This document shows positions 1 through 64,000 of a stretch of DNA of 64,000 nucleotides, piece by piece. The DNA comes from an uncultured Gammaproteobacteria bacterium (lineage in GTDB: Bacteria > Pseudomonadota > Gammaproteobacteria > Steroidobacterales > Steroidobacteraceae), in assembly GCA_963801685.1 (NCBI GenBank), contig CAWDFR010000010.1, positions 104,375 to 168,374 on the forward strand, written 5' to 3'. Every line of letters begins with the position of its first letter. Positions within the stretch are counted from its first letter, which is position 1. The notes below the pieces were generated by a model. That model saw nothing but the letters and a program-made list of their open reading frames with translations, was not told where the DNA came from and made no database searches. Position numbers and translations under genes: made by a program.

Positions 1-502
<502 letters not shown>

Positions 503-529
503 AAGAGGACACGCTTCCAAAGGAAACCA

Positions 530-1393
530 ATGGCAGGCGCTAAGGAAATTCGCGGCAAGATCGCGAGCATCAAAAACACGCAGAAGATCACCAAGGCCAT
601 GGAGATGGTCGCGGCGAGCAAGATGCGCAAGGCGCAGGATCGCATGCGCGCCGCGCGCCCCTATGCCGAGAAGATTCGCCGGATCGTCGGCCATCTGCGG
701 CAGGTGAACCTGGACTACAAGCATCCGTTCACGCTCGAGCGGCCGGTGCAGGCCGTGGGCCTCATCGTGGTCAGCACCGATCGCGGACTCGCCGGTGCGC
801 TCAACTTGAATCTGTTCAAGGCCGCGCTCGCCGCCATCAAGGAAGCGCACGCGAGCAACGCCAAGGTGTACGTGTGCGCGATCGGCCTCAAGGCCGTGCA
901 ATTCTTCCGGCGTCTTGCCGGCATCGAGCTCGCCGCCACCGCGACGCACCTCGGCGACCGGCCGCACATCAAGGATCTGGTCGGGCCGATCAAGGTGATG
1001 CTGGACCTGTACCGAGAGGCGAAGATCGACCGGCTGCTGCTGGTGAACAACGTGTTCGTGAACACCATGAGCCAGAAGGGCACGGTGTCGCAGCTGCTGC
1101 CGCTGCAGACCATCGACAAGAGCGAGCTCCAGGAGCGCTGGGACTATATCTACGAGCCGGACGCCGCCGAGATTCTCGACACGCTGCTGATGCGCTACAT
1201 CGAGTCGCAGATTTTCCAGGCCACCGTGGAGAACGTGGCCTCCGAGATGGCGGCACGCATGGTGGCGATGAAGAGCGCGTCCGATAACGCGGGTGCGCTC
1301 ATCGACGAGCTGCAACTCATTTACAACAAGGCCCGCCAGGCGGCGATCACGAAAGAGCTTTCGGAGATCGTCGGCGGCGCGGCAGCGGTTTAG
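530..1393 (+). CDS. atpG: ATP synthase F1 gamma subunit
   Basis: An intact 287-aa ORF starts [36 protein letters not shown] and ends [15 protein letters not shown]. It sits between atpA and atpD. Confidence 0.95.
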
Positions 1394-1408
1394 GCAAGAG
1401 GTTTCAAT

Positions 1409-3268
<1,860 letters not shown>

Positions 3269-3291
3269 CCCCGACTTCTCGAGGAGCTGTC

Positions 3292-4764
3292 ATGCCGCTT
3301 TCCGTCGTCATACTCGCCGCGGGACAGGGCAAGCGCATGAACTCGGACCTGCCCAAGGTCCTGCAGCCGCTCGCGGGACAGCCGCTCCTGCAGCATGTGA
3401 TCCGCACCGCCCGCGCGCTCAATCCGGCGAACGTGTACGTGGTGTACGGGCATGGCGGTCCGCAGGTGCGTGCCGCGTTCGACCACGAGGAGGTCGACTG
3501 GGTGCTGCAGGCGGAGCAGCTCGGCACCGGGCACGCCGTCATGCAAGCCATGTCCGCCATTCCCGACGACCATACCGTCCTCGTGCTTTATGGCGACGTA
3601 CCGTTGATACGGGCCGCCACGCTCCAGGCGCTGACCGTCGCGGCGAACACGGGGGCGCTCGCCATCCTGTCCGTCAGACTCGATCAGGCGGCGGGTTACG
3701 GCCGCATCGTGCGCGACCCGATGGGCCTGGTGCGGGCCATCGTCGAGCACAAGGACGCGAGCGCCGACGAGCTGATGATCAAGGAAGCCAACTCCGGACT
3801 GATGGCGGCCCCCGCCGGACGCCTGCGGGGCTGGCTCCTCGGGCTCGGCACGGAGAATTCCCAGCGCGAGTATTACCTCACCGACGTCGTCGGCCTCGCC
3901 GTGAAAGCCGGGGACCGCGTCGAGGCCGTGCTTGCGCCGAGCGCCACCGAGGTGCTCGGCGTCAACGACCGCATCCAGCTTGCGGAAGTCGAGACATGCT
4001 ACCGCATGGAACGGGCGCGCGAGCTGATGGTGGCCGGCGCCACGCTCGCGGATCCGGCGCGCATCGACGTGCGCGGCGGCGAGGTCTCCGTCGAGCGCGA
4101 CGTATTCATCGACGTGAACGCCGTGTTCATCGGCAAAGTCCATCTCGCGGCGCGCGTGAGGATCGGGCCCAACTGCCTCATCAAGGATGCCAGCATCGGC
4201 GCGGATACCGAGGTGTTCTCCAACTGCGTCATCGAAGACGCGCAGATCGGCGAACATTGCCGTGTCGGCCCGTTCGCGCGCTTGCGTCCGCGCACGCGTG
4301 CTCGCGCGCGGCGTGCACATCGGCAACTTCGTCGAAGTCAAGAACAGCGAGATCGGGCGCCGACAGCAAGGCGAATCATCTGAGCTATGTGGGCGACACG
4401 CGCGTGGGGAGTGGTGTCAACGTGGGCGCCGGCACGATCACATGCAATTACGACGGCGCCAACAAATGGCCCACCGAGATCGGCGACGGCGCCTTCATAG
4501 GCTCCGGCAGCATGCTCGTGGCTCCCGTGCGCATCGGCGGCCGGCGCGACCATCGGCGCCGGATCGACCATCGCTGCGAATGCTCCGCAGGGCAAGCTGA
4601 CGTTGACGCGTGCGCCGCAAGTCACGTCCTCGCGCTGGACCCGGCCGCGCAAGCTCGCCGCCGAGGAGCACGCGGCCGCGGTCGAGCGCGCCTTGAACGA
4701 GCCGCAAGGGGACACCGATCCCGCTGCGGGCACGGGCTCTCCCGACGCGGAGAAGGAGAGTTGA
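3292..4764 (+). CDS. glmU: Bifunctional GlcNAc-1-P uridyltransferase / GlcN-1-P acetyltransferase, frame broken three times
   Basis: The N-terminus reads [25 protein letters not shown]. The left-handed beta-helix part ([39 protein letters not shown]) continues through frames 1, 2, 0 and 1. The +1 changes are near 4292, 4356 and 4538. Confidence 0.9.
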
Positions 4765-4790
4765 AGGGATTTAGGCCGCCGCCATCGGCG

Positions 4791-5069
4791 TCATTTCTTC
4801 AAGTACTGATGCACGATCTCGATCAGCTCCTCGGCGGCGGCCGAGCGTGCCTCGGGGTCTGCGCGCGGGCTCATCATGTGCTCGCGCATGTGATCCTCGA
4901 TCACCTCCGCGATGAACCCGTCCAGAGCGCCGCGGCACGCGGTCGCCTGCTGCAGGACCGTCGTGCATTCATCGTCTGCGTCCACGGCGCGTTCGATCGC
5001 CTCGAGCTGCCCTCGCATGCGCTTCACGCGGTTCAACAATTTGGTCTTCTCTCGCGCTACATGCCCCAT
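4791..5069 (-). CDS. CsoR/RcnR/FrmR-family metal-sensing repressor, RcnR-like
   Basis: [61 protein letters not shown] aligns with E. coli RcnR as I recall it. Ligand positions H3, C35, H60 and H64 are all present. The start was chosen at the second Met of the tracked ORF. Confidence 0.8.
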
Positions 5070-5090
5070 CCGGCGGACTCCTTGCAAACT

Positions 5091-5107
5091 ATACCCTGGT
5101 AGGGTAT
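5091..5107. promoter_or_regulatory. Putative RcnR/CsoR-family operator, ATACCC-N5-GGGTAT inverted repeat
   Basis: ATACCCTGGTAGGGTAT lies 22 bp upstream of the repressor start codon, in the divergent intergenic region. It resembles the TACCC...GGGTA type operators of this family. Confidence 0.55.
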
Positions 5108-5232
5108 CTTAACACATCACCGGCGCGCTTCCGAGCCGGGCGATCGATTCGTAACACGATTGTCCGAGAATCGAGCGGCCGGTCCAAGCGCCGACCTCAT
5201 CGGGCGCGAGCGGCGCCCGAAGGGAGACCATC

Positions 5233-5370
5233 ATGATCAATTTCGGCTTTCGAGTCGCAGGTCGCGCGGCGCGCCTGCGAGAGGTTGCGGCCGAAGTCCT
5301 CGTGTTCGTGTGGGGCGCTGCGGTGCTGAGTTTCTGCGTGCTGATCATGGCGCTCTATTTCCTGGTGTAG
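5233..5370 (+). CDS. 45-aa hydrophobic micro-protein (one predicted TM helix), not in the ORF track
   Basis: The ATG is preceded by AGGGAGA at 5-6 nt. The product reads MINFGFRVAGRAARLREVAAEVLVFVWGAAVLSFCVLIMALYFLV. Its TAG stop lies 2 nt before the porin ATG. Confidence 0.4.
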   Translation: MINFGFRVAGRAARLREVAAEVLVFVWGAAVLSFCVLIMALYFLV

Positions 5371-5372
5371 TC

Positions 5373-6767
5373 ATGCGCTGCCGTCGCAGCTTTTTGCCGC
5401 TGCGGCCGGGCGCGCTCGCGTTCGCTTTCCTCGCCCTGGCGCTCACCTGCGTGGGCGCAGGCAGCCCTCCGGTGCATGCCGATCCAAATGCGGGCACCGC
5501 GGCCGAGGCGGCCGACACGAGTGCAACGCCCGATGAGCGTTATGCGGTCCACGGGCAGGCGACGTACGTCGAGCAGGACACGGACAACTTCCGTGCGCCC
5601 TACCGCGGGAGCCATAGTCTCACGCCCGACAGAGGCCGCGAGACCTCGGATCTCACTCTTTTTCTCGGCGCGCGTCTCTGGCGCGGCGCGGAGTTCTGGA
5701 TTTCGCCCGAGATCGACCAGGGACGCGGCCTCGACGACACGCTCGGTCTGGCGGCGTTCTCGAGCGGCGAGGCTTATAAGGTGGGCTCGAACGCGCCGTA
5801 CCTGCGGCTGCCGCGCTTGTACGCGCGCCAGACCGTCGACACGGGCGGGGAGCGCGAGAACGTCGAGGGCGTCGCCAATCAGCTGGCCGGCTCGCGCAGC
5901 ACCGACCGCTGGGTGTTCACCGTCGGCAAGTTTTCGGTGACCGACGTGTTCGACACGAATCAATACGCTCATGACCCGCGGAGCGACTTTTTGAACTGGG
6001 CCGCCGTCGACGCCGGCACCTACGACTACGCCGCCGATGCTTGGGGGTACACGGTGGGTGCGGCGGCGGAGCGCTATATCGGGTCGTGGACGTTCCGGGC
6101 GGGTGTGTTCGATCTGTCGGTCGTTCCGAACGACCCGCACCTCGACCCGGCGTTCCATCAGTTCCAGATGGACGGCGAGATCGAGAAGCGCTACCCCTTG
6201 TTCGGCAAGACGGGGCGCATTCTTTTCACGGCGTGGGACACCCGCGGACGCATGGGGCTGCTCGATCAGGCGATTGCACTCGGTCTGGCCACGGACACGC
6301 CGCCGAATCCCGCCCTGGTCCGCCAGTACCGCAGCCGCATCGGCGGAAGCTTCAACCTGGAGCAGCCGGTGAGCGATGACTTCGGCCTGTTCGCCCGCGT
6401 CGGGAAGGCGCAAGGCAATGTCGAGGTCTTCGAGTTCACGGACATCGACCGCTCGGTCGAGGTCGGCGGATCCCTCAAAGGGACGCACTGGTTTCGCCCC
6501 GGCGATACCTTCGGGGTCGTACTCCTGGACGACGGCATCTCCGCGGAGCGCGAGGAGTATCTGAATCTCGGCGGCCTCGGCATCCTGGTGGGCGACGGCA
6601 AGCTACCGCACCCCGGTGCGGAAGAGGTGGTCGAGACTTACTACAGCATCGGGTTGGTTTCGTGGGCGCAGCTGACCGCCGACTACCAGTACGTCAGGAA
6701 CCCCGCCTACAACCGCGATCGCGGACCCGTGTCCATATGGGCCCTGCGCCTGCATATGCAGTTTTGA
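5373..6767 (+). CDS. OprB-family carbohydrate-selective porin
   Basis: It has a signal peptide, MRCRRSFLPLRPGALAFAFLALALTCVGAGSPPVHA. OprB-like blocks are present (HGQATYVEQ..FRAPY.G.SL, GKFSVTDVFD, ADYQYV.NPAYN.DRGPV). The start was trimmed from the 535-aa tracked ORF. Confidence 0.8.
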   Translation: MRCRRSFLPLRPGALAFAFLALALTCVGAGSPPVHADPNAGTAAEAADTSATPDERYAVHGQATYVEQDTDNFRAPYRGSHSLTPDRGRETSDLTLFLGARLWRGAEFWISPEIDQGRGLDDTLGLAAFSSGEAYKVGSNAPYLRLPRLYARQTVDTGGERENVEGVANQLAGSRSTDRWVFTVGKFSVTDVFDTNQYAHDPRSDFLNWAAVDAGTYDYAADAWGYTVGAAAERYIGSWTFRAGVFDLSVVPNDPHLDPAFHQFQMDGEIEKRYPLFGKTGRILFTAWDTRGRMGLLDQAIALGLATDTPPNPALVRQYRSRIGGSFNLEQPVSDDFGLFARVGKAQGNVEVFEFTDIDRSVEVGGSLKGTHWFRPGDTFGVVLLDDGISAEREEYLNLGGLGILVGDGKLPHPGAEEVVETYYSIGLVSWAQLTADYQYVRNPAYNRDRGPVSIWALRLHMQF

Positions 6768-6840
6768 CTTCCGCACTGCGTCGCAGCATACCCCATGTGC
6801 AACCCAGGCCGCGCGCAGCCAGCACATTTGATCTTTGTAC

Positions 6841-6869
6841 TTGACAATAGATGTATATGCATGTAAATT
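6841..6869 (+). promoter_or_regulatory. Putative sigma70 promoter of the marR-family gene with an embedded near-palindromic box
   Basis: The promoter is TTGACA (6841-6846), a 17-nt spacer, then TAAATT (6864-6869). The spacer contains ATGTATATGCATGTA (6851-6865), which is related to the perfect palindrome at 7331-7342. Confidence 0.5.
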
Positions 6870-6876
6870 AACGGCT

Positions 6877-7305
6877 ATGAAACTTCAATCGCTTCCCTGC
6901 TATTGCGCGACGCTGCGGCAGGCCGCCCGAGCGGTGACGGCACTGTATGAGGAAGTCCTCGCCGAGGGCGGCGTGCACGCAACCCAGTACACGGCACTGC
7001 AGATTCTCGAATCTGTACCCAAACTAACCACCACGGAACTCGCGGAGGCGATCGGGATCGACCAGACCACCGCCACGCGGACCCTTGCATTGATCCGGAA
7101 GAATGGACTCGCGGTCGACGCGCCGGGAAACGATCGCCGGCAGCGGCGGTGGACGTTGACCTCACAGGGCCGGGCGCAGCTGCGCAAGCTGAAGCCAGCA
7201 TGGGAGGCGGCGCAGGAAGCGTTTGAGAATCGATTGGGCCGGACCGAGGCGCAGGCCCTCAAGAGCGCCGCCTATCTTGCGGCGAGCAAGCTGGGGCCCG
7301 CGTGA
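6877..7305 (+). CDS. MarR-family transcriptional regulator
   Basis: A 142-aa winged-HTH pattern is present: ATQYTALQILESVPKLTTTELAEAIGIDQTTATRTLALIRKNGLAV..D.RQRRWTLT..G. Confidence 0.85.
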   Translation: MKLQSLPCYCATLRQAARAVTALYEEVLAEGGVHATQYTALQILESVPKLTTTELAEAIGIDQTTATRTLALIRKNGLAVDAPGNDRRQRRWTLTSQGRAQLRKLKPAWEAAQEAFENRLGRTEAQALKSAAYLAASKLGPA

Positions 7306-7330
7306 TCGGCATTCATTTTCGGGATAATAC

Positions 7331-7342
7331 ATGTATATACAT
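7331..7342. promoter_or_regulatory. Perfect 12-bp palindrome ATGTATATACAT, putative MarR box over the -10 of the downstream gene
   Basis: It overlaps a TTCATT-N17-TATATA promoter-like arrangement (7311-7339), 43 nt upstream of the ATG at 7385. It shares 11 of 12 nt with the box in the marR promoter. Confidence 0.5.
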
Positions 7343-7384
7343 ATTAATCGTCTGCTTAACTATGCCCACACCAGGAGAATCAAC

Positions 7385-7813
7385 ATGACCATTTCGAGCT
7401 TTCGCAAACACCTGATCCCTTCACTGGCGATGGCGTCCGCAGCTTTCTTTGGGGGCACGGCCGGTGCGCGAGCGGCGGATCTAACGAGCAGCGACCCGCA
7501 GGAGCAGGCGAGACAGCTCCTGGCGCCGACCAACATAGCTCGACCGGCTGCGCTATCCGGCTCATCGATGCCGAGCGGAGCCGACCGGGCGCTCGATCCG
7601 CAGGAACTCGCAAGGCGGCTGCTCGCAGGCGCACACAGCGCCGGGTACAACGAAATGGCGGTGCCCGCCGTCAGCACAGTGCCGGTGGACCGAAATGCAT
7701 CGCTTGGTGATGGTCAGGCTCTTGCCCAGCGGATGATTCTCAGGGCGCGAAGCACGGCGAAGACGCGCACCGCGACCACGGCCGCGGCTCATTCCCGGGC
7801 CGTGTTGCAGTAG
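7385..7813 (+). CDS. Secreted protein of unknown function with a threefold D(P/G)Q-x-x-A-x-x-(L/M)(L/I) repeat
   Basis: The RBS is AGGAGA. The signal peptide reads MTISSFRKHLIPSLAMASAAFFGGTAGARA. The repeats are DPQEQARQLL, DPQELARRLL and DGQALAQRMIL. Confidence 0.6.
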   Translation: MTISSFRKHLIPSLAMASAAFFGGTAGARAADLTSSDPQEQARQLLAPTNIARPAALSGSSMPSGADRALDPQELARRLLAGAHSAGYNEMAVPAVSTVPVDRNASLGDGQALAQRMILRARSTAKTRTATTAAAHSRAVLQ

Positions 7814-7915
7814 TCGGGGGCAAAAGCTAGTTGCGGTTCGTCACTCGCGGCAACGGGTCGGCACTGAGAAATGATTGCGACGGGCAGCCGCCGCCGATCC
7901 CGGCGCCCACCGCCT

Positions 7916-7999
7916 CATCTCGTCTGCTGCGGGCGTCGGCTTCGGCGCATCGAGTATCCTCATCACGTCCGGTGATCCGTAACGGGTGACAACAGCCGT
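7916..7999 (-). pseudogene. Remnant of the N-terminus of an MDR-family NAD(P)H quinone oxidoreductase / Zn-dehydrogenase
   Basis: The minus-strand translation TAVVTRYGSPDVMRILDAPKPTPAADE matches the typical start of these enzymes (xAVVxxxYGxPDVLxxxxxPxPxPxxxEV). Similarity is then lost and a stop follows. Confidence 0.35.
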
Positions 8000-8071
8000 A
8001 GTTACTTCGGGTGGCAACCGTGGGGTATGGTTAGTCCGGATTCATGGCGTATCTTGTCCTTGGGAGAACCT

Positions 8072-8440
8072 ATGTTGGACACAATCGGCCATATCGCCCT
8101 GACCGTAAAAGATTCAAGCAGAACAGCCACGCTGTTCAAGGACTTGTTCGACGCGGCGATTGTGACGCGTAAAGATGTCGATGGCCATGAGGAGACCTAC
8201 GTGAGACTTGGTCGAACCTGGCTTGTCCTGGTCCAGGCGGAAGTGGTGCGTCCCCGCACTGGTGATCACATCGCTTTCTCGGTTTCAAAGTCCGCGCTGT
8301 TGGAAACTGCAGAAAAACTCAAGAGAATGAATGTGGAGTTCTTTCTCGCCAGATCGGACACCGCGCTCTATTTCTTCGACTACGACAATCATGTCTTTGA
8401 GCTGGATACGACGGACTTGGACCGTGAGTTGGCAGGATGA
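8072..8440 (+). CDS. VOC-superfamily protein, FosX-like
   Basis: MLDTIGHIALTVKD..., GDHIAFSV and ALYFFDYDNHVFELDT match the metal-ligand blocks of FosX-type fosfomycin hydrolases. The RBS is GGGAGA. Local G+C is about 50 percent. Confidence 0.7.
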   Translation: MLDTIGHIALTVKDSSRTATLFKDLFDAAIVTRKDVDGHEETYVRLGRTWLVLVQAEVVRPRTGDHIAFSVSKSALLETAEKLKRMNVEFFLARSDTALYFFDYDNHVFELDTTDLDRELAG

Positions 8441-8618
8441 CGGCTGGAAAAACGAATCACCAGCACGCTCGGCGCTCGAGGATACGCTTAACCGTAAGAT
8501 CGATCTCAAGCGCTCTCGCGCCTTGCAGGCCGACATAATTAAAGAAACGGCCAAATATTGGGCGAGCATGTCACAGCAGTCCCCCCTAGCCCCTGGGGGG
8601 AGCCGTAGCGCCTGACTC

Positions 8619-9173
8619 ATGACACCAACGCCTCCCGCAACAATGCCGCTGGACACGGCGAGACTTCACCTGCGCCGGCCGGTCGAACAAGATGCCGACG
8701 CGATCGTCTCCATCGCCAGTGACTGGGAGGTCGCGCGCCGGTTAGCTCGGGTGCCGCATCCTTATACGGACGCCGATGCACGCTTTTTCTTCAACCACGT
8801 AGTGCCGAACGAGCCGACCTGGGCTATTTTGTGGCGCCAGACCAGCCGACTTATCGGCATGATCGGCTTGATGCCGCTCCCAGACGGGCGAAGCGCCGAG
8901 CTTGGCTACTACGTCGCCCGCGACCATTGGGGCCGCGGCGTCGCCACCGAGGCCGCGCTGGCGATCATAATCGTTGCCTTCGAGTCTTTCGGCTATCTCA
9001 AGTTGACAGCCAGCTATCACGCGGATAACCCAGCCTCCGGTCGCGTGCTGGCCAAGCTTGGCTTCACTGTTGTCGGCACTTCGAATCGCCCCTGCCGCGC
9101 CGAAGGCAGGGACAAATCCTCCGTCGAGGTCGAGCGGGTGCGAGAAAGGCCGAATCTACGCAAGCAAACCTAG
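8619..9173 (+). CDS. GNAT-family N-acetyltransferase (RimJ/RimL-like)
   Basis: LHLRRPVEQDADAIVSIASDWEV..., GYYVARDHWGRGVATEAA and NPASGRVLAKLGF give a typical acetyl-CoA binding pattern. Confidence 0.8.
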   Translation: MTPTPPATMPLDTARLHLRRPVEQDADAIVSIASDWEVARRLARVPHPYTDADARFFFNHVVPNEPTWAILWRQTSRLIGMIGLMPLPDGRSAELGYYVARDHWGRGVATEAALAIIIVAFESFGYLKLTASYHADNPASGRVLAKLGFTVVGTSNRPCRAEGRDKSSVEVERVRERPNLRKQT

Positions 9174-10480
9174 AGGTTGCGGACCACATCGCCCAAGTTT
9201 CGCGTTCGCCACACGTTGAGCATTTTCGTCATCATATGCAGCTGAATTCGCGCGTTCTCATGTTCACGGAAGCAGTCATCCTGATTACCTTCAAGGGCGT
9301 CGATATCCTCAATGTCCCGCTCGATGGCGATGGGGGCACCCATCGAGTGCGTCAGACCGGAAACTGCGACAATCAACAGAATGTGAAGCCTCATTTCGTC
9401 GAGGCTCAGCCGCGGGCCGCCCCGAGCCGCATACTCCTCGATAAACACAGTCAACAGTTCGTCTAAATGCTCATTCCAGATAGCCGGTTCGGCACCGCTG
9501 ATCGCGCCGCTGACGGCCTGAGCCATGCTGATTTGCCCCGCGTTTGCCCAGTCCATGAAACCGCATTGCAAGGCGCCCGCCACGTCCCGCCAGAACCAGC
9601 AATTGTCGATATTGGCATTCCAGTGAGCGAAGGCGATAAATTCAGGATTGCCGTACAGCACTTCTCTTATCCGCTCTTCTGCGGCAACCAGATCGGGAAT
9701 ATCGCGGATAAATTGCTCGCGGAACGCTGGTGCGCGAACGTTCTCCGGAAACAGTTGCGGGAAACGTCCGATGAAATCGAACATCCGGTTGGCGCGCTGT
9801 ATTAATTTCTCTTCCGGGACACGAATTGCAAACACCGCCGAGGCCTGCTTGCGGTTGTACGGGAATTTTCTATCGAACTCTGGCGACAATCTGCCGCCTC
9901 GGTGTGCTCCCGATAACTTGGCCAGACCTTTCAGAATGGCCCGGTAGTGTTCCACTGGCTCCGGCACCATGTAATCCAAGCACTTCGGGTAAAGTGCTTC
10001 CACGCCGTCGCGGCCATAGGTTATGCATTCGCTAATGATGAGCCCGGTCCCGGACGCCGACTCGACGTCAGCGAACAAACAGGCCGGTACGGTAACGGGG
10101 AAGTCCGGCGATCTGGAAAGCACCGCAAAATTCGCTTCCGAGATCATCGTGAAGCGCGCTCTGTCCCACAGCTCATTATCGAAATTCCGCGAGAACTTGA
10201 TGAACAGCCGCTCGGATAAAGCCGGCTCGGGCAGTGCGTATGCCAAGGTCAGCAATAGCTTTTTACCGGTGCCGCCCCCGAAGAATTCTTCAGCCTTGGC
10301 AATACGACTAACCCGGTTGTTGGCGGCCAGCGCACCGGAGGCATGAAAAGCCTTGGTGAGAAAGTCCGTGCCGCCTGAGACCAGCGTCGCGGCATCCGCC
10401 GGTATCTCAAGGCCGAAGATCTCGCCCGCGACCCAGCGCTTGTCGGCTGAGGCGGTTTGTTCGTTCTTCGCAAAAACCAA
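9170..10480 (-). CDS. Protein-kinase-fold phosphotransferase-family protein (APH/ChoK/EcKL-like), atypical catalytic loop
   Basis: It has a Gly-rich loop (FFGGGTGKK), an LFIKFSR lysine strand, a GLIISECI hinge, a catalytic-loop equivalent (AHWNANIDNCWF) and a DFG equivalent (FMDWANAG). The start is TTG. Its stop shares the tetranucleotide CTAG with the GNAT stop. Confidence 0.5.
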   Translation of the reverse strand: MVFAKNEQTASADKRWVAGEIFGLEIPADAATLVSGGTDFLTKAFHASGALAANNRVSRIAKAEEFFGGGTGKKLLLTLAYALPEPALSERLFIKFSRNFDNELWDRARFTMISEANFAVLSRSPDFPVTVPACLFADVESASGTGLIISECITYGRDGVEALYPKCLDYMVPEPVEHYRAILKGLAKLSGAHRGGRLSPEFDRKFPYNRKQASAVFAIRVPEEKLIQRANRMFDFIGRFPQLFPENVRAPAFREQFIRDIPDLVAAEERIREVLYGNPEFIAFAHWNANIDNCWFWRDVAGALQCGFMDWANAGQISMAQAVSGAISGAEPAIWNEHLDELLTVFIEEYAARGGPRLSLDEMRLHILLIVAVSGLTHSMGAPIAIERDIEDIDALEGNQDDCFREHENARIQLHMMTKMLNVWRTRNLGDVVRNL

Positions 10481-10632
10481 TTGTGTCGTTCCCGTGTGTA
10501 TTCACCGCAGTCTACCGCAGCCCGCGGCTGACCGAGGCGTGAGGTAGGCTGGTAGAGCGGCGACGGTTCCGTGCGCCAGGTAAAATCGGGCCGTCTGCCA
10601 AGTATCAGGCAGCAACTATCGGGCGCCCTGCT

Positions 10633-12309
10633 ATGACATCCAAACGAGCGTTGAGACTGACGGCGACGGGCATCGCGGTGATCGCCGTTCTGCTCCTCGG
10701 TCTGTACGCCCTCATCATGTGGGAAGGCTCGAGCGCCCGCGAAGATGCGCCGGCGCTTGAAGCGAACCTCGCGCAATGGCTGCTGCATTACACGGTACCG
10801 GCCGATGTGCGTGCGATGAGAAATCCGCTCGATGTCGGCTCGGGAAGCGCAGACGCCGCGGCGGGGCATGCGGTATACACCCAGAAGTGCGAGATCTGCC
10901 ATGCCTACGACGGCGGCGGCAAGACCGAAATCGGAAGCGGCCAGTATCCGCGTCCACCGGACCTGCGCAGCGCCGCCGTCCAGCGCATGAGCGATGGTGA
11001 GTTGTTCTACCATTTGAAGAACGGGATTCGACACACCGGCATGCCGGCGTGGACGTTGCCGGATCGAAAGCTTTGGCAGTTGACCGGTTATCTACGACAT
11101 TTGCCGCACACCGCGCCGCTCTCCTCGCAGATCGCCGCCGAACAGCTACCGCCGCCGGGCGGGACGCATTACGTCGGATCGGCCGCCTGCAAGGACTGTC
11201 ACACTGAAATTTACGATCGCTGGCAGAAGACCCGCATGGCGAATGTGGTCCGAGACCCCAAGTCACACCCGGAGGCCATCATTCCGGATCTGTCCAAGTC
11301 CGATCCGCTGGTGACCTTCACTAAAGACGACATCGCGCTTGTCTACGGCAGCAAATGGAAACAGCGCTACTTTAAACAAGTAGGCGATGATTATTTCGTG
11401 TTACCGGCCCAGTGGGACGTGACCCACAAGCTCTGGCGCCCATACTTTGTGAAGAACGGCACTGACTGGTGGGCGCCCCTTTATCCCCCTGACAACTTGC
11501 AGCGCCCCACTGGGCCGCTCTGCGATGGCTGCCACTCGGTGAACTATGACATAGACAGCAAGAAGGTCACGGAGTGGAACGTCGGTTGCGAACGCTGTCA
11601 TGGTCCCGGCAGCGATCACGTGGAGCATCCCCACAAACCGGACATCGTCAATCCGGCCAAGCTCAACTATGTGCAGGCCTCGGATACCTGCATTCAGTGC
11701 CACTCGCAGGGCCAACCGCTCACGAATCCCATCAAGGGCAAATACTACGATTGGCCCGTGGGCTTTCACATGGGCAAGCGGCTCGTGGATTTCTGGAAGC
11801 TCGAAGACCACAAATTAGGCGAGCTTTCCTTCACCCATTTCCCCGACGGCACTGCGCACAAAAATCGCATGCAGGGGAATGACTTCGTGCAGAGCTTGAT
11901 GTACACACGCGGCGTCGCATGCTTCAGCTGCCACGACGCTCATGGCACTGGCAACGACGCGATGTTGATCAAGCCGGTGAAAGAGATTTGCTCGACCTGC
12001 CATGGCCCCAACGCACAGAACGGTCCGCGCGCACCGACTCTCGAGGCGCACACCCATCATGCGGCGGGCAGCGCGGGTAGCGAATGCGTGGCGTGTCATA
12101 TGCCAAAGATTGAACAAACAATCGCGGACGTTAATGTACGTGCTCATACGTTTAGGTTCATTACGCCCGCGGAAAGCGATGCGCTGAAAATTCCGAATGC
12201 GTGCAACCTGTGTCACGCAGACAAGACAACGGCCTGGGCGGCCGACGTGTTGAAGGGCTGGCAGGACCGATCACCCTGGCGCATGGCGGGACAGACACCG
12301 GTGCCGTAA
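10633..12309 (+). CDS. Membrane-anchored nine-heme c-type cytochrome (class-I cytochrome c domain fused to an octaheme module)
   Basis: An N-terminal TM helix is present. There are nine CXXCH motifs: CEICH, CKDCH, CDGCH, CERCH, CIQCH, CFSCH, CSTCH, CVACH, CNLCH. The first domain ends in GMPAW, as in mono-heme cytochrome c. Confidence 0.85.
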   Translation: MTSKRALRLTATGIAVIAVLLLGLYALIMWEGSSAREDAPALEANLAQWLLHYTVPADVRAMRNPLDVGSGSADAAAGHAVYTQKCEICHAYDGGGKTEIGSGQYPRPPDLRSAAVQRMSDGELFYHLKNGIRHTGMPAWTLPDRKLWQLTGYLRHLPHTAPLSSQIAAEQLPPPGGTHYVGSAACKDCHTEIYDRWQKTRMANVVRDPKSHPEAIIPDLSKSDPLVTFTKDDIALVYGSKWKQRYFKQVGDDYFVLPAQWDVTHKLWRPYFVKNGTDWWAPLYPPDNLQRPTGPLCDGCHSVNYDIDSKKVTEWNVGCERCHGPGSDHVEHPHKPDIVNPAKLNYVQASDTCIQCHSQGQPLTNPIKGKYYDWPVGFHMGKRLVDFWKLEDHKLGELSFTHFPDGTAHKNRMQGNDFVQSLMYTRGVACFSCHDAHGTGNDAMLIKPVKEICSTCHGPNAQNGPRAPTLEAHTHHAAGSAGSECVACHMPKIEQTIADVNVRAHTFRFITPAESDALKIPNACNLCHADKTTAWAADVLKGWQDRSPWRMAGQTPVP

Positions 12310-12426
12310 ACGGCAAATCAGCGCGATCGGGTGTCAAATGGCGAGGCGGTAGGGCTATATTGTCTCCAAACCCTCGACTCCTCGGTGGATCGGCCAGAAA
12401 CAGTGCGACGTAACGGTAAGTATCCA

Positions 12427-13029
12427 ATGTCCCGACCCGGGGCGGAGCAGTTCAGCGCAGCCTATTTCCGCAAGTTCTATCTCTCGTCGGCCACGCGTGT
12501 GGTGTCGGCCGCCGAGATGCGCACGCGCGCGCGCTTGATCGCCGCAATCCTCGCGCAAGCGTCGATTCCGGTGCGCAACATACTCGACGCCGGCTGCGGG
12601 ATCGGACTCCTACGCAAGCCTTTCGCGGAAGTTTGGCCGCGCGTCCGCTACACGGGGCTCGATGCGAGCGAGTACCTGTGCGCGCGCTACGGCTGGACCT
12701 TGGGGTCCGTGGTCGATTACGCACCGCGCGCTCCGAGCGATCTCGTCGTCTGCTACGACGTCGTGCAGTATCTGGACGATCGCTCCGCCGGGCGGGCGAT
12801 TGCCAATCTCGGCCGGCTCACGCGCAGCGTGCTCTATTTTTCCGCTTTGACGCGCGAGGATTGGCGCGACAACTGCGATCGCCGGCTCACCGATCGCGCC
12901 GTCCATCTGCGGCCGGGCGAATGGTATCGACGGCGTCTGCGCCGCCAATTCCTTTACCTGGGATTCGGCGTGTGGCTGCGCAAGGGCGAGCGGCCCCTGC
13001 TCTGGGACTTGGAGCGCTGCAGCGGCTGA
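12427..13029 (+). CDS. Class I SAM-dependent methyltransferase
   Basis: The motif I sequence ILDAGCGIGLL is followed by YTGLDASE and LVVCYDVVQYLDD. The start was trimmed to the Met at 12427. Confidence 0.7.
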   Translation: MSRPGAEQFSAAYFRKFYLSSATRVVSAAEMRTRARLIAAILAQASIPVRNILDAGCGIGLLRKPFAEVWPRVRYTGLDASEYLCARYGWTLGSVVDYAPRAPSDLVVCYDVVQYLDDRSAGRAIANLGRLTRSVLYFSALTREDWRDNCDRRLTDRAVHLRPGEWYRRRLRRQFLYLGFGVWLRKGERPLLWDLERCSG

Positions 13030-13079
13030 GCCACCCTCGCTCGACCTCGCGACGCCGGCCGTTTCCGGCGCTGCCCGCC

Positions 13080-14507
13080 TCACAACGCGGCTTGCGTCCA
13101 GCCGACGAGCGCCGCGTGCACGCTATCACCGACGCCGCCCCCGACCTCTGCATCATTGACGAGAGACACCACGACATAGACCTTGCCGGACGCGCCCGTC
13201 ACGTAGCCGGCGATACCGCTCACCCCGTCGAGATGGCCTGTCTTGAGGCGTGCGGATCCGGGTTGCGCGCTATGCATGCGTGACCGCAACGTGCCGTCGA
13301 TACCGGCGAGGGGCAAGGAGGCGATGAATTCGGGTGCGTAGCGGCTGTGATAAGCGGCTCGCAGCACTGCCGCCAGCTGCAGCACCGAGATGCGCGTTGT
13401 GCGCGACAGTCCCGAGCCGTTGTCGATCTCCATGTCCGACAGCGCAAGCCCGCGCTCTTCGGACCAGGCCGAGATGGCGCGAGCTCCTTTCTCGAGGGTC
13501 GCCGGTGCGCCGAATCGCTCCGCGCCCAGCGTGAGGAGCAAATGCCGCGCCATCAAGTTGTTGCTGAACTTGTTGGTGAGCCGCACCACCTCCGCGAGCG
13601 TCAAGGAATCGAAGCTCAGGAACGCAGTCGCGGTGGGCGGTGTGGCCGCGACCCGCCATTTTCCCTCGAACGTGCCACCCGATTCACGCCACAGTTGCAC
13701 GAACGTGCCGAACGCGTAGCTCGGCGCGGACAAAAGCACCCGCGTGATACTGCGTTCGGCGCACTGCGGCGACAAGAAACCGCTGAACTCGACGCGGTCC
13801 CACTCGGCCGACGGAACCTCGAATGCCACGCGCGCGGCCGCGCCGCTGCACGGGCCCGCCATGAAAGCGACGCGGTTGTCGATCGCGAGATTGACGGGTG
13901 CCGGAGTCGCGGCGATGTCCACGCGGCGCGCGCCGGGGTTCGGCACCAGGCGGAACATGACGGATTGAAAATTCACCATGATTGCCGAGGGCTCGGCGTT
14001 GTACGCCTGATGCGGCCGGCCGTCGAACGCCGCGGGATCCTCGGGAGGCAGCGCGAAAGCGGTATCGTCGATGACGATGTCGCCGTGCAGGGCGCGGAGT
14101 CCTTTGGCGCGCAGCTCCTGCACGAAGCTCCACCAGCGCTCGAGGGTCATGTAGGGGTCGCCGCCGCCCTTCAAAATGAGATCGCCTTCGAGCACGCCGT
14201 CCTCGAGCGCGCCCTGCAAGAGCGCCTGCGTGTGCCACGTGTAGGCCGGACCCAACGAATCGAGCGCGGCGAAGGTCGTCACCACTTTGATGGTGGAGGC
14301 GGGGCTGCGCGGCGTGCTCGGATTGAAACTGGCCGCGATCTGCCCGGACTCGACGTCGAGCACCACGAAGCTCACCGCGGGCGAAGCGATGTGCTCGTTT
14401 GCGATGGCCTGCGGCGACCGGCGTCGGCGGCGCAGCCGCAAGGCGGGCCCGACTCGAGTGCGAGCGATGAGGCAGCATGCGAGCACAGCGGCCGGCGTGC
14501 GTTTCAT
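13080..14507 (-). CDS. dacB: D-alanyl-D-alanine carboxypeptidase/endopeptidase, PBP4 family (peptidase S13)
   Basis: MKRTPAAVLACCL starts the protein. The SxxK (PASTIKVV), SxN (FSNNLMA) and KTG (LKTGHL) motifs are present. The ATG overlaps the upstream MATE stop in ATGA. Confidence 0.9.
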   Translation of the reverse strand: MKRTPAAVLACCLIARTRVGPALRLRRRRRSPQAIANEHIASPAVSFVVLDVESGQIAASFNPSTPRSPASTIKVVTTFAALDSLGPAYTWHTQALLQGALEDGVLEGDLILKGGGDPYMTLERWWSFVQELRAKGLRALHGDIVIDDTAFALPPEDPAAFDGRPHQAYNAEPSAIMVNFQSVMFRLVPNPGARRVDIAATPAPVNLAIDNRVAFMAGPCSGAAARVAFEVPSAEWDRVEFSGFLSPQCAERSITRVLLSAPSYAFGTFVQLWRESGGTFEGKWRVAATPPTATAFLSFDSLTLAEVVRLTNKFSNNLMARHLLLTLGAERFGAPATLEKGARAISAWSEERGLALSDMEIDNGSGLSRTTRISVLQLAAVLRAAYHSRYAPEFIASLPLAGIDGTLRSRMHSAQPGSARLKTGHLDGVSGIAGYVTGASGKVYVVVSLVNDAEVGGGVGDSVHAALVGWTQAAL

Positions 14508-15926
14508 CGGATCACCACGCGGCGCCATGCGCCCGAGTGCCAGCGCAGGAACAGCATGCGTTCCCAGGCAGCAGATGTAAATCAATGCGGCGAGCCAGCC
14601 GCCGACCGCGCCCAGCCCGTATTGCGGCAGCCAGTCGACCCATCCGGCCCCCGGCTTGAACGAGAGTGCATGAGCGAGCGGCACGAACAGCGACCACGAC
14701 AGGCCGAGCACCATGAGCGAGGGCAAGCGTACATCGCCCGCGCCCCGCAGACACGCGCCGCTCGAGATGTTGAGTCCATCGAAGAGCTGGTAGCCCGCGG
14801 CGATCCACAGCAGCACGGCGCTTTGCGCCACGACTTGCGCGCCTTGCACATCCGACATTTGGGTGAACCACGGGAGAAACCAAGGCCCGATCGCGGCGAG
14901 ACCAACGCCGACGATCCCCATGTAGAGAACGGACGAGGAGGATGATGCCGTTGCCCGCGGTGCGCGCCCAGTCGGGAGCTTTGGCGCCGATCGACTGTCC
15001 CACGAGGGTCGTTCCTGCCATGGCGACTCCGACCGCGGGCATGTAGCAAAAGGAAGTGAGCATGAGCACGATCTGGGATCGACGCGCCGTCCACGTTGCC
15101 GAGCCGCACCTGCATGAGCTGGAACAGCGCGAAACCGAGAATGTCGGCGGCCCCCAGAAGTCCCATGGAGAATCCCAGAGACGTCTGGCGCAGCAGCGGC
15201 AGCGGCGCGAATCGGCTGGTGAGGTGCGAGCGGTAGCGGCGGCGGTTTGCCGGCGAGAAGAACCAGGCGAAACCCATCGCGAGCCCGCAAAGCTGCGCGG
15301 CGCCGGTGGCCCACGCCGAGCCGGCGACGCCGAGGCCGAATCCGAATATGAACAGCTGGTTGAGGAATGCGTTCGCGATCGCCACCACGAGCGTGACGCG
15401 CAGCGTGATGGTCGGGCGGCCGATGCCGTTGAAGAATCCCAGGACGGCGTAGAGCGCGATGCCGAGCGGCGCTCCGAGCATTCGCGGAAACCAGTACGCC
15501 AGGGCGAGATCGAGCGTGGCAGGGGGCAACCCGAACGGCGAGAACAGGGCTCGGCCGCTCACCGCGAGAACGGCGAAAAGCGGCAGCGTGAGCAGCGCGC
15601 CCCACAAGGCCGGTCCAGGTCGCCTGCGAGGCGCGTGCGTAGCGCCGCGCTCCGTAGGCGTGGGCCACCAGCGTTTGCACGGACAGGGCGATGCCACCGA
15701 ATAGCAGTATGAAAACCAGGACCGGCCAGTAAACTGCGCCCATGGCCGAGGTCGCCGCGGGCGACAGGCGGCCGACGAACCAGGTGTCGGTTGCGTTCAG
15801 CACGGCTTGCACGGCACTGTTCAGCATGAACGGAAACGCGAGCCTGATCACCGCAAGGTAATCGAGCCGGGGCCGTCCGCTCGCGCTCGCGCGCTGACCG
15901 GGCAGAAGGGTACGGGGCGCATCCAA
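14504..15926 (-). CDS. MATE-family efflux transporter, frame broken about four times
   Basis: Hydrophobic MATE sequence (AFPFMLNSAVQAVLNATDTWFVGRL..., GAPLGIALYAVLGFFNGIGRP, CYMPAVGVAMAGTTLVGQSIGA, AAGYQLFDGLNISSGACLRGAGD) is spread over three phases. Changes lie near 15610, 15075, 14945 and 14540. The start is TTG. Confidence 0.8.
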
Positions 15927-16038
15927 GACGCTATCCTCGTGGGCGAAGGGGCGAGGTTACCGGCTTCGATGACAGAGATGAACATGCGATGGCAGAAATG
16001 AACACGAGGACCGAGCGCACGCTGGACGGGAGCATTCC

Positions 16039-16499
16039 GTGCCACACATCTGGCTGCGGACAGCCTGGCAATTGACGACGGGCGCCGCGGGCTCGGCCGA
16101 GATCTACTTGTCCGGAGTCGACCGCGATGCATTCGCCGCGCTCGACGGCGCGACGCCGAGCGCAGTCACGCGTGGCCTGGTCCGCCGCCGGCGCCACCGT
16201 CACGCTGATCTCGCCGCGGCGCAAGCACGCAATTCAGATCGCGCACGGCGACGGTCCACGAGCCGCGCCCGCAGCTCTACCAGGGATTGCCGCTCGTCGT
16301 GCTGGACGATGCGGCGCGACGGTTCTGGCGGCGCGTGTTTTCGATCGCGCCGCATCCCCGGCGGCCGGCGCTTGCTGCGCTGGATCGCGCAGCGCACGCG
16401 GCGGCGGCTAGTCGGCCCGGGCAGGACCTGCATCACGGGCGCGCGACGGTTATTGTCAATAACCGGGGTCGCCGCGTCGTACGAATTTGCATTAAGTAA
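16039..16499 (+). CDS. Possible frameshifted hypothetical ORF in an otherwise empty 670-bp gap
   Basis: Three ORF pieces in frames 1, 2 and 0 follow the same +1 pattern seen in neighbouring broken genes. I recognised no family. Confidence 0.2.
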
Positions 16500-16597
16500 G
16501 GGACGAAGTGCGACGCCGATCAAGGCCCGCGGGGCCCATTTGCCCCAAATTCACCCTTAATTTCCTTGGTTAGTCCATACCCTGAAAGGGACGCTCT

Positions 16598-18966
16598 GTG
16601 CTGGACGCAAAATCTATTGCCATCGTCTCCGAAAGGACCGCCGCCTCGTTCGATCATTACGGTCGATTGTTCCGCATGCTCATGCCGAGCCTGAAGGGGA
16701 TGGTGCTGCACGACGGCTTCGGCGAGACTCTGTGGGCGTCGGATGAGTGGGATCTCGACGAGAAGGCCGATCTCGTCAAGGACGCGATCGCCAACGCCAT
16801 CACCGATCCGGCGGAGTTCCCGGGCGTCGTGCGCATCGACGCCGACCGGGCGCTCTATTCGTTCGCGGTGCGCTCGGAGCAAGTGGAGCTGCTCGGCGTC
16901 GTCACGCTGCAGACACGCCTGTCGGGCGCGCGCACCGAGGCGCGCCCGCTCCCCTACGTGCGCCAGATCCTGCAGCCGGCGCTGGAGTGTCTGCGGCGCG
17001 AGCTCAGCTTGCGCGCGCAGCTCGGCTCGCGCGAGCGCGACCTCGGCGTTCGCGAGCGCGACCTGTCGCTGATGCTCGAGATGTCATCGAACCAGACCGC
17101 GACCGGCGATGCCGACGAGTTCGACCTCATCTTGAAGACCGCTCTCGAGCACATGGGCTGCGCGCTCGCCGCGCTCTGGGTGCCCGACAAGAACATCGGC
17201 ATGTCCATGACCCGCAGCGGGCACCCGATGTCGGAGGAATCGCTGCAGCGCGCGAAGCAGCACCTCATGGCCTGGATCCAGCTGCAGCAGCGTACGATCA
17301 TCGTCAATCACATCTCGAAAGTGGCGAGCGGACGTCGCCGCGCCTTTCAAGATTCTCGCATGCCCGGTGCGCCACCCCTCGGAGCGCGTGATGGGCGTGC
17401 TGGCGCTGTTCAATCCCGCGAGCGCGCATGACTTCGATTCGTATCAGACGCGGGTCGCCGAGCTTCTGGCGAAGAAGGTCACCGTCATCATCCAGGCGCA
17501 GTACGACGCGAGCACGGGGCTGATGACCCGCCACGCGTTCGAGCGCCAGGCCGCCTCGTTGCTCGGCTCGGCCGCCGAACCGGGGCAGCACTGCATTTTG
17601 TACCTCGACATCGACCGGCTGCACGTCATCAACGAGACCTTCGGCATGCACGTCGGCGACGACGTGATCGCGAGCGTGGCCGAGTGCGTGGCCCGCGTGC
17701 GTTGCGCCGCCGGCCCTGTCGGCGCGCATCTCCGGCGACCGGCTCGCCGCGCTCATCCCGAACGCGGGCATCGCCGCGGCCACCGCCATCGCGGAGAGCA
17801 TCCGCGCCGCGGCGGCGGCCATCGTGCCGCGCGCCGGTCAGGGCTCGTTCGAGGTGTCGGCGTGCATCGGAGTCGCGCCCGTGGGGCGCTCCGAGAACGC
17901 GCTCGCCCATGCGCTCGCGACCGCGGAGATCGCGTGCAAGGCCGCCAAGGACCGCGGCCGCAACCGGGTCGAGGTCTTCCAGGACTCCGATCAGAGCATC
18001 ATCCGGCGCCACACCGACATCCTGATCGTCGGCAAGCTGCGCGATGCGCTGGCCCACGACAGCTTCCGGCTCGATGCCCAGCCCATCCTGCCGCTGCGCG
18101 GCAACTACGGACGGCCGCGCTTCGAGCTGTTGATCCGCATGCTCGGCGAGCGCGGCGAGGTGATTCCTCCCGGCAAATTCCTCTCCGCGGCGGAGCGATA
18201 CCAGCTCATGCCGACCGTCGACCGCTGGGTCGTGAGTCGCGCTTGCGAGCTGCTGAGCGCCCACGCCGCCGCGGTGGGCGAGGATATCGCGCGCTTCGCG
18301 ATCAACCTGTCCGGGCAGTCGCTGCAGGACGAGACGTTCCTGCCGTTCGTCGCGGATACGATCAAGAATTCCGGTCTTTCGCCGAACGTGCTGTGCTTCG
18401 AGCTGACCGAGACCGCGACGGTGGGCAACCTCGAGCGGGCGCAAAGCTTCTTGCGGGCGCTGCAGGATCTGGGTTGTCAGTTCGCGCTCGACGATTTCGG
18501 CACCGGGGTGAGCTCGCTCGCGTACCTCAAGGACTTGTCGGTCAACTACCTGAAGATCGACGGCAGCTTCGTGCGCGACTCGATCACCAACACGCGCAGC
18601 GAGTCGATGATCAAGGCCATCGCGCAGCTCGCCAAGGTGATGTGCATCGAGACCGTGGCCGAGTACGTCGAGACGGACGCGTTGCGCGCGCGCATGGCCG
18701 ACCTCGGGGTCGACTACGGGCAGGGATTCGCCATGGGCAAGCACCAGCCGCTCGAGCAACTGCTCGAAGAGCTGGCGGTATTCGAGGCGACCGTGAACGA
18801 TTGGGACGGCGCCGCGCCGCGCGACGCCGCCCGATCGAACCCCGATTCCCGTGCTGCTCCCCTGAAGTCCGGCCGGCGCGCGCGACGTTGTCGTCTCGGT
18901 CCTACACGCACTCGTACCGAATGGCCATTGGTAAGCCGCGTCGAAGGTGGCCGAATACGCCACTAG
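16598..18966 (+). CDS. GAF-like sensor / degenerate GGDEF / EAL protein, frame broken twice
   Basis: The GGDEF-domain blocks are [36 protein letters not shown] and [12 protein letters not shown] (SGDRL in place of GGDEF). The EAL-domain blocks are [43 protein letters not shown] and GQGFAMG. The +1 changes are near 17330 and 17711. The 3' end is uncertain. Confidence 0.8.
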
Positions 18967-18998
18967 GAGCCTATCTTGACCAGGCAAACGAGGCATCC

Positions 18999-19205
18999 AT
19001 GTTGATTCTCACTCGACGCGCGGGAGAGGCATTGCGGATCGGCGATGAGATCGAAGTGACCGTGATGGCGGTGAACGGCTCGCAGGTTCGCATCGGTATC
19101 AACGCTCCGCGGGACATCGCGGTGGACCGCGAGGAGATCGCCGAGCGCAAGCGCCGCGATCGCGAGGCGCCGCGGCCCGGGCGAAGCCCGCGGGGCCGAA
19201 AGTGA
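18999..19205 (+). CDS. csrA: Carbon storage regulator CsrA
   Basis: [47 protein letters not shown], followed by a basic tail. The ATG is 33 nt after the end of the GGDEF-EAL frame. Confidence 0.95.
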
Positions 19206-19372
19206 CGCTATCGCCGAAGATCGTCCGCCGCGAAGGCGTCGATACGCCGGAGCGGTAGCTGCACGCCGCTTCGCCTCGAGGGTTTGCAAGGTCCGGGGTT
19301 CCCGCTAGACTTGAGATCATTCGAACGCGCGAGTCGACTCGATCGTCGCAACGCGCGACGCCCAAGGACACG

Positions 19373-19882
19373 ATGACGGCAACGGCTCTCGAGGCACCCG
19401 AGCTGGCGGTTCACTGCTGGTTCAATACCGATCGTCCCCTCAACCTGGCCGGGCTGCGGGGCCGCGTGGTGGCGCTGGTCGCCTTCCAGGCCCTCTGTCC
19501 GCAATCGGTCGCGGTCGCCATCCCGCAGGCGAGGCGCATCCACGAGACGTTCGAGCCCAATGACGTCGCGGTGATCGGCTTGCACGCCACGTTCGAGCAT
19601 CACGAGGCATACAGCCACGCGACGCTCAAGGCCTTCATCCAGGAGTACCGCCTCAAGTTTCCCATTGCGCTCGACAGCGCCAATGCGGCCGGCCCCATTC
19701 CGCAGACCATGGACCGCTACAACATGCGCGGCACGCCGAGCCTGGTGCTGATCGACCGGCAGGGGCTGATCCGCAAGCACGCCTTCGGACCCGCGGAGGA
19801 TCTGCGCATCGGTGCGGAGATCGGCGCTCTCGCCGCCGAGAGTCCGGCGGTGGTGCGAGCGGCGCAGAGCTCGGCCGCTTGA
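19373..19882 (+). CDS. Thioredoxin-fold redoxin (TlpA/AhpC-TSA-like) with a CxxS active site
   Basis: It reads LRGRVVALVAFQALCPQS...FPIALD...YNMRGTPSLVLIDRQG. There is a single Cys where CxxC is usual. Confidence 0.7.
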   Translation: MTATALEAPELAVHCWFNTDRPLNLAGLRGRVVALVAFQALCPQSVAVAIPQARRIHETFEPNDVAVIGLHATFEHHEAYSHATLKAFIQEYRLKFPIALDSANAAGPIPQTMDRYNMRGTPSLVLIDRQGLIRKHAFGPAEDLRIGAEIGALAAESPAVVRAAQSSAA

Positions 19883-21666
19883 TCAACTGCCCGAGGGCGA
19901 AGCGAATACGAATGCGCGCACGCGTGGCGACCGCCTTGGCGTCGCGCACGAGCGGCTTGTAACGCCATTGCAATAGAGCGGCGGTCGCCGCTGCCTCGAA
20001 GACCCGCGGCGGTTTGGCCGCGTCCACCGCCACATCCTCGACGGCACCGGTCTCGGTGACGGTGAAGTCGAGCTCGACCCATCCTTCGACCGAGCTCTTC
20101 TCGGCCTTGAGCGGATACTGAGGCTGTACCGACTTGACCAGGGTGAGCTGATTGGCGCGTGATCACGTCGGCCATGAATGCCCGGCGCGCGAGCGCCGCG
20201 TCGAGATCGTGCCGCACGGCATCGGCCTGCGGCGAGACGTACCCGATGGCGGCCGCGTGGTCGAGCCAGTCGCCGCGCCGCGTCGTACTGCTGCGCGTTC
20301 ACGCTCGCTCGGCCCTTGGCGACGAGCCGGCCGCCGAGATCGTCGGTGAGGTCCGCGAGTCCTGCGTACTGCGGATCGAGCTTGCGCAGCGCGAGCAGAT
20401 AGTACTGGGCATTGTCGTTCTCCGGCTCGACCAGGCGATCCTGGGCGAGGCTCTGGCGTGCGGATTTCATCAAGATCCAGCGCGCGCGGCACTGCGTGGC
20501 GTCGGTGACGCTGGGGCGACCGTGGCGCTCGTCGCGCGCGGGATGGTGACCGCCGGGGCGGCGACCGTGGGGGCCGTGGCCGCGGGGGCCGAGACGCGCG
20601 GATCGCGCGCGCGCGGCGAGGCCGCGGCACGGTCGGCCGGGTGACCGCAAGGGTGCGTGCGCCGCCGGGCGGAGGCCGCCGCGCGCCGGGATGCGCGGGC
20701 GGGGCTGACGGCGCGCGAGGCGCCGCCGTCTTCGCCCGCTCGCGTGCGGGGCGAGCTCGGTGGCCAGCTGGGCGACGCGCTCGGTGGCGATTCCGGCCTT
20801 GCGCGCCGCCTCGATGGTGGAGGCCGCTTCGTCCAGCCGCTGCTGATCGAGCGCGGCCCGTGCCCGGGCGAGCAGGCGCTCCTGCGCCTCCATCAGGACA
20901 CTTTGGACCGCGGGGAGAGCGCTGCAACGAAGCGGAGCGGCTGCCATGGATGCCGCCGGCTGCGCCGGTGCGGTGTCCTGCGCCGACGTCCGGCTGCTCG
21001 ACGTTCCGGCGGTGCAGAAGCCAAGCCGGCGGCGAGCAGCACCGCGAGGCCGCCGCGCTCGTCGCGCCGATCAGGATGCGGCGAGGCTGACGCGGCGCCG
21101 CCGGCCGCGGGAGCAGCGACCTCGACGATCCGGCGCCGCCGATCGTCGAAGCGCTTGACCGCGGCATCGGCGAACAGCCGGGCCCGCGCGGGCGACATGG
21201 GCTTGTGGATGAATCGATAGATCGAGCCGTCGCTGATCAGCCGGGCGAGCTCGGTTTCCGATTCGCGATTGCCGGCCACGACGACGACGAGATCGGGAAA
21301 TTGGCGCTTGATGTCGGCGACGAAGCGCGCGGCCGCCTCGTTGAGCGCCTGTACGTCGAGCACCAGGATGCCCACGCCGCCCGCCACCAGCAGGTCGCTG
21401 ATCTTGTCCGAGGATAGAACGTGCCAGAGCCGACGCGCAGCTCCCACGCCCTCTCGCAAGGTCTGCAGGAACGCCTCGTCGGCGGTCAGTACGACCAGCT
21501 CGACGATGTCGCTCGCGAGGCTGAAGCGCAGCGCGGCCAACGCACGGCTCTCATCCTCGGACGCTAGCACCGGATCTGTCCTTGCATCGCATATCCTGAG
21601 GCTGGAGTTTCCGATCGCCGCCGGCGCTGCCGCATTCAGGCTCCTAATGGGCGCGGCTAGTGTCAT
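19883..21666 (-). CDS. Receiver-like domain / TPR-like repeats / Pro-rich linker / TonB C-terminal domain protein, frame broken several times
   Basis: The N-terminus is CheY-like (ELVVLTADEAF, GILVLDVQAL, VVVVAGNRESE, YRFIHKPMSP). The middle has repeats (AQERLLARARAALDQQRLDEAASTIEAARKAG, AQYYLLALRKLDPQYAG). The C-terminus is TonB-like (GWVELDFTVTETGAVEDVAVDAAKPPRVFEAAATAALLQWRYKP). The start and exact end are uncertain. Confidence 0.55.
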
Positions 21667-21784
21667 TGCGCGGGCGACGCTATACGATACGGCCTCTGGT
21701 GCGGCAGACAACCCATGCTGCACTGCGTTAAGCATTTTCTGTGACCTGGGACACATTCGGGGGACGGGGCGCGATGGCACGGCG

Positions 21785-22231
21785 ATGCTGAGCGAATCCA
21801 TCGGTTTGCAGAGCACGCTGCCGCTCGATCAACGAGTCGCGCTGGAACAGCTCCTGTTCTTCAACTCCAACCAGCATCGCGTCCGGGTGGGCATTCAGCA
21901 GTCCATCGAGACCTACGGCGTGCCCGAGATCGACGAGCATGATGGCGTCCTGTCCGTACGGGTGGGCGACATCGGCGGCGTGCAGACGATTTTCGCGGTC
22001 AACGAGACGGGGCGCCCAATCGGCGTGGCGGTGTTCGTCCGCTTGGCGAGCGACCGCTTCGTGGTCCTGCATCTCGGAGTGCAGCCGCGCACTGCCGCGA
22101 CCGCCGAGATGAATACGCGGGTGCTGCTCAAGCTGATGCACGAGATCCGAAGCGCAGCGCGCCGTACGCAAGGTGTGGATCGCATCGAGCTGGTGTACAG
22201 GAACCGCCCCGCGGTCCGCCTGCACGTTTGA
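21785..22231 (+). CDS. Hypothetical protein, 148 aa, divergent from the receiver-TonB gene
   Basis: This is the intact C-terminal part of a tracked ORF, starting MLSESIGLQSTLPLDQRVALEQLLFF. I recognised no family. The pattern is loosely acyltransferase-fold-like (PIGVAVFVRL..VVLHLGVQP). Confidence 0.45.
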   Translation: MLSESIGLQSTLPLDQRVALEQLLFFNSNQHRVRVGIQQSIETYGVPEIDEHDGVLSVRVGDIGGVQTIFAVNETGRPIGVAVFVRLASDRFVVLHLGVQPRTAATAEMNTRVLLKLMHEIRSAARRTQGVDRIELVYRNRPAVRLHV

Positions 22232-22235
22232 CTCC

Positions 22236-22826
22236 GTGACTCGAGCCCTACGTTCCGCCGACGGCAAGCTCCGCTGCGCTTGGTGCACGGCCGACCCGCT
22301 CTACATCGATTATCACGACCGAGAATGGGGCGTGCCGCTGCACGATGACCGACGGTTGTTCGAGATGCTTTGCCTGGAGGGTGCGCAGGCCGGCTTGAGC
22401 TGGCTCACGATTCTGCGCAAGCGCGAGGCCTACCGGCGCGCCTTCGACAATTTCGATGCACAGGCGATGGCGCGTTACGGCGCTGCCGAGCGCAGACGCT
22501 TGTTGAAGGATGCCGGCATCGTGCGCAACCGCCTGAAGATCGATGCCTTCATCACGAACGCACGGGCGTACCTCGAGATTGCCGACCGCCCCGGCGCCTT
22601 CGACGCCTATATCTGGAAATTCACTGACGGGCGCGTGCTGCGACGCCGGCCGCTGGATTCGAGCGCGATCGCGGCCGCCACACCCTTGAGCGAGGCGATG
22701 AGCAAGGAACTGAAGCGCCGCGGCTTTCGTTTCGTCGGTTCGACCATTTGTTACGCATTCATGCAAGCCGTAGGGATCGTCGATGAACATCAACGCAATT
22801 GCTGGGTCACCAAGCGCGCCGCTTGA
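22236..22826 (+). CDS. tag: DNA-3-methyladenine glycosylase I
   Basis: It reads CAWC..DPLYIDYHDREWGVPLHDDRRLFEMLCLEGAQAGLSWLTILRKREAYR...GFRFVGSTICYAFMQAVG. A GTG start is proposed. Confidence 0.85.
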   Translation: MTRALRSADGKLRCAWCTADPLYIDYHDREWGVPLHDDRRLFEMLCLEGAQAGLSWLTILRKREAYRRAFDNFDAQAMARYGAAERRRLLKDAGIVRNRLKIDAFITNARAYLEIADRPGAFDAYIWKFTDGRVLRRRPLDSSAIAAATPLSEAMSKELKRRGFRFVGSTICYAFMQAVGIVDEHQRNCWVTKRAA

Positions 22827-24952
22827 ACACTGCCGCCGCCGAGCGCGGCTGCTCATGGGCGCCGCGGCTTTCCTCCTGACCGCGACCGCGGTCGGCGCGT
22901 CCGCCGACGCGCCTGGGACGAGACCCGACCTCAAGCCCATCGACGTGTTCGATTTGCAGTGGGTATCGGACCCGCAGATCGCGCCCGACGGCCGCAGTAT
23001 CGCCTACGTGCGAATGAGCATGGACATCAAAACGGACCGGCCGCAGCGCGTCATCTGGCTCACCGGCATCGACGGCAAGAACACGCGTCCGCTGTCAGGG
23101 GCCGCCGCCTCGGGCATGCCGCGCTGGTCTCCCGACGGTACCCGCATCGCCTATCTCTCTGCGGCGAGCGACGGGTCGACCCAGCTGTTTGTGTATTGGT
23201 TCGGCAGCAACGTGTCCGCCCCGATCAGTCATTTCACGGAATCGCCAACGAGCCTCGCCTGGTCTCCCGATGGCCGCTGGCTCGCCTTCACGATGCCTGC
23301 GCCCGCGGAGCGAAAACCTCTGAAGGTCGAGTTGCCGCAAGCGCCCAAGGGGGCCTCCTGGGCCGACCCGCCCAAGCTCATCGATCGCCTCGTGTATCGG
23401 ATCGACGGGGAGGGCTACTTGCCCGCGAGCTTCAGTCAGCTGTACGTGATCCCGACGGACGGCGGTGCGGCACGCCAGCTCACCCACGGCGACTTCGACC
23501 ATGACGGTCCTCCGGCCTGGAGCGCCGACAGCAGTGCGGTCTACGTCTCTGCCAACCGCCGGCCGGATGGGGACTACGAGCCGCTCGACTCCGAGATCTA
23601 CCGCGTGGATCTCGCGGACGGCTCGATGCGTGCGCTCACCGATCGGCGCGGGCCCGATACACACCCGGTGGTCTCTCCCGACGGCAAGCACATCGCCTAT
23701 CTCGGCTTCGACGATAAGCGGCTCGGTTATCAGCGCACGCAGCTCTATGTCATGGACGCCGACGGGTCTCATTCGCGCTCATTGAGCACGGCGCTCGACC
23801 GCGACGCCGGCGAGCCCGCAGTGGAGCGGAGACGGCAAGCGCATCTTCTTCGAATACGGGGACCGCGGAACGATCAAGCTCGCCAGCATCGATATGACCG
23901 GCAACGTGCGCACGCTCGCGGCCGACGTGGGCGGCGCCGACGTGACGCGTCCCTACACGGGCGGATCGTTCACCGTGGCGCGCAACGGCCGCTTTGCTTA
24001 CATGCGGGCCTCGCCCGACGCCCCGCCGGCGCTCGCCACCGGCAGCGATGCCCGGGACATCTCGACGCTGACCGCGCTCAGCGCGAACCTTCTCGGCCAG
24101 CGCACCCTCGGCAGCGTAGCGGAAATCGATTTCGACTCCGCCGCGGACGGCCGCAAGATCCAGGGCTGGATCGTGAAGCCGCCGCACTTCGATGCCGCGA
24201 AAAAATATCCGCTCCTCCTCGAGATTCACGGCGGCCCGTTCGCGGCCTACGGCGCGAGCTTCGCGGCGGAGCACCAGTTGTACGCCGCAGCCGGCTACGT
24301 GGTGCTGTATGTGAATCCGCGCGGCAGCACGGGCTATGGCGAGGAGTTCGCCAATCTGATCCATCATGACTATCCCGACAAGGACTTCGATGACCTGATG
24401 TCCGGCGTGGACGCCGTGCTCGGCCAAGGATACGTCGATGCGAGCCGGTTGTTCGTCACGGGCGGCAGCGGCGGCGGCGTGCTGACGGCTTGGATCGTGG
24501 GGCACACCGACCGGTTTCGTGCCGCGGTCGTCGTCAAGCCGGTGATCAACTGGACGAGCTTCGTGCTCACCGCCGATCTCAGCAACTACTTCTACCGCTA
24601 CTGGTTCGCGGGCTTTCCGTGGGACGAAGAGCAGGTGTATTGGAAGCGCTCGCCGCTCGCCTACGTGGGCAACGTTCACACGCCCACCATGCTCATGACG
24701 GGAGAGTCCGATTACCGCACGCCGTCCGGCGAGGCCGAGCAATTCTATGAAGCGCTCAAGTTACGGCGAGTCGATACCGCGCTGGTGCGCGTGCCCCACG
24801 CCCCGCACGACATCTCGTCCCGCCCGAGCTTGCTGATCGCGAAGGTCGCCTACGTTCTCGGCTGGTTCACGGCGCACGATGTGGGTGCGCCGCATGATAC
24901 GGGCAAGCCGCGCGATGTGGGCGCGCCGCACGATACGATCGCCTCTGATTAG
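22783..24952 (+). CDS. S9-family serine peptidase with N-terminal beta-propeller (acylaminoacyl-peptidase-like), frame broken once
   Basis: Propeller repeats are present (PQIAPDGRSIAY, PRWSPDGTRIAY, LAWSPDGRWLAF, PVVSPDGKHIAY). The catalytic blocks are GGSGGG and ESDYR...PHAPH. The +1 change is near 23817. An alternative start lies at 22855. Confidence 0.85.
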
Positions 24953-24972
24953 GTACGGGTAATAGAGATCGA

Positions 24973-25962
24973 TCATGGTCTTTCCTCGGGCGGGTCGAGA
25001 GGCAGTCTGTGCTTTCGCAGAAACGCGATGTCGACATCCTCCTCGCGGGGCGCCGCCCGCATCTCGGCGATACGCTCGCGAGCCATGGCGTTCCTGAGCC
25101 ACGGCAACCCCTCGTCCAGGTTCGCGCTCGCCTCGCGCCACTCGAGCACCCGACGTCGCTCGGCGAGTGTGCGCGCCTCCTTGCCGTCGGTGAGCACGAG
25201 GTGCTTCTCGATGTGCAGGCCCACGATCTGCGCCGCGACGGTATCTGCCTTCTCCATGACCCGGGCGAGCTTGATGCAGCTCTCGCGCCGCTCCGCGCTC
25301 GCCGGATCGCGGCAGGCATTCGTCAACGTGCCGAGCGGTGGAACAATCTCGTTGCCGGCCACCAGCAGCGCCTCGCTCAGGCGAGCGAGATCCGACCGCA
25401 AATAGTGCGGCGGCAGATCGCTGCTCGCGCGCTTCAGTCCGTCGAAGAGGAGCACGACGGTCGGATTCCAATAGAAGTCGAAGCGCGAGCCCTCGGCCAT
25501 GTCGGAAAGGATGCGGTCGATTTCCGCCGGATCGTTGTCCTTTTGCACGGCTGCGAGCGTCGGCAGCCAAACCGCGCCGTTATCCGCATCCACCCAGCGC
25601 AGCGTCGTCGCTGCCTCGCGGATGTCGCATCCGGCCGAGCTCGCGCACAGCTGCAGCCGCAGCCAACCGATGCTCGGGCTCTGTGGATCGAGCTCGCTGG
25701 CGCGGGCGGCGAGATCCACGGCGGCCTTGCCCGCCGCGGGTTCCGCGCGCGCCCTGGCGCCCGATGCGACGAAGCACAGCGCGGCCGCGGTCGCGAGCGA
25801 GCGCGCATCGCCGCGGCGGGCGAGGACCTGCGCCGCGTCGGCCCGCCAGGCCGGATACTTGCCCGCACCCGGTGCGACCGTGCACTCCAGAGAACCGGTG
25901 CCGAGCGCCAGCGCCGAGTGCATCCACACCAGCGCCAGGGCCTGCAAGCCTCGCTTGATCAT
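24973..25962 (-). CDS. Secreted hypothetical protein, 329 aa
   Basis: The signal peptide reads MIKRGLQALALVWMHSALALG. It is an intact ORF and I recognised no family. Confidence 0.5.
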   Translation of the reverse strand: MIKRGLQALALVWMHSALALGTGSLECTVAPGAGKYPAWRADAAQVLARRGDARSLATAAALCFVASGARARAEPAAGKAAVDLAARASELDPQSPSIGWLRLQLCASSAGCDIREAATTLRWVDADNGAVWLPTLAAVQKDNDPAEIDRILSDMAEGSRFDFYWNPTVVLLFDGLKRASSDLPPHYLRSDLARLSEALLVAGNEIVPPLGTLTNACRDPASAERRESCIKLARVMEKADTVAAQIVGLHIEKHLVLTDGKEARTLAERRRVLEWREASANLDEGLPWLRNAMARERIAEMRAAPREEDVDIAFLRKHRLPLDPPEERP

Positions 25963-25990
25963 GGTCGAGCGTCCGGGAGCGGGGGCGGAC

Positions 25991-26599
25991 CTACGGGATT
26001 CTCGCTCGGCTGCTCGCGGTGAGACCCGCGGTGATCGCCAGGCGCATGGCGTCTTCCACCGATATGTCGAGCGGTTGAATGAGCTCGCGCGGTAGATAGA
26101 CGGTGTAGCCGCCGAACGCATAGCTCATCGGAAAGTAAACGGTGACGAGATCACGCCCCCCGTGCGCCTCGAGCACGGCCGGGGCGTCCTCGCGCGTGAC
26201 GAAGCCGATCGCGTGCACGTTCGCAAAGCGCGCGAGAACGACCCGCTGCAAATCGCGCTTCTCACCGCTCCCCGAAGGCAACAGGCTCACCACGTCGCGA
26301 AAGCCGCCGTACAACGTTTTCACGAACGGGATGCGTCCCAGAAAGTCGTCCCAGTACTTCAACAGGAGCTTGCCGGCATAGGCGTTGACGAGGCTGCCGA
26401 CGCCGAGCAGCAGCACGAACCCGGCGATCAGCCCGAGGCCCGGCCAGTAATGCTCGGGACTCACGATGCCGAGCGCGATGAGTGCGCGGCGCAGCCACCC
26501 CTCGACGGTGTGCACCAGCCACCAGATGACGTAAATGGTAAGCGCCAGCGGCAGCACCGTCACGAGCCCACTCATGAAGAGGACGAAGATTTTTCTCAT
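25991..26599 (-). CDS. DUF502-family membrane protein
   Basis: MRKIFVLFMSGLVTVLPLALTIYVIWWL, IPFVKTLYGGFRDV and YLPRELIQPLDISVEDAMRLAITAG give the typical DUF502 pattern. Confidence 0.75.
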   Translation of the reverse strand: MRKIFVLFMSGLVTVLPLALTIYVIWWLVHTVEGWLRRALIALGIVSPEHYWPGLGLIAGFVLLLGVGSLVNAYAGKLLLKYWDDFLGRIPFVKTLYGGFRDVVSLLPSGSGEKRDLQRVVLARFANVHAIGFVTREDAPAVLEAHGGRDLVTVYFPMSYAFGGYTVYLPRELIQPLDISVEDAMRLAITAGLTASSRARIP

Positions 26600-26624
26600 G
26601 CGTCCATCATAAACGATGAGGCTG

Positions 26625-27338
26625 CTACTGCTGGCGCGGCAGCACGAATCGCAAGCCTTGATAGTTCAGCACGACCCCGTCGCGGCGGATGCGCTCCAGC
26701 ACGGGGCCTTCGGCGAGGGTCGCACCCTCCCGGTACTTGCGCATGTTGATATAGACGAATCGCTCGGACGGCTGGGTGGCGTATACATGCACGTCCAGGT
26801 GCAGGTTGGCGAGAGCAGGCTGCTCGGCGACGTTGATTTCGTTGATCGAAGGCAGCGCTTCGCTGTCGCCGGGATTACTGTCGGTCAGCACCGGATCGGG
26901 GGCAGCGCTTGCGGCATGGTGAGTTGTACCCGCGCCGCTCGAGCCGGCACGGGCGGCGCGGCGCGCGACGCCGGGAGAATCCTGCGCGGGCGGAATCTCG
27001 GGCGCGTACACGGGCGGCGCCGCATCCATCGGACTGAAGTGATCGGGAGCGGCGCTCGCGGGCGGAGCCGGGCTCGGCGCCGGTGCAATCGTTGCGGCAG
27101 GTGCCATCGCCGCCGCCGGCGGCCCCGCCGATGCGGGCGATGCGGTTGCGGGCGGTGCATGGCGCGTCAACACCACTGCGAGAATCAGCAGATTGACGAC
27201 GAACAGCGCGATGAGCGCCGCGGCCCATAGCGGGAATTTCGCGCGCGGCGGCAGGGGACGCGAATCCATCAAGCCGGGAATGGCTTGACGCTGGCGCTCG
27301 ACCTCGGATTTCTTCAACGCATCGAGAATGAATGACAT
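26625..27338 (-). CDS. GspB/ExeB-like protein
   Basis: MSFILDALKKSEVERQ, then a TM helix, then an Ala/Pro-rich linker. The conserved C-terminus reads LHLDVHVY...RFVYINMRKYREG..L.EGPVLERI..DGVVL.YQG..F.L. Confidence 0.7.
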   Translation of the reverse strand: MSFILDALKKSEVERQRQAIPGLMDSRPLPPRAKFPLWAAALIALFVVNLLILAVVLTRHAPPATASPASAGPPAAAMAPAATIAPAPSPAPPASAAPDHFSPMDAAPPVYAPEIPPAQDSPGVARRAARAGSSGAGTTHHAASAAPDPVLTDSNPGDSEALPSINEINVAEQPALANLHLDVHVYATQPSERFVYINMRKYREGATLAEGPVLERIRRDGVVLNYQGLRFVLPRQQ

Positions 27339-27345
27339 GGCGATC

Positions 27346-29016
27346 CTAGCTGCGCGGTGCGGATTGCATGAGAAGCGGCGAGCCCGGCTCGGCGAGTGCC
27401 GTATCCAGCACCACCTGGGTCTGCAGGCCCGCGATTCCGTCGACGTTCAGGCGGTGCTCACGCTGGAAATTTTGGACTGCGATCGCGAGGTCCTGGTCGT
27501 AAATGTCGTCCGCATCCGGATCGGAGGCGGCGCCGTGCAGAGCATTGAGACTGCGCCGCAGCCAGCGCACCTCGTCGCCGCGCATGCCGAGCGAGAGCTG
27601 GCGCGTGCGCGGGGTCTTCGGCTTCCAAACCAGGGTGAATTCGCCGAACCAATCGCGCGACAGCTCGTCGAGGGGCACGCGCACGTTGTGCTCGCCGAGG
27701 TCGAGCGTGGCGTATGAGTCGTCGAGTGCGGACAGAACGACGCGGTAGCGCTGGCCCCGATCGTCGCTCAGCGTGAGAATCGCGGGCCGGTTGAGGGCGC
27801 GCACCTGCGCCCAGGAGCCGCGCTGATCGAGGCATGCAAGTCCGGCCTTCTGCGCCTGACCGCAGGGATCGTGATCGTCCGCCATCGCCGTGCCCCACAG
27901 CGAGAGCAGCCGCCGGAAGGCTGCCGCGTCGCTGGTGTCGGCCGTGTTCGAGGCGAGCAATGCCTGGAGCGGCGGCGGCTTATCCGCAGGCGCCGCCGCG
28001 GCTGCCGTCGTCGCTGCGGCCGCCGTCGCCACCGGCGAGTGTTCGGCGCGCGCCACCGCCGCGGGGGTGAGGGTCGGTGTCGGTGTCGCCGGCCGCAATC
28101 CCAGCGGCGGATTGTGCCAGACCGTGATGCCGGCATAGACCATGACCGCGACGCCCGCGAGTGTGATCACTCCGGCGACCCAGCCGAGCCACAGCGGCGC
28201 AAAGCGCCGGCCGTAAACCTCACTCGCCGCGCGTCGCACGAGCGCCGGGGTGACCTTGCGCCTCTCCAGAGTGTAGGCGCCGAGCAACGCCCGGTCGCAG
28301 CACACATTGATGACGCGCGGGATGCCGGAGGACAGCCGATACACTTCGCGCAGCGCCGCGGGCGTGAAGATCTCGCCGGCGGCGCCGGCAACGCGCAGTC
28401 GATGACGCACGTATTCCTGCGTCTCCAGTTTCGACAGCGGATTCAAGTGATAGCGTCCGGTGATGCGCTGGGCCAGCTGGCGCAGCTCGCTGCGGTCCAA
28501 GAGCTCGCGTAGCTCCGGCTGGCCGATGAGGATGATCTGCAACAGCTTGTGCGTTGCCGTCTCGAGGTTGGTCAGCAGCCGGACTTGCTCGAGCACGTCG
28601 GCCGACAAGTTCTGCGCCTCGTCGACGATGACGATGACGCGTCGACCGTCGCTGTGGGCGGCGAGCAGCCGGCGGTTGAGCGCGTCCACCATCTCCTTGG
28701 CGCTGGTTCGATCCGCCTCGTCCAAGCCGAGGCCGAGCTCCTCGCAGATGGTGAGCAGGAACTCGGTGGCGGTCACGCGCGGATTGAGAATCACCGCGAC
28801 GTCGGCGTGCTGCGGGACGCGCGACAGAAGCGTGCGCACGATCGTGGTCTTGCCGGTTCCCACCTCGCCCGTCAGCTGTATGAAGCCCCCAGCCTCGTTG
28901 ATGCCATAGAGCAGATGAGCCAGCGCCTCCGCGTGCCGCTCGCTCAGGTACAGATAGCGCGGGTCCGGCGTGATCGCGAAGGGCTTTTCGATGAGGCCGA
29001 AAAAGCTCGTGTACAT
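27346..29016 (-). CDS. ExeA/GspA-like AAA ATPase with C-terminal peptidoglycan-binding domain
   Basis: MYTSFFGLIEKPFAITPDPRYLY, then the Walker A GEVGTGKT, then IVIVDEAQNL, then a TM helix. The C-terminal PG_binding_1-like block reads VRWLRRSL...YDQDLAIAVQNFQREHRLNVDGIAG. Confidence 0.85.
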   Translation of the reverse strand: MYTSFFGLIEKPFAITPDPRYLYLSERHAEALAHLLYGINEAGGFIQLTGEVGTGKTTIVRTLLSRVPQHADVAVILNPRVTATEFLLTICEELGLGLDEADRTSAKEMVDALNRRLLAAHSDGRRVIVIVDEAQNLSADVLEQVRLLTNLETATHKLLQIILIGQPELRELLDRSELRQLAQRITGRYHLNPLSKLETQEYVRHRLRVAGAAGEIFTPAALREVYRLSSGIPRVINVCCDRALLGAYTLERRKVTPALVRRAASEVYGRRFAPLWLGWVAGVITLAGVAVMVYAGITVWHNPPLGLRPATPTPTLTPAAVARAEHSPVATAAAATTAAAAAPADKPPPLQALLASNTADTSDAAAFRRLLSLWGTAMADDHDPCGQAQKAGLACLDQRGSWAQVRALNRPAILTLSDDRGQRYRVVLSALDDSYATLDLGEHNVRVPLDELSRDWFGEFTLVWKPKTPRTRQLSLGMRGDEVRWLRRSLNALHGAASDPDADDIYDQDLAIAVQNFQREHRLNVDGIAGLQTQVVLDTALAEPGSPLLMQSAPRS

Positions 29017-29038
29017 GGCGGTGGCGATAATACCAAGC

Positions 29039-30224
29039 TCAGCCGCGGCGCGGACCGGAGCCGTCGGCAGAGCGCGGCAGCAGACTTGCACGCGTCAGCA
29101 CCCGCGCGCCGAAGCGGTCGCGGATACCGTCGATGGCGGAGTCGAGCCGTGAGACCCGCGCGGAACCCTCGGCGAACAAGTCCGGCTGCCGCACGGCCGA
29201 CAGGTCGCTGGTGCCGACGCCCAGTAATCGCAATGCGACATTCCCGCGGCCGGCTAGCCACGTGCGCAACAGCCGTTGCGCGCCCGCGGACACGGCGGCG
29301 GTGTCCTGCGTCGGCGGCTCGAGGGCGCATTGGCGGGTGTATGTCGTGAAATCGGCGCGCCTGATCTTCACGGTCACCCGTCCGGCGGAGAGACCCGCGG
29401 CGCGCAGGCGCGCGGCCGCGCGGTCGGCGAGTGCCGTCAAGCGCCGCTCGAGCACGGCGGCGTCGCGAATGTCCTTGTCAAAGGTCTCCTCCGCACTAAT
29501 GGATTTCTCCTCCCGATCGGGCACGACCGGCCGCTCATCAAGGCCGGCGGCGCGCGCCTGCATGGCCTTGCCGTGCTTGCCGAAGGCGCGCCACAACTGC
29601 TCATCGCCGGCCCGCGCGACGTCGCCGAAGGTCTTGAGCCCGCACGCCTGGACGGCCGGGCAAAGTCTTCGCGCCGACTCCGAAAAGCCGCTCTACGGCC
29701 AAGCGCTCGAGCACCTCGTGCAAATTGTGCGGCCCGATGCAGAACAAGCCGTCGGGCTTGTTCAAATCCGAAGCGATCTTGGCGAGCGACTTATTGGGTG
29801 CGATTCCGACCGAGGCGGTAAGTTCAGTCACGGCGCGAATGCGGCGGCGAATCTCGGCGCCGATGACCGCCGGTTCACCAAACAGGCGCTCGCTGCCGGT
29901 CACGTCCAGAAACGCCTCGTCGAGCGACAGCCCTTCCACCAGCGGCGTGAACTCGTGGAATATCGCAAAGACCTGCGCGGAGACCTCCTTGTAGCGCGCC
30001 ATGCGCGGCGCCACGCAGATGGCGTGCGGGCAACGCTTGAGCGCCTCCCGCATCGGCATGGCCGAACGCACGCCGAAGGGGCGCACGGCGTAGCTCGCCG
30101 CGGCGACGACGCCGCGGCCGGTAGTGCCGCCGACGATCAGCGGCTTGCCTTTGAGCTCCGGACGATCCCGCTCCTCGACCGACGCGTAGAACGCGTCCAT
30201 GTCCACGTGCAGAATCGTCCGCAC
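29039..30224 (-). CDS. dinB: DNA polymerase IV, frame broken once
   Basis: It reads MRTILHVDMDAFYASVEERDRPELKGKPLIVGG...SLDEAFLDVTG...IASDLNKPDG. The second part continues in the next phase. The +1 change is near 29656. Confidence 0.9.
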
Positions 30225-30232
30225 TCGAGATC

Positions 30233-30655
30233 CTATTGCACTGTGATGGTGATTTTCTTCGAGTGCAGCGGCGGATCGAAAGACATGTGCTCGTAGTCGG
30301 CGAACAGCAGCTCGAGGGTGTGCTTGCCCGGAGGGAGCGTCAGCGTGGTCTCCGTCTGTCCCTTACCGAAGTGCAGTACCTTGTCGTTCGCCGGCAACGG
30401 AGCACTCAGGTTGAGGTCGCTCAGGTCCGTATCCACCAGCAAGTGATGGTGCCCCGAGTTATCCGCTTGAGTGCCGGCGGGCGCGATCGTCATGCCCTTC
30501 AGGCCGAATTTCACCACCACCGGGTTTTGCACGGTGGCACCGTTCTTCGGCGCGATGAAATACACCTTCGCGCCGGCTGGCGCGCTGGCGCGCGGCTGCG
30601 CGAAGGCAGCCATTGCAAGCGCAGAACATGCGACACCTAGGATAAAGCGATTCAT
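30233..30655 (-). CDS. DUF4399-domain periplasmic protein
   Basis: A signal peptide is followed by VYFIAPKNGATV..PVVVKFG..GM.IAPAG......GHHHLLVD....L..P....LHFG.GQTE..L.L.PG.HTL.L. Confidence 0.7.
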   Translation of the reverse strand: MNRFILGVACSALAMAAFAQPRASAPAGAKVYFIAPKNGATVQNPVVVKFGLKGMTIAPAGTQADNSGHHHLLVDTDLSDLNLSAPLPANDKVLHFGKGQTETTLTLPPGKHTLELLFADYEHMSFDPPLHSKKITITVQ

Positions 30656-30681
30656 GGAAAGTCCCCTCTGTTGCGATTAAC

Positions 30682-31659
30682 TTAGATCAGATCCTTGACG
30701 CCGTCGCGCTCCTCGCTCAGCTCGCGGTGCGTGAGCTGCATCTTGTCGCGACTGAACGCGTCGATTTGCAGTCCCTTGACGATGGCGTACTTGCCGCCCT
30801 TGCAGGTGACGGGATAGGAATAGATCACGCCCTCCGGAATATCGTAGCTGCCGTCCGACGGCACGGCCATGCTGACCCAGTCCGCGTCGCGGCTGCCGAG
30901 CACCCAGTCGTGCATGTGATCGATGGCGGCGGACGCGGCGGATGCGGCCGAGGATGAGCCGCGCGCCTTGATGACGGCGGCCCCGCGCTGCTGCACGGTC
31001 GGAATGAAGGTCTGCTTGAACCAGCTTTCGCCCACTGCCGCCACCGCGGGCTTGCCGTCGACCGTCGCGTGATTCAGATCCGGGTACTGCGTGGCCGAGT
31101 GATTTCCCCAGATGATGACTTTCTTGATGTGCGCGAGTGCGGTCTCCGTCTTCTCGCTCAGTTGCGCGAGCGCGCGGTTGTGATCGAGACGCGTCATCGC
31201 CGTGAAACGATCGGGCGAGAGCGAGGGCGCGTTGCGCTGGGCAATCAGCGCGTTGGTGTTGGCCGGGTTACCCACCACCAGCACGCGCACATCACGGCTT
31301 GCGGCCGCATCGAGCGCCTTGCCCTGCGCGGAGAAGATCTTGGCATTCTCGAGCAGCAGATCCTTGCGCTCCATGCCCGGACCGCGCGGCCGCGCTCCGA
31401 CCAGCATGGCAACCTCGCAGTCCTTGAAGGCGACCCGCGCATCGTCGGTCGCCGTTACTTTGTTGAGCGTGAGGAACGCGCAATCGTTCAACTCCATCAC
31501 GACGCCCTGCACGGCCCCGAGCGCTGCAGGAATCTCGAGCAGGTTGAGATTGATGGGCTGATCGGCGCCGAGCATCTGCCCGGCGGCGATGCGAAAGGCG
31601 AGCGCATACCCGATGTTTCCGGCTGCGCCGGTGATGGTGACGGTGACTGGCTTTTTCAT
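30682..31659 (-). CDS. mdh: Malate dehydrogenase
   Basis: [60 protein letters not shown] and IWGNHS.TQYPD identify the long (LDH-like) MDH type. Confidence 0.95.
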
Positions 31660-31768
31660 GGGAAGAATCCTCGGCGAAGGAACGTGCAAAAGCGAGAAAT
31701 AGTAGCCGAGCCCGGCCTGCCGCGCTGCCCGCAGAGGGAGGCCGCCGAAGACTCCCGAAAAAAGCAGC

Positions 31769-31805
31769 TTGCATGTACTGGTGATTTACATTACTATATC
31801 ACCAG
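31769..31805 (+). promoter_or_regulatory. Promoter-like TTGCAT-N17-TACTAT overlapped by inverted repeat CTGGTGAT-N12-ATCACCAG (putative YtrA/GntR operator)
   Basis: The repeat arms are at 31778-31785 and 31798-31805. The element lies upstream of the micro-ORF, GntR and ABC operon. Confidence 0.45.
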
Positions 31806-31852
31806 GTTAGTGAAACACCCCGGCACCGCCGGTAACTGCAAGGAGAGACATC

Positions 31853-31990
31853 ATGGACACTCGCATATCCTCGAAAGTCGCCGCCCTCGCGCTCGCGTTG
31901 CTGATCAATGGCAGCCTCTTCGGCGGCGTCGCCTTCCTGTTCAGCGCAGAACGCGCCGCCGCGGCCGGCGTCACCCTGGTGGCGGCGTAA
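31853..31990 (+). CDS. 45-aa membrane micro-protein heading the GntR/ABC operon, not in the ORF track
   Basis: The RBS AAGGAGAG lies 6 nt before the ATG. The product reads MDTRISSKVAALALALLINGSLFGGVAFLFSAERAAAAGVTLVAA. Confidence 0.4.
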   Translation: MDTRISSKVAALALALLINGSLFGGVAFLFSAERAAAAGVTLVAA

Positions 31991-32066
31991 GCCGCCCCCT
32001 CAAGGCGTTCTGCTAGATTAGCGTGCTACTACGGCCCCTCCACTTGGCCCGGGCGCTGAGAGCGGC

Positions 32067-32459
32067 ATGGATCCCAATTGGAATGACAACCAGCCCATTT
32101 ATCGCCAGCTGCGCGATCGAATGGTCGCCCTGATTCTGGAAGGGGCGCTCAAGGAAGGCGATCCGCTGCCCTCGGTGCGTACGGTGGCTGCCGACTACCG
32201 GCTCAACCCCCTCACGGTGCTCAAGGGCTATCAGCAGCTGGTCGATGAAGGGCTGGTCGAGAAGCGCCGCGGGCGCGGCATGTACGTCAGCGACGGCGCG
32301 CGGCTTCAGCTGCTCAAGGGCGAGCGTGAGCGATTCCTCAGCGAGGAATGGCCGCAGATTCTCGCGGTCATCCATCGGCTGGGATTCTCCGCCGACGAAC
32401 TGTTCGCACAGACCCCCGCGCTCACGCACCCCGCGCCGCGTGTGGACAACAAGGAGTAG
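32067..32459 (+). CDS. GntR-family regulator, YtrA subfamily
   Basis: A 130-aa short effector domain protein. It reads PIYRQLRDRMVALILEGALKEGDPLPSVRTVAADYRLNPLTVLKGYQQLVDEGLVEKRRGRGMYV. Confidence 0.85.
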   Translation: MDPNWNDNQPIYRQLRDRMVALILEGALKEGDPLPSVRTVAADYRLNPLTVLKGYQQLVDEGLVEKRRGRGMYVSDGARLQLLKGERERFLSEEWPQILAVIHRLGFSADELFAQTPALTHPAPRVDNKE

Positions 32460-32462
32460 CCG

Positions 32463-33333
32463 ATGATGTCGTCCTCACCCCTCATCGAAGCACGCGGCCT
32501 GTCGAAGCGATACGGCTCGTTCGTCGCCCTCGATCGTGCGGACTTCGTCGTGCAGCCGGGCCGCATCGTCGGCCTCATCGGCCCGAATGGCGCGGGCAAG
32601 ACCACGGCGCTGCGCGCGGTGCTCGGGCTCACGACTTATGAGGGCGAGCTCAACGTCCTCGGCCGCGAGCCGTTCGCCGAGCGCGCGCTGCTCATGCAGG
32701 AGGCGAGCTTCATCGCGGACGTCGCCGTATTGCCCGAGTGGCTGCGCGTCCAGCAAGCGATCGATTTCGTCGCCGGGGTGCATCCGCGATTCCGCCGCGA
32801 GCGCGCCGCGGCGCTGCTCGCCAAGACCGACATCGGCACGCGCAGGCGCATCGGCCAGCTGTCGAAGGGCATGAAGACCATGGTGCATCTCGCGCTCACC
32901 ATGGCCATCGACGCTCGCCTGCTCGTCCTCGACGAGCCGACGCTCGGCCTGGACATCATCGCGCGGCGCGGCTTCTACGATGCACTGGTGAACGATTACA
33001 TGGACGAGACCCGCACCATCGTGATCACCACCCATCAGGTCGAAGAGGTCGAGAACTTGTTGACCGACGTGCTCTTCATCGACAAGGGACGCATCGTTCT
33101 CGATTGCTCCGTCGAGGACATCGGCGCGCGCTATGCGGCCGTCGAGGTTGCCGACGACCGCGATCGCGGCCGCCCGCGAGGAGCGGCCTTTCTACGAGCG
33201 CCGAGCCCTCGGCAAGACGCTGTTGTACTTCGAGGGTGCGGACCGGGACAAGCTCAAGGGCCTCGGTGAAGTCGGCGTGCCGAGCGTCGCCGACCTGTTC
33301 GTCGCCAAGGTCTCGGCGGAGCGTGCGGCATGA
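32463..33333 (+). CDS. ABC transporter ATP-binding protein, frame broken once
   Basis: The Walker A is GPNGAGKTT, the signature is LSKGMK and the Walker B is LLVLDEPT. The +1 change is near 33148. The stop overlaps the next gene start (ATGA). Confidence 0.85.
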
Positions 33334-34184
33334 ACGATTTCATCTGGCTGGTTCGCCGGGAGTTCTGGGAAAACAAGGCCATCTGGGTGATGCCGGCATG
33401 TATCGGAGCGCTGATGGTCGTGGGCGCGCTGTTCGGCAGGGTGGAGGTCTCCCTGCTGCACGAGACCGACCAGCAGAGCGAGGTGGCGGGCGAGCTGTTC
33501 CTGCTCGCGATCGCGGGCGTGTTCTGGGTGGCAATGAGCATCTACTCCATCTGGTACCTGCTCGACTGCCTGTACGCCGAGCGCAAGGACCGCAGCGTTC
33601 TTTTCTTCAAATCGTTGCCGCTCACCGACTCGGCCACGGTGTTCTCGAAGCTGTTCGTCGCCGTCATCGCGATTCCCCTGGTCTATTTCGCGGCCGCCGA
33701 TATCTCCGCCCTGTTGATGACCTTCGTGATCTCCGTGCGGGCGCGTCTGGGGTTCGGCAACATCCTCTGGCACCCCGAGCTGTGGCTGCAGCAGCAAGTT
33801 CTGTGGCTGTACGTGATCGCCACCGGCATTGTCTGGTACTTGCCCGTCGTCGGCTGGCTGCTGCTCGTCTCGGCATGGGCCAAGCGCGCGGTCATTCTGC
33901 AAGCAATTCTGCCGCCGCTCGCGATCATTCTCGCCGAGCGTGTGTTCCTCGGCACGCACGTCGCGGCGCTGCTCTTTCGAGATCGGCTCCTCGGCGGCAC
34001 CTACGCCTCGCTCCACCATCCGATCCACTGGTCGTTCCAGAAAGGCGAGATGTCGCCGGGCCTGTGGCAACTGCCGGACCCGGTGGGCTTTGTCTCGAGT
34101 GTGGACGTCTGGATCGGCGCGCTCATCGGCGCGGCTTTCATCGCGGGCGCCGTGCAATTGCGCAAGCGCCGCACCGACGCGTAG
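33330..34184 (+). CDS. ABC-2-type multi-pass membrane protein (permease partner)
   Basis: An intact 284-aa ORF with about six hydrophobic segments. It is translationally coupled to the ATPase. Confidence 0.65.
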   Translation: MNDFIWLVRREFWENKAIWVMPACIGALMVVGALFGRVEVSLLHETDQQSEVAGELFLLAIAGVFWVAMSIYSIWYLLDCLYAERKDRSVLFFKSLPLTDSATVFSKLFVAVIAIPLVYFAAADISALLMTFVISVRARLGFGNILWHPELWLQQQVLWLYVIATGIVWYLPVVGWLLLVSAWAKRAVILQAILPPLAIILAERVFLGTHVAALLFRDRLLGGTYASLHHPIHWSFQKGEMSPGLWQLPDPVGFVSSVDVWIGALIGAAFIAGAVQLRKRRTDA

Positions 34185-34250
34185 CGCGCTTTTGCTTCCT
34201 CGGCAAGCAGTGCAGAATAGCGCCCCGGGGATGCCGTCCAGGAGCGCTGC

Positions 34251-34733
34251 ATGTACAAGACCAAGATCGACCTCTCCGAAAAGACCCGGCGTAACGTCAT
34301 TGTCATACTCAATGATCGCTTGAGCGATGCGATCGACTTGCAGAGCCAGGTCAAACAGGCGCACTGGAATGTCAAAGGCCCGCATTTCATCGCCTTGCAC
34401 GAGCTGTTCGACAAGATTTCGGACGCCATGCTGGAGCAGATCGACGAGATCGCGGAGCGCATCACCAGCTTGGGAGGCACCGCCGAAGGGACGGTGGCGG
34501 TGGCCGCGCGGCGCAGCAAGCTCAAGAATTATCCGTTGAGCATCACCTCGGGCAGGGACCACCTGCTCTATCTATCGACCCAGTTGTCGGTCTACGGCAA
34601 GTCGGTGCGCGGCGCGATCGAGGCGACTGCGGACTTGAGCGATGCAGACACGGCCGACCTCTTTACCCAGCTGTCGCGCGAGATCGACAAATATCTCTGG
34701 TTCCTCGAGGCGCACCTGCAGGACAAGGCCTGA
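34251..34733 (+). CDS. dps: Dps, DNA starvation/stationary-phase protection protein
   Basis: It reads LNDRLSDAIDLQSQVKQAHWNVKGPHFIALHELFD...DEIAERITSLGG...DLFTQLSREIDKYLWFLEAHL. Confidence 0.9.
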   Translation: MYKTKIDLSEKTRRNVIVILNDRLSDAIDLQSQVKQAHWNVKGPHFIALHELFDKISDAMLEQIDEIAERITSLGGTAEGTVAVAARRSKLKNYPLSITSGRDHLLYLSTQLSVYGKSVRGAIEATADLSDADTADLFTQLSREIDKYLWFLEAHLQDKA

Positions 34734-34780
34734 CGCTGTTAACGCGACCCTCGCGATCGGCCGCAGTTATGGCGATCCGG

Positions 34781-36153
34781 CTACGTCTCGAGCAGGTGCG
34801 CGAAGTAGCTGTTGCAGAGCCGGTTGAGCGGGTCGGTGCGCTGGCGCAGCGCCCGGAACAGCTTGACGCGATCGCCGAAGGCCTTGGCGACGTGCTCGGG
34901 TTTCAACGCTCGCGACTGATTGAACGTCGGCACACCGCCGAGCGCGGACGCGAAATCGTTGAAGTCGATCAGGAACTCGTCCCAGCCGCGGTCGCCCGTC
35001 GAGGAGGGCTCGAGCGTGATCATGGGTCCCTGGAAGCTCACGCTGAAGAGCGACGAGCGGTCCTGGTGCAGACGGCTCGCGCCGTTCACGACGTTGCAGC
35101 GATAGCCGTGCTGCTTGTAGTACGAGCGGCAGAACGCGAAGTACTCGGCGAGCAGTTTCGGGAAATCCGGCCTGCGGAAAGCCCCACAAGGTGTAGGTGT
35201 AGCGCGATCTCCACGCCTCCTGCGGAAAGTCGCGGATCCACTCGTGCGCGTACATGACGACGCTGCGCGCGGCGCGGTCGAGCGTCGCGCGCAGCGCCCG
35301 CTGCACGCCGGAGACGACGGCTCCCGCGACGCCGGGCGCGGCGAGCACGCTGCCGACCGTCGAGCCGAACGCCGGCAGCACGTTGCGCATGACGGATTTC
35401 TTGATTTGCCAGATGCCGGAGCGGCTCGTGGCCGCGCTCTCGTCGGGGGTGCGCCGCTCGACCGTGATCTGGTCGTGGAACGGCGAGATGTGCAGGCGCA
35501 GTGCGCCAGGCGACGCGACGATCTTCGCAGAAGCGCGCGCCGAACTCCTTGAGCGTCAGCACCTCGTGGTCGATTCTGCACGGGAACGAGCGGTTGCACA
35601 CGCAGCACCACCTCGTGCACCACGCCCAGGAGCCCGAAGCTCGAGCTCAGCACGCGCATCAGGTCCGCGTTGCGCTCGGTCACGGTCATCAGCTTGCCCT
35701 GCGGCGTGATGAGCTTCAGCTCTTTGACGAGCGCCGACATCTGCGCGGGGCCCTGTGCCTGCGAGGCCTGCGGCAGCGTCGTCACGGCCACGGCGCCCAC
35801 CGTCATCTGTCCCATCTCGGGCGTGAGCGGCAGCTCTTGACCGCGCTCCGCGAGCGCGCGCACGAGCGCACCCACGCGTACGCCGGCCTGGCACCGCACC
35901 TCGTCCTCGCCGAATTCGATGATCTTGCCGAGCGGGCTCAGGTTGACGGTCGTGCCGCCGTCGCCGCCGACGCAGCGCGTCTGCGAATAATCGCCGCCGA
36001 CGAAGCGCACGGGCGTCGGGTAGTTTTTGGTGTTGGCGAGGATGGCCGGGATTTCCTCGGCGCGCTTCGCCTGCATGACGAGCCGCGGCCGACGATACAG
36101 ACCGGACGCGGCAGTGTCCGGACCGCGCGAACGATTCTGACTTTGACTACCAT
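34781..36153 (-). CDS. FAD-binding (PCMH-type) oxidoreductase with an ALO-like C-terminal domain, frame broken several times
   Basis: The N-terminus reads PRLVMQAKRAEEIPAILANTKNYPTPVRFVGGDYSQT...MGQMTVGAVAVTT...FGLLGVVHEVVLRV. The C-terminus reads FNDFASALGGVPTFNQSRAL...TDPLNRLCNSYFAHLL. The middle lies in other phases and the start is approximate. Confidence 0.65.
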
Positions 36154-36266
36154 GTTGTCCCCCACAATCCTCGAACGATCCTGGAAACGGTCTTGAAAGC
36201 CGTCGCAGATCAAGGAAAAAAGGACCGGGAGTGGGGACGCGGAATGCGCGCTCGGCGCATCGAGAA

Positions 36267-36357
36267 CTGGCGACCCCGCTATCGTCGAGCTTCCGAGGAA
36301 GCCCCTTAGACCGGTGGTTTTGCGTCCCCACCTTTCGGCGGGTTTGCCCTTGAACAG
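36267..36357 (-). promoter_or_regulatory. c-di-GMP-I (GEMM-I) riboswitch aptamer
   Basis: The minus-strand RNA reads CUGUUCAAGGGCAAACC-CGCC-GAAA-GGUG-GGGACGCAAAACCACCGGUCUAA-GGGGCUUC-CUCG-GAAGCUC-GACGAUAGCGGGGUCGCCAG. This matches the conserved core and two-hairpin architecture of the V. cholerae Vc2 aptamer as I recall it. It lies in the 247-nt leader of the oxidoreductase gene. Confidence 0.8.
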
Positions 36358-36400
36358 CCCCCCTACTATGCGAGCAGCCGGGGGATAAGTAAAGCTCTTT

Positions 36401-38391
36401 TTATCCCATCAAGAGCAATGTCTCGGCGTGCTCGACGGCCTCGGGCGGCCCGCACACCACGACGACGTCGCCTTCCTTGAAAACCGTGTCCGCGACGGGC
36501 TCCCGGCCCACGATTCCGTCGCGCCGCACGGCGCTCACGGCGACCTGCGAGCCCCGCTCGGCGAGCTCCGCGATGCTCTTTCCCACCGCCCAAGCATGCG
36601 GCGGCAGCACCACGCTGTGAAGCTCTTCACGAAATGCGTGATTGTCATCCAGGAATTCGGCACCGGACTTGCGGAAGTACTGGCGCAGCATCACGTAGCG
36701 ATGGCTGCGGATGTCGTTCACGGTGCGGATGACCTGCGGCATCGGGAGCTTGAGCAGCAGCAACAGATGCGAGAGCAGCATGAGGCTCGCCTCGAACGTC
36801 TCCGGCACCACCTCGGTGGCGCCCGCGGCCTGCAGCTCCTCGAGCCGCAAGTCGTCCTGGGTGCGCACCAGCACGGGCACGTCGCCGCGCAAGCGCGCGC
36901 ACCGCGCGCAGGATTCGCAAGGACACGGCGGGGTTCGCGAAGGTGATGACGACGCAGCGCGCCTGCGCGAGGCCCACGTTCTGCAGCACCTCGAGCTGGC
37001 CGGCATCGCCGTACATGACCGGATCGCCCGCCTGCCGGCCCGCGCGCATGCGGTAGGTGTCGAGATCGAGGGCGATGTACTCGAAGCCCGTCTGCTCGAG
37101 CACGCGCGCGATGTTCTGTCCCACGCGTCCGAATCCGCAGATCACCACGTGATCGCGCTCGGCGACGGCGAGCGTGACGCGCGCCTCGCGCATCGCCTCG
37201 GTTTGCGGCGGCCCCGACTCGCGCAGGAGCGCACGCGTGATGCGCCGGTTGTGGCGGATCACGAAGGGCGAGACCATCATGCAGAGCACGGTCGCGGCGA
37301 GCAGCGGCTGCACGACGGCGGGATCGGCCAGCTCGCGTCGCAGCAGTAGGGTCAGCAGCGCGAAGCCGAACTCCCCGCCCTGGCTCACGACCACGCCGGT
37401 GCGCAGCGACTTGAACCAGCTGCTGGTCACGGGCTTCGCCGCCACCGCGACCACCGCCGTCTTCAGCATCGCCATGCCCGAGAACGATCGCGCTCACCAG
37501 CGGCAAGGTTGCGCAGCAACAGCGGCACGTCGAGCATCATGCCGAGCGTGATGAAGAACACGCCGAGCAGCACCTCGCGGTACGAGCGGATGGTCGCCTC
37601 GATCTGATGGCGGAACTCGGTCTCCGCGAGCCCCATGCCGGCGAGGAAGGCGCCGAGCGCGAGCGACAGTCCGGCGGCCTGCGTCGCCCATGCCGAGGAG
37701 AGCACCGCGAGCAGCACGGCGAGCGAGAACAGCTCGCTCGAGCGCACCCCCGCGATGAGGACGAACAGCGGGCGCAGCAGCCAGCGACCGGTCGCGAGCA
37801 CGAGCAGGAGCGCCGCCGCGGCGATGCGCGATGGCCGCGACGACGTGCGGACGCGGGCGTGCCCGGGCCGGCTGCCGCGAGCGGCGACAGCAGGCCGAGA
37901 AACAAGGGAAAGCTCAGGTCCTGGAACAGGCAGATCGCCACCGCGAGCCGGCCGTGCGTGCGCGTGTTCTCGGATTGCTCGGTGAGCTGGGCGATGATGA
38001 TGGCGGTCGAGGACATCGCGACGGCGCCGCCGACGACCACCGCGGAGGTCGGTGCGACCCCGAACAGCCGACGCCGCCGCGACGCGCGACGATCGCCGTG
38101 GTCACGAGCACCTGCGCGCCGCCCACGCCGAGCACCTCGCCGCGCATGGCGAGCAGGCGCGGCAGCGAGAATTCCAGCCCGAGCGTGAACACCAGGAACG
38201 CCACGCCGATATCGGCGAGCAGGCGCGTCGTGTCGTTGTCGACCGACCAGCGCGAGCGCGTGCGGGCCGAGCAGCATGCCGACCGCGAGGTAACCGAGGA
38301 TCGCCGGCAAGGCGAGCTTGCGCACGCCGGCCACGACGAATACCGAGGCGGCCAGCAGGATCAGAATCTGCAGCAGCGGATCGGTGTGCAT
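36401..38391 (-). CDS. CPA2-family K+/H+ antiporter with RCK (TrkA-N and TrkA-C) domains, Kef/YbaL-like, frame broken many times
   Basis: The N-terminus reads MHTDPLLQILILLAASVFVVAGVRKLALPAILGYLAVGMLLGPHAL, followed by LGLEFSLPRLLAMR and MSSTAIIIAQL. The Rossmann block is VVICGFGRVGQNIARVLE. The C-terminal RCK part ends in LLLMG. Confidence 0.8.
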
Positions 38392-38408
38392 TCTCGTAGC
38401 ATATAGCG

Positions 38409-39536
38409 ATGGATGCGTTGGCGCTGCAACGGGACGGCGAGGGCTGGCGAATCGATTTGCGCGGCGACTGGTCGCTCGAGGCTCTGCCGCGCATCGATCT
38501 CGAGCTCGAGGCGCTGCCCGGCCGCGATGAGCGGAACTCTGGTGTGCGATTGGTCGCGAGTCGAGCATCCCGGCATCGGTCCGGTGTGGGCGCTGCTCAC
38601 GCGTCTGTCCGAGCTCGGCAGCGAGCGGCAGCTCGCCGTGCGGCACGAGGGCAATCCGCCGCACACCGTGCAGCTGCTGCAAAAGCTGCAGCGCGAGCTC
38701 TGCACCGCGCATGGCACGCGCGCCTGGCGGTGCCCAACCGCGAAGGCGTCGTCGAGCAAGCTCGGCCGCTGGACGGTGCTGCAGGGAACGGAGGCCGGCC
38801 GCTTGCTCGGCTTTTTCGGGCGCATCGCCGCCGTTCTCGGGGAGAGCTTCTCGCGTCCGCGGGTCCTGCGGCTGTCATCGATCGCGCGGCACGTTCAGGA
38901 GACCGGCGTGAGCGCCATCCCCATCGTCTCGCTCATCGCGTTTCTCATCAGCGTGGTGGTCGCGTACTCGGCGCGCAGCAGCTCGCGAGGTTCGGCGCCA
39001 CGATCTTCGTGGTCGACCTCGTCACCATCGCCGTGCTGCGCGAGATGGGCGTGCTGCTCACCGCCATCATCGTCGCGGGCCGCTCCGGCAGCGCGTTCGC
39101 CGCGGAGATCGGCGTCATGCAGCTCAACGAGGAGATCGATGCCCTGCGCGCGATGGGCATGAACCCGATCGAGCTTCTGGTCGTGCCGCGCGTGATCGGC
39201 CTCGTCATCGCACTGCCCTGCCTCACCGTCATCGCGGACGCCATGGGACTCGCGGGCGGCGGACTTCTGTCGCTGGTCCAGCTGCACATCCCGCCCGCGC
39301 AGTTCACCATCCGGATGCGCGAGGCGCTGTCGTCGACGACGTTCTGGGCGGGCATGGTGAAGGCGCCGGTGTTCGCGCTGCTCATCGGCATGGTCGGTGC
39401 GTACCGCGGCATGCAGGTGCGCGATTCGGCGCGCGAGCTCGGGCGCCTGACCACCATGGCGGTCGTGCAATCGATCTTCCTGGTGATTCTCGCGGACGCG
39501 TTCTTCGCCGTCCTGTTCGAGCAGATCGACTTCTGA
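38409..39536 (+). CDS. MlaE-family ABC permease with an N-terminal STAS-like extension, frame broken at least twice
   Basis: It reads ETGVSAIPIVSLIAFLISVVVA...FVVDLVTIAVLREMGVLLTAIIVAGRSGSAFAAEIGVMQLNEEIDALRAMG...TTMAVVQSIFLVILADAFFAVLF. Confidence 0.8.
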   Translation: MDALALQRDGEGWRIDLRGDWSLEALPRIDLELEALPGRDERNSGVRLVASRASRHRSGVGAAHASVRARQRAAARRAARGQSAAHRAAAAKAAARALHRAWHARLAVPNREGVVEQARPLDGAAGNGGRPLARLFRAHRRRSRGELLASAGPAAVIDRAARSGDRRERHPHRLAHRVSHQRGGRVLGAQQLARFGATIFVVDLVTIAVLREMGVLLTAIIVAGRSGSAFAAEIGVMQLNEEIDALRAMGMNPIELLVVPRVIGLVIALPCLTVIADAMGLAGGGLLSLVQLHIPPAQFTIRMREALSSTTFWAGMVKAPVFALLIGMVGAYRGMQVRDSARELGRLTTMAVVQSIFLVILADAFFAVLFEQIDF

Positions 39537-40369
39537 TGGAGCCGCGCGATCCCGTTGCAGAGGCGCCGGACAACGATCTGGTCGTGCGCGTTCGCGGCCT
39601 GGTGAACCGCTTCGGCAGCCAGGTCGTGCACGACGGACTTGTCGTTCGAGGTCCGGCGCAACGAGATCATGGGCATCGTCGGCGGCTCCGGAGCGGGCAA
39701 GTCGGTACTGCTTCGCACCATCCTCGGCCTGCACGAGCCGCAGGCGGGAACCGTCGAGGTCTTCGGCCGGAACATCCACGAGCTCTCGCCGGCCGAGCGC
39801 CTCGCCATGTCGCGCGCCTACGGCGTCACGTTCCAGAGCGGCGCGCTGATCTCCTCGCTGTCGCGTCGCGGAGAACATCCAGCTGCCGCTGCGCGAAGCC
39901 TATTCGCTGCCGGAAGAGCGTGCTCGACGAGCTGGTGCAGCTCAATTTGAGCCTGGTGGGTCTCGCGCCCGGACGACGCCGAGAAATATCCCGCGCAGCT
40001 CTCCGGCGGCATGGTCAAGCGCGCGGCGCTCGCGCGCGCACTCGAGCCTCGAGCCGAAGCTTCTGTTCCTCGACGAGCCGACCTCGGGACTCGACCCGAT
40101 TTCCGCGGCGGACTTCGATGCGCTACTGTTGTACCTTCACGCCGAGCTCAAGCTCACGGTGGTCATGATCACGCACGACCTCGACAGCCTGTTCCGAACC
40201 TGCGACCGCGTCAGCGTGATCGTGGACGGCCGCATGGTGACCGATACGCTCCCGGGCATCCTCGCCAGAGCACGAATCCTTGGATACACGAGTATTTCCA
40301 CGGACCGCGTGCGCGCGCCGCGGAGCCGCGGCCGCGGGCGGGACCGTTGCGGAGGCGCCGCATGGATAG
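39536..40369 (+). CDS. MlaF-like ABC ATP-binding protein, frame broken about six times
   Basis: The Walker A is GGSGAGKS, the signature is LSGGMVKR and the Walker B is LLFLDEPTSGLDP. VVMITHDLDS and a C-terminal PWIHEYFHG follow. The first four junctions are all +1. The 3' end is approximate. Confidence 0.75.
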
Positions 40370-40381
40370 GAAACACCAACT

Positions 40382-41312
40382 ATGTCGTGGTCGGGCGCGT
40401 TCGTGCTGCTGGTCATCGGCATGGCGCTGTCGTTCGTGTACTGGTACACCGATCAGAAGGACAAGCGCACCTACCAGCGCTACGAGATCTACTACGACGG
40501 CACGGTGAGCGGCCTCACGGCGGGCAGCCCGGTGCGCTATCTCGGCGTCGACGTCGGCAAGGTGGCGCGCATCATGCTCGAGCCGAAGAACCGCAGCGCC
40601 AGCGGGTCGAGGTGATCGCCGACATCGATGAGACGGCGCCGATCGATACGCGCACGCTCGCGTTGCTGAGCCTGCAGGGCGTGACGGGACTGTTGTTCAT
40701 CGATCTCGAGGAGGATCCGAAGGCGACCAGCAATCGGGACCCCTGCCGAGGGCGAGCACTATCCCGGTGATCCGCTCCGCGCCGTCCGACCTGCGACGTG
40801 CTGCTTGCGCAGCCTCCCGGCGCTCGCGAACCACGCCATCGATCTCGTCGACCACATGGACCAGGTGTTCAGCGACGAGAACGTCAAGAACTTCAAGGCC
40901 ACGCTTGCAGAATGCGCGGCTGGCGAGCGACACGCGCGCCGGGCTTGCTGCACGAGATCGAGCGATCTGGTCGCGATCTGCAGCACACCTCGCACGACGT
41001 GGACAGCGCCGCCGCGGATTTGCGCACGCGTGACCAATGATTCCGCTCCGGACCTGAAGGCACGCTCGCCAACCTCAGGCGTTTCAGCGACAGCCTCGCG
41101 AGCACCTCGGATCGCCTGAATGAGTTCGTCACGCAAAACGAGCCGGCGCTCTCGCGCTTCACCGGTCAAGGGTTGCCGGAGCTCGAGCGGCTGCTGCACG
41201 AGAGCCGCGAGGCGGTGCGCGACATCCGCGATCTGTCGCGCTCGCTGAAGCAGAATCCCGGCGAGCTGCTTGTACGAATCGAACTACTCACGGCGTCGAG
41301 TTGCCGCGATGA
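40382..41312 (+). CDS. MlaD/MCE-family substrate-binding protein, frame broken several times
   Basis: An N-terminal TM helix is followed by YEIYYDGTVSGLTAGSPVRYLGVDVGKVARI and LSLQGVTGLLFIDLE. The stop overlaps the next ATG (ATGA at 41309-41312). Confidence 0.7.
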
Positions 41313-41948
41313 GAACCTCCTCGCCGCCCTGCTCTCGAGCGCCGTCCTCGCCGGCGTTGCGGCGCCTGCACCGGCTCGTTCTTCAAGCAGCAACGCGCCC
41401 GCCGACGACGACTTACCAGCTGTCGGTCGCGCCGACGCGCCGGCGGCGCCGTCCGATCGCGGCCGACCTCACCGTGCTCACTCCGCGCGTGCGCAGCGGC
41501 CTCGACAACGATCGCATCGCTGCGCTCTATCCGGACCGGCGCCTCGATTACTTCGCCGCCGCGCGCTGGAGCGGTCCGCTCGATGAGGTCGCTGCAGGAT
41601 CTGACGCTGCAGGCGTTCCGGGGACGGCCGCTCTGCGCAACGTCGACACCGACACGTCCGCCTTCGCGGGCGGCTACTGGCTCGAGCTCGACGTCGTCGA
41701 CTTCCAGGCCGAGTACACCGGCGTACGGCCGGCGGCGGCGGCGCCGACGGTGCACGTGCATCTGCTCGCCCGGATCGGCAACGCGGACGATCGGCACGTG
41801 CTCGGCCAGGTCGACGCGGATACGCGGCAGCGCGGCCGCAGAGCAACCGGCTGACGGCGGTCGTCGAGGCCTATAACGAGGCCGCGGACCAGAGCGCTCG
41901 CCAAGATCGTCGCCGCAACCGACCGAGACGCTGCGCCGGACTGCCTAG
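41309..41948 (+). CDS. ABC-transport auxiliary lipoprotein (DUF330, PqiC/YmbA-like), frame broken
   Basis: It has a lipoprotein-like leader (LLAALLSSAVLAG plus Cys in an adjacent frame). Conserved parts read YQLSV, LDNDRIAALYPDRRLDYFAAARWSGPLDEV and YWLELDVVDFQAEY. Confidence 0.55.
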
Positions 41949-43258
41949 AACGCCGCGTTAGTACGCCGCCAGCGCACCGCTCCCATGAGCCGGTACCGCC
42001 AGTAGTCGGCCTGCGAGTCGTCGGCATACCGAGCGTAGGAGCGGCGGCTCGCCCATGCTCTGCGGCGAAATGGCTCTCGAGAGCGCGCGGGCCGCGGCGG
42101 CCGCTCCGGCAGGCGCAGCTCGACGGCGGACTCGAGATTCGACATCGTCCAAGCGCGGACGCGTGAAGTCGGCGGCGCCCACGCTCGGCCCAGAGCTCGC
42201 CGCGGCGTGCGACGAAGGCGAGGGAGCGCCGTCGCGAGCGCCGGCCGCACCCGCCAGCGCAGCTCGATGTGGCCGGACTGCCGCGCGCTCGAGCTCCGCG
42301 CCACGGCGCTGTTCGGCGCCGCTTCCGGATCGAGCAGCACGCGCACGTGCGCGCCGCGCTCGGCCGCGCGCGAGCAGCGCGCCGATCACGCGCCGCTCGC
42401 TCAAGCGCGGCGCGCCAAGCTCGACCTCGTCGCCCGCCGCCGCGGCGCCCGAGCGCATCGAGCATGCGCGCCGCGAATCGCTCCTTCGGTGAGGAACCGC
42501 GCATCGATGGAGCCGGGACCGCCCGCGGCGGCTGCGCGGCGGCGCGGGCAGCCGGTCGTCGCCGCTCGACCAGGCGGCGATCTCGAGCTCGCTCGCGGCG
42601 ATGTCGCGCGCGAGGTCGCCCGTGATCTGCACGGCGAGATCCGCATCCGCGGCTGCCGACAAAAGGCTCACCCAGCCGCCGGCGCCGTCGTCGGCGACGA
42701 GCAGCCGACGCTGATCCGCCTTGCGAGTTGCGATCGCGCGCAGCAACGCGCGCAGGCCCGGCTCGCCGGGGTGCTCGTCGAACGGGTCGCTCCACCACCC
42801 GACGGTGAGGCGCCAGAGCGCCGAGTAGAGCGGAATGGAGTCGCGCAATCGATCGAGCCGCACGCGCGCGACGATCACGCCGGCCCGCTCGAGGGACTCG
42901 AGGTACTCGACCGGCGTGCCGCCATAGGCCTCGCTGCGCGGATCGGACACCAGCACGATCTTGATGTTCGGCCGCTTGGTCCGCTGCAGGAGCAGCCCGT
43001 CGACCCACGGCGCGCGAGAGCGGCGCTGCGTCGAGCACGATCAGCTGCGCTGGCGCGATCGATGGCGGCGAGCTCGCGGGCCTCGAGGATCGTCGTCCGG
43101 CGGCCGACACGGCACGATTTGCACCTGCGACTCGGCGAGGCGCGTCGCGAAGCGAGACCACGTGAGTCCCGCGCGGCAGCGGCTTGACCGCGTTCCAGGC
43201 CGCGACCGCCGACCCAGGCGAGGACGGCGATCAGCAGCAAAGTTCGGCCGCGCGGCAT
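41945..43258 (-). CDS. Phospholipase-D-superfamily-like protein with an N-terminal anchor, frame broken many times
   Basis: MPRGRTLLLIAVLAWVGG starts the protein. It continues VLVSDPRSEAYGGTPVEYLESLERAGVIVARVRLDRLRDSIPLYSALWRL and ends ADYWRYRLMG. The family assignment is tentative. Confidence 0.4.
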
Positions 43259-45829
43259 CTAGCGCGCGGCGGCCGCGCTGCGGCGCGCTCGAGACCGATG
43301 CATCAGTGATGACACTTGACGCTGGCGGCGGGCGCGCACAGCGCCGCGTGATGAGGTGCCGCCGGCCGCCTGGCTGGCGAGAATCGCGAGCAGCCGCTCG
43401 GCCTCCATCGGCTCGCCGAACAACCGACCCTGTGCGTAGAAGCAGCCGTGCTTGCGCAGGAATTCCAGCTGCTCGTGGTTTCGACGCCCTCGGCGATGAC
43501 CTCGAGCTCGAGACTCTTGCCCATGTCGATGATGGTGCGCACGAGCGCGGCGTCGTTGGAGTCCACCGCCAAGTCGCGCACGAACGACTGATCGATCTTC
43601 AAGCGTGCCGATGGGAAACTGCTGCAGACGCAGAAAGCGACGAGTAGCCGGTGCCGAAGTCATCGATGGCGAGGTGCAGGCCCATCGCGTAGAGCTCGTT
43701 CAGCAGGCCGATGGTGCGCTTCGGGTCCGTCATGAGGGTCGTCTCGGTGACCTCGAGCTCGAAGCAGGTCGGGCGACACGCCGTGCTTGCGGAAGACGTT
43801 GCGGCATCGCGCGATGAAGCTCGACTGCTTGAGCTGACGCAGCGAGAGGTTCATGGCGATGCGGCCCGGCTGCGCGAACGGTGTTCTGCCAGCTGCCTGT
43901 AATCCGAGCACACGCGGTTGAGCACCCACTCGCCGATGTCCAGGATGAGGCTGGTCTCCTCGGCGAGCGGTATGAACTGCGACGGCGAGATATCGCCGTG
44001 CCCCGGCAGCCGCCAGCGCAGCAGCGCCTCGGCGCCGACCACGCGCCCGTCGCGCAAGTCCACCTTGGACTGGTACAGGATCACGAGCTCGTCGCGCTCG
44101 AGCGCGCGGCGCAGCTTGCTCTTCAGCATGAGCCGCTCGACCGCCGCCGCGTTCATGTGCGGCACGTAGAACGTCCAGGTGTTGCCGCCGTTCTGCTTGG
44201 AGTGATACATCGCGGCGTCGGCGTTGCGGATCAGGTCGATCATGTTCTCGGCATCGTACGGGCAGATGGCGATGCCGACGCTCGCGGTGAGGTAGACCTC
44301 CTGCTGGTTCACGTAGAACGCGCGGCTGATCTCATCGAGCAGCGTGCGCGCGAGCGCGCCCAGACTCGGACGATTGTCGAGGTCCGCGGGCAGGTCGTCG
44401 ACGAACATCGCGAATTCATCGCCCGCCAGCCGGCCGATGACGGTGTCCTTGCTCAGCACGCGGGTGAGCCGTTCGCTCAGGATCTCGAGCGTGCGGTCGC
44501 CGGCCGAGTGACCGAAGGTGTCGTTGACGTCCTTGAAGCGGTCGAGGTCCAGATAGAGGAGCGCGAGCGAGCGCTGATTGCGGCGCGACCGCGCGATCGC
44601 CTGCTGCAGCAGGTGCTGAAACTGCATGCGATTCGGCATCTTGGTCAGCGTGTCGTAGCGCGCCAGATAGCGGATGCGCCGCTCGGCGCGCTTGCGCTCG
44701 GTGATGTTGCGCGCGACGTAGATGTCGCCCTGGAACTGCGGGTCGGGAGAGGTGATGGTCGAGGATGCCATGGACACCGGGATGGTCTGCCGGCTCGCGG
44801 TGCGCAGCACCGTCTCGCGCGCCTCGGGCGCCGCGCCTCCCAGATCGAAGGCGCTGCGGTGCGCCTCGTCGATGAAGCCGAGAGCGACTTGCCCACGAGG
44901 TCCGCCTCGCAGTAGCCGAGCAGGCGCTGCGTCGCCTCGTTGCAGCTCTTGATGAGGCCGTCCGGCGAGGTCACGATCACCGAGTCGCTCAGGCTGTTGA
45001 GCACCGTGTCGAGGTAGTTCTTGGTGATCGTCGTCTCGCTCAATTTCTGCCGCATGCGCTCGAGCGCGTGCTGCAGCTCGCCGAGCTCGTCGCGGCGCGC
45101 GACGTCGAACGGACGGGTGTAGTCGCCTTCGCCGATCCGGTCGGCGGAACGGATAAGCGCCGAGATCGGCCTCGCGCCAGCGGCGCGTGAAGAACCAGGC
45201 CCCGATCAGCACCGAGCACGATCAGCGGCAGCGTCACGCGCGCGAGCATGGCGCGCATGCGCTTGAGCTGGCTGCCTTGCTGGATGCTCGAGCTGCGCGC
45301 CGATGCTCGCGAGCGTCGCCTGCATCTGCGCCCGGCTCACCCAGATCTTGAGCGTGCCGGCGCGTTGTGCCGGCGCCGCAATACCCGGCGGGATGCTGTT
45401 GGTGACGACCAGCGGATCGCAGCGTCGCCTGCGCAAGGCGGCATCGTTGCGCGTCGGCTCGCTCTGGGGACTGCTGCCGCTGAACACCACCACGCCGCGC
45501 GCATCGGTGACCTCGACGCGCTCGATGTCGTGCTCCTCGAGCAGCCGTCCGGCGATCGAGGCGATGGCCGCCGTGTTGTGCGCGGCAAAGGCGGAGGCGA
45601 GCAGCGCGCCGGTCACATTGCCCACGCTGTTGCCGCGCGCCTCGAGATCGCCCTCGAGCTTCTGCTCGACCGTCGCGTAGGTGAGCCGGGCGATGTCGGC
45701 GCTGTCGATCCGGTGCTCGTAGTAGGCGAAACCCCCGAGCAGCAGCGAGAGCCCGGCGCCCACCCCCAGGGCGAGCAGTAAATACTTGGTTTTGAGGCTC
45801 TGCGCCATTGAGGGATGATACTCGTTCAC
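43259..45829 (-). CDS. Membrane sensor HAMP-PAS-GGDEF-EAL protein, frame broken many times
   Basis: A TM segment and periplasmic part come first, then a PAS block ([29 protein letters not shown]). The GGDEF part reads [10 protein letters not shown]...[11 protein letters not shown]. The EAL part reads [33 protein letters not shown]. The stop abuts the PLD-like gene start. Confidence 0.8.
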
Positions 45830-45867
45830 ACCAAACCCTATAAGGGGCCGGGTACAATCGGGACCGC

Positions 45868-46530
45868 ATGGGCACGCAGTTTCGCATCGATATTTTCCGG
45901 ATACGGTTTGCCCGTGGTGCTACCTCGGCAAGCGGCGTTTCGAGCTCGCCCTGGCGGCGCGGCCTCATTACGAGCCCTTGATCAACTTGCGACCCTTCGA
46001 GCTGAATCCGGATCTGCCCTGGGACGGCGTCGAGCGCGCCGGCTATCTCGCGTCCAAATTCGGCGATTCGACGCAGATCGCGGACGCACAGGCCGCGCTG
46101 GTGCGCCACGGCTAGGCGGTCGGCCTGCAGTTTCGCTTCGATCTGATCGAGCGCTTGCCGAATACGCGGCGCTCCCACTTGCTGATCGCGCACGCGGGGC
46201 GCAACAACCTGGCCGGCGAGGTCATGGAGCGCGTCATGCAGGCTTACTTCGAGGAGGGCCGCAATATCGGCGACATCGAGGAGCTGGTGCGCCTCGGCGT
46301 CGAGGCCGGCCTGTCGGAGCGCGAGAGCCCGCGCCGCGGTGGTGCTGCGCGAAGGGCAGGACGGCATCGTCGCCGCCGAGCGGCACGCGACGGTGCTCGG
46401 CATCACCGGAGTGCCCGCCTTCATTTTCGACCGGCAGTACTCGGTGTCGGGCGCGCAGGAGGTCGAGACCTTCGTGCACGTCATCGATCAGGTCGTGGAG
46501 CTCGCCGCCGGCCGCGAATTCGCCTCGTGA
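45868..46530 (+). CDS. DsbA-family (FrnE-like) thiol oxidoreductase, frame broken, plus one in-frame TAG
   Basis: It reads MGTQFRIDIF.DTVCPWCYLGKRRFE, RSHLLIAHAGRNNL, MQAYFEEGRNIGD and GITGVPAFIFDRQYSVSGAQ. A TAG at 46113-46115 interrupts the conserved frame. Confidence 0.7.
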
Positions 46531-47216
46531 CGCCGGCCGAGCTCACCGGCCGCGCCCGCAGCCACATCGAGGACTCGACGGATCCGCCGTGCGCGCTGCA
46601 CGCGCAGGTGATCACACCGTTCTTGAGATTGCGCCGCGCCGCTGCGCAGGCGGGATTCGATCTCGTTCCGCAGAGCGCCTTTCGCGATTTCGACCGCCAG
46701 CTCACGATCTGGAACGCGAAGTTCAACGGCGAGGCGACCGCTCAACGATGCGTCGGGCCGCCCCGTCGCGGCGCTGGCGCTGCCGCCTGCGGAGCGCATC
46801 GATGCGATCTTGCGTGTGGTCGGCGCTGCCGGGCGCGAGCCGCCATCACTGGGGCACCGATCTCGATCTCATCGATCGCGCGGCCATCCCGCCCGGATAT
46901 CGCGTGCAGCTCATCGCGCGACGAGTACGCCCCGCTCGGGCCCTTCGGGCCGCTCGACCGCGTGGCTCGAGGCGAATGCCGCCCGCTTCGGATTCTTCCG
47001 GCCGTTTCGCGGCGTGCTTTCGGGGGTTCAGCCGGAGCCGTGGCACTTCAGTTTCGCGCCGCTCGCGGAGCCTGCGCGGCGGCGCTTGCGTGTCGCGGAG
47101 CTTGCGCGATGCATTGCGCGATGCGCCGCTCGCGGGCAAGGACTCCGTGCTCGAGCGTCTCGAGGAGCTGCACGGCGCGTCTATCGTCGCGGGCGCATCG
47201 ATTGCCGCCGGCTTAG
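46527..47216 (+). CDS. Peptidase M15 (VanY/LdcB-like D,D- or L,D-carboxypeptidase), frame broken
   Basis: It reads SAFRDFDRQLTIWNAKF, SRHHWGTDLDL (SxHxxGxAxD-like) and ARFGFFRPF....GVQPEPWHFS. The GTG start overlaps the upstream stop (GTGA). Confidence 0.6.
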   Translation: MTPAELTGRARSHIEDSTDPPCALHAQVITPFLRLRRAAAQAGFDLVPQSAFRDFDRQLTIWNAKFNGEATAQRCVGPPRRGAGAAACGAHRCDLACGRRCRARAAITGAPISISSIARPSRPDIACSSSRDEYAPLGPFGPLDRVARGECRPLRILPAVSRRAFGGSAGAVALQFRAARGACAAALACRGACAMHCAMRRSRARTPCSSVSRSCTARLSSRAHRLPPA

Positions 47217-48204
47217 GCCCACATCGTCTTGAGGCGATTCACCATCAGGCCGCGCACCAGCCCGAGCTCGGCGCCGGGGGTGAACAGGGGCGGATTTCGC
47301 CGCAGCATTCGCCATCGCTCGGCGCGCAGGATGCGTTGCAGATAATCCACGTTGCGATCGATGGCTTCGAGATAGGGATTCTTGCCGCCGAACAGCGGCT
47401 CGACGTACCGGTAGGCCTGCTCGAACTCGCCGTCGAGGCGGCTGCGTGCGGGTCTCGCGCACGAACCCCGGCGTCTGGCGCAGAAGGTCGAGTCCGGAGC
47501 TGTAGCGCACCTGCATGGTGCCGTCGCTCGCGGGCGCCGCGGCGATGCCGCCGAGCACGAATTCCGGGTAGAGCCGGTCGCGGCACTTCTCCAGGTAGCA
47601 GCGGTCCGCCATCTGCGCGATGAGGTCCGCGGTGCCGAGGAGGTGTCCGCACTTGCGGTCGCGGCTGTCGGCCAACTGGATCTGGCTCAGCTTGATCTCG
47701 TAGCCGGTGAAATGAACGATGCGGGTCGACACCGGCACCCAGCTTCCATGCCGATGGTCGGCAGAAGCGCGCGAGGAAGTGGGCGCTGCGCGTCACGTGA
47801 TAGAGAGTGAACTCGGCGCCGTTGCGGTGCACCCGGTCGTCGAATTCGCGGATGTAGCCCGCGTCGTGAAACAGCGAGGTGACCAGCGCCATGATCGCCC
47901 GCTCCGCGCCGAAGCGTTGCGGCCCGTCGATCGTGAGCTCGTACCCGACCAGGAGGCGCGCCATGGCGAGCGTCATGTCGAGTGAATGCTGCCGATCGTG
48001 ATAGATGGTGTCGACGCCGTGATAGCCGGGCATGCGACCGGAGAACAGGCGCTCGAACTCCTCGAACGCGACCGCGACGCGGTCGAAGGGCTCGCCGGGC
48101 CAGGCGGTTGCGAACAGTTCGCGCACCGCGTGGGCCACCGCCGGCGTGGCGCTGACTTGAACGGAATTCGTAACGTCGAAGTCGTTACGGCGTAGCTCGT
48201 ACAT
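47213..48204 (-). CDS. HD-domain protein, frame broken about twice
   Basis: It reads GVDTIYHDRQHSLDMTLAMARLL, LVTSLFHDAGYI and GHLLGTADLIAQMADRCYLEK. Confidence 0.55.
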
Positions 48205-48267
48205 CGCGGAAGTTTAAGCCCGTCAGCCCTCCGCCGCCATGTACGTAGTTCTCATCTCCGGCATATG

Positions 48268-48882
48268 TCAAAGGTCGCTCAAGTAAACTTTCAGACCGCC
48301 GAACTTGCGCCGCACGCGCCGCGCCAGCGTGACGTATCCCCCCCAGAATCCGAGCGCAGCGGCCGCCATGGCGATGCCGAGCCAGAGGCCCGCGCCGCGC
48401 GTGTGCGGTCGTGCGGGTGGTGCGGCGCCGGCCCCGGGCACGCGGGTCGCGAGCGCCGCATCCAGCTCGGCCTCCTGTCGAGCTGCGCCTGCTTGTCCGC
48501 GAGCTCGTGCTCGCGACGTTCCAGCTCGCTCTTGGCCGCGGCTTCGGCCAGCGCCGGCGTCGTCGCGCGGCTGCGGTCGAGCTCCTCCTCGAGCTGTTTG
48601 ACACGGACCGCCGCGGGCTCGTCGGTCGTGAGATAGGAGCTCTTCACCCAGCCGGTGGTGCCGTCCGGCAGACGCACCTGGGTGAAATCGCCGCTGGTGG
48701 CGAGCGTCTCCACGCGCGCGCCGGAGTGCAGCGTCGCGAGCCGCTGGCCTTGCTGATTCTGCTCGGTGTAGACGTTGAGCACGAGCTGGTCGCTCACGTA
48801 GGCGGTTGCGGCCCGGACCCGTGGAGACGACAAACACGAGCGACGCGGCGGCCAGGACGAGGGCCGGCGCGGCGCCGCGCAT
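48268..48882 (-). CDS. SH3-domain / coiled-coil / C-terminal TM protein (YgiM-like), frame broken
   Basis: A signal peptide is followed by AYVSDQLVLNVYTEQNQQGQRLATLHSGARVETLATSGDFTQVRLPDGTTGWV, a coiled-coil segment, and the terminal helix GLWLGIAMAAAALGFWGGY. Confidence 0.6.
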   Translation of the reverse strand: MRGAAPALVLAAASLVFVVSTGPGRNRLRERPARAQRLHRAESARPAARDAALRRARGDARHQRRFHPGASAGRHHRLGEELLSHDRRARGGPCQTARGGARPQPRDDAGAGRSRGQERAGTSRARARGQAGAARQEAELDAALATRVPGAGAAPPARPHTRGAGLWLGIAMAAAALGFWGGYVTLARRVRRKFGGLKVYLSDL

Positions 48883-50922
48883 CACGCGGCGATACCGGTT
48901 TGCTTGAGCAGCGGCCGCACGTCGGGCTGGCGGCCGCGAAAGCGCACGAACGCATCCATCGCATCCAGGCTCCCGCCGCGCGCCAGGATCGAGTCGAGGA
49001 ATCGCGCGGCCGTGGCAGGGTCGAACACGCCGGCCTGCTCGAACGCCTCGAATGCGTCGGCGGCGAGCACCTCGGCCCACTTGTAGCTGTAGTAGCCCGC
49101 GGCGTAGCCGCCGGCGAAGATGTGCGAGAAGCTCGCCGGCATGCGATTGAACGGCGCCGCCGGCGCGACCGCCACCCGCCGCCGCACGTCCTCGAGAGTC
49201 TGCGCCACCTGCGCGCCGAGGCGCGGGTCGAAGCTCGCGTGCAGCTCGAAATCGAAGCTCGCGAGCTCGATCTGCCGCAGGGTGTCGAGCGCCGCGTTGA
49301 AGGTGCGGGTGCCGAGCAGACGCTTCAGCATGTCAGCGCCCAGCGGCTCGCCGGTCACCACGTGCGCCGATATGAGCGGCAGCACCTCGGCGCGCCAGAC
49401 GAAGTTCTCCATGAACTGACTCGGCAGCTCGACCGCGTCCCAGGCGACTCCGTTGATGCCCGCGATGCTCGGGTAGGGCACGCGCGTGAGCATGTGGTGC
49501 AGACCGTGGCCGAACTCGTGGAACAGCGTGGTCACCTCGTCGTGCGTGAGGAGCGAGGGCGCCGCAGCCGACCGGCGCCGTGAAGTTGCACACCAGCTGC
49601 GCGACGGGCAGGGCATTGCCGGAGGGGAGCGATTTGGCGACGACGCATTCGTCCATCCACGCGCCGCTGCGCTTCTCGGCGCGCGAATAGGGATCCAGGT
49701 AGAACCCGGCGAGGATTCGCCCGTCGCGATCCGCGAGATCGTAGTAGCGCACGGTCGGATGCCAGACGGCCACGCCGGGCCGCTCGCGCACCGTGATGCC
49801 GTACAGCCGCTCGGTGACCGTGAACAGGCCGGAGAGCACTTTGGGCAGCGGAAAGTAGGGGCGCAGCGCCTCCTGCGACACCCTGAAGCGGCTCTCCTGC
49901 AGGCGCTCGCTGAAGTAGGCGAGGTCCCAGGCCTCGAGCTTGCGGCCGGCGAACTCCTCGAGCTCGGCGAACTCGCGGCGCGCCGCCGGGCGGCAGCGCC
50001 GCGCCAGATCGTCGAGGAAACCGAGCACCTGCTTGCCGCTCTTCGCCATGCGCGTGGCGAGCGCGTAGTCGGCGAAGGTCGCAAAGCCCAGCAGCAGCGC
50101 GAGCTCGTGTCGCAGCGGCAGGATCTCGGCAATGATCGGGTTGTTGTCGAAGCGGCCGGCGCTCGGGCCGAGCTCGGAGGCGCGCGTGACCCAGGCCTCG
50201 TAGATGTCGCGCCGCAACCGCTCGCTCTCGTGCGCTGGTCATGACGGTCATGTAGGTCGGCTGATCGAGCTTGAACAGCCAGCCGCTGCGTCCCGACTCA
50301 CGCGCGCTTTGCGCCGCGCGATCGACCGCGTTCGCCGGCAAGCCCGGCGAGCTCGGCCTCGTCGGTGACGTGCCGGGTGATAGGCGCGCGCGGCATCGAG
50401 CACGTTCTCGGAGAACTTGGTCGCAAGCTGCGCGAGCCGCTGCACCACCTCGCGGTAGCGCGTCTTGCGATCGGGCGGCAGATCGACGCCGGCGAGACGA
50501 AAATCACGCAGCGAGTTCTCGAGCAACTTGCGCTGTGCCGGGTCGAGGCTGGCGCCCTCGGTCTCGCTGCACGTGCGCGTAGCGCCGCGTACAGCGCCGC
50601 GTTCTGGCCGAGCTCCGAGGAGTAGGCGGTGAGCAGCGGCACGCATTCGTTGTAGGCCTCGCGCATCGCCTCGGAGTTGGCCACGGCGTTCAAGTGGCCG
50701 ATCGGACTCCACACGCGGCTCAAGCGGTAGCTGAGCTCCTCGACGGGAACCACCAGCGAGGCGAACGTCGGCTGCCGGCTGCGCCGTCAGCTCGGCGAGC
50801 CGCGCGCGATTATCGGCAAGCACCCGCTCGAGCGCGGGCCGCGCGTGGGCCGCCGCGATGCGGTCGAAGGCGGGCAGGGCGTCGATCTCGAGCAGGGGAT
50901 TTTCCATGGGTTCGGTTGCCAC
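48882..50922 (-). CDS. prlC: Oligopeptidase A (peptidase M3), frame broken many times
   Basis: [16 protein letters not shown] lies at the N-terminus. The zinc motif reads [36 protein letters not shown] is present, and pieces lie in all three phases. Confidence 0.85.
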
Positions 50923-51051
50923 CGTCAGAATTCTAGCAGAGCCGCCGCACCGCGCGGTCGATGGCGGCCCGACGCCATGCCGCAGGAAGGGCGGCGCCTC
51001 AACGGGTATATCATTGCTGCATTGGGTTCTCGTGTCGCGACGGAGTTCACT

Positions 51052-52417
51052 GTGTCCAGCGATGTCTTCGATCTCATCAGCATCGGCGGCGGCAGCGGCG
51101 GCCTCGCCTGCGCGCAGCGCGCGGCCGAGTACGGCGCCAAGACCGCGGTGATCGAATCGGGACGGCTCGGCGGCACCTGCGTGAACGTCGGCTGCGTTCC
51201 GAAGAAGGTGATGTGGAACGCGGCGGGCATCGCGGCGGCCCTCGCGGACGCCGGCGACTACGGCTTCGCGATCGGCACGGCCGCCGAGGCGGGCGGCAAC
51301 GACTGGTCGGCCCTGAAGAAGAAGCGCGATGCCTACGTCGCGCGCCTCAACGGCGATCTACGCGCGCAACCTGGCGGCGAAGGGCGTCGCGTACATCGCG
51401 GGCCGGGCGAAGTTTCTGGACGCGCACACGGTGGAGGTGAACGGCGCGCGGCTCACGCGCGGCGCACGTGGTGATCGCCACCGGCGGATATCCGGATGTG
51501 CCGCGAGTGCCGGGCGCCGAGCTCGGCATCACCTCCGACGGCTTCTTCGAGCTCGAGGCCCGCCCGCAGCGCGTGGCGGTGGTCGGCAGCGGCTACGTCG
51601 CCTGCGAGCTGGCGTCGGCGTTCCAGGCGCTCGGCAGCGAGGCCGAGCTGTTCATCCGCAAGGATCACTTGCTGACGCACTTCGATGTGATGCTCGGCAA
51701 ATCGCTGATGCGCGAGATGCTCGCCGAGGGACTCGCCATCCACACGCGCGTCGTGCCGGGCGCGCTGCTCGAGCAGTCTGGACGCAAGACCCTGGTGGCG
51801 GCCGACGGACGCGAGTTCCCGGGATACGACTGCGTGCTCTGGGCGATCGGCCGCTCGGCGAACGTCGCGGGCCTCGATCTGCGCGCCGCGGGCGTCGCGC
51901 TCGACGCGGACGGCTTCGTGGCGACCGATGCATTTCCAGAACACCAACGTCGAGGGCGTGTACGCGATCGGCGATGTGACCGGCCGCGCCCAGCTCACGC
52001 CCGTGGCGATCGCGGCCGGGCAGGCGGCTCAGCGACCGGCTGTTCGGCGGCAAGCGCGACCGGCATCTCTCCTACGACTTGATCCCGACCGTGGTGTTCA
52101 CCCACCCGCCCATCGGCACGGTGGGCTTGAGCGAGAGCGAGGCGCGCGCGCAGTTCGGCGATGCGGTCAAGGTGTACGTCGCGGACTTCACGCCGATGTA
52201 TCACGCGCTCACGACGCGCAAGACCCACACCGACATGAAGCTGGTGTGCGTCGGCCCGGAGGAGAAGATCGTCGGCTGCCACATCATCGGCGCGGGCGCC
52301 GACGAGATGCTGCAGGGATTCGCGGTGGCGATTCGCATGGGCGCGACCAAGCGCGATTTCGACGACACGGTGGCCATCCATCCGACCAGCGCCGAGGAGC
52401 TCGTCACCATGCGTTGA
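51052..52417 (+). CDS. gor: Glutathione-disulfide reductase, frame broken four times
   Basis: It reads [93 protein letters not shown] and [14 protein letters not shown]. The frames run 1, 2, 0, 1, 2, with +1 changes near 51354, 51460, 51928 and 52020. Confidence 0.85.
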
Positions 52418-52455
52418 AGCGGCCGGGCGGGGAGCTGCGCACGGCGAGGGGCGCG

Positions 52456-54992
<2,537 letters not shown>

Positions 54993-54996
<4 letters not shown>

Positions 54997-55694
54997 TCGA
55001 CTGCGCAGCAATACCGACGAGCGGTGCTCGCCGAATCCGCACGCCGCGAGCCCCGGAGCTCGCGGCGCACCTCGCGCATTGCCGCGAATGCTCCGGCTTA
55101 CCTCGAGCGGCTGCTGCGTTTCGAGGGACGCCTCGAGCGCGCGCTGCGCGTCGATGCGCCGCGAGGCGCGCGCGCACGTCTCGCGCGCGGCTGCGCGTGC
55201 CGCGACGGCTGGCTCGCGATGGCCGCGAGCGTGGTGGTCGCGCTCGTGGTGCGGCACGCTGTGGCTCGGTGCTCCGCACGCGAGCCTGGCGGCGGACGTC
55301 GTCGCTCACATGGCGGGAGAGCCGCGAGGCCTGGGCGCGCACCGACGTCACCGGTGCCGGCCGCGGATCTCGACGCCGGTGCTCGCGCGATGCGCACATG
55401 CGGCTGCGGCCCGAGGCGGGCATGGTGAGCTACGCTCAGAGCTGCCTGTTTCGCGGCCACCACGTGCCGCATCTGGTGGTGCAGACCGACATGGGGCCGG
55501 TCACGGTCATGGTGCTCGTGCACGAGAATGTCACGGCCGCGCGGATGTTCGACGAGGGCGGGTATCGCGGCATCATCGTGCCGGTGCCGGGCCACGGCAG
55601 CATCGCGGTTCTCGTCAAGGGCGAGCAGGGCGATCTGGCCCAGGTCGAGAGCGTCGCCGCGCGGGTCAAGGACGCCATCGTCTGGACGGGCTAG
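54993..55694 (+). CDS. Anti-sigma factor, DUF3379 family, frame broken many times
   Basis: After removing three 1-nt insertions the N-terminus reads MIDCAQYRRAVLAEPHAASPELAAHLAHCRECSAYLERLLRFEGRLERALRV. A TM helix follows, and the C-terminus reads MVSYAQSCLFRGHHVPHLVVQTDMGPVTVMVL. Confidence 0.65.
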
Positions 55695-56911
55695 CGCGGC
55701 GCAGGCGTGAATTCGATCGGCAGGCCGCGCAGACCCCAGACGCCCATGAACGGCCGATGCCCGGGCAGGCCCGCGAGTTTCGGATCTGTGATGCGCTGTG
55801 CGATCAGGTGCAGCCCTTCTTCGATCTGTGCACGAGCGATGAACTGGCCCAGGCACATGTGCATCCCGCGTCCGAACGCGAGATGGCGATTGTCTTGCGA
55901 ACGCTCGGGATCGAAATCGTCCGGGTTCAGGACGGCTGAGGGATCGCGCGTCGCCATGCCTACGGGGAGGAACAGCATGGTGTCCTTGGGAAGCACTACA
56001 TCCCGGTAGACGAGATCCACATTGACCAGCCGTGGAATAGTGGCCGGGCTCTGGTAGCGCAGTCCCTCCTCGACCACTTTGCGGCAATAGCTCGGATCGT
56101 CGGCGCAACGCCGGTATAGCGAGGGCCGGCTCAACAACTCGTACATGATGAAAGTGAGCACGTTCTTCGACGTGTCGTAGCCCGCCACGAACAAAAAGAT
56201 GAGCAGGTTATCCATCTCGATGGTGGTCAGTTCGCCGGAATCATTGGCAGCGATCAGTGCATCCAAAAGGTCCGGTTCCGCGCTCGGCCGCTCTCCTGCG
56301 CGACGCTCGGCGACCAGTTGGGTCACGAACCGGTCCATGACCTCGGCCGCCTGGTTGAGCCGGGGCAGGAAACCGGGGATCAGATTGAAGCTCAGACCCA
56401 GGGTTTCGAGCGATGAGCGCAGCGTCGGGAGCGCCTCGGACGAAGCGCCGATGAGACTGCAGATGACGGTCACCGGGAAATAGGAGGCGAACTCCTCGAA
56501 GTCGAACTTGGCCTTAGGCGCCCACTCATCGAGCAGGCGCGACAGCACTTCCCGCATCAGCCCGCGATGCTGATTCGCCGCACGCGGCGTGAACATCGGC
56601 GCGAGCACATCGCGGACCTTCTTGTGACGCTCGCTACTCAGGCCAAAAATCGAGTTGCGCTGGAAATCGCCCCACTTCGAGCCCTGCGCGTTCATGAGCT
56701 CGATCATGCCCTCGTGGGCGACCCGGAGCTTCTCGTCCATGCCGAGCAGATCCTTGATGGCGGCATATTCGGTGATGACGTAGCCGAAGGGGCTCTGCGC
56801 AAGCCAAGGATGTTGCTTGCGCGCGGCCGCGAATTGAGCGAAGGGATCCGCGGCGAACTGCGGATCCTGCGTCATCAATTGCGGCAAAGTCAGTTCCGCG
56901 ATCCGCTGCAT
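55691..56911 (-). CDS. Cytochrome P450
   Basis: An intact 406-aa ORF counted from MQRIAELTLPQ. It has the I-helix FVAGYDTS, the ExxR-like EEGLRY and the heme loop FGRGMHMCLGQFIA. The tracked 542-aa ORF is an artefactual fusion with the upstream gene. Confidence 0.9.
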   Translation of the reverse strand: MQRIAELTLPQLMTQDPQFAADPFAQFAAARKQHPWLAQSPFGYVITEYAAIKDLLGMDEKLRVAHEGMIELMNAQGSKWGDFQRNSIFGLSSERHKKVRDVLAPMFTPRAANQHRGLMREVLSRLLDEWAPKAKFDFEEFASYFPVTVICSLIGASSEALPTLRSSLETLGLSFNLIPGFLPRLNQAAEVMDRFVTQLVAERRAGERPSAEPDLLDALIAANDSGELTTIEMDNLLIFLFVAGYDTSKNVLTFIMYELLSRPSLYRRCADDPSYCRKVVEEGLRYQSPATIPRLVNVDLVYRDVVLPKDTMLFLPVGMATRDPSAVLNPDDFDPERSQDNRHLAFGRGMHMCLGQFIARAQIEEGLHLIAQRITDPKLAGLPGHRPFMGVWGLRGLPIEFTPAPR

Positions 56912-56913
56912 GG

Positions 56914-57175
56914 CTACATCCCCGCCTTGCCCAGCAAATCGATCAAGCGGCGCGAGCTTGCCGCCAGGGTCGGGTGGTTCGCCTCGAACTTCACGGCCGC
57001 TCTCTCCAACCGGTCGGCGAACGATTCGTCGACCGCGTCCGGAGCTTGCGAGCGCACGCTTCACGTCCTCGAGCATTTCGCCGCGCAGCCGATCGGTGTG
57101 CGGATCCTGGGGACGGGCGCTGTGCAGTTCCTCGTGGAGTTTCTTCAGCTGATCGCGCAGATTCTCGGGATCCAT
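56914..57175 (-). CDS. DUF4404-like small protein, frame broken once
   Basis: MDPENLRDQLKKLHEELHSARPQDPHTDRLRGEMLEDVKRAL then continues in the next phase as ...VKFEANHPTLAAS.RRLIDLLGKAGM. The stop lies 2 nt before the P450 ATG. The length is 3n+1. Confidence 0.5.
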
Positions 57176-57212
57176 GTGCGTTACTCCGCAGCAGCCGCGA
57201 TCGGCCGGTGCT

Positions 57213-58061
57213 TCATTGTGCCATTCGTTCGGCCGTGAGGCGCGCCACTTCCACATAGCCCCGGCCGGGCTCGGCCAGGCTTGCGTGGATCGCCAGATAC
57301 GCCTCGCGCAGGAAATCATCCGCGCCGTACGGCGGATTGACGAGCAACAGTCCGCTGCCGGCCAGTCCCACGGAGGCGTCGTCCGGGTGGACGGCGAGAT
57401 CGGCGAGCAGCATTTTCGCCAGCCTCAAGGCGGCGAAGCGCGCGTGTACGCGGCGGCGTTGCACGGCGCTCACGATCGGATACCACGCGAGGAAGGTGCC
57501 GGTCGGCCAGCGGCGGTGAGCGTCGGCGAGCGCGGCGCTGAGGGACGCGAGCTCTTCGGGGCTCTCGTACGGCGGGTCGATGAGCACCAGGCCGCGCCGC
57601 TCCGCCGGCGGCAGATGCGATCGCAGCGCCGCGTAACCGTCGCCCACTTCGATGCGCAGGCGGCCTGACGAGTAGAGCTCGCGCTCGGCTGCGCGGGCCT
57701 CCGCCGGTAGGAGCTCGTTGCACACGGCGCGGTCCTGCGGGCGCAACGCCGCGGCGACGAGCGCCGGGGATCCCGGATAGCGGGCCAGGCGCGCGCCCGG
57801 CCGGGCTCCCAGCGCCGCGAAATACGCCGCGAGCGGCTCGCCTGCGGCGGCGGAGCTCAGCAGACGCTGCACGCCGCGCTCCGCCTCGCCCGATTTCTGG
57901 GCCTCCGCTCCGTGCAGGTCGTAATAGCCGCGGCCCGCATGGGTATCGAGCACGAAGAACGCCGTGTCCTTGCGCTTCATGGCATCGAGGCAATAGACGA
58001 GACCCACGTGCTTGGCGACGTCGGCGAAGTTTCCGGCGTGATAGATATGCCGATAGTTCAT
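57213..58061 (-). CDS. rlmJ: 23S rRNA (adenine2030-N6)-methyltransferase
   Basis: An intact ORF reading MNYRHIYHAGNFADVAKHVGLV..L......FFVLDTHAGRGYYDL...YPGSP...LIDPPYE...WYPI. Confidence 0.85.
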   Translation of the reverse strand: MNYRHIYHAGNFADVAKHVGLVYCLDAMKRKDTAFFVLDTHAGRGYYDLHGAEAQKSGEAERGVQRLLSSAAAGEPLAAYFAALGARPGARLARYPGSPALVAAALRPQDRAVCNELLPAEARAAERELYSSGRLRIEVGDGYAALRSHLPPAERRGLVLIDPPYESPEELASLSAALADAHRRWPTGTFLAWYPIVSAVQRRRVHARFAALRLAKMLLADLAVHPDDASVGLAGSGLLLVNPPYGADDFLREAYLAIHASLAEPGRGYVEVARLTAERMAQ

Positions 58062-58103
58062 TGGGCGCATTGTGCATTGACCCGCGCGTGGGCGGCAGGG
58101 AGA

Positions 58104-59261
58104 ATGCCGCCGCCGATGCTCACCCTTCCTCGCCGCGTCTTTTTAACGGCCGCCACCGCGGTTCTGGCCGCATCCCGGCGCAGCGCCGCCGGGGCTGCTC
58201 CCGCGCAGCCTCGTGGGGGCGATCGGGCGCTTTCCGGCATGCTCATCGTGAACGCGCTCGGCGGCCTCGAAGATCCGAATCTCAAGGACCCCTCAGGCAG
58301 CGTGCTCGAGCCCCGGGTGCTGCGCGATGCGCACGATTCCGGCCTCACGGCGGTCAACGTCACGCTGGGATACGTATCGGGGGATGCGGATCCCTTCGAG
58401 CAGAGCGTGCGCGACATCGCGCAGATGGACGGCTGGGTGCGCGAGGGCGCGCGCGACCTGCTCAAGATTTACACGGCCGATGACATACTGCGCGCCCGCG
58501 CCGCAGGCCGGATCGGCATCATTTACGGATTTCAGAACGCCGCCATGCTGGGGAGCGACGTCACCCGGGTGGATCTATTCGCAAACCTCGGCGTGCGCGT
58601 CATTCAGCTCACCTACAACCCGGCAAACGCCTTGGGCGACGGCTCGATGGCAGCGGAGAACCGCGGCCTCACGCCCTTCGGCCGCGATGTGGTCGAGCGC
58701 CTCAATGCACGGCGCGTGATGGTCGATCTGTCGCATAGCGGCCAGCGCACCTGTCTCGAGGCGGCGCAAGTCTCGAAGCAGCCGATTTCCATCAATCACA
58801 CGGGCTGTCGCGCGCTCAACGATTTACCGCGCAACAAAACCGACGAAGAGCTCGCGCTGGTGGCGTCGAAGGGCGGCTTCGTCGGCATCTACTTCATGCC
58901 GTTCCTGAATCCCACGGGTCACGCGACCGCGGCGGACGTCGTGGCTCACATCGAGCACGCCGTGAACGTCTGCGGTGAGGACCACGTGGGCATCGGCACC
59001 GACGGGTCGACGACCGCCATCGACGATCTGGAGGCGTACAAGAGTGTGCTCGCCGCGGAAGTCGCGGCGCGCCGCAATGCCGGGGTGAGCGCTGCGGGCG
59101 AGCGACCCGATACATTGCCGTTCGTCGTCGATCTGCGCGGTGTGAACCAGTTTCGCGATCTCGCCGGGCGCCTTTCGCGGCGCGGCTATTCCGCTGCGCG
59201 CATCGAGAAGATCATGGGGCAAAACTTCCAGCGCTATGCACGCGAAGTGTGGGGCGCCTGA
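58104..59261 (+). CDS. Membrane dipeptidase (peptidase M19) with a Tat-like signal
   Basis: An intact ORF with RBS GGGAGA. It reads MPPPMLTLPRRVFLTAATAVLAA, VIQLTYN..N..G, VDLSHSG, INHTGCRAL and HVGIGTDG. Confidence 0.85.
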   Translation: MPPPMLTLPRRVFLTAATAVLAASRRSAAGAAPAQPRGGDRALSGMLIVNALGGLEDPNLKDPSGSVLEPRVLRDAHDSGLTAVNVTLGYVSGDADPFEQSVRDIAQMDGWVREGARDLLKIYTADDILRARAAGRIGIIYGFQNAAMLGSDVTRVDLFANLGVRVIQLTYNPANALGDGSMAAENRGLTPFGRDVVERLNARRVMVDLSHSGQRTCLEAAQVSKQPISINHTGCRALNDLPRNKTDEELALVASKGGFVGIYFMPFLNPTGHATAADVVAHIEHAVNVCGEDHVGIGTDGSTTAIDDLEAYKSVLAAEVAARRNAGVSAAGERPDTLPFVVDLRGVNQFRDLAGRLSRRGYSAARIEKIMGQNFQRYAREVWGA

Positions 59262-59277
59262 GGGCGGCGGCGGACCG

Positions 59278-59964
59278 ATGTACGAGCTCTACATTGCCAA
59301 CAAGAATTACTCGTCCTGGTCGTTGCGGCCCTGGGTGCTGATGAGCGCGGCCGGCATCGAGTTCAAGGAGCATTTGATCCCATTCGGCGGGCCGGCGTGG
59401 AGGGATTTCCTCAAGCTCTCGCCGAGCGGCAAGATACCCTGTCTCATCGACGGATCGACGCTCGTGTGGGATTCGCTCGCCATCACCGAGTACCTCGCTG
59501 AACGGCATGACCGCGTCTGGCCGCAGGGAGCCGAGGCGCGGGCCTGGGCGCGCAGCGCCGCGGCGGAGATGCACTCGGGCTTCATGGAACTGCGCAACCG
59601 CTGCTCTATGACCTGCGGGGTGCGCTTGCGGCTCAAGGAGACGCCGGCCGCCCTGGCGCGCGATATCGCGCGACTCGAGACCCTGTGGAGCGACGGACTT
59701 GCCCGCTTCGGCGGCACGTTTCTCGCCGCAAGCTCGTTCACGGCCGTGGATGCGTTCTTCGCGCCGGTGGCCTACCGGGTGCAAACCTATGGTCTGCAAC
59801 TCAAGGCTGGGGCGGCGGCCTACGTGCGGCGCCTGCTCGAGCTTCCGGCCATGCGTCAGTGGTACGCGGCGGCGCTCGCGGAGAGCTTCCGCGACGCGCC
59901 GCACGAGGCCGAGATGCTCGAACAGGCGAGCGTCCTCGAGGATTTGCGCGCCCCGGCGCCGTGA
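59278..59964 (+). CDS. Glutathione S-transferase family protein
   Basis: An intact ORF reading MYELYIANKNYSSWSLRPWVLM...GKIPCLIDG...VWDSLAITEYLAE. This is a typical GST N-terminal thioredoxin-like pattern. Confidence 0.8.
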   Translation: MYELYIANKNYSSWSLRPWVLMSAAGIEFKEHLIPFGGPAWRDFLKLSPSGKIPCLIDGSTLVWDSLAITEYLAERHDRVWPQGAEARAWARSAAAEMHSGFMELRNRCSMTCGVRLRLKETPAALARDIARLETLWSDGLARFGGTFLAASSFTAVDAFFAPVAYRVQTYGLQLKAGAAAYVRRLLELPAMRQWYAAALAESFRDAPHEAEMLEQASVLEDLRAPAP

Positions 59965-59965
59965 G

Positions 59966-60904
59966 TCACGGCTTGAGATAGTCGCGGGGACGCAGGAACT
60001 CGTACAGGCGCGATTCCGCGGAGCCGGCCTGCGGCTGCCAGTCGTAGTCCCAGCGAGCGAGCGGCGGCATGGACATCAGGATCGATTCGGTTCTGCCGCG
60101 AGATTGCAGGCCGAACAGGGTGCCGCGGTCATAGAGGAGATTGAATTCCGCATACCGGCCGCGCCGGTAGAGCTGGAAAGCGCGCTCGCGCTCACCCCAC
60201 GGCTCAGGCTGGCGGCGCTCGACAATGGGCAGAAAGGCGGGCAGAAAATGATCGCCCACGCTGCGCATAAAGGCGAAGCAGCGCTCGAAACCACCCTCGT
60301 TCAAATCGTCGAAGAACAATCCGCCGACGCCGCGGGTCTCGTCGCGGTGAGGCAGAAAGAAATAGCGGTCGCACCACTCCTTGTACTTCGGATACAGGTC
60401 GGGGCCGAAAGGCGCGCACGCGGCGCGGGCCGTGCGGTGCCAGTGCAGGACGTCTTCTTCGAACGGATAGTAGGGGGTGAGATCGAAGCCGCCGCCGAAC
60501 CACCAGATCGGCGGCCGGCCGGGCGGTGCCGCCTGCAGGAAGCGGACGTTGCAATGCGTGGTGGGCACGAATGGATTGTGCGGGTGGAAAACGAGCGACA
60601 GCCCCAGCGCCTCGAACGACGCGCCGGCCATCTCCGGGCGCAAGTTCGAGGCGGATTGCGGCAGCTTCTCGCCCATCACGTGGGAGAAGGACACGCCGGC
60701 ACGCTCGAATATATTCCCGCCGCTGAGCACACGGCTCTCGCCGCCCCCGCCGCCGGGCCGTTGCCAGACATCGCGCCGGAACCGCGCCGTGTCGAGCGCC
60801 TCGACGGCGGCGGTGATGCGATCGTGCAGATCCTGCAGGTAGCGGCGCACCGCCGCCGCATCCGTCTCGGACGGAGCCGCCGGCGTTGCCGAGGTGCCGC
60901 CCAT
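59966..60904 (-). CDS. hemF: Oxygen-dependent coproporphyrinogen III oxidase
   Basis: An intact ORF reading [63 protein letters not shown] and ESILMS.PP. Confidence 0.9.
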
Positions 60905-60908
60905 GCGT

Positions 60909-63492
60909 TTAAGTCTTCCGGCGCTTCGTCTTGGCGGCGGGCGGAGCCGCGGCCGCGGCCGCGGTTTCCGCGGGTGCCCGCTTCTTGGCAGCAGCTTTCG
61001 ATCCCTTCGCAGCGAGCCGCGCAGCCGTGCGCACCGGCGGGGCCGTGGCCGCGGCGGGCGAAGCGGTCTTTTTGCGCGCACGCGTCGCTTTGGGCGCGGC
61101 GGCCGGCTCATCCGCCGCGGCGGACGCGCCGTTGGCTTTGGCGGGCGCACCGGCTTTGGCGGCACCGGCCTTGCCGTTCTTGCGTCCCCACTTGCCGAAC
61201 GTTCGCACGGGTGCTGCCGCGAGCAGCGCCTGGCAGTCCTCGAGCGTCAGGCTCTTGGGGTCGCGGTCCTTCGGAATCTTGGCGTTGCGCGTCTTGTCCT
61301 TGACGTAGGGTCCGTAGCGGCCGTTGAGCACCTGGATGCCGGCGTCCGGAAAGTCCCGGATGAGACGGTTGGCGTCCGCGATCTCCTTCTCGCGGATCAC
61401 CTCGAGCGCGCGCTCGAGGGTGACGGTGTAAGGATCGTCGGTCTTGAGCGAGACGTACTTCGGCCCGTATTTGACATAGGGTCCGAACCGGCCGGTGTTG
61501 GCGACGATCTCCTCGCCGCTTGCGGTAGCCCCCAGCTTGCGCGGCAGCTGAAACAGGAACAGCGCTTCCTCGCGCGTGATGGCGTCCATCTTCTGGCCGG
61601 GCCGCAGGCCCGCGAAGCGGGGCTTCTCCTCGTCGTCCTTGGTGCCGATCTGCACGAAGGGCCCGAAGCGGCCCATGCGCACGCTCATCGGCTTGCCGCT
61701 CGCGGGATCGAGCCCTAGGTCGCGCGCCATCGCGACTTCCTCGCGGCTCACGGAGGTTTCCGTGTGCTTCACGAGCTTGATGAACGGCTTCCAGAACCGA
61801 TCGAGCAGCGGCACCCACTCCTGCTCGCCGGTGGCGACGCCGTCGAGCGCACTTCTCCATCTTGGCGGTGAAGTCGTAATCGACGTAGATGGTGAAATAT
61901 TGCGTGAGGAAACGGCTGACGATCTTGCCGATGTCGGTCGCGGTGAAGCGCCGGTTCTCGATCTCCACGTACTCTCGGTCGCGCAGGGTCGAGATGATGG
62001 AGGCGTAGGTCGAGGGGCGGCCGATGCCGTATTCCTCGAGCGCCTTCACGAGCGAGGCTTCGGTGAAGCGCGGCGGCGGCTCGGTGAAGTGCTGCGACGG
62101 GATCACGGCGAGGAGCTTGACGCGATCGCCCTCGTTCATGGGCGGCAGGACGTGATCCGAATCGTCCTGCACGACGTCGTCCGCGCCTTCCTGATACACC
62201 GATATGTAGCCCGGCTTCACCAGCGTCGAGCCGTTGGCGCGCAGCACCGTGCGCTCTGCACCGTCGGTGCCCGCCAGCAGCTCGACCGCGACGGTGTCGA
62301 AGACCGCGGGCGCCATCTGGCACGCCATGGTGCGCTTCCAGATGAGCGAGTACAGGCGGAACTGATCGGCGTCGAGCTTGCGCTCGATGTCGGCCGGCAC
62401 GATGCGCGCATCGGTCGGACGGATCGCCTCGTGGGCTTCCTGGGCGTTCGCCGACTTGGTGCGATAGACGCGCACTTCCTCGGCGAGCCCCTCCGGGCCG
62501 TAGAGCTCGACGATGAGCTCGCGGATCTGCGCCACGGCCTCCTGCGCCAGGTTGAGCGAGTCGGTGCGCATGTAGGTGATGAGACCGACGGCGCCTTCGC
62601 CGATGTCGACGCCCTCGTAGAGCTGCTGGGCGACGCGCATGGTCTTCTGCGCGCTGAAGCCGAGCTTGCGCGAGGCCTCCTGCTGCAGCGTCGAGGTCGT
62701 GAACGGCGGCGCCGGGTTGCGCCGCCGCTGCTTGCGCTCGACGGCGAGGACGGTGAGCTCGCCGCGCGCCGCCTTCTCGAGCGTGCTCACGGCCTCGCGC
62801 GCCGCGCTCTCGCTCGTGAAGCTGAACTGCTCGACCTTGGCGCCCCGGTACTCCACGAGCTTTGCCGGGAACTTCTGCTCCGAGTGCATGAGCTCGGCGT
62901 CGATGGTCCAGTACTCCTGCGGCTGGAAGGCCGCGATCTCGTCCTCGCGCTCGCAGATCATGCGCAGCGCCGGGCTCTGCACGCGTCCGGCGGACAGATT
63001 GGGACGCACCTTCTTCCACAGGAGCGGCGAGAGGTTGAAGCCCACGAGAAAATCGAGGGCGCGCCGCGCCTGCTGGGCGTTCACCAGATCGACCGAGATC
63101 CCGCGCGGCTGCTCCATCGCCTCGCGCACCGCGTTCTTGGTGATCTCGTAGAACACCACGCGCTGCACGTCCTTGCCCTTCAGAGCGCCCTGCTCCTTCA
63201 GCAGCTCCTGCAGATGCCAGGAGATCGCCTCGCCCTCGCGGTCGGGGTCGGTCGCGAGGTACAGAGCCTTGGCTTTCTTCAGGGCCCGGGCGATGGCATC
63301 GACGTGCTTGCGATTGCGCTCGACCGGCTGATACTTCATCGCGAAGTGGTGCTTCGGGTCGACGGCGCCTTCTTTCGGCACCAGATCGCGAACGTGACCA
63401 TAGGAGGCCAGCACCTCGAACTCCTTGCCGAGGTACTTCTTGATGGTCTTCGCCTTGGCAGGCGATTCCACGATAACGAGGTTGTTGCCCAA
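60909..63492 (-). CDS. topA: DNA topoisomerase I without zinc-finger motifs, with a Lys/Ala-rich tail, frame broken once
   Basis: It reads [47 protein letters not shown] and [12 protein letters not shown]. The C-terminal repeats are [20 protein letters not shown] and GRYGPYVKD. The +1 change is near 61850. Confidence 0.9.
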
Positions 63493-63510
63493 ATGGTGTA
63501 CTAGGGTCGT

Positions 63511-63984
63511 CTAATGCAGGGCGTCGGAGCGCTCTTCGAAGACCAGATCTTCCATTTGCGCATAGGCGGATTCCTGGCCCGGCTGATTGAACAACACCAT
63601 GAGAACGACCCACTTGACCTGGTCGATGTCGATCTCGTCGGCCTCCAGCGCCATCAGGCGGTCGATGACCAGCTCGCGCTGGGTGCCGGAGAGGATGCGC
63701 ACGTTCTCCAGATACAGGAGGTAGCCGCGTACGTCGGTGTCCAGGCGCAAGAGCTCCTGTCCGCTGAAAATGCGCACGGCGCGCGCCGTCGCTTCGGCGA
63801 CCTTGCCGAGTTGCTCGCCCGACAGTCCGTCGAGCCATTCGAGTGCCCGCTCGACGTCGGCCTCGGCGAATCCCGCCTTGTCCAGCTCGACCTTGAGGGT
63901 GGCGCGATCGGGACGCGGCTCGTCGTCCGCGCTCATGTAATTCTCGAAAAGGTAGATCAGCAGATCGAGAACGTTATCTTTCAC
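63511..63984 (-). CDS. smg: Smg protein (DUF494)
   Basis: An intact ORF reading MKDNVLDLLIYLFENYM...LE.AGF....V..AL.WL..L. It sits in the canonical position upstream of topA. Confidence 0.85.
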   Translation of the reverse strand: MKDNVLDLLIYLFENYMSADDEPRPDRATLKVELDKAGFAEADVERALEWLDGLSGEQLGKVAEATARAVRIFSGQELLRLDTDVRGYLLYLENVRILSGTQRELVIDRLMALEADEIDIDQVKWVVLMVLFNQPGQESAYAQMEDLVFEERSDALH

Positions 63985-64000
63985 CTCCGGCTCTCCTGTT

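Follow-up and report, generated by a model that had tools for sequence, protein, structure and literature searches.

To our knowledge, MnoP of Bradyrhizobium japonicum is the only characterised dedicated outer-membrane channel for divalent metals, and the passage of these metals over the outer membrane is among the least understood steps in bacterial metal homeostasis. The exit of periplasmic metal that has been pumped by CDF, VIT1, GDT1 or P-type exporters is part of the same gap. Expression of MnoP is induced when Mn is limiting and shares its regulation with mntH. The protein (blr0095, TCDB 1.B.4.2.2) is Mn2+-selective and combines, within a 675-aa fusion, an N-terminal OMP_b-brl domain with an OprB-type barrel domain (PMC4827864). 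On the sensing side, the closest described systems are DmeR-DmeF of Rhizobium, Agrobacterium and Sinorhizobium and RcnR-RcnA/RcnB of E. coli. Here, a ~90-aa all-helical repressor with the ligands H3-C35-H60-H64 targets an inner-membrane exporter, and the operator is an AT-rich inverted repeat around a G/C tract that lies between -35 and -10. DmeR of S. meliloti, with H3/C35/H60/H64, responds to Ni/Co, and its box reads ATAGGGTACCCCCCTATGCTAT (PMC6044271).

The locus described here belongs to a stretch of 64,000 nucleotides from an uncultured gammaproteobacterium, referred to as the window. A repressor of the same type faces a micro-ORF and an outer-membrane porin (Table 1), so that the target differs from that of DmeR and RcnR. 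We found no description of this trio, or of the repressor-porin pairing, in the papers searched.

Table 1 Features of the repressor-porin locus in the window
Feature	Position	Strand	Details
CsoR/RcnR-family repressor gene	4791-5069	-	92 aa, MGHVAREK...; PF02583 match
Repressor Shine-Dalgarno AAGGAG	5078-5083	-	8 nt before ATG; overlaps the -35 of the opposite promoter
Putative -35 TTGCAA of the micro-ORF/porin promoter	5082-5087	+	proposed from the conserved TTG
Operator ACTATACCCTGGTAGGGTAT	5088-5107	.	core palindrome 5091-5107, perfect 7-3-7
Putative -10 TATCTT	5105-5110	+	proposed; 17 nt after the -35, overlaps the right operator arm
5' leader, about 115 nt	5117-5232	+	hairpins 5136-5182 and 5200-5220; Shine-Dalgarno AAGGGAGA at 5220-5227
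Micro-ORF, 45 codons	5233-5370	+	one C-terminal transmembrane helix; preceded by AAGGGAGA
MnoP-type OprB-fold outer-membrane porin	5373-6767	+	464 aa; PF04966, 148 bits
Porin signal peptide	5373-5480	+	predicted cleavage VHA|D
Terminator-like hairpin and T-run	6744-6761	+	at the end of the porin gene

The repressor and its operator

The repressor matches PF02583 (DUF156) with 82.3 bits against a Pfam gathering score of 22.8, which places it in the CsoR/RcnR family. Direct reading and alignment to FrmR and CsoR structures gave the residues G2-H3-D33-E34-C35-H60-R62-E63-H64. Thus, the ligand set H3-C35-H60-H64 that a sequence-only reading of this DNA had claimed is indeed present, and it corresponds to the W-X-Y-Z fingerprint of RcnR/DmeR sensors. 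The small residue 2 (M-G-H), Glu34 (D33-E34-C35) and Glu63 (R62-E63-H64) typical of these sensors are found as well, and we take their roles to be those known from E. coli RcnR. A small residue at position 2 allows removal of the initiator Met, by which the N-terminal amine becomes available as a metal ligand. Most porin-adjacent homologues outside the CsoR2 type keep the H-C-H-H fingerprint and carry G, S or A at position 2, and dN/dS towards the nearest relative is 0.01. Judging from these residues, the repressor is a CsoR-family protein of the RcnR/DmeR branch. Its NCBIfam RcnR score of 66.7 bits lies below the cut-off of 138, so that it does not qualify as an equivalog of the E. coli protein.

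The core palindrome of the operator reads ATACCCT GGT AGGGTAT. It had been placed correctly in the sequence-only reading but with the arms ATACCC-N5-GGGTAT, i.e. as 6-5-6 instead of 7-3-7, and the claim that it is the sole inverted repeat of the spacer did not survive, as two more occur at 5136-5150/5168-5182 (15-nt arms, 87%) and 5200-5207/5213-5220 (8 nt, perfect). The 6-N5-6 pattern without mismatch has a single occurrence in the 5.38-Mb assembly, and the palindrome stands at the equivalent place in more than 20 related loci. As in the DmeR/RcnR systems, it is an AT-rich inverted repeat around a G/C tract and overlaps promoter-like sequence; in contrast to theirs, its G/C tract is interrupted (CCCTGG). 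A related box, ATATAGGGGGGTATA[CG]TATAT, lies immediately before the porin where the repressor is co-directional or unlinked, and both boxes resemble the DmeR box of S. meliloti (compared with PMC6044271).

In nine species the same operator box is accompanied by a TTG that lies 17 nt before GGGTAT-c/a-N-t. On this conservation we propose a promoter-like element for the micro-ORF/porin unit, with the operator within its spacer, although a stricter sigma-70 scan of the intergenic spacer called no promoter and did not pick up the proposed -35/-10. The left operator end reads TATAGT on the minus strand, a putative -10 of the repressor gene, and CTCCTTG, which includes the repressor Shine-Dalgarno sequence as seen on the opposite strand, is conserved in relatives. 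Autoregulation, a feature of the DmeR/RcnR systems, would be expected here too from the position of the operator.

The porin and the small protein ahead of it

The assignment of the porin to the OprB family, made in the sequence-only reading, is borne out by its Pfam match (Table 1) and by its AlphaFold model (pLDDT 85), which shows a 16-strand barrel with P. putida OprB (4GEY) as the best match (TM 0.70). The sugar link of the family, noted there, does not apply to this porin. The sugar porin OprB of Pseudomonas putida/aeruginosa has the same Pfam family and fold, but the porin of the window shows 15% identity to 4GEY and carries an invariant acidic loop (DxFDTNxYAHDPRxDFLNW...DYAADAW). No sugar-uptake genes were found near its orthologues in about 130 loci examined, for which reason a sugar porin was dropped. 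The neighbours of the orthologues are CDF, GDT1, MntH and CopCD genes, with mntH adjoining in 12 of 80 loci as a further likeness to MnoP.

The MnoP-type assignment follows public orthology annotation, in which 18 of the 33 members of the porin's 90% cluster carry the IMG name 'high affinity Mn2+ porin'. Both MnoP domains are present in alphaproteobacterial homologues, and the porin is 57-59% identical to the OprB domain of such OMP_b-brl+OprB fusions in Bradyrhizobium. Unlike the two-domain MnoP, it consists of the OprB domain only. Taken together, these comparisons identify the porin as a single-domain relative of MnoP's OprB domain and a putative divalent-cation channel. The operon likely ends with this gene, because a terminator-like hairpin and a T-run lie at its end. 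The MarR gene downstream has its own promoter-like site (6841-6869).

The micro-ORF was confirmed in coordinates and reading as a 45-codon, single-TM frame whose stop lies 2 nt before the porin: the TAG (5368-5370) is followed by 'TC' and by the porin ATG at 5373. It had been called unannotated, which holds for its name only, as public collections (NCBI, JGI/IMG and ENA sources) already contain a gene call for exactly this sequence. Searches against Pfam (E<=10) and NCBIfam gave no match. Conservation of the micro-ORF, a check that had been named at the outset, revealed a real small-protein family of 51 cluster representatives at E<=1e-3, all of 39-84 aa, with the consensus MAAFSxF...GEIxLFLWxxLxLAFSLLVxAGF and dN/dS of 0.22-0.37 in close pairs. 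Homologues from seven species lie 2-12 nt before the start of the next gene. The micro-ORF is the invariant first cistron of the operons of the porin-linked repressor, and the cargo behind it may be the porin, an NRMT-type Mg2+ transporter, MgtC, VIT1 or CDF. As judged from these gene orders, it is not a porin-specific partner but leads the repressor's operons regardless of cargo. The enterobacterial MgtR, MgtS and MgtU are single-helix peptides. They and MntS resemble the micro-ORF in size (30-70 aa) and in their co-regulation with metal transporters, and the micro-ORF operons of relatives also contain MgtC and Mg2+ transporters; however, the micro-ORF has no sequence similarity to them, is always the first cistron and is predicted to be translationally coupled.

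We consider it possible, though doubtful, that the micro-ORF is a purely regulatory leader that gates translation of the next gene and encodes a functionless peptide. Such a role would resemble that of the copper-responsive leader peptides CruR/CutF (DUF2946), likewise small ORFs ahead of metal-related envelope genes. Its fixed place after the operator whatever gene follows, the short distance to the next start and the weak ribosome-binding site of that gene, the porin included, are all consistent with a leader. So are the species that lack the micro-ORF and have the operator directly before the porin, as well as the long structured leader upstream, whose predicted fold is stable (MFE -56.2 kcal/mol, z = -2.87). 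This leader is ~85% identical to that of a related locus (L025), with non-triplet indels. An Rfam scan of leader and locus assigned no family, NiCo and Mn riboswitches included, and returned one chance match (veev_FSE, 26 bits versus 55). The peptide itself argues for a function, as its conserved part is a hydrophobic C-terminal transmembrane helix with an invariant Trp and with Glu, Phe and Gly at fixed places, which together with the dN/dS values looks like membrane-protein selection. Moreover, the family alignment contains no conserved Cys/His and the micro-ORF does not match the DUF2946 model (PF11162), in both of which it differs from CruR/CutF. We thus favour a translated membrane protein, to which porin translation is probably coupled, given the gap of only 2 nt between the micro-ORF stop and the porin start codon and the weak porin ribosome-binding site.

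Conservation of the pairing

Conservation of the repressor-porin pairing, the second check named at the outset, was found in 10 of 20 genus loci reached through the porin and in 21 of 30 loci reached through the repressor; about half of the genus porin orthologues are without repressor and operator. The pairing has been kept through rearrangements and, besides Gammaproteobacteria, occurs in Alphaproteobacteria. There, the homologous repressor still adjoins a CDF gene as in the DmeR systems, with the porin beside it. Operator copies precede porin orthologues whether the repressor gene is divergent, co-directional or unlinked. It is this comparative genomics that lends partial support to a regulatory link between repressor, operator and porin.

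The trio of repressor, micro-ORF and porin is conserved in many soil bacteria, and genomes with the locus come from peat and forest soils. The cargo of relatives includes NRMT-type NRAMP proteins with DxxG/TxxA and a His-to-Trp change (criteria compared with PMC8806188), as well as VIT1 (VIT1/MbfA-like), MgtC, GDT1 and CDF.

A candidate metal-responsive circuit and its alternatives

The sequence itself shows the parts, how they are conserved and how the operator is placed in the promoter-like element; repression, effector and direction of flux we infer from this anatomy and from established family behaviour. On this basis, we consider it reasonably likely that a metal-responsive repressor acting on one operator governs the micro-ORF and the MnoP-type porin. 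Ni(II) or Co(II) would be the most likely effector because of the H3-E34-C35-H60-E63-H64 ligands and the small residue 2. Without metal, a repressor tetramer would occupy the single operator, where it would fill the spacer and the -10 of the rightward promoter-like element and also cover the putative -10 of its own gene on the opposite strand. As the cytoplasmic level of a divalent transition metal rises, the repressor would leave the DNA and both units would be transcribed. The micro-ORF would be expressed as the first cistron. The porin, as a passive 16-strand MnoP-type channel, would at higher levels raise the divalent-cation permeability of the outer membrane, as part of a wider response to which, in relatives, exporters of the CDF and VIT1 kinds and the Mg2+ genes NRMT/MgtC also belong. 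Least certain is what the cell would gain: through the channel, exported metal could escape from the periplasm, competing Mg2+/Mn2+ could come in, or both could happen. A passive pore cannot bring steady-state periplasmic metal below the outside level, and the benefit under metal excess is therefore not self-evident.

Because numerous soil bacteria share this trio, outer-membrane metal permeability may be tuned from a cytoplasmic sensor. In contrast to the regulation of MnoP, the regulator would here be of the type that derepresses under metal excess. Our comparison suggests that MnoP-type porins answer to cytoplasmic sensors of metal excess, besides starvation regulators, that in relatives exporters and Mg2+ importers come under the joint control of the same sensor clade, and that an uncharacterised small membrane protein always leads the operons of these repressors. 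If true, the RcnR/DmeR paradigm of a single pump per sensor would widen to include the control of envelope permeability.

Part of the cargo of relatives is unusual for Ni/Co systems and counts against this effector, with GDT1 and VIT1 pointing to Mn/Fe, and NRMT and MgtC pointing to Mg. The window's genome encodes a second H-C-H-H paralog on contig C18, adjoining a His-rich CDF gene as a canonical DmeR-CDF pair. The statement that the repressor faces a porin instead of an efflux pump thus applies to the porin locus, which contains no inner-membrane Ni/Co exporter such as RcnA or DmeF under the repressor, but not to the genome. The two paralogs fall into separate, well-supported clades and may sense different things. 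An unlikely alternative is that the porin-linked clade senses Mn(II)/Fe(II) overload and controls a Mn/Fe-efflux and Mg-rebalancing regulon, while the C18 paralog keeps the Ni/Co-CDF role. Peat and forest soils, where the genomes originate, are rich in Fe(II) and Mn(II). Besides the clades and the cargo, namely VIT1/MbfA-like and GDT1 proteins of Fe/Mn exporter families as well as NRMT/MgtC, one locus (L043) combines a Mn riboswitch (80.3 bits), GDT1 and the porin in one operon. In the window's genome, however, GDT1 has its own Mn riboswitch away from the porin locus. Furthermore, a Cys-containing site fits Mn(II) poorly, and we know of no CsoR-family protein that senses Mn or Fe. All characterised H-C-H-H members, DmeR (PMC6044271) and RcnR, answer to Ni/Co.

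The repressor clade, together with its operator and the micro-protein, could make up a hitherto unrecognised, portable metal-stress module, a 'cation-rebalancing' regulon with the micro-protein as an obligatory functional partner, and the clade may be the first of the CsoR family to respond to Mn/Fe; we regard this proposal as speculative and improbable as a whole. This module would combine the outer-membrane cation channel with Mg2+ acquisition of the NRMT/MgtC/MgtE type and VIT1/CDF exporters, and the tail-anchored micro-protein might, for instance, stabilise or gate the transporters expressed along with it.

It is very unlikely that the adjacency is coincidental, with a palindrome for autoregulation only and an independent porin promoter. 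The operator does lie 22 nt from the repressor ATG as opposed to 125 nt from the micro-ORF start, and the spacer scan found no strict promoter consensus. However, the box stands immediately ahead of the porin in co-directional loci and even where the repressor is unlinked, as in genome G008 with its repressor on another contig, and the pairing outlasts several rearrangements and occurs in two bacterial classes. In Salmonella/E. coli FrmR, Pro2 forms a methylene bridge with Cys35. Although FrmR is the top NCBIfam match of the repressor (90.8 bits), FrmR structures are its best PDB matches and its IMG cluster is named 'FrmR family', an FrmR-type formaldehyde/aldehyde sensor is hardly credible and was dropped on account of Gly2 and His64, as the score lies below the FrmR cut-off of 133, Pro2 occurs in only one surveyed homologue, the closest structure (5lcy) is the metal-sensing variant FrmR(E64H), and frmA/frmB-like genes are absent from all loci examined.

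A frameshifted-assembly artefact was also dropped, as repressor, micro-ORF and porin are full length compared with many homologues. Indel errors of this metagenome-assembled genome were seen in glmU and in the CDF gene on C18.

Repressor, operator and putative promoter

The repressor matches the 'metal-sensitive transcriptional repressor' family with 82.3 bits. Residue counting and alignment to the structures of FrmR, CsoR and InrS place Gly2, His3, Glu34, Cys35, His60, Glu63 and His64 at its ligand positions, which bears out the H3-C35-H60-H64 set named in the sequence-only reading. The NCBIfam model of FrmR scores higher than that of RcnR (90.8 versus 66.7 bits); since both scores lie below the curated cut-offs, the protein is an equivalog of neither. 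Among PDB entries, it comes closest to a metal-sensing variant of Salmonella FrmR, E64H, which by happenstance carries the same four ligands. Formaldehyde cross-linking of FrmR requires Pro2, which the repressor lacks, whereas the small residue 2, Glu34 and Glu63 used by RcnR are all present. Among 53 CsoR-family genes adjoining orthologous porins, H-C-H-H is nearly invariable in the repressor homologues, with G/S/A at position 2 and Pro2 in a single one.

A second H-C-H-H paralog (MSHTIRDQ..., H3-C35-H60-H64) is encoded on contig C18 of the same genome, together with its own box TATAGGGTAGGTGGGTATGG and followed by a His-rich CDF gene, interrupted in the assembly by a frameshift. Paralog and CDF together make up the genome's canonical DmeR-DmeF pair. 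In our tree the paralog clusters with alphaproteobacterial repressor-CDF pairs (support 100/95), while the window's repressor falls into a clade apart; identities in a genus-wide search show the same split (at least 65% versus 43-55%). The Steroidobacteraceae MAG (G000; window on contig C10) is 74% complete and contains indel errors, e.g. in glmU and in this CDF gene. The glmU gene is split into at least three reading frames, apparently by homopolymer indels in a long-read assembly; errors of this type probably contribute to the completeness estimate.

Features of the repressor-porin locus and of comparison loci (window positions unless a contig or locus is named)
Feature	Position	Strand	Remarks
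glmU	3292-4764		true GlmU peptides in ORFs 3292-4383, 4187-4600, 3996-5102, 4603-4764
Repressor, 92 aa, MGHVAREK...YLKK	4791-5069	minus	PF02583
Divergent spacer	5070-5232
Putative -35, TTGCAA	5082-5087	plus
Operator, ATACCCT-GGT-AGGGTAT	5091-5107		17-nt spacer between putative -35 and -10
Putative -10, TATCTT	5105-5110	plus
Leader inverted repeats	5136-5182, 5200-5220
Ribosome-binding site, AAGGGAGA	5220-5227		good; of micro-ORF
Micro-ORF, 45 codons	5233-5370	plus	stop TAG, then TC
Porin, 464 aa with signal peptide	5373-6767	plus	ATG at 5373; PF04966 (OprB), 148 bits
Promoter-like site, TTGACA-17-TAAATT	6841-6869
MarR-family gene	6877-7305
DmeR-type paralog and CDF	G000:C18:265438-266948 (L024 1483-2993)
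GDT1/UPF0016 gene	G000:C13:50840-51358 (L110 1750-1918)
Riboswitch, GDT1, porin orthologue	L043 3205-5323
PRC-barrel/MgtE-N protein	L145 2110-2775
~100-aa small ORF	L072 ~2700-3010; L065 ~2760-3050

The inverted repeat reported earlier in the divergent spacer is present, with perfect 7-3-7 arms in place of 6-N5-6. It is not the only one there, as two further repeats form a stable leader RNA fold (z = -2.9). The 6-N5-6 core has a single zero-mismatch occurrence in 5.38 Mb, and the operator exists in one copy in the genome. Nine related species keep the block TTG-N4-ACTATACCC(N3-4)GTAGGGTAT-c/a-N-t at the same distance from the repressor start. The left end of the operator reads TATAGT on the minus strand, and the Shine-Dalgarno sequence of the repressor overlaps the putative -35 of the opposite strand. 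A stricter promoter scan did not call the proposed hexamers in the spacer, and we therefore infer the putative micro-ORF/porin promoter from conservation. The sole promoter-like site of the consensus scan lies 5' of the MarR-family gene, just past a terminator-like hairpin at the porin gene's end.

In species with a co-directional repressor, or with the repressor on a separate contig, the porin start is directly preceded by a box of related sequence, ATATAGGGGGGTATA[CG]TATAT. In three co-directional loci (L039, L048, L054) it ends just ~10-15 nt 5' of the porin ATG, and the porin mRNA may be leaderless or nearly so. Both box types are similar to the S. meliloti DmeR box ATAGGGTACCCCCCTATGCTAT, which sits between the -35 and -10 of dmeRF; DmeR itself shares H3/C35/H60/H64 and is Ni- and Co-responsive (PMC6044271).

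The micro-ORF and its cargo

Position, strong ribosome-binding site and the 2-nt distance to the porin are as first read for the micro-ORF, and the proposed conservation check returned homologues in seven species. All share the C-terminal helix and a GGAG-type ribosome-binding site and end 2-12 nt 5' of the next gene's start. Close pairs have a dN/dS of 0.22-0.37, and length differences are in-frame, in contrast to the non-triplet indels of the leader 5' of it. When 1.84 billion cluster representatives were searched with a profile, 51 matched at E <= 0.001, all 39-84 aa long and matched end to end, with the consensus MAAFSxF...AAGEIxLFLWTxLALAFSLLVMAGFL. Judged from these sequence signatures, the micro-ORF, present in one copy in the genome, is a genuine gene. 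The label 'unannotated membrane peptide' stands insofar as the peptide has no name and a Pfam search found no family, but its exact sequence is gene-called in public collections.

Loci retrieved from metagenomes by the micro-ORF alone and loci retrieved by the repressor alone share an invariant core of repressor, operator, leader and micro-ORF, while the downstream cargo varies. Most loci carry the porin, which can be joined by an NRAMP-like gene (L142), VIT1 (L148, L153) or MgtC and VIT1 (L155); others carry an NRAMP-like gene alone (L118, L129, L145, L154), VIT1 alone (L136) or a CDF (L143). The NRAMP-like proteins have both defining traits of NRMT-type Mg2+ transporters, the DxxG/TxxA motif and the change from His to Trp (PMC8806188). 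In L145, this transporter is followed by a PRC-barrel protein with the start of an MgtE N-domain, a further hint at a Mg2+ theme of the regulon. In Xanthobacteraceae-like MAGs (L072, L065), tandem DmeR boxes are separated from the porin by a different conserved small ORF (...LLCRWH...GALEC.W...) without a Pfam match.

The porin and its pairing with the repressor

The OprB-family assignment of the porin holds, and its AlphaFold model is a 16-strand barrel (pLDDT 85). The sugar-type reading does not: the best solved-structure match, P. putida OprB, shares 15% identity, and metal genes neighbour the orthologues of the window's porin, so that it is in practical terms no sugar porin. Its 90%-identity cluster has 33 members, 18 of which IMG names 'high affinity Mn2+ porin'. 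Bradyrhizobium homologues (57-59% identity) are ~700-aa OMP_b-brl+OprB fusions, the architecture that TCDB gives for the B. japonicum Mn2+ channel MnoP (PMC4827864). Among the best 80 of >554 porin loci, neighbours include CDF (~15), GDT1/UPF0016 (~10-13), MntH (12) and CopCD (7). In a related gammaproteobacterial MAG (L043), a Mn2+ riboswitch (80.3 bits) precedes GDT1 and a porin orthologue ~30 nt apart, which looks like a Mn-induced exporter-plus-porin operon. The GDT1/UPF0016 gene of the window's own genome has a yybP-ykoY Mn2+ riboswitch upstream (58.4 bits). Orthologues share an invariant, very acidic loop, DxFDTNxYAHDPRxDFLNW...DYAADAW, plausibly a cation filter.

Within the genus, the porin occurs in 20 of 24 sampled genomes; it was not found in 16 other families of the order. 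The survey of the pairing suggested by the sequence-only reading showed it to be conserved, as counted in related, non-independent genomes: the repressor adjoins the porin in 10 of the 20 genus loci (seven divergent, three co-directional), two more have the operator without an adjoining repressor, and the reverse survey found a porin within 1.5 kb in 21 of the 30 best genus loci. Of the best 80 among >554 porin loci in 185,579 species genomes, ~24-30 adjoin a member of the repressor clade. They extend to Xanthobacteraceae, Caulobacteraceae and other Alphaproteobacteria, where the interval from repressor(-CDF) to porin contains DmeR-type boxes. The link persists through several rearrangements and is seen in two bacterial classes. 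In about nine loci, a second CsoR-family lineage (x/H-C-H-C/S) with its own palindrome, TATCCTCCC-N-GGGAGGATA, takes the repressor's place. Its members beside porins (x/H-C-H-C or x-C-H-S; L045, L070, L078, L080, L087, L089, L091, L104) are often accompanied by a CDF.

Proposed regulation and the sensed metal

We consider it likely that the repressor controls the micro-ORF/porin unit. By analogy to every characterised family member, the apo-repressor would shut both promoters from the common operator and leave it upon metal binding. One mRNA would then yield micro-protein and porin, the latter probably by termination-reinitiation, as judged from the 2-nt gap and a weak ribosome-binding site. 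Our literature search found no paper tying RcnR/DmeR-type sensors to a porin and no description of the micro-protein family; the locus would represent an RcnR/DmeR regulon with a new target class and a new small-protein component.

From the ligand set, Ni/Co is our best guess for the effector, a call that could fall either way. The main rival, that the clade senses Mn/Fe instead, is favoured by the cargo types in relatives and by the fact that the genome has a canonical DmeR elsewhere, but it runs against the coordination chemistry and all precedent. The porin would act as a passive channel, co-induced in relatives with exporters and Mg2+ importers, that could release exported metal from the periplasm, let in competing Mg2+/Mn2+, or both; useful flux in either direction has no better than an even chance. 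Directly 3' of the porin, about ten loci (L049, L077, L085, L091, L099 and L104 among them) carry an ABC system in which a BPD_transp_1 permease is duplicated and the ATPase has the domains ABC_tran+AAA_assoc_C.

Follow-up and report, generated by a model that had tools for sequence, protein, structure and literature searches.

A canonical c-di-GMP-I riboswitch aptamer before a conserved Steroidobacteraceae flavoenzyme gene, with a predicted translational OFF platform

The leader of an FAD-binding oxidoreductase gene in an uncultured member of the Steroidobacteraceae contains a genuine class-I c-di-GMP riboswitch aptamer, as judged by its sequence and by a covariance model. We consider it probable that the whole is a canonical GEMM-I riboswitch in the leader of a monocistronic flavoenzyme gene, acting as a translational OFF switch by masking the Shine-Dalgarno (SD) sequence. 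The analysis covered a stretch of 64,000 nucleotides, which we call the window; all features given below lie on its minus strand unless stated otherwise.

The aptamer and the gene it precedes

A scan against Rfam 15 at gathering thresholds matched RF01051 (c-di-GMP-I/GEMM-I) at 36266-36358, along the full length of the model (1-87 of 87) and scoring 71.7 bits, where the gathering score is 35 (E 4e-12); besides this match, no Rfam family reached its gathering threshold anywhere in the 64-kb window. A preliminary description of this DNA, made from the letters alone, had recognized a GEMM-I riboswitch and proposed an RF01051 search on the minus strand as a check; the search succeeded by a wide margin, and the covariance model together with the structural hallmarks bears the identification out. 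The minus-strand sequence that it quoted for 36154-36357 is exact, as is its figure of 247 nt for the gap between the stop codon of a Kef-like gene (36401-36403) and the ATG of the oxidoreductase gene (36153-36151).

The anatomy is that of GEMM-I throughout. In the Rfam alignment P1 reads GC / AAA / CCCGCC-GAAA-GGUGGG / GAC / GC, that is, a 6-bp P1a hairpin with a GNRA loop (36327-36342, seen in both the Rfam alignment and RNAalifold) with the 3-nt internal loops AAA and GAC on its two sides and a 2-bp G-C clamp beyond them. P2 (P1b) follows in the same Rfam alignment as the helix ACC-A-CCGGUC...GAU-AG-CGGGGU (36271-36319), which encloses UCUAAG, resembling a tetraloop receptor, and a tip hairpin of 7 bp, GGGCUUC-CUCG-GAAGCUC; at the sequence level, UCUAAG ... 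A.G aligns with the RF01051 columns CUAAg ... AuG, as expected of P2 where the P1 loop is GAAA. The linker between P1 and P2 reads AAA almost without exception in GEMM (PMC1950547), and it is AAA here (GACGC-AAA-ACC in the window), within a segment, GACGCAAA, that is invariant across the 79 leaders we anchored for the platform analysis. The 3' end of the aptamer lies 112 nt ahead of the conserved ATG and on the same strand, a 5' regulatory placement which, together with a promoter-like site before the aptamer, recurs at 80 of 80 orthologous loci. Vc2 of Vibrio cholerae, which lies upstream of tfoY and belongs to RF01051, shares the same P1 with its 2-bp and 6-bp stems, 3-nt internal loops and GAAA tetraloop, and likewise the AAA linker, a P2 with receptor-like CUAAG, the bases equivalent to G20, A47 and C92, and a location in the 5' UTR.

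The leader is not peculiar to this genome. A scan with one genome per species returned 128 relatives of the enzyme, and the best 80 of these 128 were taken with their flanks; all are metagenome-assembled genomes, mostly labelled Steroidobacteraceae or Gammaproteobacteria, with a few other bin labels. The preliminary description had suggested looking for the same leader before orthologous oxidoreductase genes, and it is there: at all 80 loci, which have 69-96% protein identity, nhmmer matches the window leader significantly, up to the start codon of the ortholog. When 16 orthologous loci were sampled, 15 passed the Rfam gathering threshold within the same clan, and the sixteenth (L018) is cut by a contig end. 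In the alignment of 81 leaders the aptamer is almost invariant, as it is among 77 distinct orthologous aptamers, and the spacer around it, the platform hairpin H1 and the stretch ahead of the SD vary freely. RNAalifold recovers both P1a and P2 from those 77 aptamers when given no structure. Columns 19-24 pair with 29-34, one of these pairs varying among G.U, G-C and A-U, and the P2 tip covaries, with compensatory double changes at seven pairs; the outer stem of P2 is invariant.

Upstream of the aptamer, about 10 nt after the Kef stop, the 81-leader alignment conserves CTTTAC(A/T)-N17-CATAGTA. This is a promoter-like site, which in the window (36365-36393) comprises a -35 element TTTACT (36393-36388), a 17-nt spacer and a -10 element CATAGT (36370-36365), and the transcription start that it predicts, near 36358, coincides with the first base of the Rfam match. 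A promoter scanner called the corresponding site at the orthologous locus L069 (TTTACA-17-CATAGT, 9/12 matches, against 0.1 sites expected in shuffled sequence) and made no call in the window copy, which has 8/12 matches. At the other end of the leader, the start codon (36151-36153) is kept in the alignment, with orthologs beginning MVVKV..., and the SD region GUGGGGGAC (36157-36165) holds a G-run at 36159-36163, 5 nt before the ATG; a run of 4-6 G residues, 5-8 nt before the start codon, occurs in all 79 anchored leaders. A convergent ferritin-like gene (34251-34733, plus strand) adjoins the 3' side of the flavoenzyme gene, which is therefore monocistronic.

The gene itself (34781-36153) was earlier described as encoding a PCMH/ALO-like flavoenzyme, and Pfam agrees, with FAD_binding_4 at the N-terminus (E 7e-17) and a weak ALO-type domain at the C-terminus marking a VAO/PCMH-type FAD-binding oxidoreductase. 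Its nearest solved or curated relatives are the FAD-binding protein 8ot8, xylitol oxidase, L-galactono-1,4-lactone dehydrogenase and DprE1, and the nearest curated subfamilies further include bact_FAD_ox and sugar-lactone-oxidase; these PDB, NCBIfam and Pfam relatives all match over the FAD domain only and far below curated cutoffs. By its sequence the enzyme appears to form an uncharacterised family within the VAO/PCMH superfamily, a placement that holds at the superfamily level only. A structure prediction from a 7-sequence alignment reached a pLDDT of 32, too low to use. Genes associated with GEMM are mostly tied to the extracellular environment, membranes and motility (PMC1950547), and the earlier view that this enzyme is an atypical GEMM target agrees with that survey.

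The window copy of the gene needs to be read with care. Its ATG at 36153 does not share the frame of the long flavoenzyme open reading frame (ORF, 34781-36331), whose middle reads like a translation in the wrong frame, and stitching three frames together yields a protein of 430 aa; over 100% of its length this shares 94% identity with intact proteins of 428-456 aa, named in their sources, where a name is given, as Steroidobacteraceae FAD-binding proteins. The longer orthologous proteins begin MVVKVNRSRGPDTAASGLYRRPRLVMQAK. Since orthologs start MVVKV(Q)NRSRG..., the ATG at 36153 is the real, conserved start, with one base missing from the window at about 36139. This deletion is one of four 1-nt frameshifts in the gene, the others being insertions at about 35579, 35530 and 35163; the leader, compared with that of its closest relative (L003), is short of single bases at about 36213, 36192 and 36181, so base-exact statements about this copy carry some risk. 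One might take the riboswitch for a decaying relic in front of a pseudogene, given a gene frameshifted four times and a start codon out of frame with the main ORF. The neighbouring Kef-like gene (TrkA_C), however, is broken likewise, spread over three frames in the window and intact as a 660-aa ORF in the relative L001, and wherever relatives allow comparison, over roughly 9 kb, the window shows scattered 1-nt insertions and deletions alike. The aptamer is intact and has the same sequence and score (71.7 bits) as in L003, a clean relative, and the orthologs are intact in the 80 genomes (the best 80 of 128). We think a relic very unlikely on these grounds; the frameshifts are most likely errors of sequencing or assembly, to go by the sequence comparisons, rather than gene decay.

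Contact bases and the likely ligand

Vc2 numbers were assigned to window bases by our own count against the Vc2 sequence. On this numbering the GGG at 36347-36349 includes the equivalent of G20, within AAGGGCAAAC, a segment that the window shares with every ortholog; all three candidate positions for that equivalent are G. The equivalent of A47 is A at 36321 and that of C92 is C at 36278, again the same in the orthologs. Across AAGGGCAAAC, GACGCAAA and AGCGGGG, the window and its orthologs are canonical at all three contacts. Published structures of GEMM-I RNAs show G20 reading one guanine of c-di-GMP and C92 pairing with the other, position 20 being A in the GEMM-Ib RNAs that are specific for cGAMP (PMC6140456). 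From these canonical contact bases we infer that the ligand is c-di-GMP.

A different cyclic dinucleotide could be the ligand if the aptamer were of the 3'3'-cGAMP type (GEMM-Ib) or belonged to the c-di-GMP-I-GGC variant, and the second possibility gains something from Rfam itself: RF03167, the model of that variant, is highly similar in sequence and is the best model for 11 of 15 orthologous leaders, which pass its gathering score (60-71 bits against 59). What sets the variant apart is a diagnostic G at the A47 equivalent, within the consensus GACGCGAA, and this G is replaced by A in the window and in 79/79 anchored leaders (GACGCAAA); when the L069 leader is aligned to RF03167, the mismatch falls exactly at the column of the diagnostic G. 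The window, moreover, scores best on RF01051, which won the clan competition over a same-clan hit. The label 'GGC' is said, in the 2017 PNAS work of Weinberg and colleagues, to name the three contact bases. The GEMM-Ib riboswitches, of which Geobacter Gs1761 is an example, share the fold and the clan and carry A at the G20 equivalent, where the leaders studied here have G rather than the A of the cGAMP type (PMC6140456). We therefore regard a ligand other than c-di-GMP as extremely improbable. The orthologous leaders that resemble RF03167 appear, by their contact bases, to be ordinary c-di-GMP-I aptamers that are without the variant's diagnostic base, and Rfam clan competition would automatically label many of these canonical aptamers as the 'GGC' variant.

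Competing pairings in the expression platform

Between the aptamer and the SD lies a platform whose first element is a hairpin, H1 (AUGCGC-CGAGC-GCGCAU, 36244-36260), that is present in every predicted fold. A hairpin occupies this position in all clades, with differing sequences and some compensatory changes. It is followed by switch element 1, CGCGUCCCCACUC (36228-36241), for which there are two possible partners, the aptamer core AGGUGGGGACGCA (36333-36321) and, with an imperfect match, the SD region. The preliminary description had picked out a shorter form of this element, GCGUCCCCAC, and proposed a three-way competition among aptamer, switch and SD. Its 10-nt complement to the aptamer is exact, GCGTCCCCAC (36231-36240) being the reverse complement of GTGGGGACGC (36322-36331), and its coordinates for GTGGGGGAC (36157-36165) and for a run of six T residues (36216-36221) are also exact. 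The complementarity of switch and SD that it called perfect is not: the reverse complement of GUGGGGGAC is GUCCCCCAC, the switch has GUCCCCAC, and one G would have to bulge. Pairing of switch element 1 with the aptamer core is predicted by RNAduplex at -24.3 kcal/mol (z -3.2), with 1/100 shuffles as good, and the motif GCGUCC(C/U) is conserved in 7/7 members of the window's clade; the switch:SD duplex in the window, at -19.3 kcal/mol, is equalled by 13/100 dinucleotide shuffles and is unremarkable alone.

A second arm extends the complement. Switch element 2, UUUUUUCC(C)UUGAUCUGC (36205-36221), contains the U6 run and complements the 5' end of the aptamer, GCUGUUCAAGGGCAAA (36358-36343). In the window's clade RNAalifold pairs this arm, UUUUUUCCCUUGAUCUGC, with GCUGUUCAAGGGCAAA in 7/7 leaders, and among clade members the RNAduplex energies run from -15 to -18 kcal/mol, with z down to -3.1; the window's own copy has one C fewer than all six of its clade relatives. 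The majority clade has an equivalent of the second arm in GUGCCCCC-GACAGC, set against GCUGU...GGGC. These pairings offer an account of the U6 run that differs from the earlier one, in which it might add transcriptional control. The run does exist at 36216-36221, and together with an upstream helix it could in principle form a ligand-dependent intrinsic terminator; Rho-dependent termination may also act, as a secondary consequence of repressed translation. A terminator-type platform would have a GC-rich hairpin overlapping the 3' side of the aptamer and followed at once by a U-tract; the search for terminator-like sites found none, however, in the window at 35900-36700 or at L069 3650-4100, the run lies 11 nt beyond the GCGUCCCCAC helix, and it shrinks to U4 in L001 and L002, with the U4 of the majority clade sitting inside a stem. 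The U-run and the CCCUUGAUCUGC that follows it are complementary to the aptamer 5' end, and the U6 is better explained as pairing with the CAAA of the aptamer. Control of transcription by either route seems to us quite unlikely, and by these models we take the U6 run to be part of the second anti-aptamer helix and not of a terminator.

How general is this architecture? For each of the 79 leaders, which had been anchored on the aptamer ends and the start codon, we sought the best platform partner of the aptamer core AGGUGGGGACGCAAAACCA and of the SD/AUG region. In most species one and the same element, CGGUUUUGUGCCCCC, is the best partner of both; one A.C mismatch interrupts its complement to GGGGACGCAAAACC, and opposite its C-run stands GGGGGG in the SD. 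In the window's clade the element CGCGUCCCCAC targets GUGGGGACGC instead, in another register. Overall, the medians for the core and its best platform partner are -21.7 kcal/mol in energy and -2.2 in z, and the pairing is matched by at most 5/100 dinucleotide shuffles in 46/79 leaders. The footprints of the core partner and the SD partner overlap by at least 4 nt in 69/79, and in 76/79 the segment that partners the aptamer 5' end is placed 3' of the point where the core switch starts, fitting a nested topology. The partner also follows the aptamer where the aptamer varies, with GGUGGGG accompanied by CCCCAC and GGCGGGG (L007-L010) by CGCC. The SD duplex is individually unremarkable here too (median z -0.9 across the 79 leaders), complementarity between a C-run and a G-run being of low information.

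The aptamer core and the SD vary so little that the alternative helices can hardly be put to a true covariation test; for switch and SD (UGUGC/GCACA against its variants) no clear covariation was seen, both sides being too conserved. RNAalifold, applied to the platform of the majority clade, did not return the long-range switch:SD helix and found only the local hairpins CRRAACC-N4-GGUUUUG and CUUCC-GGGG-GGAAG, the latter with the SD in its loop, so the long-range helix rests on single-sequence folding and duplex analysis. Taken with the constrained-ensemble folding described below, the complementarity found across 79 leaders supports and extends the proposed three-way competition, as a computational prediction. 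The preliminary description mentions neither the frameshifts nor the conserved promoter, and lacks both the far greater length of the anti-aptamer complement and the direction in which the switch works.

Predicted direction of the switch and its output

As a proxy for the ligand-bound state we enforced the Rfam helices and kept the junction bases unpaired, and compared the result with the unconstrained ensemble. The RNAfold minimum free energy (MFE) structure of the isolated aptamer is often not the native GEMM-I fold; used as the constraint, it leads to the same conclusions. Across the 79 leaders the median unpaired probability of the SD G-run is 0.02 with the aptamer enforced and 0.18 without constraint. 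The SD is more open without the aptamer constraint in 68/79, and no leader changes by more than 0.2 in the opposite direction (Wilcoxon p = 3e-12, where the relatedness of the 79 leaders means that both the counts and the p value overstate independence). In the window, the anti-aptamer helix forms in the unconstrained MFE structure and in the ensemble alike, with P = 1.0. Adopting the native aptamer fold costs +6.3 kcal/mol in the window and a median of +3.7 across leaders, which is plausibly within what ligand binding could pay. Computationally, then, the leaders have what a platform that sequesters the SD would need, in the segment shared between core and SD partners (69/79) and the predicted fall in SD accessibility from 0.18 to 0.02.

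The model that we favour runs as follows. A conserved sigma-70-like promoter would start the RNA at the 5' edge of the aptamer. Without ligand, C/U-rich platform elements would invade the aptamer: in the window's clade GCGUCCCCAC would pair with GUGGGGACGC and UUUUUUCC(C)UUGAUCUGC with GCUGUUCAAGGGCAAA, and in most other species the single element GGUUUUGUGCCCCC-GACAGC would pair with the same aptamer segments. The C-run would then be tied up, leaving the G-rich SD comparatively free and the gene translated. With c-di-GMP bound, the aptamer would be locked and keep its G-strand, and the freed C-run could pair with the SD (GGGGG) and block ribosome binding, so that high c-di-GMP would mean less synthesis of the flavoenzyme. 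It is because the aptamer G-strand and the SD share one C-run that the logic comes out as OFF, and on this model changing GCGUCCCC to GCGAGGGC is predicted to leave the gene constitutively OFF or deregulated. The identity of the aptamer, the conservation and the complementarities are seen in the sequences; ligand binding, the translational mode and the OFF direction are what we infer. Even unconstrained, the SD of the window is unpaired with a probability of only 0.15, and because the SD is only modestly open in this state the predicted dynamic range is small.

That same modest openness could be turned around to argue that the riboswitch is an ON switch, in which binding of c-di-GMP frees the SD. 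The SD region is still largely paired in the unconstrained MFE structure of the window, and the ligand-free anti-aptamer fold may nucleate a larger structure that occludes initiation, or the local CUUCC-GGGG-GGAAG hairpin may repress; the majority clade does conserve this local SD hairpin, which might belong to either ligand state, and ON switches are common among GEMM-I riboswitches in the literature (PMC1950547, PMC9262584). The accessibility shift is nonetheless consistent in the other direction, with 68 leaders more open unconstrained and none reversed by more than 0.2, and the logic of the shared C-run gives OFF. We judge an ON switch unlikely, if less so than the other alternatives considered above, and retain the translational OFF switch as our reading.

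An OFF switch would have precedents. Vc2 is termed a c-di-GMP off-switch in a preprint (bioRxiv 10.1101/617340), and Cd1 of Clostridioides difficile is an OFF switch as well. Cd1 and the Bacillus riboswitches Bc1 and Bc2 are likewise single GEMM-I aptamers controlling a downstream gene, but they act through intrinsic terminators, none of which is detectable here, where sequestration of the SD is predicted. The differences from Vc2 and from RF01051 members in general lie elsewhere. The host belongs to the Steroidobacteraceae, a family not met with this riboswitch in the literature searched, in which we found no paper linking c-di-GMP riboswitches with Steroidobacter; the target is a VAO-type flavoenzyme and not a motility, pili, chitin, competence or cytochrome gene; and the platform has a C-run common to the aptamer G-strand and the SD, plus a second anti-aptamer arm. 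The riboswitch class is well studied and SD sequestration is a standard type of platform, so the mechanism as such is ordinary. The novelty lies in the lineage of the host, in how tightly the riboswitch goes with one uncharacterised flavoenzyme across 80 or more species-level genomes, and in how the platform is built. The two platform solutions, two arms in the window's clade and one shared arm elsewhere, reach the same aptamer segments and offer a natural comparison.

The flavoenzyme is distantly related to alditol oxidases, aldonolactone oxidases and DprE1. Genes associated with riboswitches are a direct read-out of the regulon of a second messenger, and this one singles out the enzyme as a conserved output of c-di-GMP for which the usual categories of motility, adhesion and biofilm matrix offer no explanation. 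We find it tempting to speculate, as a tentative possibility that we would sooner bet against than for, that c-di-GMP directly represses a lineage-wide, deeply conserved VAO-type flavoenzyme through a two-armed anti-aptamer/anti-SD riboswitch, and that this is an unrecognised metabolic or redox output. If that were true, one might think of an oxidation of sugars or polyols that goes with the planktonic state, or of remodelling of envelope sugars. The Steroidobacteraceae are an abundant lineage of soil and peat, and the leader gives a clean handle on the function of this enzyme.

Family assignment and variation of the orthologous aptamers

Automated annotation would give canonical c-di-GMP-I aptamers in this group the wrong variant name. 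After Rfam clan competition, RF03167 ('c-di-GMP-I-GGC') is the best family for the aptamers of 11 loci orthologous to that of the window (L001, L013, L015, L023, L025, L032, L053, L055, L062, L069 and L072; ~3800-3920 in locus coordinates, ~2950-3050 in L053), with scores of 60-71 bits where the gathering threshold is 59. In all 11, the diagnostic ligand-contact position, equivalent to A47 of Vc2, is A and not G (GACGCAAA versus the consensus GACGCGAA), and it is on this base that we would call them canonical.

A separate variant is common to four independent MAGs (loci L007, L008, L009 and L010), in which the 6-bp P1a stem of the aptamer (CCCACC/GGCGGG) carries an A.C mismatch at a pair that is G.U, G-C or A-U in other loci. 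The downstream switch, the leader element able to pair with the aptamer core or the Shine-Dalgarno sequence, is altered to CGCGUCCGCGCCC in the same clade.

Promoter and leader hairpins

A conserved sigma-70-like promoter, TTTAC(T/A)-N17-CATAGT, lies on the minus strand at 36365-36393 and starts 8 nt past the stop codon of the upstream Kef-like gene. The predicted transcription start is the first aptamer base, and the riboswitch RNA would therefore have essentially no 5' extension. Between aptamer and start codon, loci of the majority clade, to which most species outside the window's own clade belong, are predicted to form two conserved local hairpins (for example L069, 3899-4006). In the first, CRRAACC-N4-GGUUUUG, the 5' strand resembles CAAAACC of the aptamer; in the second, CUUCC-GGGG-GGAAG, the tetraloop contains the Shine-Dalgarno G-run.

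Quality and labelling of the sequences

When window 30769-40164 was compared with orthologous loci L001, L002, L003 and L006, 1-nt insertions and deletions proved frequent against relatives at 87-94% identity, also outside homopolymers. The flavoenzyme gene contains four frameshifts, and the Kef-like gene (~36401-38712) is broken across at least three frames. Judged by these scattered indels and frameshifts, the window looks like an unpolished, error-prone assembly. L003, the closest relative of the window's locus among the best 80 of 128 relatives of the enzyme, lies on a short contig of 1655 nt (DATHPE010000019.1) whose bin is labelled 'Solirubrobacteraceae' (Actinomycetota), whereas the other relatives are mostly labelled Steroidobacteraceae or Gammaproteobacteria; this contig is probably mis-binned.

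The flavoenzyme and its neighbours

In aldonolactone and alditol oxidases, a histidine for covalent FAD attachment is usual at the position where the FAD domain of the flavoenzyme reads GGDYSQT (P0003 residues ~50-58; window ~36000). The lack of that histidine may point to FAD that is bound non-covalently and to dehydrogenase-like chemistry. An intact ferritin-like gene (Dps/bacterioferritin-type; 34251-34733, plus strand) is convergent with the flavoenzyme gene, and synteny extends to L001, L002 and L006, where Kef is likewise followed by riboswitch-flavoenzyme and then ferritin. We speculate that the ferritin-like protein, the flavoenzyme and Kef may be functionally tied through redox or electrophile stress.
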